In this document: one piece after another, positions 1 through 64,000 of the stretch
How positions within the stretch are numbered: the stretch's first letter is position 1
How the letters are laid out: the number at the start of each line of letters is the position of its first letter
DNA from: Coraliomargarita sp.
GTDB taxonomy: Bacteria > Verrucomicrobiota > Verrucomicrobiia > Opitutales > Coraliomargaritaceae
Assembly (NCBI GenBank): GCA_965216325.1
Contig: OZ244160.1
Location: forward strand, 1,440,001 to 1,504,000
Reading direction: 5' to 3'
Length of the DNA: 64,000 nucleotides
Notes under the pieces: generated by a model
Database searches by the model: none
What the model was told of the DNA's origin: nothing
What the model saw: the letters and a program-made list of their open reading frames with translations, nothing else
Program-made: the position numbers and the translations under genes

Positions 1-245
1 TCGCACTTTTCCGCAATCGGCATCAGCAACTGCGTGGCATTCTCAGGGCGAAACAGTCGGCTCGGATGCGGATCAAAAGTGAGCACACCACTGACACCAC
101 CGGAACGTTGCGCCGAGAAAACCGCCGACTCGATCACTGCTTTGTGCCCGAGGTGCACCCCATCAAACACACCGATCGCCAAGTGCAAAGGGCCGCGCAG
201 CCCTTCGAGCTCAGCAAATTCAGCGACTGTTTTCGGAAAGGTCAT
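1..245 (-). CDS. ribF: Bifunctional riboflavin kinase/FAD synthetase, N-terminal part (runs off window)
   Basis: Manual translation [10 protein letters not shown]...[13 protein letters not shown]...LTFDPHP; follows truB as is usual. Confidence 0.92.
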
Positions 246-252
246 TTTATAG

Positions 253-325
<73 letters not shown>

Positions 326-354
326 TCTAACAGCTTGTCGAAATGGATCATAAA

Positions 355-1071
355 TTACAATGCGTGCGACGGCACCGCCTGTAAAACGGGAATCAGCTTT
401 TTACGTAGAGCGGTCGGAGACGCTTCCTTCAGCACCTCAAGTGTATCCGCTTGTTCGATACGAAACTGACCAATACCCGTGCGGCGCAGCACATTCAGGT
501 GAGCGCCACAGCCAAGCTTTTGACCGAGATCATGCGCGATGGTGCGGATGTAGGCACCCTTGCTGCAACCAACTAGGAAAGAGATTTCAGGCAGGCTAAA
601 ATCAGTCATCTCAAATTTGCTGATATTGATCACGCGTGGCTCGCGCTGTACGGTCTTACCTTGACGTGCAAGCTTGTAGAGTTTTTGGCCGTTCACCTTC
701 TTCGCGGAGAACATCGGTGGCGTTTGATACTGATCGCCAAGGAAGGTTTTCATCTCTGCGCGCACACCCTCTTCCGTGAGCTCAGGCACTTCCTTAGTCA
801 CAAGGATCTCACCTTCGGCGTCCTGTGAGTCGGTTTCCTCACCCAGTTTCATGGTGCCGGTGTATTCCTTATCCATGCTCATCATGTATTGGGAGACCTT
901 GGTGGCCTTGCCTACGAGAATGATCATGAGACCGGTCGCCATCGGGTCGAGTGTGCCCGCGTGCCCGACCTTCTTCATACGGTAGATGCGACGCACACGA
1001 TCGACTACGTCGTGCGAAGTAATGCCCTTAGGCTTGTCAACGAGGAGAATACCTTCTGGATCGTCGTTCAT
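355..1071 (-). CDS. truB: tRNA pseudouridine(55) synthase
   Basis: [12 protein letters not shown] and [12 protein letters not shown] motifs. Confidence 0.97.
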
Positions 1072-1088
1072 ATAAATTCAAAAAAATC

Positions 1089-1172
1089 TTAATCGTAATC
1101 CTACTCTTAATCTTACTCTACAACCTACTCCAACGTGGGAATTAAGATTACGATTGAGAGCAGGATTAGGAA
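1089..1172. repeat. Degenerate hexamer tandem repeats arranged as an inverted pair
   Basis: TTAATC GTAATC CTACTC TTAATC TTACTC ... ATTAAG ATTACG ATTGAG AGCAGG ATTAGG. Confidence 0.7.
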
Positions 1173-1182
1173 TGGAAGTTAT

Positions 1183-2181
1183 TTACTTTACTGCTTCGAG
1201 TTGCTTGCCGATGGCTTCAACCAACTGCGGAAGGAACTCAGCGATCGAGCTGTTTTCAACATTCAGGCCAGCAGCACATGCATGACCGCCGCCGTTGAAT
1301 TGCTTGGCGATTTGATCGACGCGGAAGATGGGATCCTTCGAACGGAGGCTACCCTTGAGCGCACCATCGCGGTCTTCAAGCAAAACACCGATGTCGACGC
1401 CCTTGATCGAACGTGCATAGTCGACCAAGCCTTCGGAATCGTCGATGTGTGCGCCGCAAGCGTCATACACGCCGTTCTCGATCAAACCAATGCAGACACG
1501 ATTATCGAATTCCATGGTCAGCGACGCGAGGAAGCTCTGGAGCAGCTTAATCTTCGCGAAACTTTCGTTCTCGTAGAGTTCGAAGGCTGCGTCAGCCGGG
1601 TGCGCACCGTGCTCGCAGAGCTGACGTGCGATTTCGAATGTCGCAGGTGTGGTGGATGGGAAACGGAACTGCCCAGTATCGGTTGCGATACCGACGTAAA
1701 GATTTTGCGCAATGATTGGATCGAACTCGTAACCGTTGTCCAAGTAGAAGCCCGCAAGGATTTCAGCAGTCGCACAGGCAGTCGCGATGACGAGATTCTC
1801 CTTACCGTAGTTCTTGTTGGAGATGTGGTGGTCGATATTGAGTTCGACTTCAGGGAAAAGCTCGTTGAGACGCTCGCCGACACGCTTGTAGTCTGCACAG
1901 TCAACCGAAACCGCAACGTGGCCATCCGGAGTGAAGTCGGATGCGAGCTTGAGCGGTGTATCGCCAACAAATTCTTTCAGGTTTTCCGGCACTTCGTCGC
2001 GGTTCAAACCAATCGCCTCGATGCCCATATTATTGAGCAGGCGTGTAACCGCAACAATGGATCCGATACAGTCTCCGTCCGGACGGACGTGGCCAATCAC
2101 GGCGACCTTCTTGCCCTTCAGGCCTTCGATTGCGTTAGCGAACACTGCGCTTTGTTCAGGAAAGAATTTTTCGTTAGTCAT
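1183..2181 (-). CDS. nrnA: DHH/DHHA1 nanoRNase/pAp phosphatase
   Basis: [29 protein letters not shown] motifs; between rbfA and truB. Confidence 0.9.
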
Positions 2182-2214
2182 GATAAATAGGAGGTAGAAG
2201 TTTGAATTCTATTC

Positions 2215-2275
2215 GTAGGGCTTCTGCTTGCAGAACGCCTGATCTAAAGCGGCATCGTGCAAGCACGAGCCCTAC
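2215..2275. repeat. GTAG-type REP doublet (family B)
   Basis: GTAGGGCTTCTGCTTGCAGAACGCC...GGCATCGTGCAAGCACGAGCCCTAC; relatives at 43268 and 61212. Confidence 0.85.
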
Positions 2276-2312
2276 GGGATATGAATTGTTGGTTAATGTT
2301 TAAAAATGGGAA

Positions 2313-2335
2313 AAGCGGCTGGAAGCCGCTTCTAC
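2313..2335 (-). repeat. Single GTAG-type REP hairpin, may double as terminator downstream of rbfA
   Basis: Minus strand GTAGAAGCGGCTTCCAGCCGCTT followed by T-run. Confidence 0.65.
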
Positions 2336-2336
2336 T

Positions 2337-2693
2337 TTATTGCTCGGATTGGTTCTCTTCGGCATCCAGCTGATCGAGCAGATCCAGAACATGCGAGCCA
2401 CGCTCCATCGAAGGATCGTATACGTATTCGAAATTAGGGAAGTATTTCAGAATGACGCGCTGCTTCACCTGCCCATGCAGATCCTTGCCGGCCTTGCGGA
2501 AGAACTTGCGTGCCTCACGCAAGGCATCCTCTCCGCCAATGACGGAATAATAGATCGTGCAATTGCGCAGGTCGGGCGAGGTCTCAACATCGCTAATCGT
2601 GATCGCGACTGCTGCGCTGCGGTAACGCTTACGCATCTGCTCGCTGAGCTCGCGACGAATGAGTTCGTTAATACGGGAAATACGCTTGGACAT
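2337..2693 (-). CDS. rbfA: Ribosome-binding factor A
   Basis: ITISDVETSPDLRNCTIY, LKYFPNFEYVYD; downstream of infB. Confidence 0.95.
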   Translation of the reverse strand: MSKRISRINELIRRELSEQMRKRYRSAAVAITISDVETSPDLRNCTIYYSVIGGEDALREARKFFRKAGKDLHGQVKQRVILKYFPNFEYVYDPSMERGSHVLDLLDQLDAEENQSEQ

Positions 2694-2746
2694 AACTGAA
2701 AGGGCTTGGACCTTTGGCAGCGTGGAGTGAAATCAACCAGCCGCTC

Positions 2747-5365
2747 CTATCGGAGCGACGGACGAATTTCTTCCACGGCGTAACATTCGATGATATCGCC
2801 TTCTTGGTAATCGTTGGTGCCTTCGACATTAATACCACACTCGTAACCGGCGCGAACTTCCTTAACGTCGTCCTTGAAGCGCTTGAGCGTATCGATCTTA
2901 CTTTCGTAGATAACTTCGCCACCACGAACGAGACGAGCGATCTTGTTGCGATTGATCGTGCCTTCGGTAACCATACAACCCGCAACGTAGCGACCCTTGC
3001 CGGTTGGGAAGACCTGACGGATCTCGGCCGCACCAAGCTTCTTCTCGGTAAGTTCCGGCTCGAGCATGCCGACCATCTCTTCTTCGATTTGATCGAGGAG
3101 TTCGTAGATGATCTCGTGCTGAATGATACGAACGTCGTGATGCTTTGCGATGCTTTGAACACCGTTGTCCATTTTGACATTGAAGCCGACAATGCAGCAA
3201 CCACCGGTGCTCGCGAGTGTCACATCGTTCTTGGTAATGTTGCCCACACCGACATTGATGACGTCGACGTCGACCTTATCACTTTCGATTTCGGAAATGG
3301 CATTTGCAAGTGCTTCAGCGGAACCGTGCACATCGGACTTAACGATGATCTTGAGGCACTTCTTTTGCTTTTGCTCGATTGCGGCAAACAAGTCGTCGAT
3401 GGTTGGGCCACCTTGTGCCTTGTTGGCTTCTTCGATCTTAGCGTTGGCTTCGCGCTTGCGCTGATATGTGATGTCTTCGGCAGCACGCTTGGCCATCTTC
3501 TCGTTCTTCTCAGAAGTAAAACGGTCGCCAGCAGCTGGGACACCTGTCCAACCAAGGACCTTCACCGGAGTGCCCGGAGGCGCAGACTTGACGATTTTGC
3601 CGTTCTCATCAAGCAGCGACTTCACTCGGCAGTAAGACTCAGCACAAAGCAGTGCGTCGCCCTTCTTGAGAGTGCCCTTGTCGACGATGACGGTCGCAGT
3701 CGCACCACGGCCTTGTTCGATTTGAGATTCGATGATGATACCGGACGCTGCGCAAGTCGGGTTGGCTTGGAGTTCCATGACTTCCGCTTGCAGGAGGATC
3801 ATGTCGAGCAGGTCGTCAATGTTGGTACCATTGAGTGCGGAAACTTCAACGCAGACGGTTTCACCTCCCCAGTCTTCCGGAGCAATGCCCTTTTCCTGCA
3901 TCTGTTGCTTCACGCGGTCAACATTCGCACCCTTGGCGTCGATCTTATTGATGGCCACCACGACTGCGTTGTTCGCTTGTTGCGCGAACTTAAGTGCTTC
4001 GTCGGTTTGTGGTTTGAAGGAGTCGTCGGCCGCGATCACTAGCACCGCGATATCGGTGACGTTCGCACCACGCGCACGCATCATGGAGAATGCGGCGTGA
4101 CCCGGTGTATCGAGGAAAGTGATCTTCTCGCCGTTGTGGTCGATCTGATAGGCGCCCACGTGCTGGGTAATGCCGCCCGCTTCGCCTTCGGTGACGTTGG
4201 CCTTACGGATGGTGTCGAGCAGTGTGGTCTTACCGTGGTCAACGTGACCAAGGATACAGACAACCGGCGGACGTGGCTTGAGGAACTTAGGATCGTCGTC
4301 GTCCTGCTTCTCTTCCTTCTTCTTTTGCTGAGCTGCTTGCTCTTCACCGCGGTGGTGGATTTCGAGCATGAAGCCGTGACGCTGCGCAAGGGTCTGCGCG
4401 ATGTCCTCTTCGATCGTCTGATTCATGGAGGCGAAGATGCCCATTTCCATGAGTTCGGAGATCAACTTGAAAGGCTTGAGACCAATCTCACCAGCGAAGT
4501 CGCGAACAACGATCGGAGGCTTGATGTGAATGATTTGCACTTCACCACTTGCTTCTGGCGCTTCGCCTTCGGCGCTTTCCGGTGCATCAGCATCTGCCGG
4601 AGCTGGAGCGGCTGGTGGCTGTGGTGGGCCAGGAGGCGCAGCCGGTGGCGGCGTTGGAGGGCCAGCGGGGGCTGGTGGTTTGCCAGCAGTTGCTGGAGCG
4701 GTCGGAGGCGGTGGCGGTGTGTTCGCGACAGGAGCCGCAGGCGGTGCCTTTGGCGCAGGTGGCGTTGCAGCCGGTGGTGCCTTCGGTGTAGGCGCCGCTG
4801 GTGGCGTCGCTGCTGGCGGAGAGCCGGCAGGTCTTACAGAAACAGGTGCTGGGCTAGCAGGTGCTTTGCCTGCAGCAGGTGGTGCGGCCTTTGGCGGAGC
4901 TGCCTTCGGTGGCGCAGCGCGAGGCGGTGCAGCACGCGGTGGGATTGCTGGCGCAGGCGGCGGAGTGTTCGCCGGAGGCTTCGGTGGCTCAGGTGGGAGC
5001 GGTGCCGCTGCGGCAACCTTCTCAGCCTGTGCAGCCTTAGCAGCTTCGACCTTCGCAGCCTTTTCGGCTTCCAATGCTTCTTCGGCTTCCTTCTTTTCGC
5101 GCTCGATGTCAGCAGCGCTGCGAACGATGACACCTTCCGGGAATTGCGGGCCTTTCGGCTTTTCCTCTTCGGCAGGCGCTTCGGGCGCGGCTTCTTCAGC
5201 AGGCGCGTTTTTCGCAGCAAACTCTTCGACGATCGAGTCCGCAGAGATATTATCAATCGTGCTTGAGACGCTCTTTACAGCGAAGCCGCGCTCCTTGAGT
5301 AACTCAAGGAGTTCTTTGTTCTCCAATCCGATTTGTTTGGCAAGCTGGTGAATACGAACGCTCAT
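2747..5365 (-). CDS. infB: Translation initiation factor IF-2 with Pro/Ala-rich linker
   Basis: [34 protein letters not shown]. Confidence 0.98.
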
Positions 5366-5419
5366 GTAAGCCTTAGTGTATAATTCTCAGTAAATGGGTG
5401 AGTTGGGTCAGAAGGGCGA

Positions 5420-6670
5420 TTAAGCGTTACCTCCGAGGTAAGCGGCAACCTTCGCAAGCACGTCGGCTGCTTCGTCTTCAGTGAATCCGAGGCCAACCAA
5501 GTCAGCGGCTTCAACACCTTCGAACACTTCGGGGCTCGCGAAACCGCTCGCAACGAGACGTCCGGCAACTTCCGGATCGAGACCAGGGATTGCGTTGAGG
5601 CCTTGAACCGCCTTTGCAACCTTCTCGTCGAAGCCTACGGCTTCCTTCTCTTCCTTGCCAATGTCGAGCTTCCAACCAAGCAGGCGGGAAGTCAGCTTGG
5701 CATTGAAACCACGGCGGCCGATTGCGATAGAAAGGTCGTCTTCCGCAACTTCGAAGTGCATGCGGCGCTCAACGTCGTTGAGGCGGATATTCTTGGGAAC
5801 TGCTGGGCGAAGTGCTTCTTCCAGCATTTGAACCGGATCAGTGAAGTGACGGATAATGTCGATTTTCTCACCGCCGAGTTCGCGGACGATGGTCTTCACA
5901 CGGGCACCACGGGCACCGACGCAAGCGCCGACAGGGTCGACCTTTGGATCTGCGCTGTGAACCGCGATCTTGGTGCGGTAGCCTGCTTCACGGGCCATCG
6001 CTTCGATGGTTACGGTGCCGTCTGCGATTTCAGTCACTTCGAGTTCGAAGAGACGGCGCACGAAATTAATGTTCGAGCGAGAAAGGATGATGTCCGGGCC
6101 GCGATTGGTTTGCTCGATCTTCAGAAGCAGGCAGCGAATGCTTTCCCCCGGTGAGTAATCTTCGCCAGGAACACGCTCACGTGGTGGCAGAATCGCTTCG
6201 GCCTTGCCGAGGTCAATGATCAGGTCGCCGCGTTCGCGACGACGCACGGTCCCAGTCACGATGTCGCCCACAGTATCTTTGAAATCGTCGTAGATGCGGT
6301 CCTTTTCGAACTGGCGGATGCGCTGCATGATCGCCTGACGTGCAGTCTGCGCTGCGATGCGTCCGAGATAGGCTGGATCGACTTCGCGCTCGATCACACC
6401 ACCGATTTCAGCTGCGGGGCTGAGTTGGCGTGCCTTTTCGATGTGAATTTCAACCGCAGGATCGCTGACCGAATCAACCACATTGAGGATGCTCCATGCT
6501 TTGAGCGCACCAGTCTTCGGGTTGATTTCAACGCGGATGTCTTGCCCAGCACTGACTCCCTTCTGGGCCGCACTAGCAATGGCAGCAGAGATCGCTGTGA
6601 TCATGTCATCACGGGCGATTCCCTTCTCTTTTTCCATGTATTCAAGAACTGATAAGATTTCGTTGCTCAT
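5420..6670 (-). CDS. nusA: Transcription factor NusA
   Basis: [33 protein letters not shown] motifs. Confidence 0.98.
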
Positions 6671-6683
6671 TGTGGGCAGGTAT

Positions 6684-6706
6684 AAAAAAAGCGAGACGAG
6701 CCCGCT
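6684..6706 (-). terminator. Terminator-like hairpin in nusA leader
   Basis: Minus strand AGCGGGCTCGTCTCGC + T7, 13 nt upstream of the nusA ATG. Confidence 0.55.
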
Positions 6707-6742
6707 AAAAATTGTATGCTGGGTTTATATTGCGAGTGACAG

Positions 6743-6770
6743 AAAGTAGAGTGCGACCAGCGCTTGTCAA
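6743..6770 (-). promoter_or_regulatory. Putative sigma70 promoter of nusA operon
   Basis: Minus strand TTGACA-N16-TACTTT. Confidence 0.55.
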
Positions 6771-6849
6771 GTGTCGGTATTGCCCTCAAATTGCAGGTTT
6801 TTGGCAATTGCAACTCGCCAATCCACAATCCCCGAACATCACATTTCCC

Positions 6850-7188
<339 letters not shown>

Positions 7189-7196
7189 CACAATCC

Positions 7197-7277
7197 ACCA
7201 CCCCCACCGGCCGAGCCGGTCACCCCTCCTCGACAAGGAGGGGAGCGACTGAAAGCTCCTCCCCTGCGAAGGGGAGG
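7197..7277. repeat. Palindromic element of stacked hairpins
   Basis: CCGGCCGAGCCGG, CCCCTCCTCGACAAGGAGGGG, CCTCCCCTGCGAAGGGGAGG. Confidence 0.65.
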
Positions 7278-7339
7278 TCATCCGCTTGCCAGATGAGAAG
7301 GGCCATGAGACCATATCGAAGAGAGGTTTGCCCCCAGAC

Positions 7340-7371
7340 AAAAAAAGCGGCCGCTCCGAAGAGTGGCCGCT
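7340..7371 (-). terminator. Rho-independent terminator of amtB-glnK
   Basis: Minus strand GCGGCCACTC-TTCG-GAGCGGCCGC + T7. Confidence 0.85.
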
Positions 7372-7395
7372 CGAGAATTCAGCAAGTACTGCAGC

Positions 7396-7755
<360 letters not shown>

Positions 7756-7808
7756 TTATCGTGCTAAGCCTGAACTAAAGTCCGACAGTTAGCAAAACTG
7801 AAAATCAC

Positions 7809-9143
7809 TTATTCCCAGTGATAGGCAGTCTCGCCATGTTCAGCCTGGTCCAGACCAGTGATCTCCTCTTCAGCACTGACACGCAGGCCAGTGGTTACCT
7901 TGCAAACGACTACGATGATTACCGTAGCGACCGCGGACCATGCGACCACTGCACCCAGTGCGATGAGTTGTGTGACCAATTGCTCGCCGACATTCTCCAC
8001 ACCGCTACCACCGAAAGCCGCAGTGCCAAAGACCGCGACCAGAATGGTGCCCATAATACCGCCGACACCGTGAACCGCAAATACGTCCAAGGAATCGTCG
8101 ATTTTCATGCCCTGCTTCACAATGCCACACATAAAGTAGCAAACGAAGCCAGCAAGGAAACCGATGCAGATCGCACCGAGCGGACCAACATTACCGGAAG
8201 CCGGTGTAATGGTTGCCAGACCAGCAACCATACCAGTCACGATACCAACGAGACCAGGCTTACCGGTCTTGATCCATTCAATGGTCATCCAAGTCAAACT
8301 CGCGACCGCTGCTGAGATATGCGTCACCAGCATGGTCATACCGGCTGCTTCATTGGCTGCCAACTGACTACCCGCATTGAAGCCGAACCAGCCGACCCAA
8401 AGCATCGATGCACCAATCATCACCATGCCCGGGCTATGCGGCACGTGCAGCTTCTTCGGGAAGCCTTCGCGTGGGCCGACAAACTTAGCGAGCAAGAGCG
8501 CGGAGATACCCGCAGTCGCGTGCACCACGATACCACCCGCCAAATCGAGAACGCCGCGCTGATAGAGCCAGCCGTCTGCAGACCAGACCCAGTGAGTCAC
8601 CGGAGCGTACACCAGAACCAGCCAGAGCGCAGTAAACAGTAGGATCGCGCTAAACTTCATGCGCTCAACGAATGCACCAACGATCAGGCCGGGTGTAATG
8701 ATCGCAAAGGTCATTTGGAACATCACGAAAATGGTTTCCGGAACACCGCCATCAATACTGTCCGCAGTCACACCAGCCAAACCGAGCTTACTGAAACCGC
8801 CCAGCCATGCAGAGCCCGCATCAAATGCTAGACTGTAGAGACCTGCGACCCAGAGCACGGAAGCCAAGCAAGCAATCGCAAAGCAGTGCATCAAGACTGA
8901 GAGCACATTTTGCGCGCGCACCAAGCCGCCATAGAACAATGCCAGACCAGGCAGTGTCATGAATAGAACGAGCACAGTCGCAGTGAGCATCCATGCGGTG
9001 TCACCCGAGCTAAGCTCGGAAACTGCCTCGGCAGCCACCGCGATTTCGGCTGTGACCGCGTCCGGCGCAGCCTCTTCAGCCATTGTCAATCCCGGCACGA
9101 GCGCAAGCAGCAGCACCGCCGTCAAACGGAGTATTGTCTTCAT
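7809..9143 (-). CDS. amtB: Ammonium transporter with signal peptide
   Basis: PGLALFYGG, FQMTFAIIT, DLAGGIVVH, WFGFNAGS, DDSLDVFAVHGVGG; start set at MKTILRL. Confidence 0.96.
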   Translation of the reverse strand: MKTILRLTAVLLLALVPGLTMAEEAAPDAVTAEIAVAAEAVSELSSGDTAWMLTATVLVLFMTLPGLALFYGGLVRAQNVLSVLMHCFAIACLASVLWVAGLYSLAFDAGSAWLGGFSKLGLAGVTADSIDGGVPETIFVMFQMTFAIITPGLIVGAFVERMKFSAILLFTALWLVLVYAPVTHWVWSADGWLYQRGVLDLAGGIVVHATAGISALLLAKFVGPREGFPKKLHVPHSPGMVMIGASMLWVGWFGFNAGSQLAANEAAGMTMLVTHISAAVASLTWMTIEWIKTGKPGLVGIVTGMVAGLATITPASGNVGPLGAICIGFLAGFVCYFMCGIVKQGMKIDDSLDVFAVHGVGGIMGTILVAVFGTAAFGGSGVENVGEQLVTQLIALGAVVAWSAVATVIIVVVCKVTTGLRVSAEEEITGLDQAEHGETAYHWE

Positions 9144-9274
9144 TATATTGTGTATGTTGTTGTGGGTTGTTGGGTAGACCGCGCATCGAAACGAAGGCGC
9201 CCAACGATAACAAGACATTTCAAGCATTAGCATCCCTAATGACCCTAATACAATTATTCATACCCGCATAGCCC

Positions 9275-10051
9275 ATGCATAAGGAACGCCGCATCCCACT
9301 GGACTCACAACCAAACTTCCGCGACCTTGGTGGCTATCGCAGCGCAGATGGAAAAACCATCCGAAGCGGACTCCTATACCGCTCTGGAAACTTGGATGAA
9401 CTAAGCGATGCGGACCGCTTAACGATACGCGGGCTCAAAATCCGAACCGTGATCGACTTTCGCTCGGTCTCCGAAGCCCAAGCGGACGAAGCTTTCTGGA
9501 GTGAGCAAGGCACCCAATACATCCACCTACCAATTGATCCCGGCAATCTTGCCACACTCTTCTGGGAAGCCATGCGCACCGGCGACAGCTCCAAACTGCC
9601 TGATGATATCCTATCGGTAAACAATCGCCTGGTGATTCAGGAAGCTTGCAGCCAATACGGAGCCCTCTTCAAGCAACTCAGCGATCCAACGAATCTCCCC
9701 CTGCTGTTCAACTGCACGCATGGTAAAGATCGCACCGGCATCGCCGCGGTCTTAGTCTTAATGGCTCTCGGAGTCAGCGACGAAGCGAGCATGTCCGACT
9801 ACCTCCTCTCGAACACCTTCCGCGAGGCAGAAAACCAGGCACAGCTAGATACGCTCCGCGAAGCAGTCCAAGACAAGCCCGGTATCGATTTAAAGAAACT
9901 CGAAGCAGCATTCACACTGCTCCCGCACCACTTCGACGTGATATTCGATAGCATCCAAGAACTCCATGGAGGCCTGGAAAACTACTTAGCCCAAGGACTG
10001 AAGTTAAGCGAACAGGAGATTGCCGCGATACGCAGCAATCTTCTGTCGTGA
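9275..10051 (+). CDS. Tyrosine-protein phosphatase (IphP/PtpB-like)
   Basis: NFRDLGG, LYRSG, VIDFRS and P-loop NCTHGKDRTG. Confidence 0.9.
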   Translation: MHKERRIPLDSQPNFRDLGGYRSADGKTIRSGLLYRSGNLDELSDADRLTIRGLKIRTVIDFRSVSEAQADEAFWSEQGTQYIHLPIDPGNLATLFWEAMRTGDSSKLPDDILSVNNRLVIQEACSQYGALFKQLSDPTNLPLLFNCTHGKDRTGIAAVLVLMALGVSDEASMSDYLLSNTFREAENQAQLDTLREAVQDKPGIDLKKLEAAFTLLPHHFDVIFDSIQELHGGLENYLAQGLKLSEQEIAAIRSNLLS

Positions 10052-10176
10052 CGAACCACCCCGCTGAAACACCGCGGAGCATTAAGCATCAGGCAGGGCT
10101 CGTTGCCCCCAACAAGCCGCCACACGAACAAGATGGCGGTTCGATAAAGATATCGAACCCTACCTTAACATGCAGT

Positions 10177-12798
10177 TCACTCCACCAGCTCAGGTGTTTC
10201 AGCTTCCTCCTCGACGCGCATCGCCAGCCCTTCGCCTTCGATAGTAAACACGACCTCACTGTGCTCGGGGATTTCACCACTCAGCATCGCACGGGCTAAG
10301 CGTGTCTCGACTTGCTTTTGCAAGAAACGCTTGAGCGGACGGGCACCATAGACGGGATCGTAACCTCGCTCCGCGATCCACTCACGAGCCAGAGCATCGA
10401 ACTGGATCGCGATGTGGCGCTCCTCGAGACGACGGTTTAAATCCTGCAGTAAAAGATCTACGATCGAAGTAATCTCTTCAAGCGTCAGCGGCTTGAACAG
10501 GATCGTATCATCGATGCGGTTCAAGAACTCTGGACGGAAGCCTTGGCGCAACTCAGCCATGACCGATTCGCGCACACTTTCAGGAATCTCCGCACCAGAT
10601 ACGCCTTCCGTCAGGAAACGGCTACCGACATTCGACGTCATGATAATCACCGTGTTCTTAAAGTCGACTGTGTGACCTTGCGCATCGGTAATCCGACCAT
10701 CGTCCAAGACTTGCAATAAGACGTTGAAGACATCCGGGTGCGCCTTCTCGATCTCATCGAACAAGACGACGGAGTATGGCTTACGGCGAACGGCTTCGGT
10801 CAACTGACCGCCTTCATCATAGCCAACATAGCCTGGAGGCGCGCCAATCAGTCGAGCCACCGCGTGCTTCTCCATGTATTCCGACATATCGATACGAACG
10901 ATATTTTCTTCAGTATCAAAGAGTGACTCCGCAAGTGTGCGCGCCAGCTCGGTCTTACCCACACCCGTTGGGCCAAGGAACAAGAAGCTACCGATTGGAC
11001 GGCGCGGATCTTTGATACCCGCACGCGCACGGAGGATCGCTTCGGAGACCAGCGTCACCGCTTCGTCCTGGCCGATCACACGCTGGTGCAAGACCTCTTC
11101 AAGACGCAGAAGCTTTTCCTTCTCACCTTCAACGAGTCGAGTAACCGGCACGCCGGTCCACTTCGCAACGATTGAAGCAATTTCTTCTTGAGAGACCTCC
11201 TCTTTAAGCAAGGCACCCTCTTTAACTTCGACCGCTTCAAGCGATTGCAACTTGGCTTCGAGCTCGGGCAGCTTACCGTGACGCAACTGCGCAACTGTAT
11301 TCAGATCGTAACTACGTTCTGCCTTTTCCATTTCGATACGGGTCGCGTCGAGCGCTTCGCGCACTTGGCGAATTTGATCGATCGCGCCCTTCTCTGAATC
11401 CCACTGCGCACGCAGACCCGATTCTTTCTCGCGAATATCGGCGAGCTCCTTGGAGAGTGCTTCCAGGCGTTCTTTCGAAACCGCGTCCTTTTCATTTTTC
11501 AAGGCGGCTTCTTCGATCTCCAGTTGCAGTGCGCGACGTGTCAGCGCGTCCAGCTCCTGCGGCATGCTATCCATCTCCGTGCGAATCATCGCACAGGCTT
11601 CGTCGACCAAGTCGATCGCCTTGTCAGGCAAGAAGCGCTCGCTGATGTAGCGGTGCGAAAGCACCGCGGCTTGAACTAAAGCGTTGTCCTGGATGCGCAC
11701 ACCATGGTGCAGCTCAAAGCGTTCGCGCAGACCACGCAGGATCGAGATCGTGTCTTCGACATTCGGTTGATCGACTTGAACGGGCTGGAAGCGACGCTCA
11801 AGCGCCGCATCTTTTTCGATGTGCTGTCGGTATTCGTCGAGTGTGGTCGCACCGATACAGTGCAGCTCACCCCGAGCCAAAACCGGCTTGAGCATATTGC
11901 CCGCATCCATCGCTCCCTCAGTTTTACCCGCACCAACGATGGTATGCAACTCGTCGATAAAGAGCAGAATGCGGCCCTCACTATTTTTGACCTCAGCCAG
12001 CACGGCCTTCAGGCGCTCTTCGAATTCACCGCGATACTTGGCACCCGCAACCAGCGAGCCCATATCGAGGGCGAAGACTGTCTTGTCCTTGATCCCCTCC
12101 GGCACGTCGCCACGCACAATGCGTTGCGCGAGGCCCTCGACGATCGCGGTCTTACCCACCCCCGGCTCACCGATGAGCACAGGGTTGTTCTTTGTCTTAC
12201 GAGACAGGATACGAATCACACGACGGATCTCATCATCGCGGCCAATCACGGGATCCATTTTGCCCTTACGTGCCTGCTCGACCAGATCGATGCCGTATTT
12301 CTCAAGTGCCTCGAAGGTCGTTTCTGGATTGCGACTGGTCACAGTTTGACCACCACGCATGGACTGCAGGGTTTCAAGGACTTTCGCACGATCCAGCCCA
12401 AATTGCTTAAAGAAGTCGGCGAGCTTGCCTGAAGCTCCAAGCAGACCCAGCAAGAGGTGCTCCGTGCTGAGGAACTCATCCTTCAATTTGGACTTTGCCT
12501 TCTCCGCATCGCCAAGGGCTTTCTGCAAGGCGGAGGAAACATACACTTGGCTCGCATTCACACTGCCGCTCGCTTTCGGCAAGGCATCCAACTCACGTTG
12601 CGCAGCCAATTGCACTGCAGAGGGCGTGATTTGCATACGCTCCAAGAGTCCGGGGACGATCCCTCCCTCTTGAGTGACTAGAGCAAGAAGGAGATGCCAG
12701 ACGTCGATCTCCTGCTGACCGTGACTTCGCGCAAGATTTTGCGCTTCCTGCACGGCAAAGGCAGATTTTTCGGTGAAGCTGTTAAAATCAATATTCAT
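10177..12798 (-). CDS. clpB: Chaperone ClpB
   Basis: Two AAA modules ([16 protein letters not shown]) and coiled-coil M domain; start MNIDFNS follows RBS GGAGG. Confidence 0.97.
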
Positions 12799-12809
12799 GC
12801 CTCCCCTCG

Positions 12810-12826
12810 TGCAGGTTATGTTCCAA
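12810..12826 (-). promoter_or_regulatory. Sigma54-type -24/-12 promoter of clpB
   Basis: Minus strand TTGGAACATAACCTGCA, GG-N10-GC. Confidence 0.6.
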
Positions 12827-12993
12827 GCACCCAAAAGGGCATCCACGCTGAAAATCAGCAACTTACAAAACAAACAGTCTCACCCAAAGTGACACAGAAC
12901 GGGACACAACACAAAAACGGGACATGCTGTCACAAACCTGTCCCGTTACTAAAATTCTGAGTTAGACCGCTGAATCACGCTTAACTCAACAAA

Positions 12994-13075
12994 TGGAGGG
13001 CAATGCTCCGTCATTGCCACCGAAGGACAGGCGTCTTACAACATCGAACGGCAACGACGGAGCGTTGCCGTTCAC
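12994..13075. repeat. GGAG-type REP doublet (family D)
   Basis: TGGAGGGCAATGCTCCGTCATTGCC...GGCAACGACGGAGCGTTGCCGTTCA; second copy at 58943. Confidence 0.8.
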
Positions 13076-13103
13076 TAATTAAGCTTCCTTCAGCGGTAAG
13101 CCC

Positions 13104-13724
13104 TCACCCAGCCGGAGCCGCACCCGTTGGTGTGCCGCGATTCTTAAAAAAACGGAAAATCGTGCGAAGCACGAAATACATCAGAATCAACACAAAGAAG
13201 GCACAAAGGATCGGCACCAACACCGCCAAGCCAGCAGTAAATATGGAGCCGCCCAATTCGACCGTGGAAACCGCCGGATTACCGATACCGCCAGTCGTCG
13301 CAGTCGATGCCCCACGCGTGATCACCGAAGCCCCCTGCACGACACCAGCGGTGCCACCTCCCGCAATCGTTGCCACGATCCACTTAAAGGAACCGTCGCC
13401 CATGAACTCCGGCATCATTGCGCCAGTAATAAACGACCCCGCCACGACCGCAGCCGGCGTCGCGATCGAATCGAGCGCGTTGTCCAACCAAGGGATATAA
13501 TAGCTACCCACTTCAAGTGCGGTCGCCACCCCGAGTGCAATCGTCACTGGAGTGCTACCGAGCCACTCATAATCAGTGCCCAACATTGCTTGGAAATTCA
13601 TATCGCCGAAGGCATCCACTCCGGTATTGGCAGCCAAACTGGCAATAAACAAGGGCACGAAGACTCGAAACCCGCAAGCCGCCGCTAGGCCGACCCCGAC
13701 AACAATGGCAAATGCTTCATTCAT
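13104..13724 (-). CDS. DUF4126-like membrane protein
   Basis: GVGLAAACGFRVFVPL, YYIPWLDNALD, TGGIGNP. Confidence 0.8.
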   Translation of the reverse strand: MNEAFAIVVGVGLAAACGFRVFVPLFIASLAANTGVDAFGDMNFQAMLGTDYEWLGSTPVTIALGVATALEVGSYYIPWLDNALDSIATPAAVVAGSFITGAMMPEFMGDGSFKWIVATIAGGGTAGVVQGASVITRGASTATTGGIGNPAVSTVELGGSIFTAGLAVLVPILCAFFVLILMYFVLRTIFRFFKNRGTPTGAAPAG

Positions 13725-14164
13725 AGTTAGTGAGAGTTACACATGAACGATTCGTTCCGAAAGGATTCAATGGAACCAATCTCAACATCTAAACTGCAAG
13801 AGTTAGTCAGACGGGTCAAGCAACACAAATAGACCGCTCACCAGTCAACTTGCATTAAAAGAATCCAAGAACAGAAACAGACGTGAATGCCATGCGAGCC
13901 ACAGAGTCTTACGCACGAACTTTGCACATGATTCAAAATCAATCTTACACCTGACTAGGACTATCGTGATCAGGCAATGAAGCCAACATCAACCCCGACT
14001 TTCCGAGCAGTTTAGCAAAGTCAGGTTCGCCACATCACACAAAGTCATTTCAGCCACATTTAATATACGCCGTTAATGCCTATTTGCTTCAACTCAGTTC
14101 GGTTGTTTTTGCCTTGAGTTCTTGTCTTAACGAAATGGTGTGACACTCACACTAGCCTTAAACT

Positions 14165-14749
14165 ATGCACAATAAACTGCGGACTATCCTAACTGCCTCA
14201 TTGGCCTATACATTAACCTCCAATGCTGCAATCGATCTAACTATTAGCTATAACTCGGAGCTAAACTCAACCACATTGAGCTACTCAGGAAGCTGGGAAA
14301 CGATCGGACTCACCGGAACTGACCCCACAGGCTATCAAGCTGGAGACGGCTGGAGCCTCACCCATCCGAGCCGCATCTACGCGATGGGCAAAACGCCACA
14401 TATCTGGTATACTCACGGAGATGCCTCACTAACCTCCACACCCTTTATTGAGTTGGATCTTGGAAATGAAACAGTGGAAGGCGATGCATGGGGCTTTAGT
14501 GAAGCAACACTCTTCGCTCCAGTAGGCTATGTTGCAGGAGATTCAATTAATGGCTCAGTGACGTTCCAAAACACGACACTTTCCGATATCGGACTAGACC
14601 CTGTAGAGATTGCCAATGGTGGAGTGATTTCAGGCCTAGGTGCTGGCAACGATATCACATGGAGTGTCATTCCAGAACCATCCCAATATACAGTCGTGCT
14701 ATCCAGTATATTGGTCGCTTGCATCGCATTCACCCGACGCCGTCGCTAG
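14165..14749 (+). CDS. PEP-CTERM sorting-domain surface protein
   Basis: Signal peptide; C-terminal VIPEPS + hydrophobic helix + RRRR. Confidence 0.9.
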   Translation: MHNKLRTILTASLAYTLTSNAAIDLTISYNSELNSTTLSYSGSWETIGLTGTDPTGYQAGDGWSLTHPSRIYAMGKTPHIWYTHGDASLTSTPFIELDLGNETVEGDAWGFSEATLFAPVGYVAGDSINGSVTFQNTTLSDIGLDPVEIANGGVISGLGAGNDITWSVIPEPSQYTVVLSSILVACIAFTRRRR

Positions 14750-14876
14750 CAACCAGAGTGCGCGTCTGGAATAAGGCCTAAGTTAAGCCTCTAGCATAGA
14801 GCTATACGGCAGAACGATCAATCATCACCAATGAAATAGGATTGAACTCGCGAGTCACAAGGAAACACTCACGACC

Positions 14877-15668
14877 ATGATCTTCGATCCCGAAAAACTC
14901 CTCTTACTCGCAGGCCCCTGCTCGCTCGAAAGCCTCGACACCTGCCGACCAGTCGCGGATGCGCTCAAAGCCCTCGAAGCCAAGCACCCGGAGCTCAACA
15001 TTCTGTTCAAGGGTTCTTTTGATAAAGCCAACCGCACATCGATCAACAGCGACCGTGGCACTGGCATCGATAAAGGATTGGAGATTTTCAAAACCATCCA
15101 ATCTGAATACGGCTTCAAAACGATCACCGACATCCACCTACCGGAGCAGTGCGCACAGGTCGGAGCCGTAGTCGATGCCATGCAAATTCCGGCCTTCCTT
15201 TGCCGTCAAACCGATCTGCTGGTCGCAGCGGCGGCAACCGATTGCGCAATCAACGTGAAGAAGGGGCAGTTCCTCTCTCCCTACGAAATGAAGTTCGTCA
15301 CGAACAAGCTTGAGGAAGCGGGCGCAAGGGAAATCTGGCAAACCGACCGTGGCACCACGTTTGGCTATCAGAACCTCGTCGTCGACATGCGTAGCTTCAG
15401 CATTATGGCTGAGAATGGCCACCCGACGGTCATCGATGCCACCCACAGCGTGCAGCTCCCGGGCGCAGCTGGTGGAGTCAGTGGCGGTCAACGCGAATAC
15501 GTGCCTGCCCTCGCCCGCGCGGCCCTGGCGGCGGGTGCCAATGGCGTGTTCCTCGAAACGCACCCAAATCCAGAGCAAGCCATCTCCGATGCAGCCAGCC
15601 AAGTGCCACTCGAGGAGCTCCCTGAGCTGGTCGAAAGCCTGGTTCGCGTGTGGAACGCGGTTAACTAG
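14877..15668 (+). CDS. kdsA: KDO 8-phosphate synthase
   Basis: [40 protein letters not shown]. Confidence 0.97.
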
Positions 15669-15749
15669 TTGAAGGTTGATCGTTGCATGAGCTGCCTTTG
15701 GAGCAGCCAGTATTCAGCAAACAACAAACCACTCTCAACCAACAACACG

Positions 15750-16310
15750 ATGCGAATTACCGGAGGTCGAGCACGCGGCATCGCACTCAAAACGCCCGCA
15801 GGCGATCACACACGCCCTGCGACAGATCGCATGCGCGAGTCGATTTTCTCAAGTCTGGGACCGAGTATTGAAGGCTGTCACGTGGCGGATTTGTTTGCCG
15901 GCACCGGCAGTTACGGACTCGAAGCCCTCAGTCGCGGAGCGGCGAGTGCGGATTTCTACGAAACGGATCGGAAAGCACTGACCTGCCTCAAACAGAATAT
16001 TCAGGCTGTGCTCCGCAGCTGTGAGCTCGCAGCACATTCCGCCAAGATACACAGTAGGGACATCTACACGCTAAAAGACGCAGCCCCGCGCTACCATTTG
16101 ATCTTTCTCGATCCGCCCTACGGCACGATCGCAGGGAATCTAAACCGCATTTTCGAATGTGCCGTCAGCCCCATTGCCACGGGTGATGCACGTGCGGTAC
16201 TCGAGCTGCCGGGCAATTTGACCCCGGAAATTGACGGCTGGAAACTCGTGCGCCGCCTAGGGAAAGCCGGCAAAGACAAACCAACCGCAGCGATCTTTGC
16301 GCGCGCTTAG
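15750..16310 (+). CDS. rsmD: 16S rRNA m2G966 methyltransferase
   Basis: [29 protein letters not shown]. Confidence 0.93.
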
Positions 16311-16312
16311 AA

Positions 16313-16340
16313 GCGGCACGTTACGGATAACGCGCCCTAG
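16313..16340. repeat. Single REP arm (family A)
   Basis: GCGGCACGTTACGGATAACGCGCCCTAG matches right arm of 253-324. Confidence 0.7.
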
Positions 16341-16342
16341 CT

Positions 16343-16744
16343 TTATTGCTGGGCCTGATAGATCACGTCCTCAGCAACGAGGACATTGTCCGCACGAACC
16401 ACGCGCTTATTGCCATCGGCGAGAACTAAGACTTTCGGCTTCCAGCTTTTTGCTTCTTCAGCTTGAAACTGCGCGAAAGACATGATGACCAGCAGGTCGC
16501 CAATCGCACCGAGATGCGCAGCCGCACCGTTCAGCGAAATCGTGTGTGAGCCTTTGGGAGCTTCAATCGCGTAGGTCTCGAAGCGCTCGCCATTGGCGAT
16601 ATTGGCGACGAGAATCTTCTCATACGGCATGAGACCGATCTGTTCCATCAATGCAGAGTCAATCGCCAGACTGCCCTCATAATGAAGAGCGCGGTCCGTT
16701 ACCTCTGCGCGGAGCAGCTTGGATTTAAGGAGCGTAACTTGCAT
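16343..16744 (-). CDS. panD: Aspartate 1-decarboxylase
   Basis: [13 protein letters not shown] cleavage site, [15 protein letters not shown]. Confidence 0.95.
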
Positions 16745-16860
16745 AGATCTAATAGGTTCGGATTTAGACAAATTGTCAAAAGGGCGCACAAGTTGGCGAA
16801 TCCCTCTGAGTTTGGCAATTCTGGAATTATTGCCAGATTCTAGCAATTCGAATGCCTAAA

Positions 16861-17988
16861 TCAGGTTTCTTCGCGACGCACGACGACGGAAAACACGCAA
16901 GTTGTGCCCTGTCCCTGCTCACTTTGAATGCTGAGTTCGCCCCCAAGACGATCCGCAATGGTGCGGCAAAGCGAGAGCCCAACCCCGAGCCCTCCATGCG
17001 TGCGCTTGAGCGAGGAATCCTCTTGTGAGAAAGCATCGTAAATACGACCACTCTGAAGATAATCCGGATCAATCCCCGGGCCAGTGTCCTTAATTTCGAA
17101 GCGCAATTTTACATTCGAGTCTGCTAGAGACTCAAAGGAAACCGACAGCGTAACCTGCCCCTCTGCCGTGAATTTGACCGCATTATGCAGCAGTTTACGC
17201 AAAGCGATTCGAATCTCGTCCTCCGGACCTGAGACAAATTGAGGCACATCCGATGGAATATCCGTAACAAGGTCGACCAAGTCCTTGGGTTTCTCGTCAT
17301 TCACCAACTTGATCATCATCGTCGCCGGGTTAAACGAGCCGGACGAGACGTCCTCCTCACCCATGGAAAGCCGGGCATAAGTGAAAATGTCCTGCACATG
17401 CCCGAAATAATCCTTACTACAATCACGAATAGTCCCGAGGAATTCCTTCTGTTCCTCGTCCAGTTCGGTATCCTCCAGCAAATCGAGAAAACCCAAGATG
17501 CCATTCATAGGCGTATTCAACTCGTGGCTGACAATCTCCAGAAAATTAGTCTTCGCCGCATTCACATCGTTGCGGATCACGGTGTCCTGCCGCGTATTAA
17601 ACAGAAAGCTTTCATAGCAACGTCCGACGACGGTCTGAATGTGATCGAGGTCAAAAGGCTTCTTTAAATACTCGGATGCCCCCAGCGAAATCGCCTGCCG
17701 AGCCGTCTCCAGTGTCTCATACGCAGTCAACACAATGACCTCGGTATACTTATCGAGCTTCTTTACCTCACGGAGCACATCAATGCCACTCATGCCACGC
17801 ATCCGAATGTCGGTAATGACCAAGTCGAAGGGTTGCTCGGCCGAGAACTCCACCGCCTCTTCTCCCGATGTGGCAATGGTCACATCGTAGTCATCGCAAA
17901 AGATCATATTCAGCGATTGGCGTGGGCCTTCCTCATCATCGACGACGAGCATTCGTTTGGTTGCTAGAGCAGAGTGGTCTTCGGTCAT
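16861..17988 (-). CDS. Soluble receiver-histidine kinase hybrid (REC-HisKA-HATPase)
   Basis: LVVDDE...VITDIRM...LTA...[32 protein letters not shown]. Confidence 0.92.
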
Positions 17989-18085
17989 GAGCGGTTCGGT
18001 TGGTAGAAAGTTAATATCGAGCAATCACTGCTACAATGATTCGGTAGTACACGGTTCAGCGTCAATCAATCCATCTTTCGTTGCG

Positions 18086-19531
18086 CTACAAACTGGGTGA
18101 CGGATCCATTTGTAGGTTCAATTTTAACCTGATCGCACGGACCACTGCGGTCACATCAAAGGGCTTCTGAATTACAAGGTCACCTTCGGCCACACGACCA
18201 TCCGCACACAGCATGCGCTTATTCCGAGCACTCGAATATGCCAACTGGACCGCGCCCTGCAGGACCGCCTGTAGCCCGCGTATACGCTCAAGAACTTCCG
18301 GCTCAAAGCGGTCCAAATCGAACAGCAAACAATCCACGGCCCCAGACGCGATCAAATCAGCAGCTTCATCCGCGTGCGCACAATACATCACATGCGCAGC
18401 ATCTTCGAGCAATACGCTTAAACTATCTGCAATCGGTTCATATGCATCCAGCACCAACAAATTCGGACGTAGCGCACGAACGGCCTGCTCCAGCCCAGAG
18501 CGAGCCATCTCAACAACATGCGCCCAACTCTGAGCGACCTCATCATGCTCTGGCTGAAAAACTGTCAGCTTTAAATCCTCCAATTGAACATCCCTCAACT
18601 CAGGCCCAAGCTTTCGGCGCACCTGTGATAACGTCTGCCCCGGAAAAATACAGGCACACACATAGGCATCCAACGGCTGAATCAAATCTGCACTTAACTC
18701 CACAGACAACTGACTTTGCTTCAAGGACGCATATAATACGCCCGCCTGTTGCTTCGACTCAAGGAGCGCGACACTGACTGGCGAATTCTGATATTTACCA
18801 CGATAATACTCACGCTCTAAAGCCCCAAGCAGTTTAGACCGACGCTTACTCAAATCGTAAATAACGTATGCCGAGACCATCCCCGTACCGGGGTCGAAAC
18901 ATCTGCGAGCCGCAAATAGAAAGCGCCCTTCGACTTCAAAGTGCGCGTCAGCACCATTGCCAACGCAGTCTTGAAGCGCAAGAAGCACATCACATCGCTC
19001 GGGATGCTGCGGTTCACTCACTAGGCCAAGTTGCTTCCAAGCCAAGGCATTACCTGACATCAGATCGCCTGCAGCATCAAAACACAAAATACCCAACGGC
19101 AACTGATCGATCAGAAACTGCAGTACTTTAATCTGACGCTCCGTATGGCGCTGCTCCTTCGCCCGCCCATATAAGGCCGCGAGAAAATCTGCCATCGAGC
19201 CCATCAAACGCAAATCTTCCGCACCAAACGGACGCTGATCTTTACGACCCGAAACACGAAGAAAGCCGCCTTCTGCAGCACCTGACAAGGGAAGCACAAC
19301 GCGCCCCTGCTCAAAAACACGAGCCGATGACTCGCCATCGGCATTCAGCTCATCCTCGATCAGGAAGCTCCCCCTCAAATATGGGTCAGCCTCCACCGCA
19401 TTGCTAAGCGAATGACAGAAGCCTTGAAAGTCCGAGAATGAGCCAATTGCCCGCGCAAAACGCCGATACGACTCGGACAGTGACGCAGCCGTCATTTCAA
19501 TCGGCGCTGTATGTTCTTCAGACGGTTTCAT
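18086..19531 (-). CDS. Multidomain signalling protein: GAF-like, PAS-like, degenerate GGDEF-like, C-terminal REC-like
   Basis: GFLRVSGRK..RPFGAEDLRLM; QLPLGILCFD; LEREYYRGK..SPVSVALL with no GGDEF; CLLFDLD...QKPFD. Confidence 0.6.
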   Translation of the reverse strand: MKPSEEHTAPIEMTAASLSESYRRFARAIGSFSDFQGFCHSLSNAVEADPYLRGSFLIEDELNADGESSARVFEQGRVVLPLSGAAEGGFLRVSGRKDQRPFGAEDLRLMGSMADFLAALYGRAKEQRHTERQIKVLQFLIDQLPLGILCFDAAGDLMSGNALAWKQLGLVSEPQHPERCDVLLALQDCVGNGADAHFEVEGRFLFAARRCFDPGTGMVSAYVIYDLSKRRSKLLGALEREYYRGKYQNSPVSVALLESKQQAGVLYASLKQSQLSVELSADLIQPLDAYVCACIFPGQTLSQVRRKLGPELRDVQLEDLKLTVFQPEHDEVAQSWAHVVEMARSGLEQAVRALRPNLLVLDAYEPIADSLSVLLEDAAHVMYCAHADEAADLIASGAVDCLLFDLDRFEPEVLERIRGLQAVLQGAVQLAYSSARNKRMLCADGRVAEGDLVIQKPFDVTAVVRAIRLKLNLQMDPSPSL

Positions 19532-19549
19532 AGAATCCAGTACTAGGCC

Positions 19550-21691
19550 CTAGTCACAAGGCAGAGAGATTCGAAAACATGTGCCATGATTCAGCTCAGA
19601 ACTGACCGTAATATGTCCTTGGTGACGCTCAATGATTTTACTCACAATTGCCAGCCCCAGGCCGGTCCCGGCAGAGCCATGCCGAGCTCCGGTATCACGC
19701 GAGGTAGCAAACGGGTCGAAGATACGGTCCTGAAGGTCTTTGGAGATTCCCGGCCCATTGTCTGATATCTCCATCTCTAGCCAACGCTTCCGCTCATAGC
19801 GCCCTCCGCCACGCAAACTTGCCCGAAATGTGATCAAGCCCAATTCAGGTCGTTCTCCCCATTCACTAATCGCATTGATGCCATTCTCAATGATGTTGCG
19901 AACCACCTGTATCAGCTGCTCCAAATCTGCGTGTAATCTCGGCATATCTTTATCAAGCACGACCTCTAGCTGAACATTCTCAAGTGCTAAGCGCCCACTC
20001 ACCCCCGATTGAGCTTCAAAAATGACATCACGGATCGCAACACTCTCCATCGGACGCTTAGCATCCTGCGCAAAGGCAGAAACCCCCTCTACAATACCAA
20101 AGATTCGCTTTACATCACGTTGCACCGTAGCACTGAATTCTTCCGTCAACTTAAGTTCGGTCGGATTCTTCTTCAACAAACTCGTCATCGTTCGAACCGA
20201 AACCAATGGATTGCGTAACTCATGCGACAAGCCCGCAGCCATCGTCCCCAGAGAAACCAATTTCTCGACCTGATTGGACATCCGCTCCATCTCCCGAGAC
20301 TTAATGGTTAAGGCCAACTCTGCACAAAGATTTTCGAGCAATATTAGATCAACATCTGAGAAGGCCCCCGAACGGCGACTCGCACCGAGGACTAAGAAGC
20401 CATACAAGCTACCCTGAACTCCGATCGGCAAAAAGACATCCGAACTACGAAAGGGCAGATCCGAGTTAAACAGAGCCTGAAAGTTACTCCGAAAAGAACT
20501 CGATCGTTCCATCTTTTCCTCAAGGAAAATCGCATGACGTTGCCCCCGCAGGAAATCAACCAGCACTTCCAAGTTCGCACTTTCAATCGTTTTGACCGGC
20601 GTCCGCTCCCCTTGTATCGCCCGACATTCAAAACTAGAAGCCAAATCCCTGCGCACATAAACGGATGCAAAATCTAAACTCATTGCCCCGAAAATTCGCT
20701 CAACGACTACATCATAGACATCTCCTTCCGCTAGGCTTGAAACCACATCATCTGAAAGTTGACGCAATTCTTGGCGATACCCAAGCCTTCCCGAAATCAA
20801 TCGAGTCTGAATCAAATCATCAACATAACGAACAACAGGAGGGCATACAAACATCAACAGGGCACTAAGCAGTGTAAGCGCAGGCCACCAAAACAAAAAT
20901 GAACTTGGTGAAAAATCGACATAAGCAGCCTTGAGGACCAGAACCAATCCGACGGCGCAGAGCGCACCAAAAATAATTGAGAACAAAATCAGCCCCAAAA
21001 TCCGAAAAGCCATCTCACTGAAATCAAGGATGCGATATTTCAACATCGTATACCCTAAACCCATGAGATAGACAATCACCAGACCATGGCCAAAGGGCGG
21101 CACTTGAATCTCAAACCAAAGCAAAAAATTAGTCGAACCTCCTGCAAATCCGACTGCTGTCCCAATAAGTATGTAACGAAGTTTGTTCTTTGCCTCGATC
21201 TCCGACTTGCAGTATGTGTGAAACAGTAAGCCCACCCCCAAAACAGACATTAAGACATAGCCGCCAATGTAAACAGGAAACAAAACGCCGGGGACAGGCC
21301 AAAATTCAAAGCCCAAACGAGGTTCGACGCCTAAGACAATAAACTTCCCAAAATTTAAGCAGAATAAAATGGCTGCTAGCAGATATCCAGCATAGGCGAA
21401 CGCACGAAACTTCAGATTTTCGGTCAGATTAATTACAAAATGAAAATATGCGTACGGCACGAAGATGGATGCCCCTACCAAATACTTCACCCAGTATACT
21501 GCAGCAGCCTCCGTTTCAGCCAATTGCCATAACATATGAGCAAGAGCCCAGCAAAATATCGTAAAATTGAAGAAACAAAAAGTCTGATTCTTTCCATCGT
21601 CCAACTTAAGACCCTTAAGTAAAACGGATGCTATAAAATACAGCGTCAGGGCAGAAATAAAAAATGAACTAACAATCAAATATGCGATCAT
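19550..21691 (-). CDS. Membrane sensor histidine kinase (multi-TM N-terminus, GAF, HisKA, HATPase)
   Basis: About 290 aa hydrophobic N-terminus; GFLVLG...[33 protein letters not shown]. Confidence 0.93.
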
Positions 21692-23373
21692 CTTACAACC
21701 GATATTAAATTTGCCTGATCGCCAAAAGACCTAAAGAACTGCGCCCCCGAAAAACCCGCCAACCTAACCAGGTCAACCAGCTCTTCCTCACTATAAAACA
21801 CATAATGCCCCTCATCTTCTTTCAGCTGAATTGCGCCCGCAGCACTTAACAAACTCCTAGCAGAGTCTAGCGCATCTTCGGAGTCTGCTTCAGTAACAAA
21901 GCCCTTGTATATCAATGATAAATCACAGTACGGCTTCATACTTGAGACAATCATCTTACCCCCGGGCTTGAGTACACGATGAAGTTCAGACAATAAGACA
22001 CTGGGCTGCTTTAGGTAGGAGATTAATAGGCTGCAGCAGACTCGATCAATTGAAGCATCTGCGAAAGGCAAGCGCACTTGACTGGCTCCTCGACCATCTA
22101 ACTCATCTAAATCGAATCGATAATACAACATATCCAATCCCTCTCGGCCATGAATTTCATGAGTTAATGAGGAATGGCGTCGATGCGCCTCCGATAGGCC
22201 TTTGCCCGTAAGATCCAGACCAAAATATGTGGTCGGCAATTCCAGTGGATCTCGATTCTGCAAAGCTAAATCTCGTAAACACCAAGCGCCAAACATCCCA
22301 TTACCGCAACCACAATCCAAATAGACGAGTCCCGGTTCGGTAACTCCTAGGCATGAACCGATCAACGAAAGATAATCCCTGTAAGCACCGACAGCTTCAA
22401 GCATCTTGTATTTATCTAAATATTTTGCCCAAAAGTCCCCTTCACTCTCTCGAAGAGGGGCCATCGCCCTAAGGCGTTCGCGCTCGACCTTATTCTGACG
22501 AAAGACCTCCCGCCGGTCTGGGCTTAAGATTTCATACAGTTCATCCTGCCCTGCAAAACGCCCATGCCGACTCACATACACTGCCTGCATAATGGCTTCT
22601 ATCGCTAACTTCGGGTTCTCCATCAACTCGTGCATCGCGCCATCGACCAGCCGCAACTTTACACGTTCCGACTTAGCCGCCAAAGCATCTACTTCAGCCA
22701 ATTCAACCCATGCGTCTCTCTTCGCCGGAAAAAGAAATATGTCGCACTTAGCCTTACAGACATCCTCTAGAGTTCCATCTAGATCCTGCATGTCCGAATC
22801 AACAGCGGTCTTAAGAAACTGGTCTATATTGACTTCATGGCCCAAAATATCCCCAACACCTTGAATCGCTCCATCCATGTAGGCATTCACGATATCCTTC
22901 TGGCAAATCGTAGTGATTGTTGAGCGAAAGTTGACAATTGGAACCAAACATACCAAGCGCTCAATTCGATGATCGAGACTCGCAGCGCGAATCGCACAAC
23001 GCCCCGACATACTATTAGCCTGCAGCGTTACTGAGTGCACATGATGTTGAATCTCAAGAAAATCAATTGCAGCGAGTATATCATCCACTCCATTCGGAAG
23101 CGTATAATTCTGAATTTCGCCCTCGCTTTCTCCAATGTGATTTGTCTGGTCAAAGCGCAACACACGGAACCCATTTACAGCAAAGTAATAAGCGAGTTGT
23201 AAGTTATTCTTTTTCGACTGCCCATACTTCGGGGCCATCACAACAAAAGGAGCACTCGGCATCTTACTAGGCGTGTCGATGTACCCAACAATCTTCTTAC
23301 CATTGCGAGAAGGGAAGACAACCACTTCGCTCCGGATACTTATCTCGCTGGCATCCTGAACCTCAATCGACAT
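21688..23373 (-). CDS. LuxD-like acyl-ACP thioesterase fused to class I SAM methyltransferase
   Basis: [19 protein letters not shown], nucleophile ANSMS (AxSxS), [13 protein letters not shown]-terminal [30 protein letters not shown]. Confidence 0.85.
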
Positions 23374-23570
23374 GACTAGTATTGATATTCACTGCGCGCA
23401 TCAGAGCCAGCTATGTATTCAATTTCAAATACAAAATACGCTAGAGACCGCATAAAATGGCTAAAATTCACCTAATTTGAAAAGAATTGAAGTTGCACTA
23501 ACGCTCAATAAGTCTCAGAAATATCAAAACCGCGCTCAGCGGCAAATCACAACACTGCGCTACCTTTTGA

Positions 23571-25574
23571 GTGACCCACCTATTGTTCATCACGTCTGGA
23601 GATGACATCCCGGAACATCTACGGGAGGCATTCACAGCGCCGGAGATACGCACGGTCACGCGAACAACCGTCAGTGAAGTTCAACAAGCACTGCAACATG
23701 GAGCCTTCGACATCGCCCTGCTCCATGGCGATTTTCAGAGTGATCACTTGCGACAAAGTATCGAAGACCTACGCGTACACTCGGCAAACGTCTTCATCAT
23801 TGCAATCGCAACAACTTACGACGAGTCAGACGAAGCAGTCGCGTTCGATGCAGGCGCAAATCTGTATTTTGCCGAGCCTATTCCAACGCAGACGATTACG
23901 CGCCTAGTGCAGAGTCAGGCAGCCGGCACACAGGAAGCCCCAAGCCAGACAATTCGCCATAGCCACCAGGAATCGGCAGACGACCACTCGACCGCTTCCA
24001 CCCTAAAAACCATTCGCGATTTCTCCAATATCCTGAGCTACAGCTTGGATTACAAGGCCTTCACGCAGCAGTTTATCCTCAAGCTGCGTGACCACATAAG
24101 TTTTAGTCGAATTGGAATTTTTCTCGAAGCCTCAGCCAAACAATCTCTGGTTAAGAGCAAACCGACCAAGCCGCTGGAATGCGTCGCATCCCTTGGACTA
24201 CCGTCCGACCTCGTCGACTGCTTTCAGCTCAGTCGATCAGTTGGCATCGGGCGCACGCTCTGCGAACACCCCCGGATCTTAAGTAAGCAGCAGCATACCC
24301 AGAACCCGTTTGATCATGATGCGTCCATTCGCAAGGAATTTGACATCCTTGGCTGCCACACCGCAGTGCCGATCACAGACCGCGAGCAATTAATCGGACT
24401 CGCGGTGCTCAATGGACCCGTCACCGGCCGTCACTACTCGGAGGCAGAACTGCAACTCCTCTTCATTCTGATGGAAGAGCTCGGACTTGCGATACGTAAT
24501 AGCCGCTTACACACCGAGCTCGCGAGCCACGGACAACTCATTGACAGTGTACTGAGCTCCATGTCCAGCGGTGCAATTGTCATCGGCGAAGACCTGAGTA
24601 TTCTCTACACGAATCGGTCAGCCAATGAATTTCTGAAGCTACCCAGGCTCGACAACACGCCACCGCTGTGGGCAGATTTACCCACCAAGCTTGCGGGCCC
24701 GCTGCATCGTGCAGTCGAAAAAGGTGAGCTCCCTGAGCCCTTCACGCTGAATGCAGCCGACGGCACGATCTACCGGGCCTCAGTCATTCCATTCACTCAG
24801 GAAGATGAATTAGCCCTCCTTCCACGGCCAGTCATGGTGATCATTGAAGACTTCACTAACATTGAAGCCAGTAAAGCATCCGAAGTCGCCAACACACGCA
24901 ATGAAGTCGTCAGCCTCATCGCCAAACGCTTTGCCCATGAGATCCGCAACTCGCTGGTGCCACTGTCAACGCATGCACAATTGATCGACAAGAAAATCGA
25001 GCAGCCCGCGTTTCAAGCATCACTCAAGTCCGCTCTGCTCAAGGAAACCAACCGCATTAAGCGCTTCAGCGAACAAATGCTCTATCTGGCGCAAGACTCG
25101 ATCTCAGCCGACAACGGACTCGACCTGGTTCAGTTAATCCACGCTGCGTTCAGTGCAGCAAAGAAACATTTAGACGCTCGCGAAGTCGAACTGGTCACCA
25201 CTGGATCGCCAGAAGATTGCCTGGCCAAGGGAAATACTGAAGCACTCAGTTTTGTCTTCCAGGAGCTCTTCCTCAACGCGATCCAATCACAGGGAGGCCC
25301 AGGCACCATCGAAATCGAAATCACAACTGGCGGAGCCGATACCCTGCGCATTCGAATCAAAGACAGCGGACCGGGCTTCTCCCAAGAAGTCATGCGTCAG
25401 GCCACTGAACCTTTCTACACAACACGCAACACCGGAGTGGGATTGGGACTTTCCATTGCACAGAAAATCATCCAAGAGCACAACGGCCAGCTACGCCTGA
25501 ATGCACGCACTCCCGGAGCAGAATGGGATATTGAAATCGAACTACAATCACTACTCACCACGACCAATGGATAA
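23571..25574 (+). CDS. Cytoplasmic histidine kinase (pseudo-REC, GAF, PAS-like, HisKA, HATPase)
   Basis: GTG start; FAHEIRNSL, NAIQ, DSGPGF, PFYTT, GVGLGL; REC reads DIALLHG and AEP. Confidence 0.88.
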   Translation: MTHLLFITSGDDIPEHLREAFTAPEIRTVTRTTVSEVQQALQHGAFDIALLHGDFQSDHLRQSIEDLRVHSANVFIIAIATTYDESDEAVAFDAGANLYFAEPIPTQTITRLVQSQAAGTQEAPSQTIRHSHQESADDHSTASTLKTIRDFSNILSYSLDYKAFTQQFILKLRDHISFSRIGIFLEASAKQSLVKSKPTKPLECVASLGLPSDLVDCFQLSRSVGIGRTLCEHPRILSKQQHTQNPFDHDASIRKEFDILGCHTAVPITDREQLIGLAVLNGPVTGRHYSEAELQLLFILMEELGLAIRNSRLHTELASHGQLIDSVLSSMSSGAIVIGEDLSILYTNRSANEFLKLPRLDNTPPLWADLPTKLAGPLHRAVEKGELPEPFTLNAADGTIYRASVIPFTQEDELALLPRPVMVIIEDFTNIEASKASEVANTRNEVVSLIAKRFAHEIRNSLVPLSTHAQLIDKKIEQPAFQASLKSALLKETNRIKRFSEQMLYLAQDSISADNGLDLVQLIHAAFSAAKKHLDAREVELVTTGSPEDCLAKGNTEALSFVFQELFLNAIQSQGGPGTIEIEITTGGADTLRIRIKDSGPGFSQEVMRQATEPFYTTRNTGVGLGLSIAQKIIQEHNGQLRLNARTPGAEWDIEIELQSLLTTTNG

Positions 25575-26757
25575 GCGAATCCACACACTCTTCACCCTCG
25601 GCAGCAGCCTTCTCCTCACCGGATCCATCGCAACGGCAGCTGCGACGCGAGTCGCCTACATCGATCCATTTGCCACTGCCCGTGGGAATGCATTTACCGC
25701 AACGGCCGACAACCCATCTGCGGTCTTCTACAATGCAGCAGGTCTGACGCAATTAGAAGGCAGTCAGGTGCAAGCCAACGTGTTCGCGATCTCTCTCGCC
25801 TACGAACAGGACAGTAGCCTTGGACTCGGCAGTCAGGATATGGACGATGACTTCCAACCTATCCCCAGCTTCTTCGCTGCTCATCGCTTTGAGAATAGCG
25901 ATATCGCGCTGGGCTTTGGCGCCTACGCACCGTTCGCCCTGGGCTCCGATTGGGGCAGTGATGCTGACTTTGCAGTCATTGACCCGCGGGTTCCCTACGA
26001 AGGTGAACTCGCCTACGTCAAATACCACCTCGCTCTCGCATGGCAGATTACTGAAACGCTCTCTGTTGCAATCGGCACGAGCTACGACGATGTCGATCTG
26101 GAGGTGAAAGCCAACGCACTGAAATTTGATAGCGATGGCGACGACATCGGCTTTTCCGCATCCGTTCTCTGGCAACCGAATGAACGGCATTCCTTCGGCC
26201 TCAACTACCAAGCCCGCACGAACATCAGGCATGAAGGTAAAGCCGACCTCCTCGTCGCACCAGACACCTTTCTACGCTTCGACGCGGAAGCCGATTTGGA
26301 CTACCCCGAGTCAATCGTTTTCGGATACTCCTACCGCCCTAATGAGCATTGGAATATCGAGTTCAACCTCGACTGGACGAACTGGGACATCATCGACACA
26401 TTCGACCTAAAGGGTCCTCCCGGTGATCTTGGCTATGTTTTAAACTGGGAATCTGCCTTTATCTGGGAACTCGGAGCCACTCGCTATTTTGACAACGGCT
26501 GGCACATCAGCGCAGGCTACACCTTCGTGGAAGATGCCGTGCCGGACGAAGGCTTCTTGCCTATAGTGCCAGACAATGACCGCCATTTCTTCTCGATAGG
26601 CGTCGGGCAAACGATCGGGCAATTCTACTGGCAAGCAACTTACCAGTATACCTACTCAGACGAACGCTCGGTCAACAACCCGAACCTACCCTCCATCGCA
26701 GGAGATTATGACTTAGACAGTCAAGCAGTTGCGTTCTCGCTCGGCTATCGCTGGTAA
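25567..26757 (+). CDS. FadL/TodX family outer-membrane hydrophobic-compound transporter
   Basis: Signal peptide; ARGNAFTATADNPSAVFYNAAGLTQL hatch; beta-strand pattern; C-terminal YRW; start overlaps kinase 3' end. Confidence 0.9.
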   Translation: MDKRIHTLFTLGSSLLLTGSIATAAATRVAYIDPFATARGNAFTATADNPSAVFYNAAGLTQLEGSQVQANVFAISLAYEQDSSLGLGSQDMDDDFQPIPSFFAAHRFENSDIALGFGAYAPFALGSDWGSDADFAVIDPRVPYEGELAYVKYHLALAWQITETLSVAIGTSYDDVDLEVKANALKFDSDGDDIGFSASVLWQPNERHSFGLNYQARTNIRHEGKADLLVAPDTFLRFDAEADLDYPESIVFGYSYRPNEHWNIEFNLDWTNWDIIDTFDLKGPPGDLGYVLNWESAFIWELGATRYFDNGWHISAGYTFVEDAVPDEGFLPIVPDNDRHFFSIGVGQTIGQFYWQATYQYTYSDERSVNNPNLPSIAGDYDLDSQAVAFSLGYRW

Positions 26758-26759
26758 GC

Positions 26760-27494
26760 TCACTCCCACAGACCCTGCTCAATCATCTGTTGAGTCGCCT
26801 GCTCGGCCCAGCCTCGATTCGCGGCAGGACTGGCTGGGCTCGGGTGTAAGACCCGACCGACCTGGACATCCATCCCCTTAAGCGCTTCGTTGGCACGCGT
26901 CTGCGCGAAGGCTCCCACACCAATCAACCATTCGGGCTGCAGGGCTTCCACCAACTCACGAAGATGCTGATCACACACCTCATAGAGTGCTGCGATCTCG
27001 GCTGCCGGTAACTTATCGGGCGTGCGATTTTTACCGCCCTCCTCCATGAAGACCAAAGGGCAGTAGTTCGCGACGAAATGATTGGCAAAAAATGCATCCG
27101 CGGAGCCAAAGCGCTCTTTGAACAGCCCCCAGAGTCGACGACCACTGACTTCGCTACGTTGACAGTCAAAGCCGTCAATCGGGCGCTTCGGGTGCTCATT
27201 GGCAGGCTTCGCAACCGGCTCATGAATCCCCACCCAATCACGGATCAATGAAATCTCGCCAAACGGAACCCCACATTGCGCCATCCCAAACGGCCCCGGA
27301 TTCATCCCAAGGAACACGACCTGCTTTTTCGACGCTGCATAGCGCTCCAAATACACTTGGTGCGGCTGCCATGCGTAATCAAGTGGATTATACACCACAG
27401 CGGTTGGAGCCGAAAACGCCAAGGCGTCGACGGCAGCCGACAGTTTCCGCGCAGCGGCAATGCTAGCTTTGGCAATGGAACTACTTGGCATCAT
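26760..27494 (-). CDS. SMUG1-type (family 3) uracil-DNA glycosylase
   Basis: GMNPGPFGMAQCGVPFG, SEVSGRRLW, LHPSPASP. Confidence 0.92.
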   Translation of the reverse strand: MMPSSSIAKASIAAARKLSAAVDALAFSAPTAVVYNPLDYAWQPHQVYLERYAASKKQVVFLGMNPGPFGMAQCGVPFGEISLIRDWVGIHEPVAKPANEHPKRPIDGFDCQRSEVSGRRLWGLFKERFGSADAFFANHFVANYCPLVFMEEGGKNRTPDKLPAAEIAALYEVCDQHLRELVEALQPEWLIGVGAFAQTRANEALKGMDVQVGRVLHPSPASPAANRGWAEQATQQMIEQGLWE

Positions 27495-27783
27495 TATCCT
27501 GCCCCTGCACATCACTGTGCCCAAGATCACGCTCTGGTGCGATCTGATCTCGAATCAATTGCTTCAACTCCTTCATCTCCGGAAAGCCTCCCTTCGACTT
27601 GCGATCCCAGATTTCGTGCCCATCCAGCGTCACTAAAAAGCGACCACTCGTTTCCGACGGGCGCAAGGTCACGCCACCCAGTTCTTTCTCAAAAGTCGTC
27701 AGTAATTCCTGTGCAGACCAGCCGGCCCGAAGTAACCAGCGACAACCGGTGCAGTATTCAATTTCAACAGTTGGCTTCATCAA
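27481..27783 (-). CDS. SelT/SelW/SelH (Rdx) family protein
   Basis: IEYCTGCRWLLRA, WDRK..GGFPE. Confidence 0.9.
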   Translation of the reverse strand: MMKPTVEIEYCTGCRWLLRAGWSAQELLTTFEKELGGVTLRPSETSGRFLVTLDGHEIWDRKSKGGFPEMKELKQLIRDQIAPERDLGHSDVQGQDNDAK

Positions 27784-28273
27784 TCAATGTGGGTTGAATC
27801 AATTCAAGTTCTATAGCGGGAAGGGCATCAACTACGTCCTGTATTGGTTTTCCAAATACGACAAGATCCGGCGCAATATCGCACAAGGGCTTCGCCACAA
27901 AATCACGCTCCGCAATTCGCGGGTGCGGCAAACTCAAGCGCTCAGTCGCAAGCTGGACATTGCCAAAGATCAAAAGATCTAAATCGATCGTGCGAGGTGC
28001 CCAAGCATCACTACGCACACGTCCAAGCTGCGACTCCACAGACAAGCATGCATCCAGTAAGGCCTCTGGCGACAGTCCGGTTTCGATGCAGGCAACCGCG
28101 TTCAAAAAGTCATCGGCATCCCCCATCCCGACGGCACGATTTTGATACACCGGACTGGTTTTCTGAACACGCACCGAATAATCCGACTCGAGCAACCTAA
28201 GCGCCTGCTGCATCTGCCCGAGTCGATCCCCGAGATTACTCCCGAGGGCGACATACGCAGTCGCTAGCGGCAC
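27764..28273 (-). CDS. folK: HPPK
   Basis: YVALGSNLGDR, FLNAV, PRTIDLDLL, LPHPRIAERDFV; GTG start assumed. Confidence 0.95.
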   Translation of the reverse strand: MPLATAYVALGSNLGDRLGQMQQALRLLESDYSVRVQKTSPVYQNRAVGMGDADDFLNAVACIETGLSPEALLDACLSVESQLGRVRSDAWAPRTIDLDLLIFGNVQLATERLSLPHPRIAERDFVAKPLCDIAPDLVVFGKPIQDVVDALPAIELELIQPTLIDEANC

Positions 28274-28629
28274 CTCGAAACCTCCGCCGCAAAATAGTCG
28301 CAAATGCAGTCGACCGGCACCGATGGCTTCTCGACCTTAACCGACACTTCGACCACTTTTTCAAAACGCTCTAGAATCTCGCGGCAGATTGTATCTGCGC
28401 AGCTTTCGATGAGGTTAAAGCGGAAGCCGACAAAGATCTCCTTCACGACTGCATAGACCTCCACATAGTTCACCGTGGCGTCTGTGTGATCACTTTCGAA
28501 ATCCAAGCCCGACTCCAGACTCAGCTGAACATCGACCTTGAAGCGCTGTCCCAGCTCAGCCTCCGCTTTGAGCGCACCGTGATGGGCATAGAATACGAGC
28601 CCCTTGAGTTCGAGTTTGGTTTTATTCAT
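28264..28629 (-). CDS. folB: Dihydroneopterin aldolase
   Basis: FYAHHGA..E..LGQRF, TVNY, FNLIE, VEKP. Confidence 0.93.
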   Translation of the reverse strand: MNKTKLELKGLVFYAHHGALKAEAELGQRFKVDVQLSLESGLDFESDHTDATVNYVEVYAVVKEIFVGFRFNLIESCADTICREILERFEKVVEVSVKVEKPSVPVDCICDYFAAEVSRCR

Positions 28630-28708
28630 TTGAAGAAAGTTAGCAGCAAGTCGCTAGAAGAGAGAAGAAAATACGCCTGTCATCATTCTGACTCCTGACT
28701 GCTGACTT

Positions 28709-29542
28709 TTATTTTTGTCGAAGACAAAAATCCAGCACATCCGCACATTCGCGGTTTTCACGAACGTCGTGCACACGGATAAAATCGATTCCAGCCTGAA
28801 CCGCAAGTGCAGTCGTCCCCAGCGTGCCACTCAAGCGTGCCTTCGGATCCTTCAACTCAAGCAGCTTTGCAATCATCGACTTGCGCGATGCACCCAACAG
28901 CACGGGATAACCGAGGTCATTCAACTCGGGTAAGCGGCGCATGATCTCCCAGTTCTCTTCGTAGGTTTTCCCAAAGCCGAGACCGGGGTCCAACAGGATG
29001 GCATCCTCACGCACACCTGCTGCTTTCACTTTCGCAACCGAGGTCTCCAGAAAGCTGCGAATCGCTTCAAGCACATCGCCCTGCCCCGCTTCCTCCGCAG
29101 GTCGGTTGTGCATCAAAATACAGGCCGCGCCATGCCGACCAATCACAGACGCCATCTCCGGATCTCGTTGTGCGCCCCAGACGTCATTCACGATATCCGC
29201 TCCCGCCCGCAGAGCTGCGTCCGCCACGACGGCCTTGGAGGTATCAATCGAAATGAGGGCATCTGTCTGCGCACGCGCCCGCTCAATAAAGGGCACCACT
29301 CGACGTATTTCCTCATCCGCCGCAACGGGTTCATGCCCCGGACGTGTCGACTCACCACCGACATCAATCATATCTGCCCCGGCATCAAGCATCGCACGCG
29401 TCTGCACCCATGCCTGCGCTACATCAACGAACTCACCACCATCTGAAAACGAATCGGGGGTCACATTGAGTATCCCCATCAGGTAGGTTTTGCCGCCAAG
29501 CGGTAAGCTGCGGCGTGGTGTAAAGTAACTTCGATGCTTCAT
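28709..29542 (-). CDS. folP: Dihydropteroate synthase
   Basis: MGILNVTPDSFSDGG, GGESTRPG, DPGLGFGK, GASRKS, IRVHDV. Confidence 0.97.
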   Translation of the reverse strand: MKHRSYFTPRRSLPLGGKTYLMGILNVTPDSFSDGGEFVDVAQAWVQTRAMLDAGADMIDVGGESTRPGHEPVAADEEIRRVVPFIERARAQTDALISIDTSKAVVADAALRAGADIVNDVWGAQRDPEMASVIGRHGAACILMHNRPAEEAGQGDVLEAIRSFLETSVAKVKAAGVREDAILLDPGLGFGKTYEENWEIMRRLPELNDLGYPVLLGASRKSMIAKLLELKDPKARLSGTLGTTALAVQAGIDFIRVHDVRENRECADVLDFCLRQK

Positions 29543-29546
29543 ACGA

Positions 29547-30368
29547 TCAGACATCCATCCGATGCTCGGTTTCATAGTCCGCCAAAGCATGCGACAGCTC
29601 CAAAATCGCCGGCATGAGTTCACTCGTTTCATACGCCACACCGGCACCGCTTAAACGATGCACCGGCAAAACACCTACGGAAGCGTTGGTCACAAAGGCA
29701 CCATCGATGTCGCTGAGCGCATCCAGCCCGAAACTCCCCTCAATCACCTCCAGTTGCATGTCACGCGCAAGCTGCAAGACCAACTCACGGCGCGTTCCCG
29801 GCAGAACCCCACAGCGTAGGGACGGCGTCTGCAATCGACCGTCACGGATGAAATAGAAATTCCCGACAGCCGTCTCAGCCAACTCCCCGACCGTGTTCAC
29901 ACGTAGCACATCACTATAGCCCGCGGACTTTGCCTCTAACAAGAGCAGCAGATTCTCCATGTAGTTGTGCGTCTTGTGCCCAGCCAAGGGAGAACTCTCA
30001 TTAATCGGTGCATCGCTGCGCAGTTGGAGCGAAATCGACTTCGGACAGCTATGGCTCGGACGTGAATAGATGAACAACTTGGTCTGTGCCCCTTCGCGCA
30101 ACAACGACAGTTTAATGACTGCATTGAGCAATCCATCCGTGCCAACGAGTTCTCGAATGCCGCCGAGGACCTCTGCCGCGGATACGTCACAATCCAAGCC
30201 CAGAGCCTCTGCCGAACTCATGAAACGATGCCAATGCGCATCAAAAAGATACAAGCGCCCAGCCGCCAGCTTCATGGTTTCAAAGATGCCAAATCCGTGC
30301 GCAAAACCCGACTCACGGGGATCCAGCTCGGCAAATTGAGACGCGGTTAAGACGGTCGGCTTTGGCAT
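29547..30368 (-). CDS. pabC: Class IV PLP enzyme, probable aminodeoxychorismate lyase
   Basis: GFGIFETM, HKTHNY, ETAVGN, LPGTRR; between pabB and folP. Confidence 0.85.
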   Translation of the reverse strand: MPKPTVLTASQFAELDPRESGFAHGFGIFETMKLAAGRLYLFDAHWHRFMSSAEALGLDCDVSAAEVLGGIRELVGTDGLLNAVIKLSLLREGAQTKLFIYSRPSHSCPKSISLQLRSDAPINESSPLAGHKTHNYMENLLLLLEAKSAGYSDVLRVNTVGELAETAVGNFYFIRDGRLQTPSLRCGVLPGTRRELVLQLARDMQLEVIEGSFGLDALSDIDGAFVTNASVGVLPVHRLSGAGVAYETSELMPAILELSHALADYETEHRMDV

Positions 30369-31726
30369 AGGGCATCAATGGTTTCTCGGATTGCACGCCC
30401 TTTGTCGAGCGTCTCCTGGTATTCACTTTCGGGATCCGAATCCCACACAATGCCGCCACCGACCTGGTAGTCAAGGCAAGCACCCGTTAGATGCAGGCTG
30501 CGAATCGCGATGTTCAACTCGGCGTCCCCATCAAAGCCGATATAGCCGACCGAGCCGCAATAGACACCGCGCCGTGTTGGCTCCAGTTCTTCAATGATCT
30601 CCATGGCCCGCACCTTCGGTGCGCCTGTAATCGAGCCACCGGGAAAGAGTGCTTCGATACAGTCAAAGACGTCCTTCCCCTCCGCCAGGGTGGCTTTCAC
30701 CTGAGCCGTCTGATGGATCACACGAGCGTAGAGCTCCAGATGATACAAGCCTTCCACCTGCACGGAGCCAAACTCGGCGACACGCCCCAAATCATTGCGC
30801 TCCAAGTCCACGATCATCAATAACTCAGCACGATCTTTCTCAGAGACCCTCAACGCTTCGGCATTACGCATATCTTCCTCCGCGCTCACGCCACGCGGAC
30901 GTGTGCCTTTAATCGGTCGCGTTTCAATCGAACGCCCACGCTTACGTAGAAATTGCTCCGGCGAAGTTGAAAACACCTGTAACTCCCCCGCATCGATGAA
31001 GCCACTGTATGGCGCCGGATTGCCAACTCGTAATGCCTTATAAAGCTGTAAGGGCTCGCCCTCGTAATGGCATCGTGCCCGCTGCGACAAATTCACTTGG
31101 TAGACGTCTCCGCTGGCGATGTAATCCTTTACGCGATCAACTGAGCTCAAGAACTCGGAGCGACTCATATTCCACTTCCAATTACTCGCTCTTGGGGCAG
31201 ACAACTGAGGCTCAGCTTGGGAGGCAATGATATCACACAACTGATCGATCACAACTTGTTCATCGGCGCGAATACCCAATGCAATCAAATGCAGCACACC
31301 AGTCCGATGGTCCAAAGCTGCAACGCCATCGTAGAGTCCGAAATGTAAATCAGGCACCTCCCGATCATCCACAGCCTCATTTGGGATACACTCTAAGCGT
31401 CGGCCATAATCATACGCAATAAAGCCGACCGCTCCGCCAACGAAGGGAATCTCGGTATCGTTCACCACTTTGTGCGTCTTCATCTGATCACGCAACTGAG
31501 CCAGCGGTGAGGTTGGGGTCCCGCCTTTAGGCGGATTCGAGTCAGACTTAGATCCAGCTAAAGCCGAGGCTTCAACCACCTCAAATGGATCCGCACCGAA
31601 AAAACTCCAGTGCCCTAGCCCATCATTTGACTGCGAACTATCCAGAATAAATGGCAACTCACGCCGCCCAAAGCACTCGATCAAGTGCTCAATCGACGGC
31701 GGATTGCTTATCTCAACGATTTTCAC
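30347..31726 (-). CDS. pabB: Aminodeoxychorismate synthase component I
   Basis: YQVNLSQR, SPEQF, PIKGTRPR, MIVDLERNDLG, PGGSITGAPK. Confidence 0.93.
   Translation of the reverse strand: MKIVEISNPPSIEHLIECFGRRELPFILDSSQSNDGLGHWSFFGADPFEVVEASALAGSKSDSNPPKGGTPTSPLAQLRDQMKTHKVVNDTEIPFVGGAVGFIAYDYGRRLECIPNEAVDDREVPDLHFGLYDGVAALDHRTGVLHLIALGIRADEQVVIDQLCDIIASQAEPQLSAPRASNWKWNMSRSEFLSSVDRVKDYIASGDVYQVNLSQRARCHYEGEPLQLYKALRVGNPAPYSGFIDAGELQVFSTSPEQFLRKRGRSIETRPIKGTRPRGVSAEEDMRNAEALRVSEKDRAELLMIVDLERNDLGRVAEFGSVQVEGLYHLELYARVIHQTAQVKATLAEGKDVFDCIEALFPGGSITGAPKVRAMEIIEELEPTRRGVYCGSVGYIGFDGDAELNIAIRSLHLTGACLDYQVGGGIVWDSDPESEYQETLDKGRAIRETIDALCQSRPS
31512..31576. repeat. REP-like inverted doublet inside pabB coding sequence
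   Basis: GTTGGGGTCCCGCCTTTAGGCGGAT versus reverse-complement arm GTTGAAGCCTCGGCTTTAGCTGGAT. Confidence 0.7.
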
Positions 31727-31735
31727 GCTTATGAA

Positions 31736-32881
31736 TTAGTGACGACTAGCACGACGGATCAGATAAAAGCCAACTCCCTGGAAAATGATGTTCGGCAGCC
31801 AAATCAATAGGTCCGGACGCAGCGCAACGCTCTCTTCAAACCAACTCACCACGATCATGAGGAAATAGTAGGTCATCGCGATCACGAGCGCGATCGCTAG
31901 GTTCGCATAAGTCTCCTTGCGGCCCACTTGGATGGCAAGCGGCACACCGAAGATTGCCAAAGAGAACACTGAGAACGCCATCGCACAGTTTTTCTGCAAA
32001 TGCATCTGCACCTCCATGCGACGCTCGGACATACCCTCACCCGTTTCCGCTTCCTCAACGAGGGCTTTATCGCGCGCCTCCATCAACTGGGCGAAGGTCA
32101 TATACTTCACTCGGAGTCGCTTGGACTCCTTCTCACCAAAGATCTTACTCAAAGACAGTTTAAACTCGGTATTTCCGAAGGTAATCGGGCGAACGTCCTC
32201 GTTCGACATCGCATCCAGATTCTCTTCGTCGCGCAGCTCGGCGCTCGCATTGAACACTTTGAGAACCAAGTCATTGGTCGACTCATCAAAGTCGATACGT
32301 CCCTCCTCCGCGCGGACGAAACGCTTCACGCGCTGCCTGTCGTCCAACTCCCATACCCAGAAGTCCTTCATCACATCGCCTTCCCGATCGCCCATGTAGA
32401 TCACCATATTGGGGAACTCGTTAATGAAGCGCTTCTCTTCGATGAAACTCAGCGGGTTGTCCGTGATCGCATTCGAAAGCAACTGCTTGTAGGCCACCTT
32501 CGACTTCGGTGCATAGTGCAGATTGACCACAATCCCCACAAACATGCCAATGAAGGAAATAAAGAACACAGGTGCTGCAATCTGGTAAAGGCTTAGCCCC
32601 GCCGACTTCATCGCCGTGATCTCACGCTGTGAAGACAAGCGCCCCAGAGCAATCAAGGTGCCCGTCAGCATCCCTAGCGGCAGCGCATAGGCCGCCACAT
32701 AGGGAATCAATAAACCGAGCAGCTTGAGAAAAATGGTCGCATCCAGCTTACCCGAGGCCACCAAGCCCGCGACATCACGCAAGGCATTTCCGGTCAAGAG
32801 CACGAAGATGAACAGTCCCATCGCCATGCTGGTCGCGATGACGATTTCTTTGAGGACATGACGGTGCAGGAGATTGAGCAT
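31736..32881 (-). CDS. LptF/LptG family LPS export permease
   Basis: GRLSSQREITAMKSAGLS; 3 TM + periplasmic domain + 3 TM. Confidence 0.9.
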   Translation of the reverse strand: MLNLLHRHVLKEIVIATSMAMGLFIFVLLTGNALRDVAGLVASGKLDATIFLKLLGLLIPYVAAYALPLGMLTGTLIALGRLSSQREITAMKSAGLSLYQIAAPVFFISFIGMFVGIVVNLHYAPKSKVAYKQLLSNAITDNPLSFIEEKRFINEFPNMVIYMGDREGDVMKDFWVWELDDRQRVKRFVRAEEGRIDFDESTNDLVLKVFNASAELRDEENLDAMSNEDVRPITFGNTEFKLSLSKIFGEKESKRLRVKYMTFAQLMEARDKALVEEAETGEGMSERRMEVQMHLQKNCAMAFSVFSLAIFGVPLAIQVGRKETYANLAIALVIAMTYYFLMIVVSWFEESVALRPDLLIWLPNIIFQGVGFYLIRRASRH

Positions 32882-32979
32882 ACGATCTTCAGGATGTGAA
32901 TCCCACAGTTAGAAGTCAGAATCGGCCCACGACAAGCCACATTAACTCCATTTCCCGCTGATCCGGTTCGCATTCGCGC

Positions 32980-33011
<32 letters not shown>

Positions 33012-33056
33012 CTCTGAAATAGGCAAAATCGCTCTGCTGTCGCCATTTCTGCTTCC

Positions 33057-33084
33057 CTCTCCACTCTCCACTCTCCACTCTCCA
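33057..33084 (+). repeat. Heptamer tandem repeat (CTCTCCA)x4
   Basis: Four perfect units ending 7 nt before the pyrE ATG. Confidence 0.9.
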
Positions 33085-33091
33085 CTTCATT

Positions 33092-33661
33092 ATGAGTTCT
33101 CAACAAGACGAAATCCTCCAGATTTTCCGCGACAGTGGCGCTTTGCTTGAAGGCCACTTCCTGCTTCGTTCCGGCCTGCACAGCGCCCATTTCTTCCAAT
33201 GCGCTCAAGTCTGCCAGTATATGGATAAGGTCACGAGACTGGCAGAAATCATGGTCGAGAAGCTAAAAGACTACGGTGCCACCACAGTCGTCGGCCCAGC
33301 CATGGGCGGCTTGGTCATCGGTCAAGAAGTTGCGCGCCAACTCGGCACACGCTTCGTCTTCCTTGAAAAAGTCGACGACAAGCTCGCACTGCGCCGCAAT
33401 TTCAAGTTCAAGTCAGGCGAAAAGGTCCTGATCGTCGAAGACGTCATCACTCGCGGTGGTCGTGTCGTTGAAGCCCTTGAGCAATGCCGTGCTCACGGCG
33501 CAGACCCAGTCGCAGTCGGCGTCATCGTCGACCGCAGCAAGGGAGCGACCACCTTCGACGTGCCGCATCACAGCCTTGCTGAGCTCAGCTTCCCAACCTA
33601 CGAAGCCGACAATCTACCACCGGAACTCCAAGGCAGCGAAGCCATCAAACCCGGCAGCTAA
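33092..33661 (+). CDS. pyrE: Orotate phosphoribosyltransferase
   Basis: GHFLLRSGLHS, VLIVEDVITRGG PRPP motif. Confidence 0.93.
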   Translation: MSSQQDEILQIFRDSGALLEGHFLLRSGLHSAHFFQCAQVCQYMDKVTRLAEIMVEKLKDYGATTVVGPAMGGLVIGQEVARQLGTRFVFLEKVDDKLALRRNFKFKSGEKVLIVEDVITRGGRVVEALEQCRAHGADPVAVGVIVDRSKGATTFDVPHHSLAELSFPTYEADNLPPELQGSEAIKPGS

Positions 33662-33663
33662 GC

Positions 33664-33972
33664 ATGTTTAAATTCGACACCACGCTCAACCGTCTGCGCA
33701 CAGTCGGGACTTGGGAGGCCATCTCCTACCTGCTCCTGCTCGGCATCGCGATGCCACTCAAATATGGCTTCGATATGCCTCAGGCAGTGCGAGTGGTCGG
33801 CATGGCGCACGGCATCCTATGGATGGCCTACGTCGGACTCGCAATCCTCGGGCAGGTCGATTACAAATGGCCCCTGAAAACAACTGCATGGCTCTTCATC
33901 GCGAGCCTACTCCCCTTCGGGCCATTCGTCGCAGATGCAAAACTTCTGAGCAAAGTTGATGTAGTTCAATAA
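33664..33972 (+). CDS. DUF3817-like small membrane protein
   Basis: EAISYLLLLGIAMPLKY, GMAHG, LLPFGPF. Confidence 0.82.
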   Translation: MFKFDTTLNRLRTVGTWEAISYLLLLGIAMPLKYGFDMPQAVRVVGMAHGILWMAYVGLAILGQVDYKWPLKTTAWLFIASLLPFGPFVADAKLLSKVDVVQ

Positions 33973-34042
33973 TTACTTATCTACGCAGAGAATACCGGCA
34001 CTTTTTAGTATACAGCCACTCACACCCGCCAGAACCACGACC

Positions 34043-34231
34043 ATGAAGAATCGATTCACTTTGTTCGCCGCTTTCCTCCCACTGATCGCACAAGCTCACA
34101 ACACCTCTACCTCCGGCACCGCAAGTCATGCAGCCCAGCACGGTGCCCTGACATTCGGCTATGTGGCAACGACAGCCCTCGCAGCATTTGCCCTGGTTCA
34201 GTGGATTCGCCGAGCGCGTAACAGTAAGTAG
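34043..34231 (+). CDS. Small secreted/membrane protein with His residues
   Basis: Signal peptide ending AQA-H, His-containing segment, C-terminal TM + basic tail. Confidence 0.55.
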   Translation: MKNRFTLFAAFLPLIAQAHNTSTSGTASHAAQHGALTFGYVATTALAAFALVQWIRRARNSK

Positions 34232-34240
34232 ACGACTTTA

Positions 34241-35209
34241 ATGACCCCGCTGGTTACATTTTGCGCAGCAGGCGCTGCTGTGCTGTATGCTATCGGCTCT
34301 CTGGACATCAAAAAGGCGCTCGCCTCCGGCACAGATCGCAGAGCCGCCATTGCATGGACAAATATCGCAATGGCCATCTGGTCCTTGCCTCTGTTCTTCC
34401 TCTCCAAGGACACATTTACACTGTATGGCCTTACCCTGGCCTTAACAGCGGGTCTCGCCCTCTTCTTCGGGCGCATTTTCGTCGTGAAAGCACTCGATGT
34501 TGGAGCACTTTCGATCGTCGGCCCGCTTCTCGGGTTAAAAACGCTCTTTGTTGCGATCTTCGCGGTCCTACTGGGGCAAGTCGCGCTCAGTGCCGGCGTC
34601 TGGATCGCGGTCATTTTAGCCTGTGTCGGCATGGCTCTAGTGCAACGGGGCCCACAGTCCAGAAGCCAGGACTATAAGCGCGCGATCGTCTACGCGCTCG
34701 TTGCCAGCCTCTTATTTGCCTCAACCGACATCCTCGTCGTAGAAGCTCGCAATTCATTGAGTGTCGGCTGGCTGCTGCCGACTTTATTCTTAACCGTTGG
34801 CCTGCTTGTGCCGCTACTCGGCGCGTCCCCCAAACCACCCGAAGAAGGCAAACTCAATCTGCAACGCGGGGCCGTCACAATGGGCTTCCAAACGTCCCTA
34901 GTCGTACTGCTCATCTGCCTCACCGGTCAAGCGGTCTTAGTCAATATCATCTACGCCTCACGCGGCTTGTGGAGTGTCGTTATCGACCGCTTGCTGAACC
35001 GCACGGGCACCATACACGAATACTTTGTCCAACGCGCGGCCGGCGCCATACTTCTGGTCGCCTCGGTGGGAATCGCAATTGTGACCATTAACACGCCACT
35101 AGCAGAGACCGAACACCTCAATACCGCCGGGCTCAATGAATCGGACGAGCAAATCGACGAGTCCGCCTACGAGGATATCCCCGGCGTGATCTGGATCGAC
35201 GGCTATTAG
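34241..35209 (+). CDS. DMT/EamA-family transporter
   Basis: About 10 TM in two repeats; acidic C-terminal tail. Confidence 0.75.
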   Translation: MTPLVTFCAAGAAVLYAIGSLDIKKALASGTDRRAAIAWTNIAMAIWSLPLFFLSKDTFTLYGLTLALTAGLALFFGRIFVVKALDVGALSIVGPLLGLKTLFVAIFAVLLGQVALSAGVWIAVILACVGMALVQRGPQSRSQDYKRAIVYALVASLLFASTDILVVEARNSLSVGWLLPTLFLTVGLLVPLLGASPKPPEEGKLNLQRGAVTMGFQTSLVVLLICLTGQAVLVNIIYASRGLWSVVIDRLLNRTGTIHEYFVQRAAGAILLVASVGIAIVTINTPLAETEHLNTAGLNESDEQIDESAYEDIPGVIWIDGY

Positions 35210-35308
35210 TCGATCCACCCGCTAGAAACTGCTTCGCAGTTCCTCCACCCTTTGCGACTGTAGCGGAAATGCGAAGGCACTTTCGATCAAACGCAATGCC
35301 GATCCGAG

Positions 35309-36142
35309 CTACATGCCCAGCACACGGTTCAGCTTACCAGAGACAAAGCCCTCCTGGTCAAATTCAACGACATCGAAGCCGAGTGCTTTCAGCCCCGGCT
35401 CAATCGTTGCCTGCAGCGATTCCAGCTTGGCCACATCTTCGACGGGTACTTCGACACGCGCACGCTCACCATAGTGCCGCACGCGACTCACCGCAAAACC
35501 GTGCTCCTTAAGCAGCGCTTCGCCCGCTTCAATCTGGCGCAGCTTCTCAACCGTAATGCGCTCCCCGTAGGGCACACGCGATGACAGACAGGGGCTGGCA
35601 GGCTTATCCCAACAGACCAATTCAAAGCATCCCGCTAGCTCGCGCACTCCAGCCTTATCAATGCCACAATCCGATAAGGGCGAGCGCACTTCAAACTCAC
35701 TGGCCGCCTTTAAGCCTGGACGATAGTCCCCGAGATCATCCGAGTTCGTGCCATTCAAAATCCACCACCCCGGATACCTTGCCTGCACGTCCTTGAGCTC
35801 GTCGTAGAGGGTATGCTTGCAGAAATAGCAACGGTTCGACGGGTTATTGAAATAATCCGGATTCTCCATCTCCTGCGTCACCACCAACTCCAGAGGAATC
35901 TCATTCTGGCATGCAAAGGTCTTGGCTTCTTCCAGATCAGAGAGCTTCAAACTCGGGCTCCCTGAAATCACTGCCAGACTACGCTCAGTCCCAAGAAAAT
36001 GCTTCGCTAAAAAAGCAACCAGCGAACTGTCCACCCCTCCAGAAAACGCCACTAGGGCACCGGGGCAATCGGCAAACCAGTTTTCCAAATCCTTAAGGGC
36101 ATCCATTTCCACGCATGGTGACGCGGAAACCTTCGCTGTCAA
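35309..36142 (-). CDS. larE: Nickel-pincer cofactor sulfur transferase
   Basis: PP-loop AFSGGVDS, RCYFCK, DDLGDYRPG, SPCLSSR; start uncertain (ATG 36106 possible). Confidence 0.93.
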   Translation of the reverse strand: MTAKVSASPCVEMDALKDLENWFADCPGALVAFSGGVDSSLVAFLAKHFLGTERSLAVISGSPSLKLSDLEEAKTFACQNEIPLELVVTQEMENPDYFNNPSNRCYFCKHTLYDELKDVQARYPGWWILNGTNSDDLGDYRPGLKAASEFEVRSPLSDCGIDKAGVRELAGCFELVCWDKPASPCLSSRVPYGERITVEKLRQIEAGEALLKEHGFAVSRVRHYGERARVEVPVEDVAKLESLQATIEPGLKALGFDVVEFDQEGFVSGKLNRVLGM

Positions 36143-36181
36143 CTTGCCTCACGCCATAGAGCCGTTATCACAATTCAGATC

Positions 36182-37417
36182 ATGGCTACTTTACTCTACC
36201 AATGCCCTGCCGGACTCAGCGGCGACATGAATCTGGGCGCACTGGTCGCCCTAGGCGCCTGCCCCGATAAACTGGAAGCCGAACTGCGCAAATTACCCTA
36301 TGCGGGCTGGTCGCTTAAATTCGAGGAGGATATTCGCTCCGGCATCAGTGGCCTGCGCTGCGACGTCGTGCTCGAGCACACACACGATCATGATCACGGG
36401 CACCATCATCATGGGCACTCACATAGCCATGAGCATTCGCACGAGCACCACCACCGCACCTTCAAAGAAATACGCGAAGCGATTGAAGCCAGCGAACTCT
36501 CTGAGCGGGTAAAAGCCGACTCGATTGCATGCTTCCGCGTCCTAGCCGAAGCCGAAGGCTCCGTCCACGGCATCGATCCTGAAAGCGTGCACTTTCATGA
36601 AGTCGGTGCCATCGACTCAATTATCGATATGGTGGGCGCTGCCATCTGCTGGGAGCTGCTAGATGTGGATCGTATCGTCTGCAGCACACTTGAGGTCGGC
36701 GGCGGCACCGTGAAGTGTGCGCATGGCATCATGCCGGTGCCTGCGCCTGCCACAGCTCAACTGCTCACCAACGTGCCCTACAGCTCAGGCGGCAGCAACA
36801 AGGAGACCACCACTCCCACCGGTGCCGCGCTACTCGTCGGCAAAGGCTGTGAATTCGGCGCAAAAGTTGAGGGCCTCCAAATCAAAAGTGCACGCGGCAT
36901 CGGCCAACGCCATGACCCCAAGCTCGCCAATGCAGTCTATGTTTCGCTGATCGAAGAACAGCGCAGCACAAGCCTCGAGCAGGACAGCGTAACCGAGCTC
37001 GCAGTCAACCTCGACGACATGAGCGGCGAGGCGATCGGTTACCTGATCAATAAACTGGAGGCCAGCCCCGCACTCGAAGTCTGGCAAACCACCGCACAAT
37101 TCAAGAAGCAGCGCCCAGCCACCATCATCCATGCACTGGTGCAAGCCGAACACGCGGACCAAGTCGAAGCACTGCTGTTCACGCATAGCAGCACCCTCGG
37201 CGTGCGCCGCACGACCTGGCAACGCAACAAGCTCTCACGCGAATCCATCGAGTTCGAGAGCAGCCTCGGACCAGTCCGTATCAAGCGTGCCACACTCCCC
37301 GATGGCTCCACCCGCAGTAAAGTGGAATACGACGACCTCGCCCGCATCGCCGATGCCAGAGGCCAGTCCATTGACGCTGTCCAACAACAGATCCTAAAAG
37401 AGTTCTCAAAGTTCTAA
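36182..37417 (+). CDS. larC: Nickel-pincer cofactor nickel insertase
   Basis: GLSGDMNLGAL, poly-His tract, VHFHEVGAIDSIID, PVPAPAT, TTPTGAA. Confidence 0.95.
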   Translation: MATLLYQCPAGLSGDMNLGALVALGACPDKLEAELRKLPYAGWSLKFEEDIRSGISGLRCDVVLEHTHDHDHGHHHHGHSHSHEHSHEHHHRTFKEIREAIEASELSERVKADSIACFRVLAEAEGSVHGIDPESVHFHEVGAIDSIIDMVGAAICWELLDVDRIVCSTLEVGGGTVKCAHGIMPVPAPATAQLLTNVPYSSGGSNKETTTPTGAALLVGKGCEFGAKVEGLQIKSARGIGQRHDPKLANAVYVSLIEEQRSTSLEQDSVTELAVNLDDMSGEAIGYLINKLEASPALEVWQTTAQFKKQRPATIIHALVQAEHADQVEALLFTHSSTLGVRRTTWQRNKLSRESIEFESSLGPVRIKRATLPDGSTRSKVEYDDLARIADARGQSIDAVQQQILKEFSKF

Positions 37418-37436
37418 ACAAGCGCGGACATAGTTG

Positions 37437-37522
37437 GTAGGATTCGTTATCCTTAACGAACCGCCTCCTTGCAAAAACCAACCACCTTACATAAACAGCG
37501 CGATGCGGAAATCGCGCCCGAC
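37437..37522. repeat. Degenerate REP doublet (family A)
   Basis: GTAGGATTCGTTATCCTTAACGAACCGC...GCGCGATGCGGAAATCGCGCCCGAC. Confidence 0.75.
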
Positions 37523-37539
37523 CTCACTTCTCTTTCAAA

Positions 37540-38274
37540 ATGAGCCATACCCGCGAACTTCTCGAAGCCGTCCAACGAGGCGAACTCCCCATCGACGATG
37601 CGCTCAGTCAGCTACAAGGCTTTGAAGACCTTGGGCACAGCCGCGTCGACCTCACCCGCGAAGAACGCAACGGTGCGCCCGAAGTCATTTACGGCGAAGG
37701 CAAAACTGCCGAACAAATCATTGAGATCATAGCGAGCCTCATCAAGAATGGCAGCCGAGTGCTTGCCACCCGCGTCGCCCCCAGCGCCGCCGAAGCAATT
37801 TCCCAAGCGTATCCAGAATCCAACTACGATTCACTTTCGCGCGTCTTAACCATCGGCGAGAAACCGGAGCACAAAACGGAGCACAAGATCGCTATCGTGT
37901 GCGCAGGCACATCGGATCTAGCCATCGCCGAAGAAGCCCGACTGACAGCAGAGTTTTACGGCAACCCAGTGCTCAAAGTCACCGACGCCGGCGTTGCAGG
38001 ACTGCACCGCTTACTCGCCAGCATCGACGCCATTCGCGAATGCCGTGTCGTCATAGTCGTCGCAGGCATGGAGGGCGCCCTACCCAGCGTGGTAGGCGGC
38101 CAAGTCAAAGCACCGGTCATCGCCGTACCCACCAGCGTCGGCTACGGAGCAAATTTCAAAGGTCTCTCCGCACTGCTCTGTATGCTCAACAGCTGCGCCA
38201 GCGGCATCAGCGTCGTCAACATCGACAATGGTTTCGGCGCTGGCTTCCTCGCCAACCGCATCAACCAACTATAG
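37540..38274 (+). CDS. larB: Nickel-pincer cofactor carboxylase/hydrolase
   Basis: PEVIYGEGKT, AGTSD, AGMEGALPSV, VPTSVGYGA, VVNIDNGFGA. Confidence 0.96.
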   Translation: MSHTRELLEAVQRGELPIDDALSQLQGFEDLGHSRVDLTREERNGAPEVIYGEGKTAEQIIEIIASLIKNGSRVLATRVAPSAAEAISQAYPESNYDSLSRVLTIGEKPEHKTEHKIAIVCAGTSDLAIAEEARLTAEFYGNPVLKVTDAGVAGLHRLLASIDAIRECRVVIVVAGMEGALPSVVGGQVKAPVIAVPTSVGYGANFKGLSALLCMLNSCASGISVVNIDNGFGAGFLANRINQL

Positions 38275-38348
38275 GCCTAATCTAATAGCAAATAGACCAG
38301 AACTCTAAGGCCGCGATTCAACAGGAACAGTCATCCGTTCGCACATCC

Positions 38349-39062
38349 TCAAGCACACAATTGCGCTTGCTTCAATGCACATGCAAAGTCCTGCCGTCGA
38401 AGTCTAGTCACCCGACGCAAACGGGCCACATCCTTCAGTAATTGAAGATGCGGATTCTTGTAATCCTTTTGAATCCAAGCATCGATGACCCAACAAAGCT
38501 CAGAATAAGCCGCGACGATAATCGTCGCCAGCAGATCGAGATATTCACGGCCTATAATTTGAAGAATCTCTTTCGCCAAACGATGAATCTCGCGATAAGC
38601 AGGCTCCAAAACACCCGATTTGCGTTCGAGATCCTCAAAATCGATGATGTAATATTGCTCGTCATACACTAACACATTCTCGGTATGTAAATCAGGATGG
38701 ATCAAGCGACGATCAGACTGTCCCAGAGCCACAGAATGACGATGCGCGAGCCCCTCAAAAAGCTGCTGAAGACAGGATTCAAGCGCATCACGATCGCCTT
38801 TCGTATTTCTCAAATGCACGGCGAGTGTGACCTCTCCGAGGTCTTCAAAGGCAAGCCAATCGCGATCAACAGGTGCAGCATCAATCGCAAGAATACGTGG
38901 CACCTTAAAACCATGCTCTAACCATTTCTCAGTGCACTCACGGGCATAGGGAATCTGACTCGAAGCATTCTCTCCCCGAAAATGCTTCACAAAAACTCCA
39001 GACGCATGGCAGCGGTAGAAATCGTTACCATTATTACCTCTGGAACTTAGCTTCTCAAACAT
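38349..39062 (-). CDS. Kinase-like phosphotransferase (APH/Kdo-kinase superfamily)
   Basis: VFVKH, IHPDLHTENVL, IIDFED. Confidence 0.7.
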   Translation of the reverse strand: MFEKLSSRGNNGNDFYRCHASGVFVKHFRGENASSQIPYARECTEKWLEHGFKVPRILAIDAAPVDRDWLAFEDLGEVTLAVHLRNTKGDRDALESCLQQLFEGLAHRHSVALGQSDRRLIHPDLHTENVLVYDEQYYIIDFEDLERKSGVLEPAYREIHRLAKEILQIIGREYLDLLATIIVAAYSELCWVIDAWIQKDYKNPHLQLLKDVARLRRVTRLRRQDFACALKQAQLCA

Positions 39063-39071
39063 AGACCCAAT

Positions 39072-42020
39072 CTAAGCAATGGCCTCGACAATCTTTGCAT
39101 AGATCTCTTCGACCGACATCTGAGCCAGCGCACTGGTTGACACGCGCGGCAGATTGATCTTCGGCAATTCGTCGAGCGACTCAGAGAGGCAGACATCACG
39201 ATTGGCTTCCGCCTCTTCGACACGGTCAATTGGCGTGAAGTGTGGTGCGCTCAGTAGTGACTCCGGATGCTCTTTCACCAATTGGATGATTGCTTTCACC
39301 GCTTCAGCGAATCGGTCAAGTTCTGCCTGTGTGTAACTCTCGGTCGGTTCAATCATCAGACCCAACGGCTCCGGCCAAGCAACCGTTGGTGCGTGGAAAC
39401 CAAAATCGAGGAAGAGCTTACCGATACGTGGTGCCGCATCCGTCTTGCGCAATCCGACCGATTCCAAGCAAGCATAGTCCTCTTGCTTCAGTGTCAGAAT
39501 GAACTCGTGCATGCGTGGCTCGGCATCCGCACCGGTGGGCAGCATGGCGTAGTCGTCCGAAAGTTGCTGTTGCAGGTAGCGCGCGGAGAGCACCGCCATT
39601 GCCGACATGCGACGCACGCCCTCGCGACCAAGGCGCAGTAAATACGTGTAGCAGCGCACCTTGTGCGCGAAGTTCCCCCAGTGGCGGTGGAAGGAACCAA
39701 TCGACTTCTCGGCCTTAACCGGACGATAGAACTCACCATCCTTTTCGACTTGGAAGCCTGGGAGATAGGGAACGAGGCGCTCACTCACCGCCACAATCGC
39801 ATCGCCCGGGCCACCGCCACCGTGTGGGATGGTCCATGTCTTGTGCAGATTGTTGTGAACCGCATCGACACCGAGCGCACCCAGATCAATCCAACCTGCG
39901 ATCGCGTTCATGTTAGCGCCGTCCATGTAAACCAAGCCACCAATGTTGTGAATCTTCTCAGCAATCTGCTTGAAGGACGTTTCAAAGATACCGGAGGTGT
40001 TCGGGTTGGTAATCATCACACCCGCGATGCGATCGCCATATTCGTCGATGCGGCGGTCGAGATCTTCATTCAGCACACGGCCTTCCGTGTCCGCTTCCAG
40101 ATAGACGATCTTCCCCATCTTACCGGCAAAGCCGGCCATCGTTGCCGTAGCAAAGTTCGTTCCGTGTGCGGAACGGGGGATCAAAATGATGTCGCGGCGG
40201 CCACCATGGTCGCGGTGGTAAGCTTGGAACAGCTTCAGTCCAACCAACTCACCCTGAGCACCTGCCAGCGGCTGTGTGGTCACACCAGCCAGGCCAGTGA
40301 TCCCCTTGAACCACTCTTGAATCTCGTGGAGCAAGTAGAGGCAACCCTGAGCATCTTCAACCGGTGCCTGTGGATGCACATCGGTGAAGCCCGGCAAACC
40401 TGCGGCCCAGTCATTCACCATTGGGTTGTATTTCATGGTGCAGGAGCCGAGCGGGTAGCAACCATCGTCCGGACTGACATTGAGACTGCCAAGCTCCTTG
40501 TAATACTTAATAACTTCGTCGGCCGCATAACTCGGAAGTCCTGGCGCTGCAGTACGCAGGCTAGCTGCAACCGGAGGGGCAACCGATGCCACGCACTCCG
40601 TGCACGGTGCGCCGTAAAGGGACTCGAAGACGCCAGCAAGTGCATCGATATCCTGCGCACGGTTGGAGAAAGACAGCTTCAGCAATTGGCGACCGCCCGC
40701 AATGCGCTCCGAGACGTCAGCTCCGGCAAGGATGCCGGCTGCATGCGCCTTTGCCAGAAGCTCACTTGCCCCACCTGGAAGTGAAAGTGTTAGCTCGTGG
40801 AAACTGGTGCTGTTCGGGAAAGCCAGATCCACCCCTTCAAAAGCCGTCAGCTTCGCTACGGCTTCAGCGAGGCGCTCACGTAGGCCGGTAAGGATTTTTC
40901 CAAGTCCGGAATCACCGCGTTCGAGCAAGGCAGCGCCAACGATCGTTGCGATAAAAGCCTGATTGGAGCAGATATTCGAAGTCGCTTTGTCCTTACGGAT
41001 GTGTTGCTCACGAGTCGACAATACACCGACGCGGCACTCACGTCCGGAGCAGTCTTTCGCCTTACCGATAAAACGTCCCGGTGCGGCACGCACCCCACTG
41101 CGATCTTTTTGTGAGAAGCGCACGCCAAAGAGCCCAAGGCCCGGACCGCCGAAGTTGGGAGCCAGCGCGAGATGATGGGCTTCGCCAACAATGATATCAA
41201 CACCCTGCTCGCCAAATGCAGACGGCTGCTTGAGTCCACCAGCGGCAAGTAAGAGCGGGTCAATCACCGCCACACTCTTCACCTTAATCTCGGCCGCATA
41301 GTCAGTTAGCTCATCGACTGGCTCGATCAGACCAAAGGTATTCACCTGTGGGAACACGACCACGGCCAAGCGATCCTTTGCGCCTTCTGCAGCAGTTTTC
41401 AACGCGTCGAAATCGATCAAACCAGTCTCGGCATCAGCAGGAACGCGGATCAACTCCACCTCGGTATCGACCACCATGGTCTCCAACACTTCGAGATCCC
41501 CCGGATAGAGCGTATCCGGAATAATCGCCGCACTCTTACCGCGGCTCATGCGGATAGCCGCACAGATTCCCTCAAAGATCGAAGTCGAGCGGTCGTAAAG
41601 CGATGCGTTCACCGCCTCGAAACCAGTGAGGCGCGCCATCGAGCATTGGTAAATCCAGTGCGCAAGGAGCGTGCCCTGACTGAGTTCCGGCTGATACGGC
41701 GTGTACGCAGTCGTGAGATTACGAATATCGCAGACCGGCCCAACAACAGGCGATGGCTCCAGATCGAGCACTCCGTCACCGAGGAAGCTATTGCCGACGC
41801 GATTCTTCTTCGAGATGGCCTCCAACTCAGCCTTCAGGTCATCATAAGACAACTCTTCAGGCAGCGAGCCCGCATCCGCAAAGCGTACATCCGCAGGAAT
41901 GTGGTCAAAGAGGCTATCAAAAGACGGCTTGCCGATGGCCTGCAACATCGCATCGATGTCGGCATCAGACGCCGGAATGTAATGGCGGGCGCGTTCGCGA
42001 GGATTGGTAGAAGTGCTCAT
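39072..42020 (-). CDS. gcvP: Glycine dehydrogenase (decarboxylating), single-chain
   Basis: YTPYQPELSQG, REQHIRKDKATSNICSNQA, LGSCTMKYNP, NLHKT..IPHGGGGPG. Confidence 0.96.
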   Translation of the reverse strand: MSTSTNPRERARHYIPASDADIDAMLQAIGKPSFDSLFDHIPADVRFADAGSLPEELSYDDLKAELEAISKKNRVGNSFLGDGVLDLEPSPVVGPVCDIRNLTTAYTPYQPELSQGTLLAHWIYQCSMARLTGFEAVNASLYDRSTSIFEGICAAIRMSRGKSAAIIPDTLYPGDLEVLETMVVDTEVELIRVPADAETGLIDFDALKTAAEGAKDRLAVVVFPQVNTFGLIEPVDELTDYAAEIKVKSVAVIDPLLLAAGGLKQPSAFGEQGVDIIVGEAHHLALAPNFGGPGLGLFGVRFSQKDRSGVRAAPGRFIGKAKDCSGRECRVGVLSTREQHIRKDKATSNICSNQAFIATIVGAALLERGDSGLGKILTGLRERLAEAVAKLTAFEGVDLAFPNSTSFHELTLSLPGGASELLAKAHAAGILAGADVSERIAGGRQLLKLSFSNRAQDIDALAGVFESLYGAPCTECVASVAPPVAASLRTAAPGLPSYAADEVIKYYKELGSLNVSPDDGCYPLGSCTMKYNPMVNDWAAGLPGFTDVHPQAPVEDAQGCLYLLHEIQEWFKGITGLAGVTTQPLAGAQGELVGLKLFQAYHRDHGGRRDIILIPRSAHGTNFATATMAGFAGKMGKIVYLEADTEGRVLNEDLDRRIDEYGDRIAGVMITNPNTSGIFETSFKQIAEKIHNIGGLVYMDGANMNAIAGWIDLGALGVDAVHNNLHKTWTIPHGGGGPGDAIVAVSERLVPYLPGFQVEKDGEFYRPVKAEKSIGSFHRHWGNFAHKVRCYTYLLRLGREGVRRMSAMAVLSARYLQQQLSDDYAMLPTGADAEPRMHEFILTLKQEDYACLESVGLRKTDAAPRIGKLFLDFGFHAPTVAWPEPLGLMIEPTESYTQAELDRFAEAVKAIIQLVKEHPESLLSAPHFTPIDRVEEAEANRDVCLSESLDELPKINLPRVSTSALAQMSVEEIYAKIVEAIA

Positions 42021-42152
42021 CGGTTCGAAATAATAGAGAGAATCGGCTTACGGACTTGTGCCTTAAAAAATTTTGCAAATTGTCACACAAACTGAGTTCA
42101 ACCGCTTCGCAAGTTTCATATCCTTCTATCACAGAATTTCATCACACCCAAA

Positions 42153-43247
42153 ATGCCTGACGCACTCTCTATTCCGCTTCAAGACTTTCACGCCGCCCAC
42201 GGAGCTCGCTTCGTGCCCTTTGGAGGATGGAACATGCCTGTGCAATACACCAGCATTCTCGAGGAGCACACCGCTGTGCGCGAGGCAGCAGGCCTCTTCG
42301 ACGTCAGCCACATGGGCGAATTTCAGGTAGATGGCGCAGATGCGGCCGTTTTCCTAGACCGTCTCGTTGTCAACTCGATTGCCAAGGCTCCGATTGGCAA
42401 AGCAGTCTACTCACCGATGTGCACCAAGACCGGTGGCGTGGTTGACGACCTGATTGTTTACCGACTCGCCGAAGACAGCTTTCTGGTCTGCGTGAACGCC
42501 AGCAACATTGAGAAGGATTTCGGCTGGTTCCTCAAACAAGCCGAACGCTGGGCACTCGACGTGCAAATCGAAGACCACTCTAGCGAGTATGCGCTCTTGG
42601 CTCTGCAGGGCCCCAAAGCACAAGCGATTTTGGAGGCCGTTGGACTCGAATCCGTCGCTAAGCTCAAGCGTTTCTGGCATGTCGAAGCGCCTTTTGCAGG
42701 TGGCAAGATCCGCATCTGCCGCACCGGCTACACCGGCGAAGACGGTTTTGAAATTTACGTCAGCCCAGACAACGCCGAAGCGCTGGCCAAGCAAATCCTC
42801 GCCGAGGGCGAAGCCCACGACCTGAAGCTTTGCGGGCTCGGTGCCCGCGACAGCCTTCGCCTAGAAGCTGGCCTACCACTTTATGGCCATGAACTCAGCG
42901 ACGAGATCACTCCTCTCGAAGCCAGCCTCGATTGGACCGTGAAATTCAAGAAAGACGACTTCATCGGCAAAGACGCCCTCTCGGAGCAAAAAGAAAACGG
43001 CATTCCACGCCGCGTCATTCATTTCAAATTGGAAGGGCGACGCATCGCCCGCGAAGGCACCGCTGTCGTCAATGAAACAGGTGAAACCGTCGGGAAAGTG
43101 CTCTCTGGCACCTTATCACCCTTACTCGGCAGCCCGATCGGCAGCGCCATCGTCAAAGCCGAACACAAAGACAGCCCACTGAGTGTCGACCTACGCGGCA
43201 ACCATATCGCCCTCGATGTAGCCAAGCCACCGCTACACAAAGCTTAG
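42153..43247 (+). CDS. gcvT: Glycine cleavage aminomethyltransferase T
   Basis: [41 protein letters not shown]. Confidence 0.97.
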
Positions 43248-43267
43248 GTCCAAACAACTCCGATCAT

Positions 43268-43350
43268 CTAGGGCTTCTGCTTGCAGAATGCCGCCGCCCA
43301 TCGACTTGGCGCCGTGCACCCAAAGGGTATTTCACAAGCACGAGCCCGAC
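43268..43350. repeat. Degenerate REP doublet (family B)
   Basis: TAGGGCTTCTGCTTGCAGAATGCC...CAAGCACGAGCCCGAC. Confidence 0.78.
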
Positions 43351-43371
43351 CACTAGAAGATCAGACTCTGC

Positions 43372-44457
43372 CTAACTCTCAGACTCTGCCTCTTCGGCGA
43401 CTGGCTCCTCTGATGCGGCATCCGCTTCGGGTGCTTCCTCCGCTTGGATCATTGGGTTCTTTTCCGGGCGCGGCAGCGTCTTCACCGAGAACTCCAACTC
43501 TTGATCACCACGACGCACTTTAACCGGTGTAAACTGATTCGCACGGGTAAAGAAAATTGCGCTCGGCACGTCCGAGACATCCGCGATTTCGCGACCCGCG
43601 ATCGCAAGCACTTGATCCCCAACCAGTAGACCCGCCTCGGCAGCGGGACCATCGTCCACTAGGCGCGATAGCGTCACGTAGTTCGCTCCGTCGAGTTCAA
43701 CATTGGCCTTCACCTCTAGGCCCATCCAACCGTGGATGATCTTACCCGCAAAAAGCAAGTCATCGCGCACGCGTGCAACCGCATCCGGCGGCAAGCAATA
43801 GGATCCATCCAGTTCTGCAATTGAGGCAACCGACATGCCAATGAAACGCCCATTAATGTCGAACATCGGGCAACCGCCCTGCCCACCATCGACCGAGATC
43901 GAAGTGCGGAGATAGCCAGTTGGAAAGACACGCGGCCCAAGTTTCTTATCATAGCCCGTCACCATCCCCATTGCTGGGCTCGGCTCGAAATCAAGTGGGC
44001 AGGTAATCGCCATCGCTATCGAGCCCAATTCGGGGAGCGGCGCAGACGTATCGATTGCAATAATATCAAAATCCTCCGGGAGCTCGACCACACGGAGCAC
44101 CGAAATGTTGGTCAGGCGATCGTGGCCAACCGATTCAGTCGCATACGGTTTGCCCTCATATTCCACCCAAACCCGATCCGCACCAGCCGCGCGGCTTGCA
44201 CTGACCAGGAGATGGCCTTCTTTGCTAATGAAAAAGCCCGTGCCCACCCGCAGCATGACATCCAACTTTTGTTCACCCTCAGCAGCAGGACGCGGATTCG
44301 GGTTTTTGTAAGCTGCCTTCACGCGCACAATCGCACCGCGATTTTGCTGAAAGACATCCACCATGCGCTGCTGCAATGCCAATGCATCTGCAGGAACCGC
44401 AAACGTAGCAGAGGCCGCCACTAAGGCAAGCCAAAGGAAGCACACTAACCGAAGCAT
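43372..44457 (-). CDS. HtrA/S1C-like protein with PDZ domain, catalytic triad absent
   Basis: GTGFFIS..GHLL, PDZ GWMGL..GPAAEAGL; triad positions read SASRA / TNISVL / GQGGCP. Confidence 0.85.
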   Translation of the reverse strand: MLRLVCFLWLALVAASATFAVPADALALQQRMVDVFQQNRGAIVRVKAAYKNPNPRPAAEGEQKLDVMLRVGTGFFISKEGHLLVSASRAAGADRVWVEYEGKPYATESVGHDRLTNISVLRVVELPEDFDIIAIDTSAPLPELGSIAMAITCPLDFEPSPAMGMVTGYDKKLGPRVFPTGYLRTSISVDGGQGGCPMFDINGRFIGMSVASIAELDGSYCLPPDAVARVRDDLLFAGKIIHGWMGLEVKANVELDGANYVTLSRLVDDGPAAEAGLLVGDQVLAIAGREIADVSDVPSAIFFTRANQFTPVKVRRGDQELEFSVKTLPRPEKNPMIQAEEAPEADAASEEPVAEEAESES

Positions 44458-44468
44458 CCGAACAACCT

Positions 44469-45026
44469 CTAGAATGCGAGACTCGCCATCGTGGCGGTGC
44501 TACGGAAAGAACTGGATGCCGCATCGTCTGCGGAATATGCAGAACGGTCAAAAGCCACGACTTCCATGCGATCATGCGCGAACTCATGGCGGTAGACATC
44601 CGCGGAGGTCGCTTCGCTAGCGGAGATGGAGTCGATGCTGTAATCCATTTGACCGACTGCAGCGACGACCGCTGAAGTCGTCTCAATCGGCTGAGGGAAC
44701 ACATCGACCAGTGCTGCCGGCACATTGGATGCAAGCTGATTCGGCGACTCCTGCTCAATGCCAACCATTGCCGGACGAACCACGACCATCACTGCAAGTG
44801 CGGCTGCAGCAGTGGCAACAGCTCCCGCCTGAGCAATGCGTCCGGTAAGGCCACGAAACACTTGAGTATACCATGGGTCCTTCTTCACCAAGGAGGACAA
44901 CATGCGCTGGTGCAATTCGCGATCGAATTGATTCCAAAATTGTTCGTCAGGACGCTCGGAGCGTTTGAGACGAAGGAGGTCTTCAACTTTAATTTCCGTT
45001 TCAGGAGTGTTTGGTTGAGCAGCCAT
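44469..45026 (-). CDS. Probable anti-sigma factor (single TM)
   Basis: Directly downstream of ECF sigma; cytoplasmic N-terminus, one TM, periplasmic tail. Confidence 0.6.
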   Translation of the reverse strand: MAAQPNTPETEIKVEDLLRLKRSERPDEQFWNQFDRELHQRMLSSLVKKDPWYTQVFRGLTGRIAQAGAVATAAAALAVMVVVRPAMVGIEQESPNQLASNVPAALVDVFPQPIETTSAVVAAVGQMDYSIDSISASEATSADVYRHEFAHDRMEVVAFDRSAYSADDAASSSFRSTATMASLAF

Positions 45027-45063
45027 AAAATTTTTTGAGCGGTCGTGTAGGGTCACGATCATG

Positions 45064-45080
45064 CGCAATCCATGCGCCAG
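45064..45080 (-). promoter_or_regulatory. Sigma54-type -24/-12 promoter inside ECF operon
   Basis: Minus strand CTGGCGCATGGATTGCG, TGGC...TTGC with GG-N10-GC. Confidence 0.7.
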
Positions 45081-45090
45081 AATAAGTCAG

Positions 45091-45738
45091 TTAGTGTATA
45101 TAGTCCTGTAAATAGGACTGAAGTTGTTGTTTTGCATAGTGGAGTCTGGAGCGCACGGTGCCCACGGAAGTTTTGGTAATTTCCGCGATCTCAGCGTGCT
45201 CAAGACCTTCAATTTCATGTAAAATAACGACTGTGCGATGTTTAGGAGACAATCTTTGCAGCGATTCGTTCAATTTTTCCTGCAATTCTTGCACAATTGC
45301 GCCCTTTTCACTGCGATTTTTTGCGGTGAGCTTCTCGACGATCTCCGAAGAATGAGCCTCTTCGTTGATATTTTCGTAGTTAATAAAGCGGCGACGACCC
45401 CGCTTCTTGAGGAAAGTCATCGTTGTATTGATCGCGATGCGATACAGCCAAGTGAAGAAAGCGGACTTCCCCTGAAAACGGCCAATCGCCTGAAAGGCCT
45501 TGATAAAGGCGTCCTGCGTCAGATCCGAGGCATCCTCGCGGTTACTGGTCATATTGTAGATGACCGAGAAGATTTGCTCACGATACTTCTGCACCAATTG
45601 ATCAAAGGCACCGACATTGCCGGCCTGCACCTGTTGCACAATTGCCCAGTCCAAGTCGCGTTGAGACGACGATGGAGCGCCTTCCGCCGAAGCGAAAGTC
45701 TTGGTGACTGAGCTTGTTGTTGCCATTAAGATACTCAA
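45091..45738 (-). CDS. ECF RNA polymerase sigma factor (RpoE-like)
   Basis: DLTQDAFIKAF, FFTWLYRIAIN, EIAEI...GTVRSRLH. Confidence 0.93.
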   Translation of the reverse strand: MSILMATTSSVTKTFASAEGAPSSSQRDLDWAIVQQVQAGNVGAFDQLVQKYREQIFSVIYNMTSNREDASDLTQDAFIKAFQAIGRFQGKSAFFTWLYRIAINTTMTFLKKRGRRRFINYENINEEAHSSEIVEKLTAKNRSEKGAIVQELQEKLNESLQRLSPKHRTVVILHEIEGLEHAEIAEITKTSVGTVRSRLHYAKQQLQSYLQDYIH

Positions 45739-45782
45739 ATAAAAGCAATTAGCACCAAAAATGCAAGAACGCTCGGCAGAAC

Positions 45783-45814
45783 AAAACAGGGCGCACCCAC
45801 TCGGATGCGCCCTG
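45783..45814 (-). terminator. Rho-independent terminator of galE
   Basis: Minus strand CAGGGCGCATCC...GGGTGCGCCCTG + TTTT. Confidence 0.75.
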
Positions 45815-45841
45815 CTGCAAATTGTATATTACCCCGGCAAT

Positions 45842-46837
45842 TTAACCGCGATCGTCATAACCCTTCGGATGTGACTCATGCCACTTCCAGGCGGTCGCGA
45901 TAATATCTTTAACGTCCGTGTATTGGATCTCCCAACCAAGCTCTTCCTGAGCCTTACGTGAGTCCGCATACAACGCAGGAGGGTCCCCCTCACGGCGCTC
46001 ATCCTCAACCACCGGAACCTTGAGGCCGGTCACTTCCTCGACTGCGGTGATGATTTCACGCACTGAATTCGGCGTGCCGGTTCCAAGATTGTAGAAGTAT
46101 TGGGCACCCGGCTCGGCGAGCTTGTCAAACACCGCGATGTGCGCGCGCGACAAGTCATCCACGTGGATGTAGTCACGTAGGCAAGTGCCGTCCGGTGTTG
46201 GATAGTCCGTGCCGAAGATCTTGATGTTATCCCGACGACCGGTGGCCGCATCGATCACCAATGGAATTAGGTGCGACTCAGGCGTGTGGTCTTCACCGAT
46301 AGTGCCATCTTCGGCTGCACCCGAAGCATTGAAGTAGCGGAATGCCGCGAAACTGAGACCATAGGCGTGCGCAAAGGCCTTGAGCATGTTCTCGACGTCC
46401 AGCTTAGTCTGGCCGTAAGGATTAATCGGTGCCTGTGGCAAATCCTCAACCAAGGGCAAGCTTTCCGGCACACCGAAGGTCGCGCAGGTCGAGGAAAACA
46501 CGAATTTCTTTACCCCATTCTCCAGCATCGCCTCCAACAGGCGTAGCGGCGCAACCAAGTTGTTATCGTAATACTTAATCGGTTCGGTAACCGACTCTCC
46601 CACATTAATGTAGGCGGCAAAATGCATCACCAAGTCGATCGACTCTTTGCGCAACACTTCGCCAACTGCAGCTTTGTCTCCTAGGTCACACTCGTAGAAT
46701 GCCACATCCTCGCTGACTGCTTTGCGATGCCCATAGACCAAGTTGTCTAAAACAACAGGTCGGTGCCCCGCAGCCTGCAGCTGACGGACGCAGTGACTAC
46801 CAATATAACCGGCTCCTCCAACGACTAATACGTTCAT
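45842..46837 (-). CDS. galE: UDP-glucose 4-epimerase
   Basis: GGAGYIGSH, YGQTK, FRYFNASGA, DGTCLRDYIHV. Confidence 0.96.
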   Translation of the reverse strand: MNVLVVGGAGYIGSHCVRQLQAAGHRPVVLDNLVYGHRKAVSEDVAFYECDLGDKAAVGEVLRKESIDLVMHFAAYINVGESVTEPIKYYDNNLVAPLRLLEAMLENGVKKFVFSSTCATFGVPESLPLVEDLPQAPINPYGQTKLDVENMLKAFAHAYGLSFAAFRYFNASGAAEDGTIGEDHTPESHLIPLVIDAATGRRDNIKIFGTDYPTPDGTCLRDYIHVDDLSRAHIAVFDKLAEPGAQYFYNLGTGTPNSVREIITAVEEVTGLKVPVVEDERREGDPPALYADSRKAQEELGWEIQYTDVKDIIATAWKWHESHPKGYDDRG

Positions 46838-46985
46838 GGCGCAGGATAGAAAGCCTCCAGACTAGAGCTGTCGAAGCCAAAGTACTACGTGTTTACGGGA
46901 TGATCGATCTGCATTTGCGAATTAGCGAAACTTTTCCACTATTGACAGCCCCATATTAAAAGATGGTAACAATCTCCCCTTATCC

Positions 46986-48221
<1,236 letters not shown>

Positions 48222-48253
48222 GCCCCGATACACACTGCACACCTTTTAACATC

Positions 48254-48505
<252 letters not shown>

Positions 48506-48527
48506 GTCGAACTACAGAATCACTTTT

Positions 48528-48557
48528 TAAGTCGAGGTCGCAAGGCCTCGGCTTTTT
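48528..48557 (+). terminator. Hairpin terminator after acp
   Basis: AAGTCGAGGTC-GCAA-GGCCTCGGCTT + T-run. Confidence 0.65.
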
Positions 48558-48568
48558 AGTAGGCAAAC

Positions 48569-50002
48569 ATGAGCACCCGTCCCTCCCTCGACCAGCAACA
48601 CTTCGAAACCGTCATCATTGGCGCCGGCATGGCTGGTATGGCCGCAGGCATTCGCCTCGCACTGGCAGGCAAGCATGTCATCATCCTCGAGCGCCACAAC
48701 GCAGGCGGCGGACTCAACTCCTTCTACAGCATCGACGGCCGCAAATATGACGTCGGGCTGCACGCAATGACCAACTATGTGCCCAAGGGCACCAAAGGCA
48801 CGCCGCTCGCCAAGCTGCTACGCCAACTCCGCATCCCCTACGATGCGCTCGACCTCTGCCCGCAGTTCGGCTCACGTATCGCCTTCCCCGGCTGCGATCT
48901 GAAATTCAGCAACGACTTTGCTCTGCTCGAATCCGAAGTCGCCCGCGCCTTCCCGAAACAGATCGACGGCTTCCGCGCTCTAGCGCAAGAAGTGCGCACG
49001 CTCGACGCCTTCAACCTTGGCGCAATCCCAACTTCTGCACGTGCAGCCGTGCAACGTCACATCAGTGATCCACTTCTAGAAGACATGCTGTTCTGCCCGG
49101 TCATGTATTACGGCAGCGCCGAAGAGCACGACATGGACTACGGCCAATTCGCCATCATGTTCCGCTCGCTCTTCTTCGAAGGCTTCGCACGCCCATTCGA
49201 CGGCGTGCGCGTGATTATTCGCTTGCTACAGAACAAATATCGCGAGCTCGGCGGTGTCCGCAAAATGAAATGCGGCATCCAGAAGATCAACACCGAGGGC
49301 ACCCGCGCGACCTCCATTACATTGGACGACGGCTCTGTGATCACCGCCGATAAAATCATTTCCACTGCGGGTGCCGTCGAAACCGATCGCCTCTGCGCTG
49401 ACCAGCCAGCCGACGCGTCTGCAGAAAACATCGGTCAGCTCAGTTTCACCGAGACCATCACCGTGCTCGACAATCAGCCTGCCGACTTCGGCTGGGACGA
49501 CACCATCATCTTTTTCAACACCCGCGAGCGCTTTCACTACGCCCGCGTCGACGAAGGACTCGTCGATCCGACGAGCGGAGTCATCTGTTTTCCCAACAAC
49601 TACGACTACGGGGACGGCCGTCAGCTCGACGAAGGCTTCCTGCGCATCACAGCGATGGCCAACCACGACAACTGGTGCGCGCTCAACGAGGACGACTATC
49701 TCACGCAAAAAGAGCACTGGTATGGCGAGCTGCAGAAGGTTGCACTCAGCGTTTTACCCGACAGTCCGCTCTCGCTCGACGATCACCGCATCGCCAAGGA
49801 TATGTTCACCCCCCGCACCGTGCGCAAGTTCACTGGCCACCTGAACGGCGCGATCTACGGCGCACCGAACAAGATCAAGGACGGCCGCACCCATCTGGAC
49901 AACCTCTACCTAGCCGGCACGGACCAAGGCTTCCTCGGCATCGTCGGCGCCATGCTCAGCGGCATCTCCATGGCCAACCTGCACGTACTGCAAGGCAGCT
50001 AG
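48569..50002 (+). CDS. Phytoene-desaturase-like FAD oxidoreductase
   Basis: IIGAGMAG..ILERH..GG, YDVGLH, FTPRT..FTG..NGAIYG, LGIVGAMLSG. Confidence 0.85.
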   Translation: MSTRPSLDQQHFETVIIGAGMAGMAAGIRLALAGKHVIILERHNAGGGLNSFYSIDGRKYDVGLHAMTNYVPKGTKGTPLAKLLRQLRIPYDALDLCPQFGSRIAFPGCDLKFSNDFALLESEVARAFPKQIDGFRALAQEVRTLDAFNLGAIPTSARAAVQRHISDPLLEDMLFCPVMYYGSAEEHDMDYGQFAIMFRSLFFEGFARPFDGVRVIIRLLQNKYRELGGVRKMKCGIQKINTEGTRATSITLDDGSVITADKIISTAGAVETDRLCADQPADASAENIGQLSFTETITVLDNQPADFGWDDTIIFFNTRERFHYARVDEGLVDPTSGVICFPNNYDYGDGRQLDEGFLRITAMANHDNWCALNEDDYLTQKEHWYGELQKVALSVLPDSPLSLDDHRIAKDMFTPRTVRKFTGHLNGAIYGAPNKIKDGRTHLDNLYLAGTDQGFLGIVGAMLSGISMANLHVLQGS

Positions 50003-50007
50003 CGAAG

Positions 50008-50101
50008 ATAGCGCGCCGCTTCAGCCAGCGCTCATCAGAGCAGGAGCCAGCAGATTTCTAGGCTTACAACGCTAAGAGCGCTTGCTAAAGCGGCGCGCTA
50101 C
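50008..50101. repeat. REP doublet (family C) at RAYT 3' end
   Basis: TAGCGCGCCGCTTCAGCCAGCGCTC...GAGCGCTTGCTAAAGCGGCGCGCTAC. Confidence 0.88.
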
Positions 50102-50718
50102 GACTCATCATCCGTCGTCAAACAACTCATTCGCCACGGATAGTCCGCCCAAGTTCGAACAAGCTTTGCTTTGACCGGATTCTCTCGGATGTAACAAATG
50201 GTTCTGTTGAGTTCGCCCTGGTTACGCATCCATCGATCAAACCAATCTTCCTGCCAGAAGCGCCCTTGTCGGCTCAGCTACAAATTCAAAACACGTCCCG
50301 AGCGCCCTTTGAATGATTTCAATAGCTGCTTCATCGAAAGCGAACGATCCGTGGCTTTAATCAACAGATGAATGTGATTGGGCAGAATCACCGCCTCCCC
50401 AACAGTCCATCCATCCTCATCGATGCGCTCGATTAAAGTCATCAGCAAAGCACAGCATTCACCGTCATTAAAAGGCGCAAAGCCGAAGCCTTGATCCAGA
50501 TACTTTTCAGCAGTCAGAAAGTATTGGCGTTGTAACTGATCAAAGGCCTCACTGCTCGCAGGAGTCGACTTGAGCGCCCCATGGATCTCGCGTATTTTCT
50601 GTTGCGCAGACAACGGCAGCGAGCCTTGACAACGAATGGTCACAAAATGCCAGTGATCTCGAACTTCCCAGTGCGGCAGGCGTGAACGCCAACGCTGCTT
50701 GGTCTGCAACAAATCCAT
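50098..50718 (-). pseudogene. REP-associated tyrosine transposase (RAYT/TnpA-REP) with in-frame TAG
   Basis: RLPHW, HFVTIR, HUH motif PNHIHLL; TAG at 50278-50280, then same frame continues FWQEDWFDR...YIRENPVKA...W..YPW. Confidence 0.87.
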
Positions 50719-50799
50719 GATCCACAACGCAACTCTGACTTAGTCAAAAAGCAAACGCTCTGAACAACAACTTCAATATCTACAGGCGTATCCGCAGTC

Positions 50800-50891
50800 G
50801 TAGCGTGCAGCTTTAGCAAACGCTCCCCGATCCAACGCAACACCACTGTTAGCTTACAACACGGAGAGCGCTTGCTAAAGCGGCGCGCTAC
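50800..50891. repeat. REP doublet (family C) at RAYT 5' end
   Basis: GTAGCGTGCAGCTTTAGCAAACGCTC...GAGCGCTTGCTAAAGCGGCGCGCTAC. Confidence 0.9.
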
Positions 50892-50896
50892 GGCCA

Positions 50897-53557
50897 CTAA
50901 CACTCCAAACTATCCAGGATCTCCGAGATCAAAGCCGTCCAACCGGTTTGGTGACTCGCCCCGATGCCTCGTCCGGTGTCGGCATGAAAGTATTCATAGA
51001 AGAGCACAAGATCTTTGAAGTGCGGGTCCTCTTGATACTTCTGGTCGCCATCGTAGACTGCGCGCGCTCCGGACTCATCGCGGGTGAACAGGCAAGCGAT
51101 GCGGCCCTCAATGTGTTGCGCGATCTCTAATAAATTCATCTGATTGCCCGATCCCACAGGGCACTCCATCTTGAAGCTGTCGCCATAGAAATAATGGTAT
51201 TTCTCCAACGACTCCAAGAAGAGATAATTCAATGGCAACCAAATCGGACCACGCCAATTAGAGTTGCCACCAAACAACCATGAGTCGGACTCGCCCGCGG
51301 TGTAGTGCACCTGATGATCCGTACCATCGAGATGCAGATTGAATGGATGCTCCTTGTGGTGTTTCGACAACGAACGAATTCCATACGGAGACAAGAACTC
51401 GTCCTCATCCAACACATAACGCAGCACACGCTCCAAACGTTCACGCGATGGGATCGCCAGCAGATGCTTGCGCGTATCCGTTTCCAAACAATCGTAGAAA
51501 CTAATCTGGTCGCGCAAATCCTCACGATGCTCAAGGAACCAGCGCGCACGCTTCTGAAAGCCAGGAAGTCGCTGGATCACTCTATGATCGATCACCTCGA
51601 CAGCCATCAACGGGATTAGGCCCACCAAGGATCGAATCCGAATCGGGATATCCATGCCATCTACTTTAAGTAAGTCGTTATAGAAACCATCTTCTTCATT
51701 CCACAAGCCACTGCCACCCACCGTGTTCATCGCATCGGCAATGTTCATGAAGTGCTCGAAGAATTTTGAGGCGAGCGCATCATAGGAATCGTCCTCACTT
51801 GCCAACTCCAAAGCCATACTCAGCATGGTTGAACAATAAAACGCCATCCACGCCGTGCCATCGGCTTGCTGTAAGTGCGCACCACTCGGCAATTCCTCAG
51901 AGCGGTCAAAGGCACCGATATTATCCAGACCAAGGAAGCCTCCCGAGAAAAGGTTCTTGCCCGACTCGTCCTTGCGATTCACCCACCAAGTAAAATTGAT
52001 CAACAACTTCAGAAAGGCGTGCTTAAGAAACTTGGTATCCCGCTTACCTTTGGCGCCCGTCATCTTATAGACCCGCCAAACCGCCCAAGCATGCACAGGC
52101 GGATTCACGTCTCCAAAATTCCATTCATAGGCAGGGATCTGCCCGTTGGGATGCATATACCACTCGCGTAAAAACAAGGTCAGCTGATGCTTCGCAAACT
52201 CGGGGTCGATCCGGCAGAACGGGATCATGTGAAAGGCCAAATCCCACGCCGCAAACCATGGATACTCCCACTTATCAGGCATGCTAATCACATCCCGTGC
52301 GAAAAAATGCTTCCACTCAGAATTGCGCCCCTCCAAGCGTTGCTCGGGCGGCGCGATCTGCCCCGAATCGCCCTTCAACCAGTCATTCACTGAGTAATGG
52401 AAAAACTGCTTGGTCCACAGCAACCCGGCATAAGCCTGCCGCTCAATATTGCGGCGATCCGGACACTCCTTCTTTGGCCCGAGTTGCTCATAAAACGTAT
52501 CCGTTTCTCGGATACGTTTTCTAAAAATCGCATTAAACTCTTTGCCAAACGGCAGCCCTGGCCGCTCATCCTTGGAGGCCAAGCGACAACGAATTTCAAC
52601 CGATCCGCCAGCGGGAACCTCAAAGCGATAATGCACAGCCGCCTTGGTGCCCAACTGCTGTGGATTCACCGCATCCGACTCCCCTTTCACCACACAGCGA
52701 TGGAATCCGTCCTTCACATACGGCGTGCAGGAATCATGCCCCCACAGCGCCCGAGTATTGGTTTCGTTCTCCGTAAACAACCACTGACCTTCGACATCCG
52801 CTTCCGCCCAGAAATAAAACTGCCCCAGACTACTGTGTTCCAGCAGCACCGAGCCATCCTCCTGTAAGCACATCGACGGCTTCAGTGTGCAGCCCTCATG
52901 TTCGCAGCCCCACGCCCAGGTGTTACGATACCAAATCGTTGGCAAAACATGCAGTTCCGCAGCATCAGGTCCACGATTGTGGATGCGCATGCGAATCAAT
53001 AAGTCATTCGGGCTTTGCTTCGCATACTCGACTTCGCAGTCGAAATAACGCCCGTCGTCAAACACATCCGTATCATCGATCTCAAACTCAGCATCGTGCA
53101 GTCCACGCGCTCTCGAACCTGCACGCAGCGCCTCGTACGGATAGGCTGCTTGGGGATATTTGTAGAGCCCCTTCGCATAGGCATGCGTCGGCAGCGAATC
53201 CAAATAGTAGTAGAGCTCTTTGACGTCCTCCCCGTGATTCCCCTCGGGCCCGGTCAGTCCGAATAAACGCTCTTTCAGGTGCGGGTCGTTGCCATTCCAC
53301 AGTGCTGGCGCAAAGCAGAGACGGCATTCACGATCCGTAAAGCCCATCAAGCCATCCTCCCCCCACCGATAGGCGCGCGAAATGGAATGCTCATAGGGAA
53401 ACGATGCCCAGGCATTACCATCCTCCGAGTAGTCCTCACGAACTGTGCCCCACTGACGCTCCGATAGATACGGCCCCCAGCGCTGCCAATTCATAATGTG
53501 CTCCGCTGACTCCTTGAGTCGGACATTCTCCGGGTGCTTGGGGTTGGGCTTATACAT
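50897..53557 (-). CDS. GH63/MGH1-like glycoside hydrolase
   Basis: WGPYLSERQWGTVREDYS, PDKWEYPWFAAWDLAFH, WRGPIW, EYFH..TGRGIGASHQTGWT. Confidence 0.88.
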   Translation of the reverse strand: MYKPNPKHPENVRLKESAEHIMNWQRWGPYLSERQWGTVREDYSEDGNAWASFPYEHSISRAYRWGEDGLMGFTDRECRLCFAPALWNGNDPHLKERLFGLTGPEGNHGEDVKELYYYLDSLPTHAYAKGLYKYPQAAYPYEALRAGSRARGLHDAEFEIDDTDVFDDGRYFDCEVEYAKQSPNDLLIRMRIHNRGPDAAELHVLPTIWYRNTWAWGCEHEGCTLKPSMCLQEDGSVLLEHSSLGQFYFWAEADVEGQWLFTENETNTRALWGHDSCTPYVKDGFHRCVVKGESDAVNPQQLGTKAAVHYRFEVPAGGSVEIRCRLASKDERPGLPFGKEFNAIFRKRIRETDTFYEQLGPKKECPDRRNIERQAYAGLLWTKQFFHYSVNDWLKGDSGQIAPPEQRLEGRNSEWKHFFARDVISMPDKWEYPWFAAWDLAFHMIPFCRIDPEFAKHQLTLFLREWYMHPNGQIPAYEWNFGDVNPPVHAWAVWRVYKMTGAKGKRDTKFLKHAFLKLLINFTWWVNRKDESGKNLFSGGFLGLDNIGAFDRSEELPSGAHLQQADGTAWMAFYCSTMLSMALELASEDDSYDALASKFFEHFMNIADAMNTVGGSGLWNEEDGFYNDLLKVDGMDIPIRIRSLVGLIPLMAVEVIDHRVIQRLPGFQKRARWFLEHREDLRDQISFYDCLETDTRKHLLAIPSRERLERVLRYVLDEDEFLSPYGIRSLSKHHKEHPFNLHLDGTDHQVHYTAGESDSWLFGGNSNWRGPIWLPLNYLFLESLEKYHYFYGDSFKMECPVGSGNQMNLLEIAQHIEGRIACLFTRDESGARAVYDGDQKYQEDPHFKDLVLFYEYFHADTGRGIGASHQTGWTALISEILDSLEC

Positions 53558-53578
53558 AAGGTCTCATAGTACTCAGCA

Positions 53579-55837
53579 TCAATCCATCCAGCCAAGCACA
53601 TCGCGTGCAATCGACCAGCGAGGCAATCGGTCTTCACGGGGGTGGCCCAGGATCCAATAGTCGTAGCTCTGCTCAGCAGCATTCGACTGCTCCTCCAACG
53701 CGAGCCATTGATTCATAAACACGAGGAAGTCGGTATCGTCCGGCGCAATCGGATAGGCTAAACTGTACACCGCTTTGTTCTTCGTTACCTGCACCTTGTA
53801 GTCACGATGCACCAGGCTCATCGCTGACCCCGCTTCAGCCGAAGTATACAAGGCCTCTAGCGGCTTGTCGCGCTCTGCAAAGAACTGATGGTAACTATCG
53901 TATTCGACCAGCTCAAGATTCGGGAAGTGCGCACGAATATTCGGGATAAACGGACTTGGCGGCACATAGCCGAGCGAGATGTCCTCATTCGCACGGATTT
54001 TCTCAGCAGATGCAAAGGCCTCCTCCGCTTGAGGGTTCTTGGGCACCAAGATCGCCAAGTGCAATTGGAGGTAGGACTTCGAGAAGGTGTAACGCGCGAT
54101 GTCCGCGGTCGTGATCGGCACACCTGACATGATGATATCGATCTCCCCTTCATCCAAATACTCCCAACCCCGAAACGGACTGATCGGATAGAACTCGAGA
54201 TTACAGTTCAGGTGGGACGCCAGACGATGCGCCGCCTCAACGTCGTAGCCCGCCAACTCACCATTGCCGTTAAAATAGGTCCAAGGCATGTTATCGGGGA
54301 AGAAGCCAACGCGCAGCACACGGCGCTGGCGCACTGAAGTGTCTGCGGCCTCGGCAACTTCCGGCTCAATCTGCCCACTCGGCGCATCCGACCCGCCAAA
54401 GACACGATTGAAGAAACCACGCTTTTTCGGGCGCGCCTCGGCAGCCTCACCTTCAGGGATCTCGGAACGCAAGGTCGGCGGTGCATCGAAGACCTCAAAT
54501 GGCACCTTGGTTTCGACATGCATGTCCTTCACAAACTCTGCCTGCTCATTCGCGGTTGGCACAATGTTATCCAGCAAAATACGCGCACTCACCATCATCG
54601 CGATACCGCCAAACAGCAAAGTCGAGGAGCAGATCACGATCTTCTTCACATCGATCCGCAACTGCCCGAGCAGCGACGAGACCGCGACCAGCGTGAAGCA
54701 GAGCAACTCCATACAAGCGAGCAAGGTCGCGAAACGGCCATTGATGATACCCGACAAAATGTAGAGTGAGAACAGATCGGTCGGCAGCCCTTCGAGCTGC
54801 AGCATGTAAGGCACCGCGATATCAATTCCGCCGAAAAACACCGGCAAGCCCGTCGCAATCGTCTGCGGGTAGTGCGAATACGGCAGCGGACTACCGATAA
54901 ACCAAGCGCCGAAGAAGATAAACAACAGCGCCGTCAGCTTGCCCATATTCGGGAAGTTGAAGGTCACCGGAATCAGGATATCGATAAAGAACTCGGCATC
55001 CTCAGCATCCGGGCACTGTTCTTTGAACATCTTTTGGCAGTCCTCGATCAGAATCGGCAACACCACAAACAAGTTACCCGTGGTAAAGGCAGTGATCAGC
55101 GCATTGCGTGAGACGGTGAGCACCTGGCGTGAAGTGAACGGGGTCAGCATCGACATCACCATCGGGAAGGCGACGAAAGTCAGGAACAAACACGCACCGA
55201 TATAGGCGACGAAATACACCTGCAGGCGAATCACATCGTCCCCATCCAAGGTGCCCGCCGCAGCCGCGGTCAGGCCGAAGACCCCCAGCGGGGTGATCTT
55301 CACGACAAAGGAGGTCACCTTCTGCAGCGTTTTAGAAATGACCCCAAAAACCTCCAGCACGCCTTCCTTTTTCGGCACCGCGATCAAGGCCAAGCCAAAC
55401 AGAATACTGAACAGCACGACCGCCGGAATCGCACTGGTGGCGAGCGCCTCAAAGGGATTCGACGGTACGAACATCTCGACCAGCGAAACATCCGGCGCCT
55501 CCTCCACCATTCCGGGATTAAAGAAGCTGGCCGCATCGCGATTCGGGAAGCTGCTCGCCATCATCACGACCACGGTCAGACCGATGCCCCAAAAGAGCAG
55601 CAACAAGGCCCCCGCCCGCTTGGCCAGCAGCCACGCCCGCTCATAGCTCAGCGAACCAAAGCCCACAATCAATGAGAACATGATGTAGGGCAAAATCGTC
55701 ATCTGCAGCAGACGCACGTAGACGATCCCGATAAACTCGAGCTGCGCCGTCACTTCACCGAAAAACAAGCCGACGAAAATGCCCAATAGCATCCCGATCA
55801 TAATCTGTGTCGTCAGACTGAACTTCAGTTTTCCCAT
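53579..55837 (-). CDS. Dicarboxylate/amino-acid:cation symporter fused to family-3 solute-binding domain
   Basis: N-terminal DAACS (RLLQMTILP, PSNPF, ITPLGVF); C-terminal LRVG..PW...GELAGYDVE. Confidence 0.85.
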   Translation of the reverse strand: MGKLKFSLTTQIMIGMLLGIFVGLFFGEVTAQLEFIGIVYVRLLQMTILPYIMFSLIVGFGSLSYERAWLLAKRAGALLLLFWGIGLTVVVMMASSFPNRDAASFFNPGMVEEAPDVSLVEMFVPSNPFEALATSAIPAVVLFSILFGLALIAVPKKEGVLEVFGVISKTLQKVTSFVVKITPLGVFGLTAAAAGTLDGDDVIRLQVYFVAYIGACLFLTFVAFPMVMSMLTPFTSRQVLTVSRNALITAFTTGNLFVVLPILIEDCQKMFKEQCPDAEDAEFFIDILIPVTFNFPNMGKLTALLFIFFGAWFIGSPLPYSHYPQTIATGLPVFFGGIDIAVPYMLQLEGLPTDLFSLYILSGIINGRFATLLACMELLCFTLVAVSSLLGQLRIDVKKIVICSSTLLFGGIAMMVSARILLDNIVPTANEQAEFVKDMHVETKVPFEVFDAPPTLRSEIPEGEAAEARPKKRGFFNRVFGGSDAPSGQIEPEVAEAADTSVRQRRVLRVGFFPDNMPWTYFNGNGELAGYDVEAAHRLASHLNCNLEFYPISPFRGWEYLDEGEIDIIMSGVPITTADIARYTFSKSYLQLHLAILVPKNPQAEEAFASAEKIRANEDISLGYVPPSPFIPNIRAHFPNLELVEYDSYHQFFAERDKPLEALYTSAEAGSAMSLVHRDYKVQVTKNKAVYSLAYPIAPDDTDFLVFMNQWLALEEQSNAAEQSYDYWILGHPREDRLPRWSIARDVLGWMD

Positions 55838-55976
55838 GAGTCGTTAGCGTATGTGTTAGGCTCTGATCCGCAGAAGGTAGCGCGACACCGTACGCGGTGC
55901 GCACCACGTCAGGAAAGTCTTCGCATGGCAAAGTAAGTTAGCATATTAGACGCCAATGCAAACGAAGGCGCCGAAA

Positions 55977-56315
55977 TCACCCTGGAGGCCAGGTCATCGG
56001 GCGCCCGCCGAGCACGTGCACATGCATATGTGGCACGGTCTCGCCACCATCGGGACCATTGTTAATCACCACGCGGAAGCCATTTTCCAAATTCAGCTTT
56101 TGGGCCACCGCAGCAGCAGTGAGCAGTAAGTGACCCAGCAGGGCTTGATCCTCTGCCCCAGCAGCACCCACACGCGGCACCACCTTCTTTGGAATCACCA
56201 ACAGGTGAGTGGGCGCCTTGGGGTCGACATCATGAATGACGATGCACTGATCATCCTCATACTCGATCTTAGCAGGAATTTCGCGGGCGATGATACGTTC
56301 AAAAATCGTGCTCAT
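55977..56315 (-). CDS. HIT-family (HinT-like) nucleotide hydrolase
   Basis: MSTIFERII..EIPA, HLLVIPK, HMHVHVLGGR. Confidence 0.95.
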   Translation of the reverse strand: MSTIFERIIAREIPAKIEYEDDQCIVIHDVDPKAPTHLLVIPKKVVPRVGAAGAEDQALLGHLLLTAAAVAQKLNLENGFRVVINNGPDGGETVPHMHVHVLGGRPMTWPPG

Positions 56316-56391
56316 GCCCTGATCAAAAGGATTTGAGCTAACGATGGAAGCGTAAAGCCACGAGTGAGAAACAATCCCCGAGCCCAAATAG

Positions 56392-56545
56392 GTAGGACTG
56401 TCTCGCGGATTCGACAAGCTCACCGCCCTGAGTCTATCGAAGGGCCGAGGCAGCCGTTCGCCCACAGGACACGAACTACCCAAACTTAAGGTATCCGTAA
56501 TCCACAAGCCATTGCCGAACGGTCGCCTCGGCGAGGCGACCCTAC
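56392..56545. repeat. GTAG REP doublet whose left arm carries a 39-bp insertion
   Basis: GTAGGACTGTCTCG[insert 56406-56444]CCGAGGCAGCCGTTCG...CGAACGGTCGCCTCGGCGAGGCGACCCTAC. Confidence 0.8.
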
Positions 56546-56574
56546 CGATAGAATCTCACTCGCCACCCCATTCC

Positions 56575-56643
56575 GGAGCGTGGACACTGTTGTCCACATC
56601 AATGCGCGCCCCCAAGAAGGCAGGGCAAGAGTGTCCCGCCTCC
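56575..56643. repeat. GGAG-type REP doublet (further family)
   Basis: GGAGCGTGGACACTGTTGTCCAC...GCAGGGCAAGAGTGTCCCGCCTCC. Confidence 0.72.
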
Positions 56644-56650
56644 AAAGAAC

Positions 56651-56678
56651 GAAGGGCAACCCGCATGGATTGCCCTTC
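56651..56678. terminator. Hairpin terminator downstream of 56692-57837
   Basis: GAAGGGCAACC-CGCAT-GGATTGCCCTTC flanked by A-rich runs. Confidence 0.65.
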
Positions 56679-56691
56679 AAAAATTAAGTCT

Positions 56692-57837
<1,146 letters not shown>

Positions 57838-58035
57838 AGCTAGAATCAGAAAGCACTGTCACAAATACTAAAGCGCACCGAAGGCCAAGCACGAAAGGCA
57901 ACCAAAATCACAAGCCTCGCATATTTAACGACTTCAGCACAGAGCGAGATCATTTCACAGTATTACAAATTCGCCGTTTCGGTGTTTTTTGTGTGTCATT
58001 AATGTTAATTCTGTTTCTAATCGACTGAACACTTC

Positions 58036-58863
58036 ATGAAATTTTTCAGAACCAGTCTCTCTCTCGCCTGCACACTTGCAGGGCTGCTTTCGCTCTCCTC
58101 ACAGGCGGAAACCGTTGTCATCATGGGCTCCGACACCATCGGCTCTAAAATGGCCGTGCAGCTCTCCGAAGCCTTCCGCGCGAAGATGGACAGTCGCCAC
58201 ACAGCCGTGTCATTCGAAATCTCCTCGGAAGGCTCCGTCACTGCGTTGGCAGCCCTGATCGACGGTCACTCCGACATCGGCATGTTTTCCCGCGCGCCCA
58301 AGACCACCGAAATTTCCCGCGCCAAGGCCAACGGAGTTAAACTCACCGCGATCACGGTGGCCCACGACGCCATCGCGATTGTCGTGAACGCCGCCAATCC
58401 GATCGAATCCATCAGCCTCGAAGAGCTCGAACTCATCTACTCCGGGGATGTGACCGACTGGTCCAGCATCACCCCCGGCTACACAGGGCGCATCTCCGCT
58501 TATACGCGCAACACCGCCTCGGGCACCTACAGCATCTTACAAGACGTCGCCATGTCCTCGCGCGACTACGGGGAAGACACGCAAAAGATGGCCGGCAACG
58601 AGCACATTGCCTCCGAAGTCGCAAAGAACGCCTACGGCATCGGCTACATCGGGCTCGCCTACACCGCGGCCCCCGGCCTCAAGGTCGTGCCCATCGATGG
58701 GCTTGCGCCCGGTAGTGCCGAGTATCCACTCGGCCGCGAACTCAGCTTCCTTGTCGATCTAAGCAAGCCACTCAAACCGATGACCAACGACTTCATCGGC
58801 TTCACCCTGAGCCCCGAGGGCCAGGCAATCGTGAGCGGCGTGAATTTCATGCCGGTTTACTAA
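58036..58863 (+). CDS. pstS: Phosphate-binding protein PstS family
   Basis: [47 protein letters not shown]. Confidence 0.85.
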
Positions 58864-58942
58864 GCCGGACGAGAGCGCTTCGCACTTCTGGCCAAGCCAC
58901 TTTTTTCCGTAGAGAAACTGCGAACGCAGTTTCGACACCCAG

Positions 58943-59022
58943 TGGAGGGCAATGCTCCGTCATTTCCACTACGTTTCCCACGAAACAGCCCAGCAATGGC
59001 AACGACTGAGCGTGCCCTCTCC
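58943..59022. repeat. GGAG-type REP doublet (family D)
   Basis: TGGAGGGCAATGCTCCGTCATT identical to the start of the 12994 copy. Confidence 0.8.
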
Positions 59023-59025
59023 GCC

Positions 59026-59850
59026 CTAGACCTTCGGCAAACGATCCCCACAGACCTTACAAAAGGTCGCATCATGGTCGTGATTTTCCCAGCCACAGGC
59101 CGGGCAAATCGGATCCCCCTGACGATTCGTTAACTTAAGCTCTTCCTCCGGACGCGTCATCTCCGCCGTCACAATCGCGGTCGGCACCGCAATGATGCCG
59201 TAGCCGATAATCATGATGATTGAGGCCACGAATTGCCCCAACGGCGTCTGCGGTGAAATGTCCCCATAACCGACAGTGGTCAGCGTCACCACCGCCCAAT
59301 AGACACTCTTCGGAATACTGGTGAATCCATTCGCGTCGCCCTCGATCAAATACATCAGCGAGCCCAAAATCAGCACGAGGTTGATCACCGCGAACAGGAA
59401 GACTGCAATCTTCCGCGAACTCGACTTCAGCGCCTTCATAATCGAGTTCGCCTCGCCGATATACTTTACCAGCTTCAAAATACGGAAGATCCGCAAGACC
59501 CGCAACACGCGCAGCAGCATCAGGTAGTGCGCTCCCGGCAACAACAAATCCAAGTAGGTCGGCATAATCGCCAACAAATCCACCACACCGAAAAAACTGC
59601 GCGCATACTTAGCCGGCCTCTCTGAAACATACAGGCGCACGAAATACTCGATCGTGAACGCGATCGTAATGGTCCACTCAAGAATGTAGAGACGTTGCCG
59701 CATGACATCCCCCAGAATCGGCACGCTCTCCAGCATGACCACACACACGCTCAGTAAAATCGTTGCGATCAGCCCGAGATCAAACAGCTTCTCATCCCAA
59801 CGGTGCGACTGAAAGATGATACGACGACACTCGGCTTTAAAATGGTTCAT
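59026..59850 (-). CDS. Voltage-gated-type potassium channel with C-terminal zinc ribbon
   Basis: S4 [13 protein letters not shown], filter TVGYGD, CPACG...CKVCG. Confidence 0.92.
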
Positions 59851-60043
59851 CACAGCAACAACTATAGTCAAAACGTAGCCTAACGCCATTCAAAAGGCAA
59901 GCCACGAGCCTCGACAGGCACCAGCCAACGCGTCATCAATGCAAATATGATTCAGCTGCAACAAGTCTTACTATACTGCCACGCATCACTTTGTGCGCAA
60001 TTGAAGTCGCGGTTATCTTTAACTCCCAAAGGAATGTCGAATC

Positions 60044-60110
60044 GTAGTGTGCAGCTTCAGCAAACGCTTCACGGAGCACGAGAAAAGCGTTTGCTGAAGC
60101 TGCACGCTAC
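60044..60110. repeat. REP doublet (family C), remote from the RAYT gene
   Basis: GTAGTGTGCAGCTTCAGCAAACGCTT...AAGCGTTTGCTGAAGCTGCACGCTAC. Confidence 0.88.
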
Positions 60111-60129
60111 GAGCCTAAAATCACAACTC

Positions 60130-61215
60130 ATGATGCGGGTCATTATAATCCTGATACTTTCCAGCCTTAGCGCACAAGCCCAAGACTACGCGCGCAACTT
60201 TGAGATCACAGAGCACGAGAGCTTCACACTGCTCACGGTTCACAACACGAACCTCAAGCCCTCTCGCGCCTATCAGTATGCCTTGGTGCCAAAGACCGCA
60301 AATCTGCCGAAACTGGCTAAAGACACCAAAATCATCCGAACCCCCGTCGAACGTGTCGTCGTGATGGAGACCGTGCAACTCGGCTACATGGATGCACTCG
60401 GAGAACTCGACCACATCGTCGGTGCAGGCTCGGCCGACTATATCAACAATCTCACGGTCGTCGAGCGCATCAAAGACGGCACCATCAAGCGGGTGCAATC
60501 CGGCCAAAACATCGACGCCGAAAGCCTTCTACTTCTCCAGCCAGACTTGATCCTCACAAGCGTCACTGGCAACCCCTCCTTCGACCTCCCTGAGAAGCTA
60601 ACCCGCACCGGACTTCCCATCGTCTTCACCACCAGTTTCATGGAGCGTCACCCCTTAGGCCGCGCCGAGTGGGTGCAGTTCATTGGCGCCTTCTTCGACG
60701 CCGACGACAACGCAGAAGAGCTCTTTACCAACATCGCGGATCGCTACAACGAGCTCACGCAACTCAGCGCCAGCGCCACCAAGCGCCCGACCGTCTTCTG
60801 CAGCGCCCCCTACTCGGGCTCATGGCACATGCCCAGCGGCGACAGCTACATGGCCCGCTATATCAAAGACGCCGGCGGGGACTATCTCTGGGCCGACCAT
60901 ACTCACGGCGGCAACATCCCACTCGACACCGAGCGCGTCTTCCTCCGTGCAGCGAATGCCGACGTCTGGCTCAACCCCAGCCATTACCGAACACTCAGCG
61001 CCCTCTTCGGCTCCGACCAGCGCTTCAATAAATTCAAAGCCGCCCGCACGGGACGCGTTTACAACAACAGCAAGCAAACCACCGAAATCGGCGGCAATCC
61101 AATCTGGGAAAAAGGCATTGTCCAGCCCGACGACGTATTGGCAGACCTAATACACATCCTACATCCCGACTTATTGCCCGAGCACGAGTTCGTGTTTTAC
61201 GAACAACTCCAGTAG
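60130..61215 (+). CDS. Fe-siderophore/cobalamin ABC transporter substrate-binding protein
   Basis: [31 protein letters not shown]. Confidence 0.85.
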
Positions 61216-61286
61216 GGGCGCTGCTTGCGGCGCCCGCCACAGCAAAAGCACACAAGTAAAGCGGGCTCCGCAAGCAGAGCCCCTAC
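61212..61286. repeat. GTAG REP doublet (family B-like)
   Basis: GTAGGGGCGCTGCTTGCGGCGCCCGC...GCGGGCTCCGCAAGCAGAGCCCCTAC. Confidence 0.85.
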
Positions 61287-61356
61287 GATTGCCACGTAGA
61301 AACCACCCTCACTTTCGCATCGCCTCAATTAGCGGATTCACTTCACTGAGTGCCAC

Positions 61357-62418
61357 GTGAGCACACTCGGCACAGAACCTTCCAATAAACGCAGCATCCT
61401 ACTCTTCATTGGGCTGCTAGTGCTGATTGGAATCGTTGCTGCAGCAAGTGCCTGCTTCGGCGCAATCGCACTCAGCCCAGAGCAGCTCTTCCAAGCGCTG
61501 TTCAATCGCAGCGAAGCCGACCCAGTGCTCCAACAGATCATCGTCGACTTCCGACTACCCCGGATCGTCACTGCATTGCTCGCAGGAGCGGCACTCTCAA
61601 CAGCTGGCCTCATGATGCAAACCGTGTTTCGTAATCCTCTTGCAGATCCGTTCGTGCTCGGCGTCAACTCAGGAGCGAGTCTCGGTGTTGCGATCGTCTT
61701 GCTGACACTTGCACCAGTCGGCATCGGCCTGACCGAAGGCCTCGGTGGAGGTGGCCAAATGATGGTGATCGCAGCCGCGACCTCAGGAGCAGCTGCCACG
61801 CTGTTCATCGTCCTCGCGCTCTCGCGGCGTGTCGACATCATGTCTGTGCTGATCATTGGCCTGATGATCAGCTATACGGTCGGAGCCATCGTCAGCATCC
61901 TCATGTTCTTCAGCATGGCTGAGCGCCTGCAATCGTTCATGAGCTGGTCCTTCGGCGACTACAGCAATGTCAGCTGGGAGCACATGCGACTCTTCGCCCC
62001 AACCATCCTCGGCGGCTTGGGGCTCAGCCTACTCTTCATTAAGCCGCTGGATGCACTCCTGCTTGGCGAGCACTATGCCGAAAGCGTTGGCACCCGCGTC
62101 AAGCAAGTGCGCTTCATTGTGCTGCTCGCGGCGTCCATTCTAGCCGGTACCGTCACCGGTTTCTGTGGCCCCATTGGCTTCCTTGGCATCGCCGCCCCGC
62201 ACTTGGGCCGCTACGTATTCCATACCAGCAACCACCGTATACTGATCCCCGCATCCATTCTACTCGGCGCCCTACTCTCGCTTAGCTCAGACCTAATTTC
62301 TCGCGCCCCGGGATTCGACTTCACCCTCCCGTTGAACGCCATCACCGCACTCTTTGGTGCGCCCGTGATCATCGCCGCGCTCATCAAACAACGTAACCTG
62401 AAACGCCTGTTCGGATGA
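61357..62418 (+). CDS. FecCD/BtuC-family ABC permease
   Basis: [37 protein letters not shown]. Confidence 0.93.
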
Positions 62419-63455
62419 GCCATTCTTCAGAGATCGGAGGCCAGAGGCCAGAGGCCAGCTTACTCACCACTGATTCACTTCAAATCGGCTATAGTCATCA
62501 GGGCGACAGCACCTGCATTGCACGCGACCTAAGTCTGGAGCTGAAAGCTGGCGAATTCGTCTGCCTGCTCGGGCCGAATGGCGCGGGCAAATCGACCTTG
62601 ATACGAACACTCGCTGGCATGCAGCCCCCCCTTGGGGGCACAGTCGCCCTCCAAGGCAAAGGCTTCCAAAACATTGCACCACGCGAACGTGCACGCCAGG
62701 TCAGCGTCGTCCTGACCGAGTCGATGCCCATCGGCATGATGGATGCCTACTCGCTGGTTTCACTCGGACGCCACCCCTACTCAGGTTGGCTGGGCGGCCT
62801 CAACCAACACGATCGTAAACGCATCGCGTGGGCGCTCAACGCAGTCGGCGCAACTGAGCTCGCTCCGCGCCAAGTAGCCGAACTCAGCGACGGCGAACGG
62901 CAGAAAGTTTCCATCGCCCGCGCCCTTGCTCAAGAAGCAAAGGTGATGCTGCTCGACGAGCCCACCGCCTACCTCGACCTGCCACGCCGTGTAGAGCTCA
63001 TGTCGATCCTGCGCACACTCGCACAGCAGGAGCAGATGGGCTTATTACTCTCAACTCACGACCTCGATCTCGCGCTGCGCTTTGCCGACAAACTCTGGGT
63101 CGTCACTACGAATGGCAGCCTACTGCAGGGCTCGCCCGAAGCACTCGCACTCAGCGGTGAGTTCTCCGATGTCTTTGCCAATGAGAACCTCGAGTGGGAT
63201 GCCGAGCACGGGCTGTTCCGCGCTCCTAAAACCCCCTGCCTCGAAGCACACATTACCGGCAGCGGACACGAATACCTCTGGACGCGACGTGCTGTGGAAC
63301 GACTCGGATTTCGTATTGGTAATGCGGATACAGCTGCGTTCACGGTGCAGGTAAGCACAGACGCATGGATAGTCGAGAAGAACGGCATCAGGAAAGATCT
63401 GCACTCGATCCAAGCGTTCATCGATTGGATCCAAGCAGAGAATTGGAAAGCGTAG
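62415..63455 (+). CDS. Fe/B12 ABC transporter ATPase
   Basis: [27 protein letters not shown]. Confidence 0.93.
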
Positions 63456-63531
63456 GGGCGCGACTTGACGCGCCCGCCCAAAGCCACAGCCATCAGCACT
63501 AAGCTCGGGCGTGCGGAACGCTCGCCCCTAC
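63452..63531. repeat. GTAG REP doublet filling the whole convergent intergenic gap
   Basis: GTAGGGGCGCGACTTGACGCGCCCG...CGGGCGTGCGGAACGCTCGCCCCTAC. Confidence 0.85.
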
Positions 63532-63905
63532 GACTGGCTTTTCGCACAATCCGGGCACTTGCCCGAATAAATCACTTCGCCGCCAGTCACGACAAATCCC
63601 TTCGGAGCTTCGATTTCAGGAAGCTTCATGGCCAAGGGCAGATCAAAGACTCGATTACAACTGCGGCAAATAAAGTGCGGATGCTCTTCTTCCGCAGGCA
63701 ACTCATAGCGCTTCGGCTGCCCTGGAAACTCGACGCCAATCATCTGAAAAGTTCGCGTCAACTCACGGATATTACGATCCACCGTTGCCGAGCCCAAGCG
63801 CGGCACCTTCTTGCGCGCCAAGGACAAAAGTTCATCGCGCGTGAGCGGACGCCCCTCCTCTTTGAGGACAGAAAGAATGGCATCACGTTGACGAGTTTGA
63901 ATCAT
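63528..63905 (-). CDS. Fur-family transcriptional regulator
   Basis: TRQRDAIL, LGSATVDRN, HPHFICRSC, GKCPDC. Confidence 0.9.
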   Translation of the reverse strand: MIQTRQRDAILSVLKEEGRPLTRDELLSLARKKVPRLGSATVDRNIRELTRTFQMIGVEFPGQPKRYELPAEEEHPHFICRSCNRVFDLPLAMKLPEIEAPKGFVVTGGEVIYSGKCPDCAKSQS

Positions 63906-64000
63906 AGACAAAAAAGGCAGGCTGCCATGCAAAGAGACGAACGCACAGCAGCCTGCCAGACTTCACCAATTAGAAAAGTTAGAAGTTCACACGGGCACCG

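What the first reader, a model, noticed from the sequence alone, without database searches (positions are those of the whole stretch)
16861..26757. Candidate undescribed fatty-acid-methyl-ester quorum-sensing island (synthase, receptor, phosphorelay, importer)
Seen: two divergent operons. Leftward are the LuxD-like thioesterase/methyltransferase fusion, a multi-TM GAF kinase (ATGA overlap), a degenerate GGDEF/REC protein and a REC-HK hybrid. Rightward are a pseudoREC-GAF-PAS kinase overlapping a FadL-family gene. Known: Ralstonia phcBSRQ encodes a SAM methyltransferase making 3-hydroxy fatty acid methyl ester signals, a sensor kinase and an atypical REC-kinase regulator; FadL proteins import long-chain hydrophobic molecules, including long-chain AHLs in rhizobia. 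Inference: the island makes, imports and senses its own methylated acyl signal, using a synthase architecture I do not recognise as characterised.
Basis: partly seen in the sequence, partly recalled or inferred. Interest (0 to 1): 0.92.

Follow-up and report, generated by a model that had tools for sequence, protein, structure and literature searches.

The report
Lipid methyl-ester signalling module in Opitutales
A conserved six-gene cluster in this marine-type Verrucomicrobium pairs an enzyme that probably releases a fatty acid and methylates it with membrane and cytoplasmic sensor kinases and an outer-membrane lipid channel, so it looks like an untested cell-to-cell signalling system resembling the Phc system of Ralstonia.

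Summary
All six genes and nearly all domain calls are correct. They are a LuxD-like hydrolase fused to a SAM methyltransferase (B), a multi-TM GAF kinase overlapping it by ATGA (S), a GAF-PAS-degenerate GGDEF-atypical receiver protein (U), a REC-kinase hybrid (R), a divergent pseudo-REC-GAF kinase (K) and an overlapping FadL paralog (F).

In 80 Verrucomicrobiota loci, counting only loci with enough flank, S follows B in 67 of 67 and U in 56 of 56. K is divergent in 62 of 67, FadL is present in 49 of 62, and R in 38 of 41. In 201 genomes of the order, U occurs only in genomes that have B. The B-S pair recurs in a second, PilZ-fused lineage (26 of 34 metagenome loci).

LuxD's acylated serine and the aligned Asp and His, and the SAM motif, are invariant.

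Synthesis, import and sensing of a fatty-acid methyl ester remain inferred. I could not obtain any PhcB, PhcS, PhcR or PhcQ sequence, so homology to the Phc system is untested.

This scan earlier noted related "PhcB-like methyltransferase plus 7TM kinase" cassettes on other DNA.

Verdict: real, conserved and uncharacterised; most likely a new variant of Phc-type lipid signalling.

The parts
21688..23373 (-). B: bifunctional LuxD-like Ser-Asp-His acyl hydrolase/transferase (about residues 30-290) fused to a class I SAM methyltransferase with an N-terminal helical extension (about residues 285-561). Proposed signal synthase.
   Evidence: Pfam PF02273 scores 97.9 bits against a cut-off of 20.3; PF08241 scores 46.6 bits. 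1THT (LuxD) matches at E 1e-20, aligning S121, D220 and H248 with LuxD S114, D211 and H241. These three residues and motif I (D353, G355, G357) are invariant in 116 of 116 close family members.
19550..21691 (-). S: membrane sensor kinase with a multi-TM region (HisKA_7TM), GAF, HisKA and HATPase. Its start overlaps the stop of B (ATGA). Proposed receptor.
   Evidence: A hydropathy scan shows TM segments within residues 1-290. S follows B in 67 of 67 loci that have enough downstream sequence and in 26 of 34 loci of a second lineage.
18086..19531 (-). U: GAF-like, PAS, degenerate GGDEF-fold domain and atypical receiver. It has no DNA-binding domain.
   Evidence: Models have pLDDT 75.7 and 88.2. 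The acceptor position is D or E and KPF is invariant in 8 homologs. U is present after S in 56 of 56 loci. It is found in 8 of the 9 genomes that have B and in none of the 192 without B.
16861..18024 (-). R: soluble receiver plus histidine-kinase hybrid with canonical residues D28, D29, D72, K121 and H167. This is the same domain composition as PhcR.
   Evidence: R is present in 38 of 41 loci with enough flank: 6 after U and 32 after FadL or K. PhcR composition is from PMC8578825.
23374..23570 (.). Divergent intergenic region of 197 bp between B and K; presumed promoters for both operons.
   Evidence: Coordinates, sequence. The consensus promoter scan was at chance level, so the promoters are inferred only.
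23571..25574 (+). K: cytoplasmic kinase with pseudo-receiver, GAF, a PAS-like region, HisKA (H456) and HATPase.
   Evidence: There are no TM segments, and the receiver acceptor Asp and the Lys are replaced. K is divergent from B in 62 of 67 loci.
25501..26757 (+). F: FadL/TodX-family outer-membrane channel. Its likely true start is at 25567, ahead of a signal peptide, overlapping the K stop by 8 nt.
   Evidence: PF03349 scores 133.3 bits. Overlap. F is present in 49 of 62 loci. It is one of three FadL paralogs in the genome and the most divergent from the family model.

Best explanation
This is a conserved six-gene lipid-signal module of Opitutales-type Verrucomicrobiota.

Proposed mechanism:
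1. [quoted passage not shown]
2. B releases the chain as a free acid and hands it to its own C-terminal SAM-dependent methyltransferase. The product is a fatty-acid methyl ester or a closely related methylated lipid that can leave the cell.
3. S, the translationally coupled multi-TM GAF kinase, is the membrane receptor.
4. The divergent operon adds a dedicated FadL-type outer-membrane passage for the hydrophobic molecule and a cytoplasmic kinase, K.
5. R (a REC-kinase) and U (GAF-PAS-degenerate GGDEF-atypical receiver) relay or integrate the phosphoryl signal to targets encoded elsewhere.

Shown here: the domains, intact catalytic residues, gene coupling, conserved synteny and co-occurrence.

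Inferred: substrate, product, which kinase binds it, the direction of phosphotransfer, the role of FadL, and that the circuit measures cell density.
For: - Domains and residues. The triad and SAM motif are invariant in 116 of 116 near relatives and in 18 to 20 of 20 far relatives.
- LuxD chemistry: acyl-ACP or acyl-CoA acylates Ser114, and the acyl-enzyme is hydrolysed to free acid, a step enhanced by a partner enzyme (PMC6279958, passages).
- Gene coupling: ATGA overlap of B and S and an 8-nt overlap of K and F.
- Synteny in 80 named Verrucomicrobiota loci, counting only loci with enough flank: S 67 of 67, U 56 of 56, K 62 of 67, F 49 of 62, R 38 of 41. The same holds in 7 loci from the order sample.
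- Phyletic profile in 201 genomes of the order: B in 9 and U in 8 of those same 9. The ninth has B on a 2,944-base contig. U was found in none of the other 192.
- A second lineage has PilZ-LuxD-methyltransferase followed by a full-length homolog of S (about 30% identity, E about 1e-90) in 26 of 34 metagenome loci. In the loci scanned, a sigma-54 response regulator and a REC c-di-GMP phosphodiesterase-like protein come next.
- The methyltransferase family carries regulatory N-terminal additions typical of a controlled signal synthase: PilZ in 8 of 25 sampled proteins, START in 2 of 25 and REC-PAS in 2 of 25.
- The set of parts matches the published phcBSRQ composition (PMC8578825).
- F is a divergent third FadL paralog rather than the best-scoring one.
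Against: - There is no biochemical or expression evidence of any kind.
- The methyltransferase matches only generic class I models. Its hits to fatty-acid O-methyltransferase Mtf2 (23.1 bits, cut-off 400) and BioC (22.4 bits, cut-off 184.95) are far below cut-off, so carboxyl methylation is not shown.
- No PhcB, PhcS, PhcR or PhcQ sequence could be compared, and none of three protein searches returned a hit named PhcB.
- No DNA-binding output is encoded in the module.
- FadL was not found in 13 of 62 loci and K in 5 of 67, so import is not essential to the core B-S-U.
- The LuxD-like domain scores 91 bits against the LuxD equivalog cut-off of 420, so its substrate may differ from myristoyl-ACP.
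Confidence: 0.5

Rival explanations
1. The parts are the same, but the circuit is private rather than social. The lipid made by B stays in the membrane or cytoplasm and tunes S and K as an internal lifestyle switch tied to c-di-GMP. It is not a diffusible cell-density signal.
For: U carries a degenerate GGDEF fold. In other lineages the synthase is fused to PilZ and followed by a REC c-di-GMP phosphodiesterase-like protein. K is cytoplasmic. No export function is encoded.
Against: A dedicated FadL-type outer-membrane channel sits between signalling genes in 49 of 62 loci, which suggests the molecule crosses the envelope. Methyl esterification removes the charge of a fatty acid and favours diffusion (established chemistry).
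Confidence: 0.2
2. It is a sensing and uptake module for an exogenous hydrophobic ester or fatty acid. FadL imports it, the alpha/beta-hydrolase domain of B de-esterifies or transacylates it, the methyltransferase modifies it, and the kinases report its presence.
For: Many alpha/beta hydrolases are esterases. Weak hits to esterases and a lactonase appear. The FadL family imports hydrophobic substrates (family annotation).
Against: There are no catabolic genes in the module; its flanks are panD and a uracil-DNA glycosylase family gene. The best hydrolase match by far is acyl-ACP-using LuxD (E 1e-20, against 2.8e-08 for the next solved structure). The core B-S-U persists in loci where FadL was not found (13 of 62) and in the second lineage.
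Confidence: 0.12
3. B is a BioC/BioH-like pair, or a methylation/demethylation pair acting on another carboxylate, possibly a protein. In that case it serves cofactor synthesis or kinase adaptation rather than signal synthesis.
For: One source annotates relatives as 'pimeloyl-ACP methyl ester carboxylesterase / SAM-dependent methyltransferase'. There is a weak BioC hit.
Against: BioC scores 22.4 bits against a cut-off of 184.95, and no BioH model is among the families listed. There are no biotin genes nearby. The constant partner is a membrane kinase.
Confidence: 0.05

Closest known systems
[quoted passage not shown]
   Same: The set of parts in one operon is the same: a SAM methyltransferase synthase, a membrane histidine kinase, a soluble receiver-plus-kinase protein, and a receiver protein without a DNA-binding domain. 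The output regulator is encoded elsewhere (PMC8578825 abstract and passages).
   Different: PhcB is 464-468 aa, which is too short to hold both a full LuxD-like domain and this methyltransferase. Here the synthase is 561 aa with an intact LuxD-type triad. The last two genes are in a different order. U is 481 aa with GAF, PAS and a degenerate GGDEF, against 336-337 aa for PhcQ. There is a second kinase and a FadL gene. Sequence homology was not testable here. One paper calls Phc genus-specific (PMC9102662, passage).
LuxD, the myristoyl-ACP thioesterase/acyltransferase of the lux operon (PDB 1THT)
   Same: It is the best solved match (E 1e-20 over residues 33-291). Ser121 aligns with the acylated Ser114, and D220 and H248 align with Asp211 and His241. 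Ser114 as the acylated residue of a classical triad comes from PMC6279958 (passages). That Asp211 and His241 complete that triad is my recollection and comes from no call.
   Different: It scores 91 bits against the NCBIfam LuxD equivalog cut-off of 420. There are no luxC or luxE neighbours. It is fused to a methyltransferase instead of working with LuxE.
PrsK-type PEP-CTERM system histidine kinase (TIGR02916) and other HisKA_7TM kinases
   Same: S has the same overall build: a multi-TM N-terminus, GAF, then the kinase core. The second-lineage homolog aligns with TIGR02916 over almost its whole length (E 8.4e-43).
   Different: S scores 91.9 bits against a cut-off of 300. No exosortase or PEP-CTERM genes lie in the module.
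FadL/TodX outer-membrane hydrophobic-compound channels
   Same: F matches PF03349 at 133.3 bits over residues 40-415 and has a signal peptide.
   Different: F scores 34.1 bits against the E. coli FadL equivalog cut-off of 585. It is the most divergent of three paralogs in the genome. It is embedded between signalling genes.
CqsA/CqsS-type systems, in which a synthase gene sits next to a multi-TM kinase that senses a hydrophobic autoinducer
   Same: The logic is the same: synthase and membrane receptor kinase are adjacent. This comparison rests on my own knowledge and on an unchecked earlier scan note (e1-4750648).
   Different: The synthase chemistry and the kinase families are unrelated. I ran no sequence test here.

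Membership tests
Phc quorum-sensing system (phcBSRQ) | The synthase is homologous to the PhcB methyltransferase | not testable with these tools
   I could not obtain a PhcB sequence. The primer scan found nothing. Three protein searches gave no hit named PhcB. Plasmid searches gave only generic methyltransferases.
Phc quorum-sensing system (phcBSRQ) | The operon combines a methyltransferase, a membrane histidine kinase, a receiver-plus-kinase protein and a receiver protein without a DNA-binding domain | tested here: met
   The Phc composition is from PMC8578825. This shows a resemblance in architecture, not homology.
Phc quorum-sensing system (phcBSRQ) | The signal is a 3-hydroxy fatty-acid methyl ester sensed by the membrane kinase | not testable with these tools
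   This needs chemistry and genetics.
Phc quorum-sensing system (phcBSRQ) | Output goes through a PhcA-type LysR regulator | not tested
   No DNA-binding protein is encoded in the module. I did not search the genome for PhcA.
LuxD / Acyl_transf_2 (PF02273) | Pfam match above the gathering score, with the LuxD serine, aspartate and histidine positions conserved | tested here: met
   97.9 bits against 20.3. S121, D220 and H248 align with LuxD S114, D211 and H241. They are invariant in 116 of 116 relatives.
LuxD proper (NCBIfam NF052253 equivalog, fatty acid reductase transferase subunit) | Score above the equivalog cut-off and a luxCDE context | tested here: not met
   91 bits against 420. No luxC or luxE lies nearby.
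Class I SAM-dependent methyltransferase (Methyltransf_11) | Pfam match and the glycine-rich SAM motif | tested here: met
   46.6 bits against 21.2. D353, G355 and G357 are invariant.
Fatty-acid O-methyltransferase Mtf2 / BioC malonyl-ACP O-methyltransferase | Score above the NCBIfam cut-off | tested here: not met
   Mtf2 scores 23.1 bits against 400. BioC scores 22.4 bits against 184.95.
PrsK PEP-CTERM system kinase (TIGR02916) | Score above the cut-off | tested here: not met
   91.9 bits against 300 for S.
FadL/TodX family (PF03349) | Pfam match above the gathering score over the whole barrel | tested here: met
   133.3 bits against 29.7, residues 40-415.
Active GGDEF diguanylate cyclase (for U) | GGDEF fold with a GG(D/E)EF active-site motif | tested here: not met
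   The fold is present: Z 11.9, rmsd 2.4, 115 residues aligned to 7e6g. There is no Pfam GGDEF hit. The family consensus at the corresponding hairpin reads GPxDA. Where the motif sits is my reading of the model and alignment.
Canonical response-regulator receiver (for U) | Receiver fold with an invariant phospho-acceptor Asp | tested here: inconclusive
   The fold is present: Z 15.3. The acceptor column is D in 4 and E in 4 of 8 homologs, and KPF is invariant.

The most novel reading that the evidence does not exclude
The LuxD-methyltransferase synthase and its 7TM-GAF kinase may form a signal-maker/receptor pair that spans several phyla and makes lipid methyl-ester signals. It is often gated by c-di-GMP through PilZ. 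On this reading the Ralstonia Phc system would be one reduced branch, and this module would be the first quorum-sensing-type system defined in Verrucomicrobia, complete with its own outer-membrane channel.
Probability: 0.3. Interest if true: 0.85.

Novelty: new variant of a known kind. Interest (0 to 1): 0.66.

Why it matters
Fatty-acid methyl-ester signalling is known experimentally only from the Phc system, which one paper calls genus-specific (PMC9102662, passage). Here the synthase carries its own acyl-ACP-offloading domain. That gives a concrete and testable route from fatty-acid synthesis to a methyl ester, a step that I recall as unresolved for PhcB.

The module is conserved in many Opitutales. 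Named records with a relative include Coraliomargarita akajimensis and Thalassobacterium maritimum. I did not check whether these are cultured isolates.

If the product is a diffusible signal, it would open cell-to-cell communication in Verrucomicrobia, a widespread group in soil, freshwater and the sea. It would also define a synthase-receptor family found in several phyla and linked to c-di-GMP.

Tried and rejected
**Obtaining a PhcB, PhcS, PhcR or PhcQ sequence for direct comparison: all routes failed.**
- A recalled diagnostic primer found nothing in genome contigs.
- Using a plasmid-collection locus as a search centre was not accepted. It gave only a W handle, which has no relatives.
- Three protein searches returned no hit named PhcB.
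- tblastn against plasmids found only generic methyltransferases. The one Burkholderia hit is a 246-aa ORF.
- The family-alignment scan kept only Verrucomicrobiota plus one Desulfatiglandales record.
- The Atlas look-up of the methyltransferase domain gave only generic methyltransferase clusters.

**Expression.** No RNA holder was listed, so no reads were laid.

**Promoters and terminators.** The scan was at chance level: 9 promoter-like sites against a shuffle mean of 9.7, and 18 terminator-like sites against 13.7.

**Earlier findings.** Look-ups by place and by the fusion's sequence returned nothing.

**Alignment A3.** The first, wider alignment was too diverse for the locus scan.

**Literature.** Searches gave no description of PhcB's domain structure in the listings. 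No supplements were read.

**Readings considered and rejected.**
- BioC/BioH, on scores and context.
- PrsK, on score.
- A mobile island: the module sits next to panD in family-level relatives, although G+C is lower (0.45-0.48) at 20-24 kb.


Full report
**What is there**

The stretch 16861-26757 holds six genes in two divergent operons.

Leftward operon:
- **B** (21688-23373, 561 aa) has an Acyl_transf_2/LuxD domain (E 8.2e-28, residues 47-253) and a class I SAM methyltransferase (Methyltransf_11, E 5.4e-12, residues 352-476).
- **S** (19550-21691, 713 aa) has HisKA_7TM, GAF, HisKA and HATPase.
- **U** (18086-19531, 481 aa) has no Pfam or NCBIfam hit.
- **R** (16861-18024, 387 aa) has Response_reg, HisKA and HATPase.

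Rightward operon:
- **K** (23571-25574, 667 aa) has a weak receiver match, GAF, HisKA and HATPase.
- **F** (25501-26757, 418 aa) is a Toluene_X/FadL protein (E 1.1e-38).

The stop of B and the start of S share ATGA. F has a signal peptide after its second Met. With that start (25567), F overlaps the stop of K by 8 nt.

The flanks are housekeeping genes: panD on one side and a uracil-DNA glycosylase family gene on the other. G+C falls to 0.45-0.48 at 20-24 kb, against about 0.51-0.59 elsewhere in the window.

**The synthase**

The best solved relative of B is LuxD (1THT, E 1e-20). The alignment places S121, D220 and H248 on LuxD S114, D211 and H241.

[quoted passage not shown] The acyl-enzyme is then hydrolysed to the free acid, a step enhanced by its partner LuxE (PMC6279958, passages). 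That His241 and Asp211 complete the triad is my recollection and comes from no call.

In an alignment of 116 full-length relatives plus 20 proteins with other architectures:
- S121, D220 and H248 are invariant in 116 of 116 relatives, and present in 18, 19 and 18 of the 20 others.
- Motif I (D353, G355, G357) is invariant in 116 of 116 and in 20 of 20.

B is not LuxD itself: it scores 91 bits against a cut-off of 420, and there is no luxC or luxE nearby.

The methyltransferase matches only generic models. Mtf2 and BioC are far below their cut-offs. Methylation of a carboxylate is therefore an inference from the fusion, not a result.

**The other proteins**

- **S** has hydrophobic segments through residues 1-290.
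- **R** has the canonical receiver residues (D28, D29, D72, K121) and an H-box at H167.
- **K** has no TM segment. Its N-terminal receiver-like part has lost the acceptor Asp and the conserved Lys, by my reading of the sequence printed.
- **U** was folded twice. The whole protein gave pLDDT 75.7 with 8 sequences. Residues 1-350 gave pLDDT 88.2 with 45 sequences.

Fold matches for U:

| Residues | Fold | Best match |
|---|---|---|
| 354-474 | receiver | Z 15.3, rmsd 2.2, 116 aligned, 2qxy |
| 229-350 | GGDEF | Z 11.9, rmsd 2.4, 115 aligned, 7e6g |
| 145-228 | PAS-like | Z 8 to 8.8 |
| 12-144 | GAF-like | Z 8.1 to 10.1 |

The PAS and GAF scores are in the range where the tool warns of common arrangements.

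U has no Pfam GGDEF match, and the family consensus reads GPxDA where I place the active-site hairpin. The receiver's acceptor column is D in 4 and E in 4 of 8 homologs, while KPF is invariant.

**Is the arrangement conserved?**

B has more than 120 full-length relatives at 43-83% identity. Those with names come from Puniceicoccaceae, Coraliomargarita, Opitutaceae, Opitutus, Didemnitutus and 'Verrucomicrobia' (291 hits among 8,000 scored, 120 listed).

In 201 genomes of the window's order, B is in 9 genomes and in 8 of 103 genera, so it is patchy. U is in 8 of those same 9 and was not found in the other 192. The ninth genome (G187) has B on a 2,944-base contig.

In seven loci from that sample, B-S-U is present in 7 of 7 and K-F-R in 5 of 7.

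A scan of species-representative genomes found 187 loci that encode a relative. The best 80 were kept: 79 are Verrucomicrobiota records and one is a Desulfatiglandales record.

On those 80 loci I counted only loci with enough flanking sequence:

| Feature | Count |
|---|---|
| S directly after B | 67 of 67 |
| U after S | 56 of 56 |
| K divergent from B | 62 of 67 (one of the five misses, L032, has a partial K-like ORF) |
| F present | 49 of 62 |
| R present | 38 of 41 (6 after U, as in this window's family; 32 after F or K) |

Loci too short for a given test were left out of that test. Related genomes are not independent, so these counts show conservation, not statistics.

F is one of three FadL paralogs in the genome and the one that fits the family model least: 127.8 bits, against 259.6 and 167.2.

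**Beyond Verrucomicrobia**

A profile of the methyltransferase domain, searched against 1.84 billion representatives, gave 18,690 hits at E ≤ 1e-3, 880 at E ≤ 1e-10 and 167 at E ≤ 1e-30.

I scanned 25 of the best 150 hits against Pfam:
- 18 carry the LuxD-type domain.
- 8 carry PilZ.
- 2 carry a START/polyketide-cyclase lipid-binding domain.
- 2 carry REC-PAS.
- One ORF joins the methyltransferase to a HisKA_7TM region.

Using one PilZ-LuxD-methyltransferase protein (P0322), I fetched 34 metagenome loci. In 26 of them the next ORF is a homolog of S, full-length where the contig allows. Of the other eight:
- Three end within 150 bases of the synthase.
- Two have a GAF-kinase without the TM part.
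- Three have 750-1,140 bases downstream without such a hit.

In the two loci I scanned (L101, L102), the following genes are a sigma-54 response regulator and a receiver fused to a c-di-GMP phosphodiesterase-like domain. Both score below their equivalog cut-offs.

So the synthase-kinase pair is the constant core, and the downstream wiring varies by lineage.

**Comparison with Phc**

The phc operon encodes:
- PhcB, a methyltransferase of 464-468 aa.
- PhcS, a sensor kinase.
- PhcR, a receiver plus kinase domain of 368-374 aa with no DNA-binding domain.
- PhcQ, a receiver of 336-337 aa with no DNA-binding domain.

This is from PMC8578825 (abstract and passages). The parts here match in kind: B, S, R (387 aa) and U.

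The differences are the LuxD-type domain in B, the larger multi-domain U, the order of the last two genes, and the extra K-F operon.

At its length PhcB cannot contain both a full LuxD-like domain and this 277-residue methyltransferase module. That is an inference from lengths.

I could not get any Phc protein sequence, so homology is untested. Every route I tried is listed under Tried and rejected.

Earlier notes of this scan, which are unchecked AI notes, report PilZ-fused 'PhcB-like' methyltransferases next to 7TM-GAF kinases in several phyla. They also report a Phc-like operon in another Verrucomicrobiota genome. My searches confirm independently that PilZ-fused forms with an adjacent S-type kinase exist. 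They do not confirm the link to PhcB.

**Mechanism and verdict**

The most likely reading (confidence 0.5) is as follows. B offloads an acyl chain through Ser121 and methylates the released acid. The ester acts as a signal sensed by S in the membrane. F gives it a route through the outer membrane. K, R and U process the phosphoryl signal towards targets outside the module.

The rivals are:
- A private membrane or c-di-GMP-linked switch (0.2).
- An uptake and sensing module for foreign esters (0.12).
- A BioC/BioH-like or protein-methylation role (0.05).

No paper on such a fusion, or on this kind of signalling in Verrucomicrobia, turned up. I saw only listings, plus passages of the papers named above, and read no supplements.

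The finding is real, strongly conserved and uncharacterised. I class it as a new variant of a known kind, Phc-type lipid methyl-ester signalling. Membership in the Phc family itself is left open.

Noticed in passing
window 16343-16846 (-): panD (aspartate decarboxylase) starts 14 nt after the stop of R on the same strand. It also follows R in the family-level relatives (L016, L017, L023, L025, L087-L089, L091, L100), so it may be co-transcribed with the signalling operon.
   Followed up: partly
window 20001-24000: G+C drops to 0.454 and 0.482 over S and B, against roughly 0.51-0.59 in the rest of the window. This could reflect membrane-protein coding or foreign origin.
   Followed up: no
L125:6929-11854: In one metagenome contig the synthase and the 7TM kinase read as a single 1,642-aa ORF. 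Protein P0296 likewise joins a methyltransferase to a HisKA_7TM region. These could be true fusions or assembly or frameshift artefacts.
   Followed up: no
L115:1-4329: Two synthase-like ORFs lie in tandem before the kinase in one metagenome contig.
   Followed up: no
L101:7235-8833 and L102:13007-14152: In the PilZ-fused lineage the cassette continues with an AtoC/NtrC-like sigma-54 response regulator and a receiver fused to a c-di-GMP phosphodiesterase-like domain. There, unlike here, a transcriptional output is encoded on the spot.
   Followed up: partly
G144:C27:108110-109519: The U homolog of one family-level relative has one in-frame TGA.
   Followed up: no
L057, L072, L090 (and L014, L015): A subgroup of Opitutia genomes keeps B-S-U but has no K, F or R within 7 kb upstream.
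   Followed up: partly
window 23571-25574 and S/L101 kinases: The best NCBIfam hit for S, K and the second-lineage kinase is AtoS, and the neighbouring regulator in that lineage best matches AtoC. All are below cut-off. This may be a distant link to short-chain fatty-acid sensing kinases.
   Followed up: no

Follow-up and report, generated by a model that had tools for sequence, protein, structure and literature searches.

Fusion of a LuxD-like hydrolase with a SAM methyltransferase, paired with a 7TM-GAF histidine kinase: a candidate fatty-acyl methyl-ester signalling module

CqsA-CqsS of Vibrio and LqsA-LqsS-LqsR of Legionella are alpha-hydroxyketone systems, and LuxD is the myristoyl-ACP thioesterase/acyltransferase of the lux operon. 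Literature passages on the Legionella system document LqsR, and those on Ralstonia describe a circuit of a different kind, in which the methyltransferase PhcB converts the cognate fatty acids to methyl 3-hydroxymyristate or palmitate, the PhcS kinase senses the PhcB product, and the two genes adjoin in phcBSRQ. The same passages describe PhcR as a receiver and kinase domains joined in one protein. For the HisKA_7TM sensor domain, the papers that mention it name no ligand.

The window analysed here, a stretch of 64,000 nucleotides from Coraliomargarita sp., encodes a protein that joins a LuxD-like hydrolase to a SAM methyltransferase, next to a membrane sensor histidine kinase (Table 1). By analogy with PhcB-PhcS, the two proteins may act as synthase and receptor of a fatty-acyl methyl-ester signal, a reading to which we give equal weight for and against. 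The fusion had been picked out in an earlier note made from the DNA letters, and its open reading frame indeed occupies 21688-23373 exactly, on the minus strand, with 561 aa; the plus strand of this interval is full of stops. All of the hydrolase motifs quoted in that note occur in the translation (ANSMS at 119-123, DAWV at 220-223, AMHELMEN at 246-253), as do class I methyltransferase motifs (LDCGCGNG at 352-359, GLDLT at 385-389, RVLKPGG at 466-472), and the HMM search that it proposed recovered both domain families, Acyl_transf_2 and Methyltransf_11/25, in Pfam. Acyl_transf_2, the LuxD family, covers residues 47-253 (E 8.2e-28; 97.9 bits vs a cut-off of 20.3) and Methyltransf_11 residues 352-476 (E 5.4e-12), with Methyltransf_23 and Methyltransf_25 also matching the methyltransferase half. 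The AlphaFold model of the fusion has a pLDDT of 87.2 and a pTM of 0.83. The identities of the two domains are established, as is the presence of an intact triad and SAM motifs.

Table 1. Features of the cassette, in window coordinates.
Feature	Position	Strand	Basis
387-aa receiver-controlled histidine kinase (REC-HisKA-HATPase)	16861..18024	-	Pfam
481-aa cytoplasmic regulator: GAF, PAS, middle domain (about 230-345), C-terminal receiver (355-475)	18086..19531	-	relatives' Pfam, profile, model
713-aa sensor histidine kinase: HisKA_7TM (11-224), two more hydrophobic helices, GAF (325-463), HisKA (481-541), HATPase	19550..21691	-	Pfam, hydropathy
LuxD-like hydrolase::SAM methyltransferase fusion gene (P0001), 561 aa	21688..23373	-	ORF, Pfam, AlphaFold model
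Helical lid (conserved QNKxER..FWxxYL) and class I SAM methyltransferase, residues about 285-561	21691..22521	-	Pfam, invariant columns, VIA-align
Alpha/beta-hydrolase (LuxD-like) domain, residues about 12-272; S121/D220/H248, invariant R73-x-D75 and G81-E-S83-x-G85	22558..23340	-	1THT best by sequence, Foldseek, VIA-align
197-bp divergent intergenic region between two operons	23374..23570	.	sequence
Divergent 667-aa cytoplasmic kinase: weak REC-like N-terminus, GAF, PAS-like region, HisKA, HATPase	23571..25574	+	Pfam, NCBIfam
FadL/TodX-family outer-membrane channel	25567..26757	+	Pfam Toluene_X E 1.1e-38

The best solved relative of the hydrolase half by sequence is V. harveyi LuxD (1THT, E 1e-20), and the structure prediction that the earlier note had called for agrees, with 1THT found by Foldseek (E 2.1e-16, TM 0.82 on target) and ranked by VIA-align as the best structural relative of the modelled N-terminal half (Z 30.8, rmsd 2.9, 278 aligned; next entry 27.6). 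S121, D220 and H248 align on S114, D211 and H241 of the 1THT chain, which we take to be the LuxD catalytic triad, and are invariant in 37/37 aligned family members. The two proteins have in common their Pfam family, a Ser-Asp-His triad at equal alignment positions with an AxSxS elbow, and an R-x-D...H-x-G-x-S-x-G loop. That the elbow is AxSxS rather than GxSxG, as had been claimed, is right as far as ANSMS is concerned, but a classical GxSxG (G81-E-S83-E-G85) is also there, aligned on the GLSSG of LuxD. Its conservation exceeds that of the elbow serine, with S83 present in 224/224 two-domain relatives and S121 in 199. All 25 relatives without the elbow serine, often without the histidine as well, have long N-terminal extensions, so hydrolysis is not a property of every family member.

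The fusion also differs from LuxD. Identity is about 22%, and the fusion scores 91 bits against the 420-bit equivalog cut-off of NF052253 and 87 bits against 529 for PRK13604. Whereas LuxD stands with fatty-acid reductase and luciferase, the partners of the hydrolase here are a methyltransferase, in the same chain, and a sensor kinase, by gene coupling. The LuxC (PF05893) and LuxE (PF04443) families have zero matches in the 3.06-Mb single-contig genome (99.98% complete; 24,000 bases read N), as the earlier note's phrase "no lux genes" had anticipated, and Acyl_transf_2 occurs there in one copy. The equivalog score and the lack of luxC and luxE rule out a LuxD orthologue.

The methyltransferase half carries the class I SAM hallmarks, namely motif I (D353-x-G355-C-G357-x-G359) and an acidic D387 at the end of strand 2, both conserved, on a Rossmann-like fold. 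The best VIA-align matches of this part of the model, both of them generic small-molecule methyltransferases, are TmtA (5EGP; Z 20.9, rmsd 5.3, 209 aligned) and OxaG (5W7K; Z 20.5). Since the nearest solved folds in the same comparison are S- and N-methyltransferases, carboxylate O-methylation is assumed, and characterised fatty-acid O-methyltransferases stay within the noise (Mtf2 23 bits vs 400, BioC 22 bits vs 185). A search with the methyltransferase half alone (281 aa; targets of 154-492 aa) gave 34 matches, none named from Ralstonia, of which 12 are fragments of fusion-family proteins and the others generic methyltransferases at <=45 bits. With the profile A4, the best 120 of 2147 matches are all fusion-family members, in a length range up to 573 aa; the same profile at E<=1e-15 found none in 401 sampled Pseudomonadota genomes, with 6 candidates scored per genome.

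The weak BioC match, together with the JGI automatic name "pimeloyl-ACP methyl ester carboxylesterase" borne by relatives, brings to mind a biotin precursor pair of the BioC/BioH type, in which malonyl-ACP is methylated and the methyl ester later removed. We consider this extremely improbable, as TIGR02072 reaches 22.4 bits vs a cut-off of 184.95 (20 bits in the genome search), the genome has at C1:1073330-1074019 a full-length BioC-like gene with a far higher score (127 bits), the cassette holds no biotin genes, and the fusion gene is absent from 290/301 sampled relatives.

The kinase gene begins within the end of the fusion gene, its ATG overlapping the fusion's TGA as ATGA when read from the sequence, and the methyltransferase gene immediately precedes, in the same orientation, a membrane kinase gene, which is the PhcB-like order. 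The kinase falls under the HisKA_7TM definition (PF16927 at 32 bits vs 28.6, plus HisKA and HATPase_c), and its membrane block consists of 7-9 helices with short loops and no periplasmic domain, by Pfam and hydropathy; equal kinase architecture is found in loci L118, L116 and L088. A full-length kinase homologue is directly downstream of the fusion in 64/64 testable Verrucomicrobiota genome loci. Among 61 testable metagenome loci, whose enzymes were found by a scan with alignment A3 (the single-protein query P0147 gave no relative), the kinase is <=300 nt from the enzyme in 54, within 4 kb in 4 more, and absent in 3. Furthermore, the enzyme occurs in 11 and the 7TM sensor domain in 12 of 301 sampled Verrucomicrobiota genomes, all 11 being within the 12, with the genes adjacent in 11/11 genomes carrying both. 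The enzyme is present in 7/20 sampled genomes of its own family, and its distribution is patchy and accessory. A cultured species, Coraliomargarita akajimensis, has a copy with 53% identity (P0024), and Thalassobacterium maritimum one with 64% (L003). The loci are labelled Verrucomicrobiota and, by the automatic taxa of the protein atlas, also Omnitrophota, Nitrospirota and Myxococcota; gene coupling and co-occurrence across phyla are established observations.

This coupled pairing with a 7TM-GAF kinase in a conserved cassette argues for signalling rather than bulk lipid metabolism. The earlier note had called the domains correctly, and the chemistry it drew from them is compatible with those domains, but its metabolic, biodiesel-oriented view missed the near-obligate and translationally coupled kinase. 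With the ATGA overlap, pairing in all 64 genome loci and in 58/61 metagenome loci across phyla, perfect co-occurrence across the 301 genomes and so patchy an accessory distribution, a free-standing enzyme that makes fatty acid methyl esters in bulk, with the kinases incidental, is highly improbable.

The other members of the cassette are regulators and a channel. The 481-aa regulator has no Pfam match in the window, and its domains were assigned through its relatives (Response_reg in 25 and GAF_2 in 25 of 33 aligned), through a profile that matches receivers among PDB sequences at E 1.8e-10, and through a model (pLDDT 82.1) with a receiver at Z 15.2; the protein is found in 55/58 testable loci. 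For its middle domain, the top Foldseek rows are PAS-GGDEF-EAL proteins with E 2.5e-5 but TM 0.19, which at most hints at a GGDEF-like fold; the matches listed by VIA-align for the regulator are all receiver domains. The REC-kinase holds a like position in Puniceicoccaceae loci L003, L005 and L066, and lies beside FadL in some Opitutaceae loci. On the opposite strand, the 667-aa kinase, which shows no hydrophobic segment by hydropathy, is the divergent neighbour in 57/62 testable loci. The FadL channel, found in 44/55 testable loci, has its likely start at 25567, giving an 8-nt overlap with the stop of the 667-aa kinase gene and a signal-peptide-like N-terminus. A consensus promoter scan of 16000-27600 gave 9 promoter-like sites vs 9.4 expected, none above chance, and a terminator scan of the same interval gave none convincing inside the operon. 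The 4 sequencing runs listed as containing this DNA come from a single study, with no RNA run among them.

The Opitutales cassette as a whole comprises three kinases and two receiver proteins with no DNA-binding regulator, an absence that we count against the synthase reading. An enzymatic output would close such a circuit, which has no transcription factor, and one alternative therefore regards the fusion as the output of the cassette: activated by the kinases and receivers (and by c-di-GMP, in forms with PilZ), the enzyme would remodel membrane or storage lipids, for instance by fatty acid release and methylation or by acting on phospholipids, while the 7TM kinase senses another membrane cue or the resulting state of the membrane. 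The JGI automatic names of relatives, lysophospholipase/methyltransferase among them, lean the same way, and adjacency itself fits "kinase controls enzyme" as well as "kinase senses product", which also counts against a synthase.

Distant relatives bear on this alternative from both sides. The metagenome enzymes are 30-48% identical and differ in their N-terminal domains (PilZ, REC-PAS-PilZ, or lipid-binding SRPBCC). Among 25 longer relatives scanned, PilZ is present in 17, REC in 7 and PAS in 6, and the PilZ consensus retains RRxxxR and NISxxG. Domains of this sort fused before an enzyme commonly mark a regulated effector; we count PilZ, REC and PAS in favour of a regulated synthase, but a signalling output enzyme is just as likely to carry PilZ and REC, which to that extent count against a synthase. 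Regulators also vary downstream, with two scanned proteins of L118 being REC-sigma54-HTH and REC-HD_5 and one of L137 REC-HD_5, while the pairing with one sensor type, 7TM plus GAF, stays strict across phyla, as expected of a synthase and its receptor more than of an effector and its regulator. Some cassettes (L123, L143, L128) add a beta-ketoacyl synthase and an FAD oxidoreductase, with short-chain reductases as well in L128 and a nitroreductase in L143, and these genes sit between, or just before, enzyme and kinase. Dedicated ketoacyl synthase and reductase genes suit the synthesis of a special small molecule, and their occurrence in three distant cassettes would favour an acyl origin of the signal. 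With these points weighed, the output alternative is possible, though on the whole unlikely. It does not exclude a synthase, as autoinduction loops regulate their own synthase.

The presence of a methyltransferase and an esterase in one chain beside a sensor kinase also recalls a CheR/CheB-like pair, methylating and demethylating a cassette protein such as the kinase as an adaptation system, and some relatives without the hydrolase triad do keep their SAM motifs. However, the nearest relative of the hydrolase is an acyl-ACP thioesterase rather than CheB, no cassette protein has a methyl-accepting coiled-coil domain, and lipids are indicated both by the ketoacyl synthase neighbours and by the lipid-binding SRPBCC/Polyketide_cyc domains fused to the enzyme in P0130, P0141, L088 and L098, so we give adaptation very little credence. 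One PilZ protein stands apart: that of L103, which has 449 aa and combines PilZ with Methyltransf_20, is not specifically similar to the window methyltransferase (hhalign probability 4%), and the LuxD-fused enzyme is therefore of a lineage separate from PilZ-methyltransferases of the L103 type.

For the synthase-receptor pair, the joining of a LuxD-like hydrolase to a SAM methyltransferase is still read most economically as conversion of an acyl thioester to a free acid and then to a methyl ester, as far as domain content can indicate. Ser121 of the LuxD-like domain would accept a fatty acyl chain from an acyl-ACP or acyl-CoA thioester, the domain would then release the acid, and the fused methyltransferase would O-methylate the carboxylate to a neutral, hydrophobic methyl ester. 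Such an ester would partition into membranes and could be read there by the loop-less multi-helix domain of the kinase, which would then be the phosphate donor for the cassette's receiver proteins (GAF-PAS-REC and REC-kinase), while the FadL-type channel may provide outer-membrane passage for a hydrophobic molecule. A hydrophobic cargo would be in keeping with the SRPBCC fusions, the FadL channel and the membrane-only sensor, all of which we count in its favour. We infer the substrate, the product, its diffusion from cell to cell, and that the enzyme's product is the ligand of the kinase. In other phyla, synthesis is probably gated by c-di-GMP and phosphorylation, because the enzyme carries PilZ or REC-PAS and the cassette a REC-HD-GYP protein. 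Taken at its broadest, the proposal is of an undescribed, phylum-spanning autoinducer system, in which one polypeptide releases and methyl-esterifies an acyl chain, the partner kinase reads the signal in the membrane, and c-di-GMP (through PilZ) and phosphorylation (through REC) gate production in many lineages; this we advance tentatively, with somewhat less than even confidence.

If the proposal is right, Verrucomicrobia would gain their first assigned cell-to-cell signalling chemistry, and signalling by fatty-acid methyl esters would reach beyond a few plant-pathogenic Burkholderiales into abundant environmental phyla. The uncharacterised HisKA_7TM sensor domain would also have a candidate ligand class, and c-di-GMP would be wired directly to the making of an extracellular signal; the biodiesel angle is secondary. 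A literature search, with most subscription journals outside its coverage, found no paper on a LuxD-methyltransferase fusion.

Compared to the Phc system, as the available passages describe it, the likeness lies in a SAM methyltransferase, PhcB, credited with turning a fatty acid into a methyl ester signal, and in a methyltransferase gene directly upstream of that of a membrane histidine kinase; the window's counterpart of PhcR is the 387-aa REC-kinase. PhcB, which PMC10653808 names as WP_011002642.1, is likened to the fusion by gene order and description only, and no LuxD-like domain figures in those descriptions of it. The phospho-histidine of PhcS is placed at 230 in the same source, whereas the HisKA domain of the window kinase comes after the 7TM block and GAF. 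No LysR output of the PhcA type was identified in the window cassette, which belongs to another phylum. The fusion would supply the free-acid release step that passages of the Phc literature leave open and, next to PhcB, would be a second route to fatty-acid methyl-ester signals, with an evolutionary origin of its own. The alpha-hydroxyketone synthases CqsA and LqsA differ in being PLP-dependent acyl-CoA transferases of unrelated chemistry, paired with another receptor family, but CqsA-CqsS and LqsA-LqsS would share with the present pair a hydrophobic, acyl-derived autoinducer and a synthase gene beside that of a multi-helix kinase without a periplasmic domain.

The fusion gene is a single open frame on the minus strand, and the plus strand of the same interval is closed, with no open frame. 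Every motif quoted in the earlier note is present in its 561-aa translation (P0001, to which residue numbers refer), and the call of a LuxD-type domain joined to a methyltransferase proved correct. The HMM search proposed in that note matched both halves, with Acyl_transf_2, the LuxD family, at residues 47-253 (E 8.2e-28; 97.9 bits against a cut-off of 20.3) and Methyltransf_11 at residues 352-476, alongside weaker matches to related methyltransferase models. Compared by sequence with every solved structure, P0001 matched Vibrio harveyi LuxD, 1THT, best (E 1e-20, query 33-291). S121, D220 and H248 align on 1THT chain residues S114, D211 and H241, which we take to be the LuxD catalytic triad, and these residues, together with the SAM motif D353-x-G355-C356-G357-x-G359, are invariant in an alignment of 37 sequences picked for spread from 120 listed relatives. 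The structure prediction, also suggested beforehand, gave a confident AlphaFold model from that alignment (pLDDT 87.2, pTM 0.83), the closest structural neighbour of which was LuxD both by Foldseek (E 2.1e-16, TM 0.82 on target) and in an all-against-representatives structure search (Z 30.8, rmsd 2.9 over 278 residues; runner-up Z 27.6).

The genome is one contig of 3.06 Mb, 99.98% complete, with a single Acyl_transf_2 gene. Consistent with the earlier statement that lux genes are lacking, the LuxC and LuxE families had zero matches across this genome (all but 24 kb searched); this result, together with scores of only 91 and 87 bits against the NCBI LuxD equivalog models (cut-offs 420 and 529), rules out P0001 as LuxD proper. 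None of the functional models scored above noise on the methyltransferase half, that for the Mtf2 fatty-acid O-methyltransferase giving 23 bits versus 400.

The Ser-Asp-His triad is complete in 199 of 224 two-domain proteins, a non-random sample. In the remaining 25, which are PilZ or REC forms extended at the N-terminus, G, D or N replaces the elbow S121, and the histidine is often gone too. A classical GxSxG is also present, and R73, D75, G81 and S83 are retained in all 224 proteins, including those that lack the elbow serine. Either the loop serine S83 has a separate function, or in the triad-less lineages the hydrolase domain may have turned into a binding module.

Downstream, the TGA of the fusion overlaps the ATG of the 7TM kinase gene (ATGA). 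Over the first 285 residues of this kinase, about nine hydrophobic helices are joined by short loops. The domains of the 481-aa regulator were assigned through its relatives, for which alignment A2 covers 32 of the 50 loci where a frame was called; the four rows removed from it were L035, which has an in-frame stop, and, as a precaution, L040, L044 and L054. In the unassigned middle part of this regulator (230-345), strands and helices follow a beta-alpha order, and Foldseek ranked PAS-GGDEF-EAL proteins first (E 2.5e-5, TM 0.19), a hint from modelling of a degenerate GGDEF-like domain. The called frame of panD begins about 34 codons ahead of the Pfam match, and its true start is probably later.

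Features of the cassette in the window, with occurrence at testable Verrucomicrobiota loci
Feature	Position	Strand	Description	Loci
Fusion gene	21688-23373	minus	561 codons	
Classical GxSxG (G81-E-S83-E-G85)	23119-23133		residues 81-85; aligned on LuxD GLSSG	
713-aa 7TM kinase	19550-21691	minus	next gene downstream of fusion; HisKA_7TM (11-224), GAF, HisKA, HATPase (Pfam)	64/64, directly downstream
481-aa regulator	18086-19531	minus	no own Pfam match; GAF, PAS, C-terminal receiver by relatives	55/58
387-aa receiver-kinase		minus	after 481-aa regulator	
panD (aspartate 1-decarboxylase)	16343-16846	minus	after cassette; likewise in Puniceicoccaceae L003, L005, L066	
667-aa cytoplasmic GAF-PAS kinase		plus	divergent from fusion	57/62
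FadL-family outer-membrane channel		plus	divergent side; start overlaps stop of 667-aa kinase	44/55

It is the genomic context of the fusion that decides how its role is read. The counts in the table come from 66 Verrucomicrobiota genome loci with the fusion, a locus being testable when it had enough DNA on that side. A further 80 metagenome loci were retrieved using the aligned long forms as query; 78 held a fusion frame, 61 of them with at least 400 nt downstream. Their enzymes have 30-48% identity to the query and varied N-terminal domains, and a full-length 7TM-GAF kinase homologue lies within 300 nt downstream in 54 of the 61 and within 4 kb in four more; none was found in L115, L147 and L162. 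Three of these partner kinases, scanned with Pfam, have the architecture seen in the window, with the 7TM block doubled in one. Such a tandem-duplicated block ahead of the GAF-kinase core occurs in the partner kinases, each about 970-1000 aa long, of L116:8855-11785, L121:10712-13642, L124, L125, L129, L130, L145, L155 and L165.

The fusion gene is present in 11 of 301 sampled Verrucomicrobiota genomes, including 7 of the 20 that belong to its own family, and absent from the small 1.3-2.3-Mb genomes listed in that sample; it is an accessory gene. A search of the same 301 genomes with the first 300 residues of the kinase found the sensor domain in 12, including all 11 that bear the enzyme, and in each of these the two genes are adjacent. 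Co-occurrence is given here as counts, with no statistical test, because kin are not independent. The twelfth genome, G210, carries the sensor domain on a 1300-aa frame (G210:C2:249850-250602) and lacks the enzyme, and G195, which has the pair, holds a second copy of 967 aa (G195:C110:17037-17753); these extra copies may be 'solo' receptors.

With the anatomy and co-occurrence of the pair observed, we give about an even chance to the fusion and the 7TM-GAF kinase being a synthase and its receptor. For substrate, product and ligand we infer the following: the LuxD-like domain would unload an acyl thioester, the methyltransferase would esterify the released acid, and the neutral ester would enter membranes, where the partner kinase would read it through its loop-less 7TM block. 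FadL, reportedly linked to long-chain AHL signals in rhizobia (PMC9938287), could take the ester through the outer membrane. The metabolic interpretation in the earlier note, conversion of acyl-ACP to free acid and then methyl ester, is partly supported: its domain calls stand. Bulk metabolism, protein methylation or demethylation, and a BioC/BioH role each have specific evidence against them, and share what probability the synthase-receptor pair and a regulated output leave. The BioC model gave P0001 22 bits against a cut-off of 185, and a far better BioC-like gene (127 bits) lies elsewhere in the genome.

Word-indexed search returned 291 relatives. Both domains are present at 533-665 aa in all but one of the 120 listed, the exception being a 398-aa piece on a 2.9-kb contig, and the named hosts among these are Opitutales (Puniceicoccaceae, Opitutaceae, Coraliomargarita). 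When 1.84 billion representatives were searched exhaustively with HMMER, 1831 matches reached E<=0.001 and 193 reached E<=1e-30; many two-domain matches are 680-1490 aa long, with the LuxD-methyltransferase module C-terminal. Pfam scans of 25 longer relatives found PilZ in 17, mostly as two stretches and with RRxxxR and NISxxG retained in the consensus, a receiver domain in seven, PAS in six, Polyketide_cyc/SRPBCC in two, and no recognisable domain ahead of the module in seven. The protein atlas has clusters of the same architecture in which Verrucomicrobiota, Omnitrophota or Nitrospirota is the most frequent phylum, with PilZ in the Nitrospirota case. In contigs L122:4525-6061, L160:410-2743 and L163:3-2012 the fusion gene is broken into two or three frames, for which frameshifts, misassembly or gene decay may account.

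Receivers also follow the kinase. Single receivers are common there in other metagenome loci; of the frames scanned, L118 has a REC-sigma54-HTH activator and a REC-HD_5 (HD-GYP-type) protein, and L137 a REC-HD_5. If the fusion and kinase are synthase and receptor, a c-di-GMP loop onto synthesis would be closed in other phyla by the PilZ domain of the enzyme together with the REC-HD-GYP protein encoded after the kinase. The PilZ and REC fusions fit equally well with the main rival, in which the cassette regulates the enzyme as its output, and gene adjacency does not discriminate between these readings; we consider an output role possible and distinctly the less probable.

Lipid-building genes in distant cassettes bear on the chemistry. 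A beta-ketoacyl synthase and an FAD amine-oxidase-type oxidoreductase lie between enzyme and kinase in L123:9673-12353, and in L143:9666-12855 with a nitroreductase as well; the same two, with two short-chain reductases, lie just upstream in L128:1534-7786. In the two other loci with such a gap, it holds an iron-containing redox enzyme (L120) or an unassigned 461-aa frame (L094), and the enzymes of L088 and L098 have an SRPBCC lipid-binding domain at the N-terminus. The lipid-building genes, together with the SRPBCC fusions, point to a fatty-acyl-derived small molecule as the probable product of the cassette.

One metagenome locus, L103:3233-12351, encodes on one strand a 7TM kinase, a receiver, a PilZ-Methyltransf_20 protein (449 aa), a receiver, an SRPBCC-LuxD-methyltransferase, a second 7TM kinase and a receiver; the fusion is also flanked by 7TM kinases on both sides in L088, L092 and L097. 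The PilZ-Methyltransf_20 protein showed no specific similarity to the fusion methyltransferase (hhalign probability 4%). Judged by sequence, L103 is a locus at which two apparently unrelated methyltransferase lineages share one receptor type, and the fusion is a separate enzyme lineage on the 7TM-GAF receptor type, with a putative acyl-releasing domain of its own.

The fusion is a real, conserved feature, and no paper on a LuxD-methyltransferase fusion was found in the searchable literature; the papers found naming HisKA_7TM give no ligand for it. A working analogue of the pair is the Phc quorum-sensing system of Ralstonia. According to the Phc papers, the methyltransferase PhcB converts the cognate acids to methyl 3-hydroxymyristate or palmitate, and the signal is sensed by the kinase PhcS, encoded beside PhcB. 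PhcR combines a receiver with a kinase domain, and PhcB and PhcS sequences group by signal type. Three indirect searches, made with sequences of the fusion family, found no link of the fusion to the PhcB family. The fusion fits best as a new form of fatty-acid methyl-ester synthase/receptor signalling, and what it would add to pairing with a 7TM-GAF kinase is a methyltransferase lineage that brings the acyl-releasing step with it.
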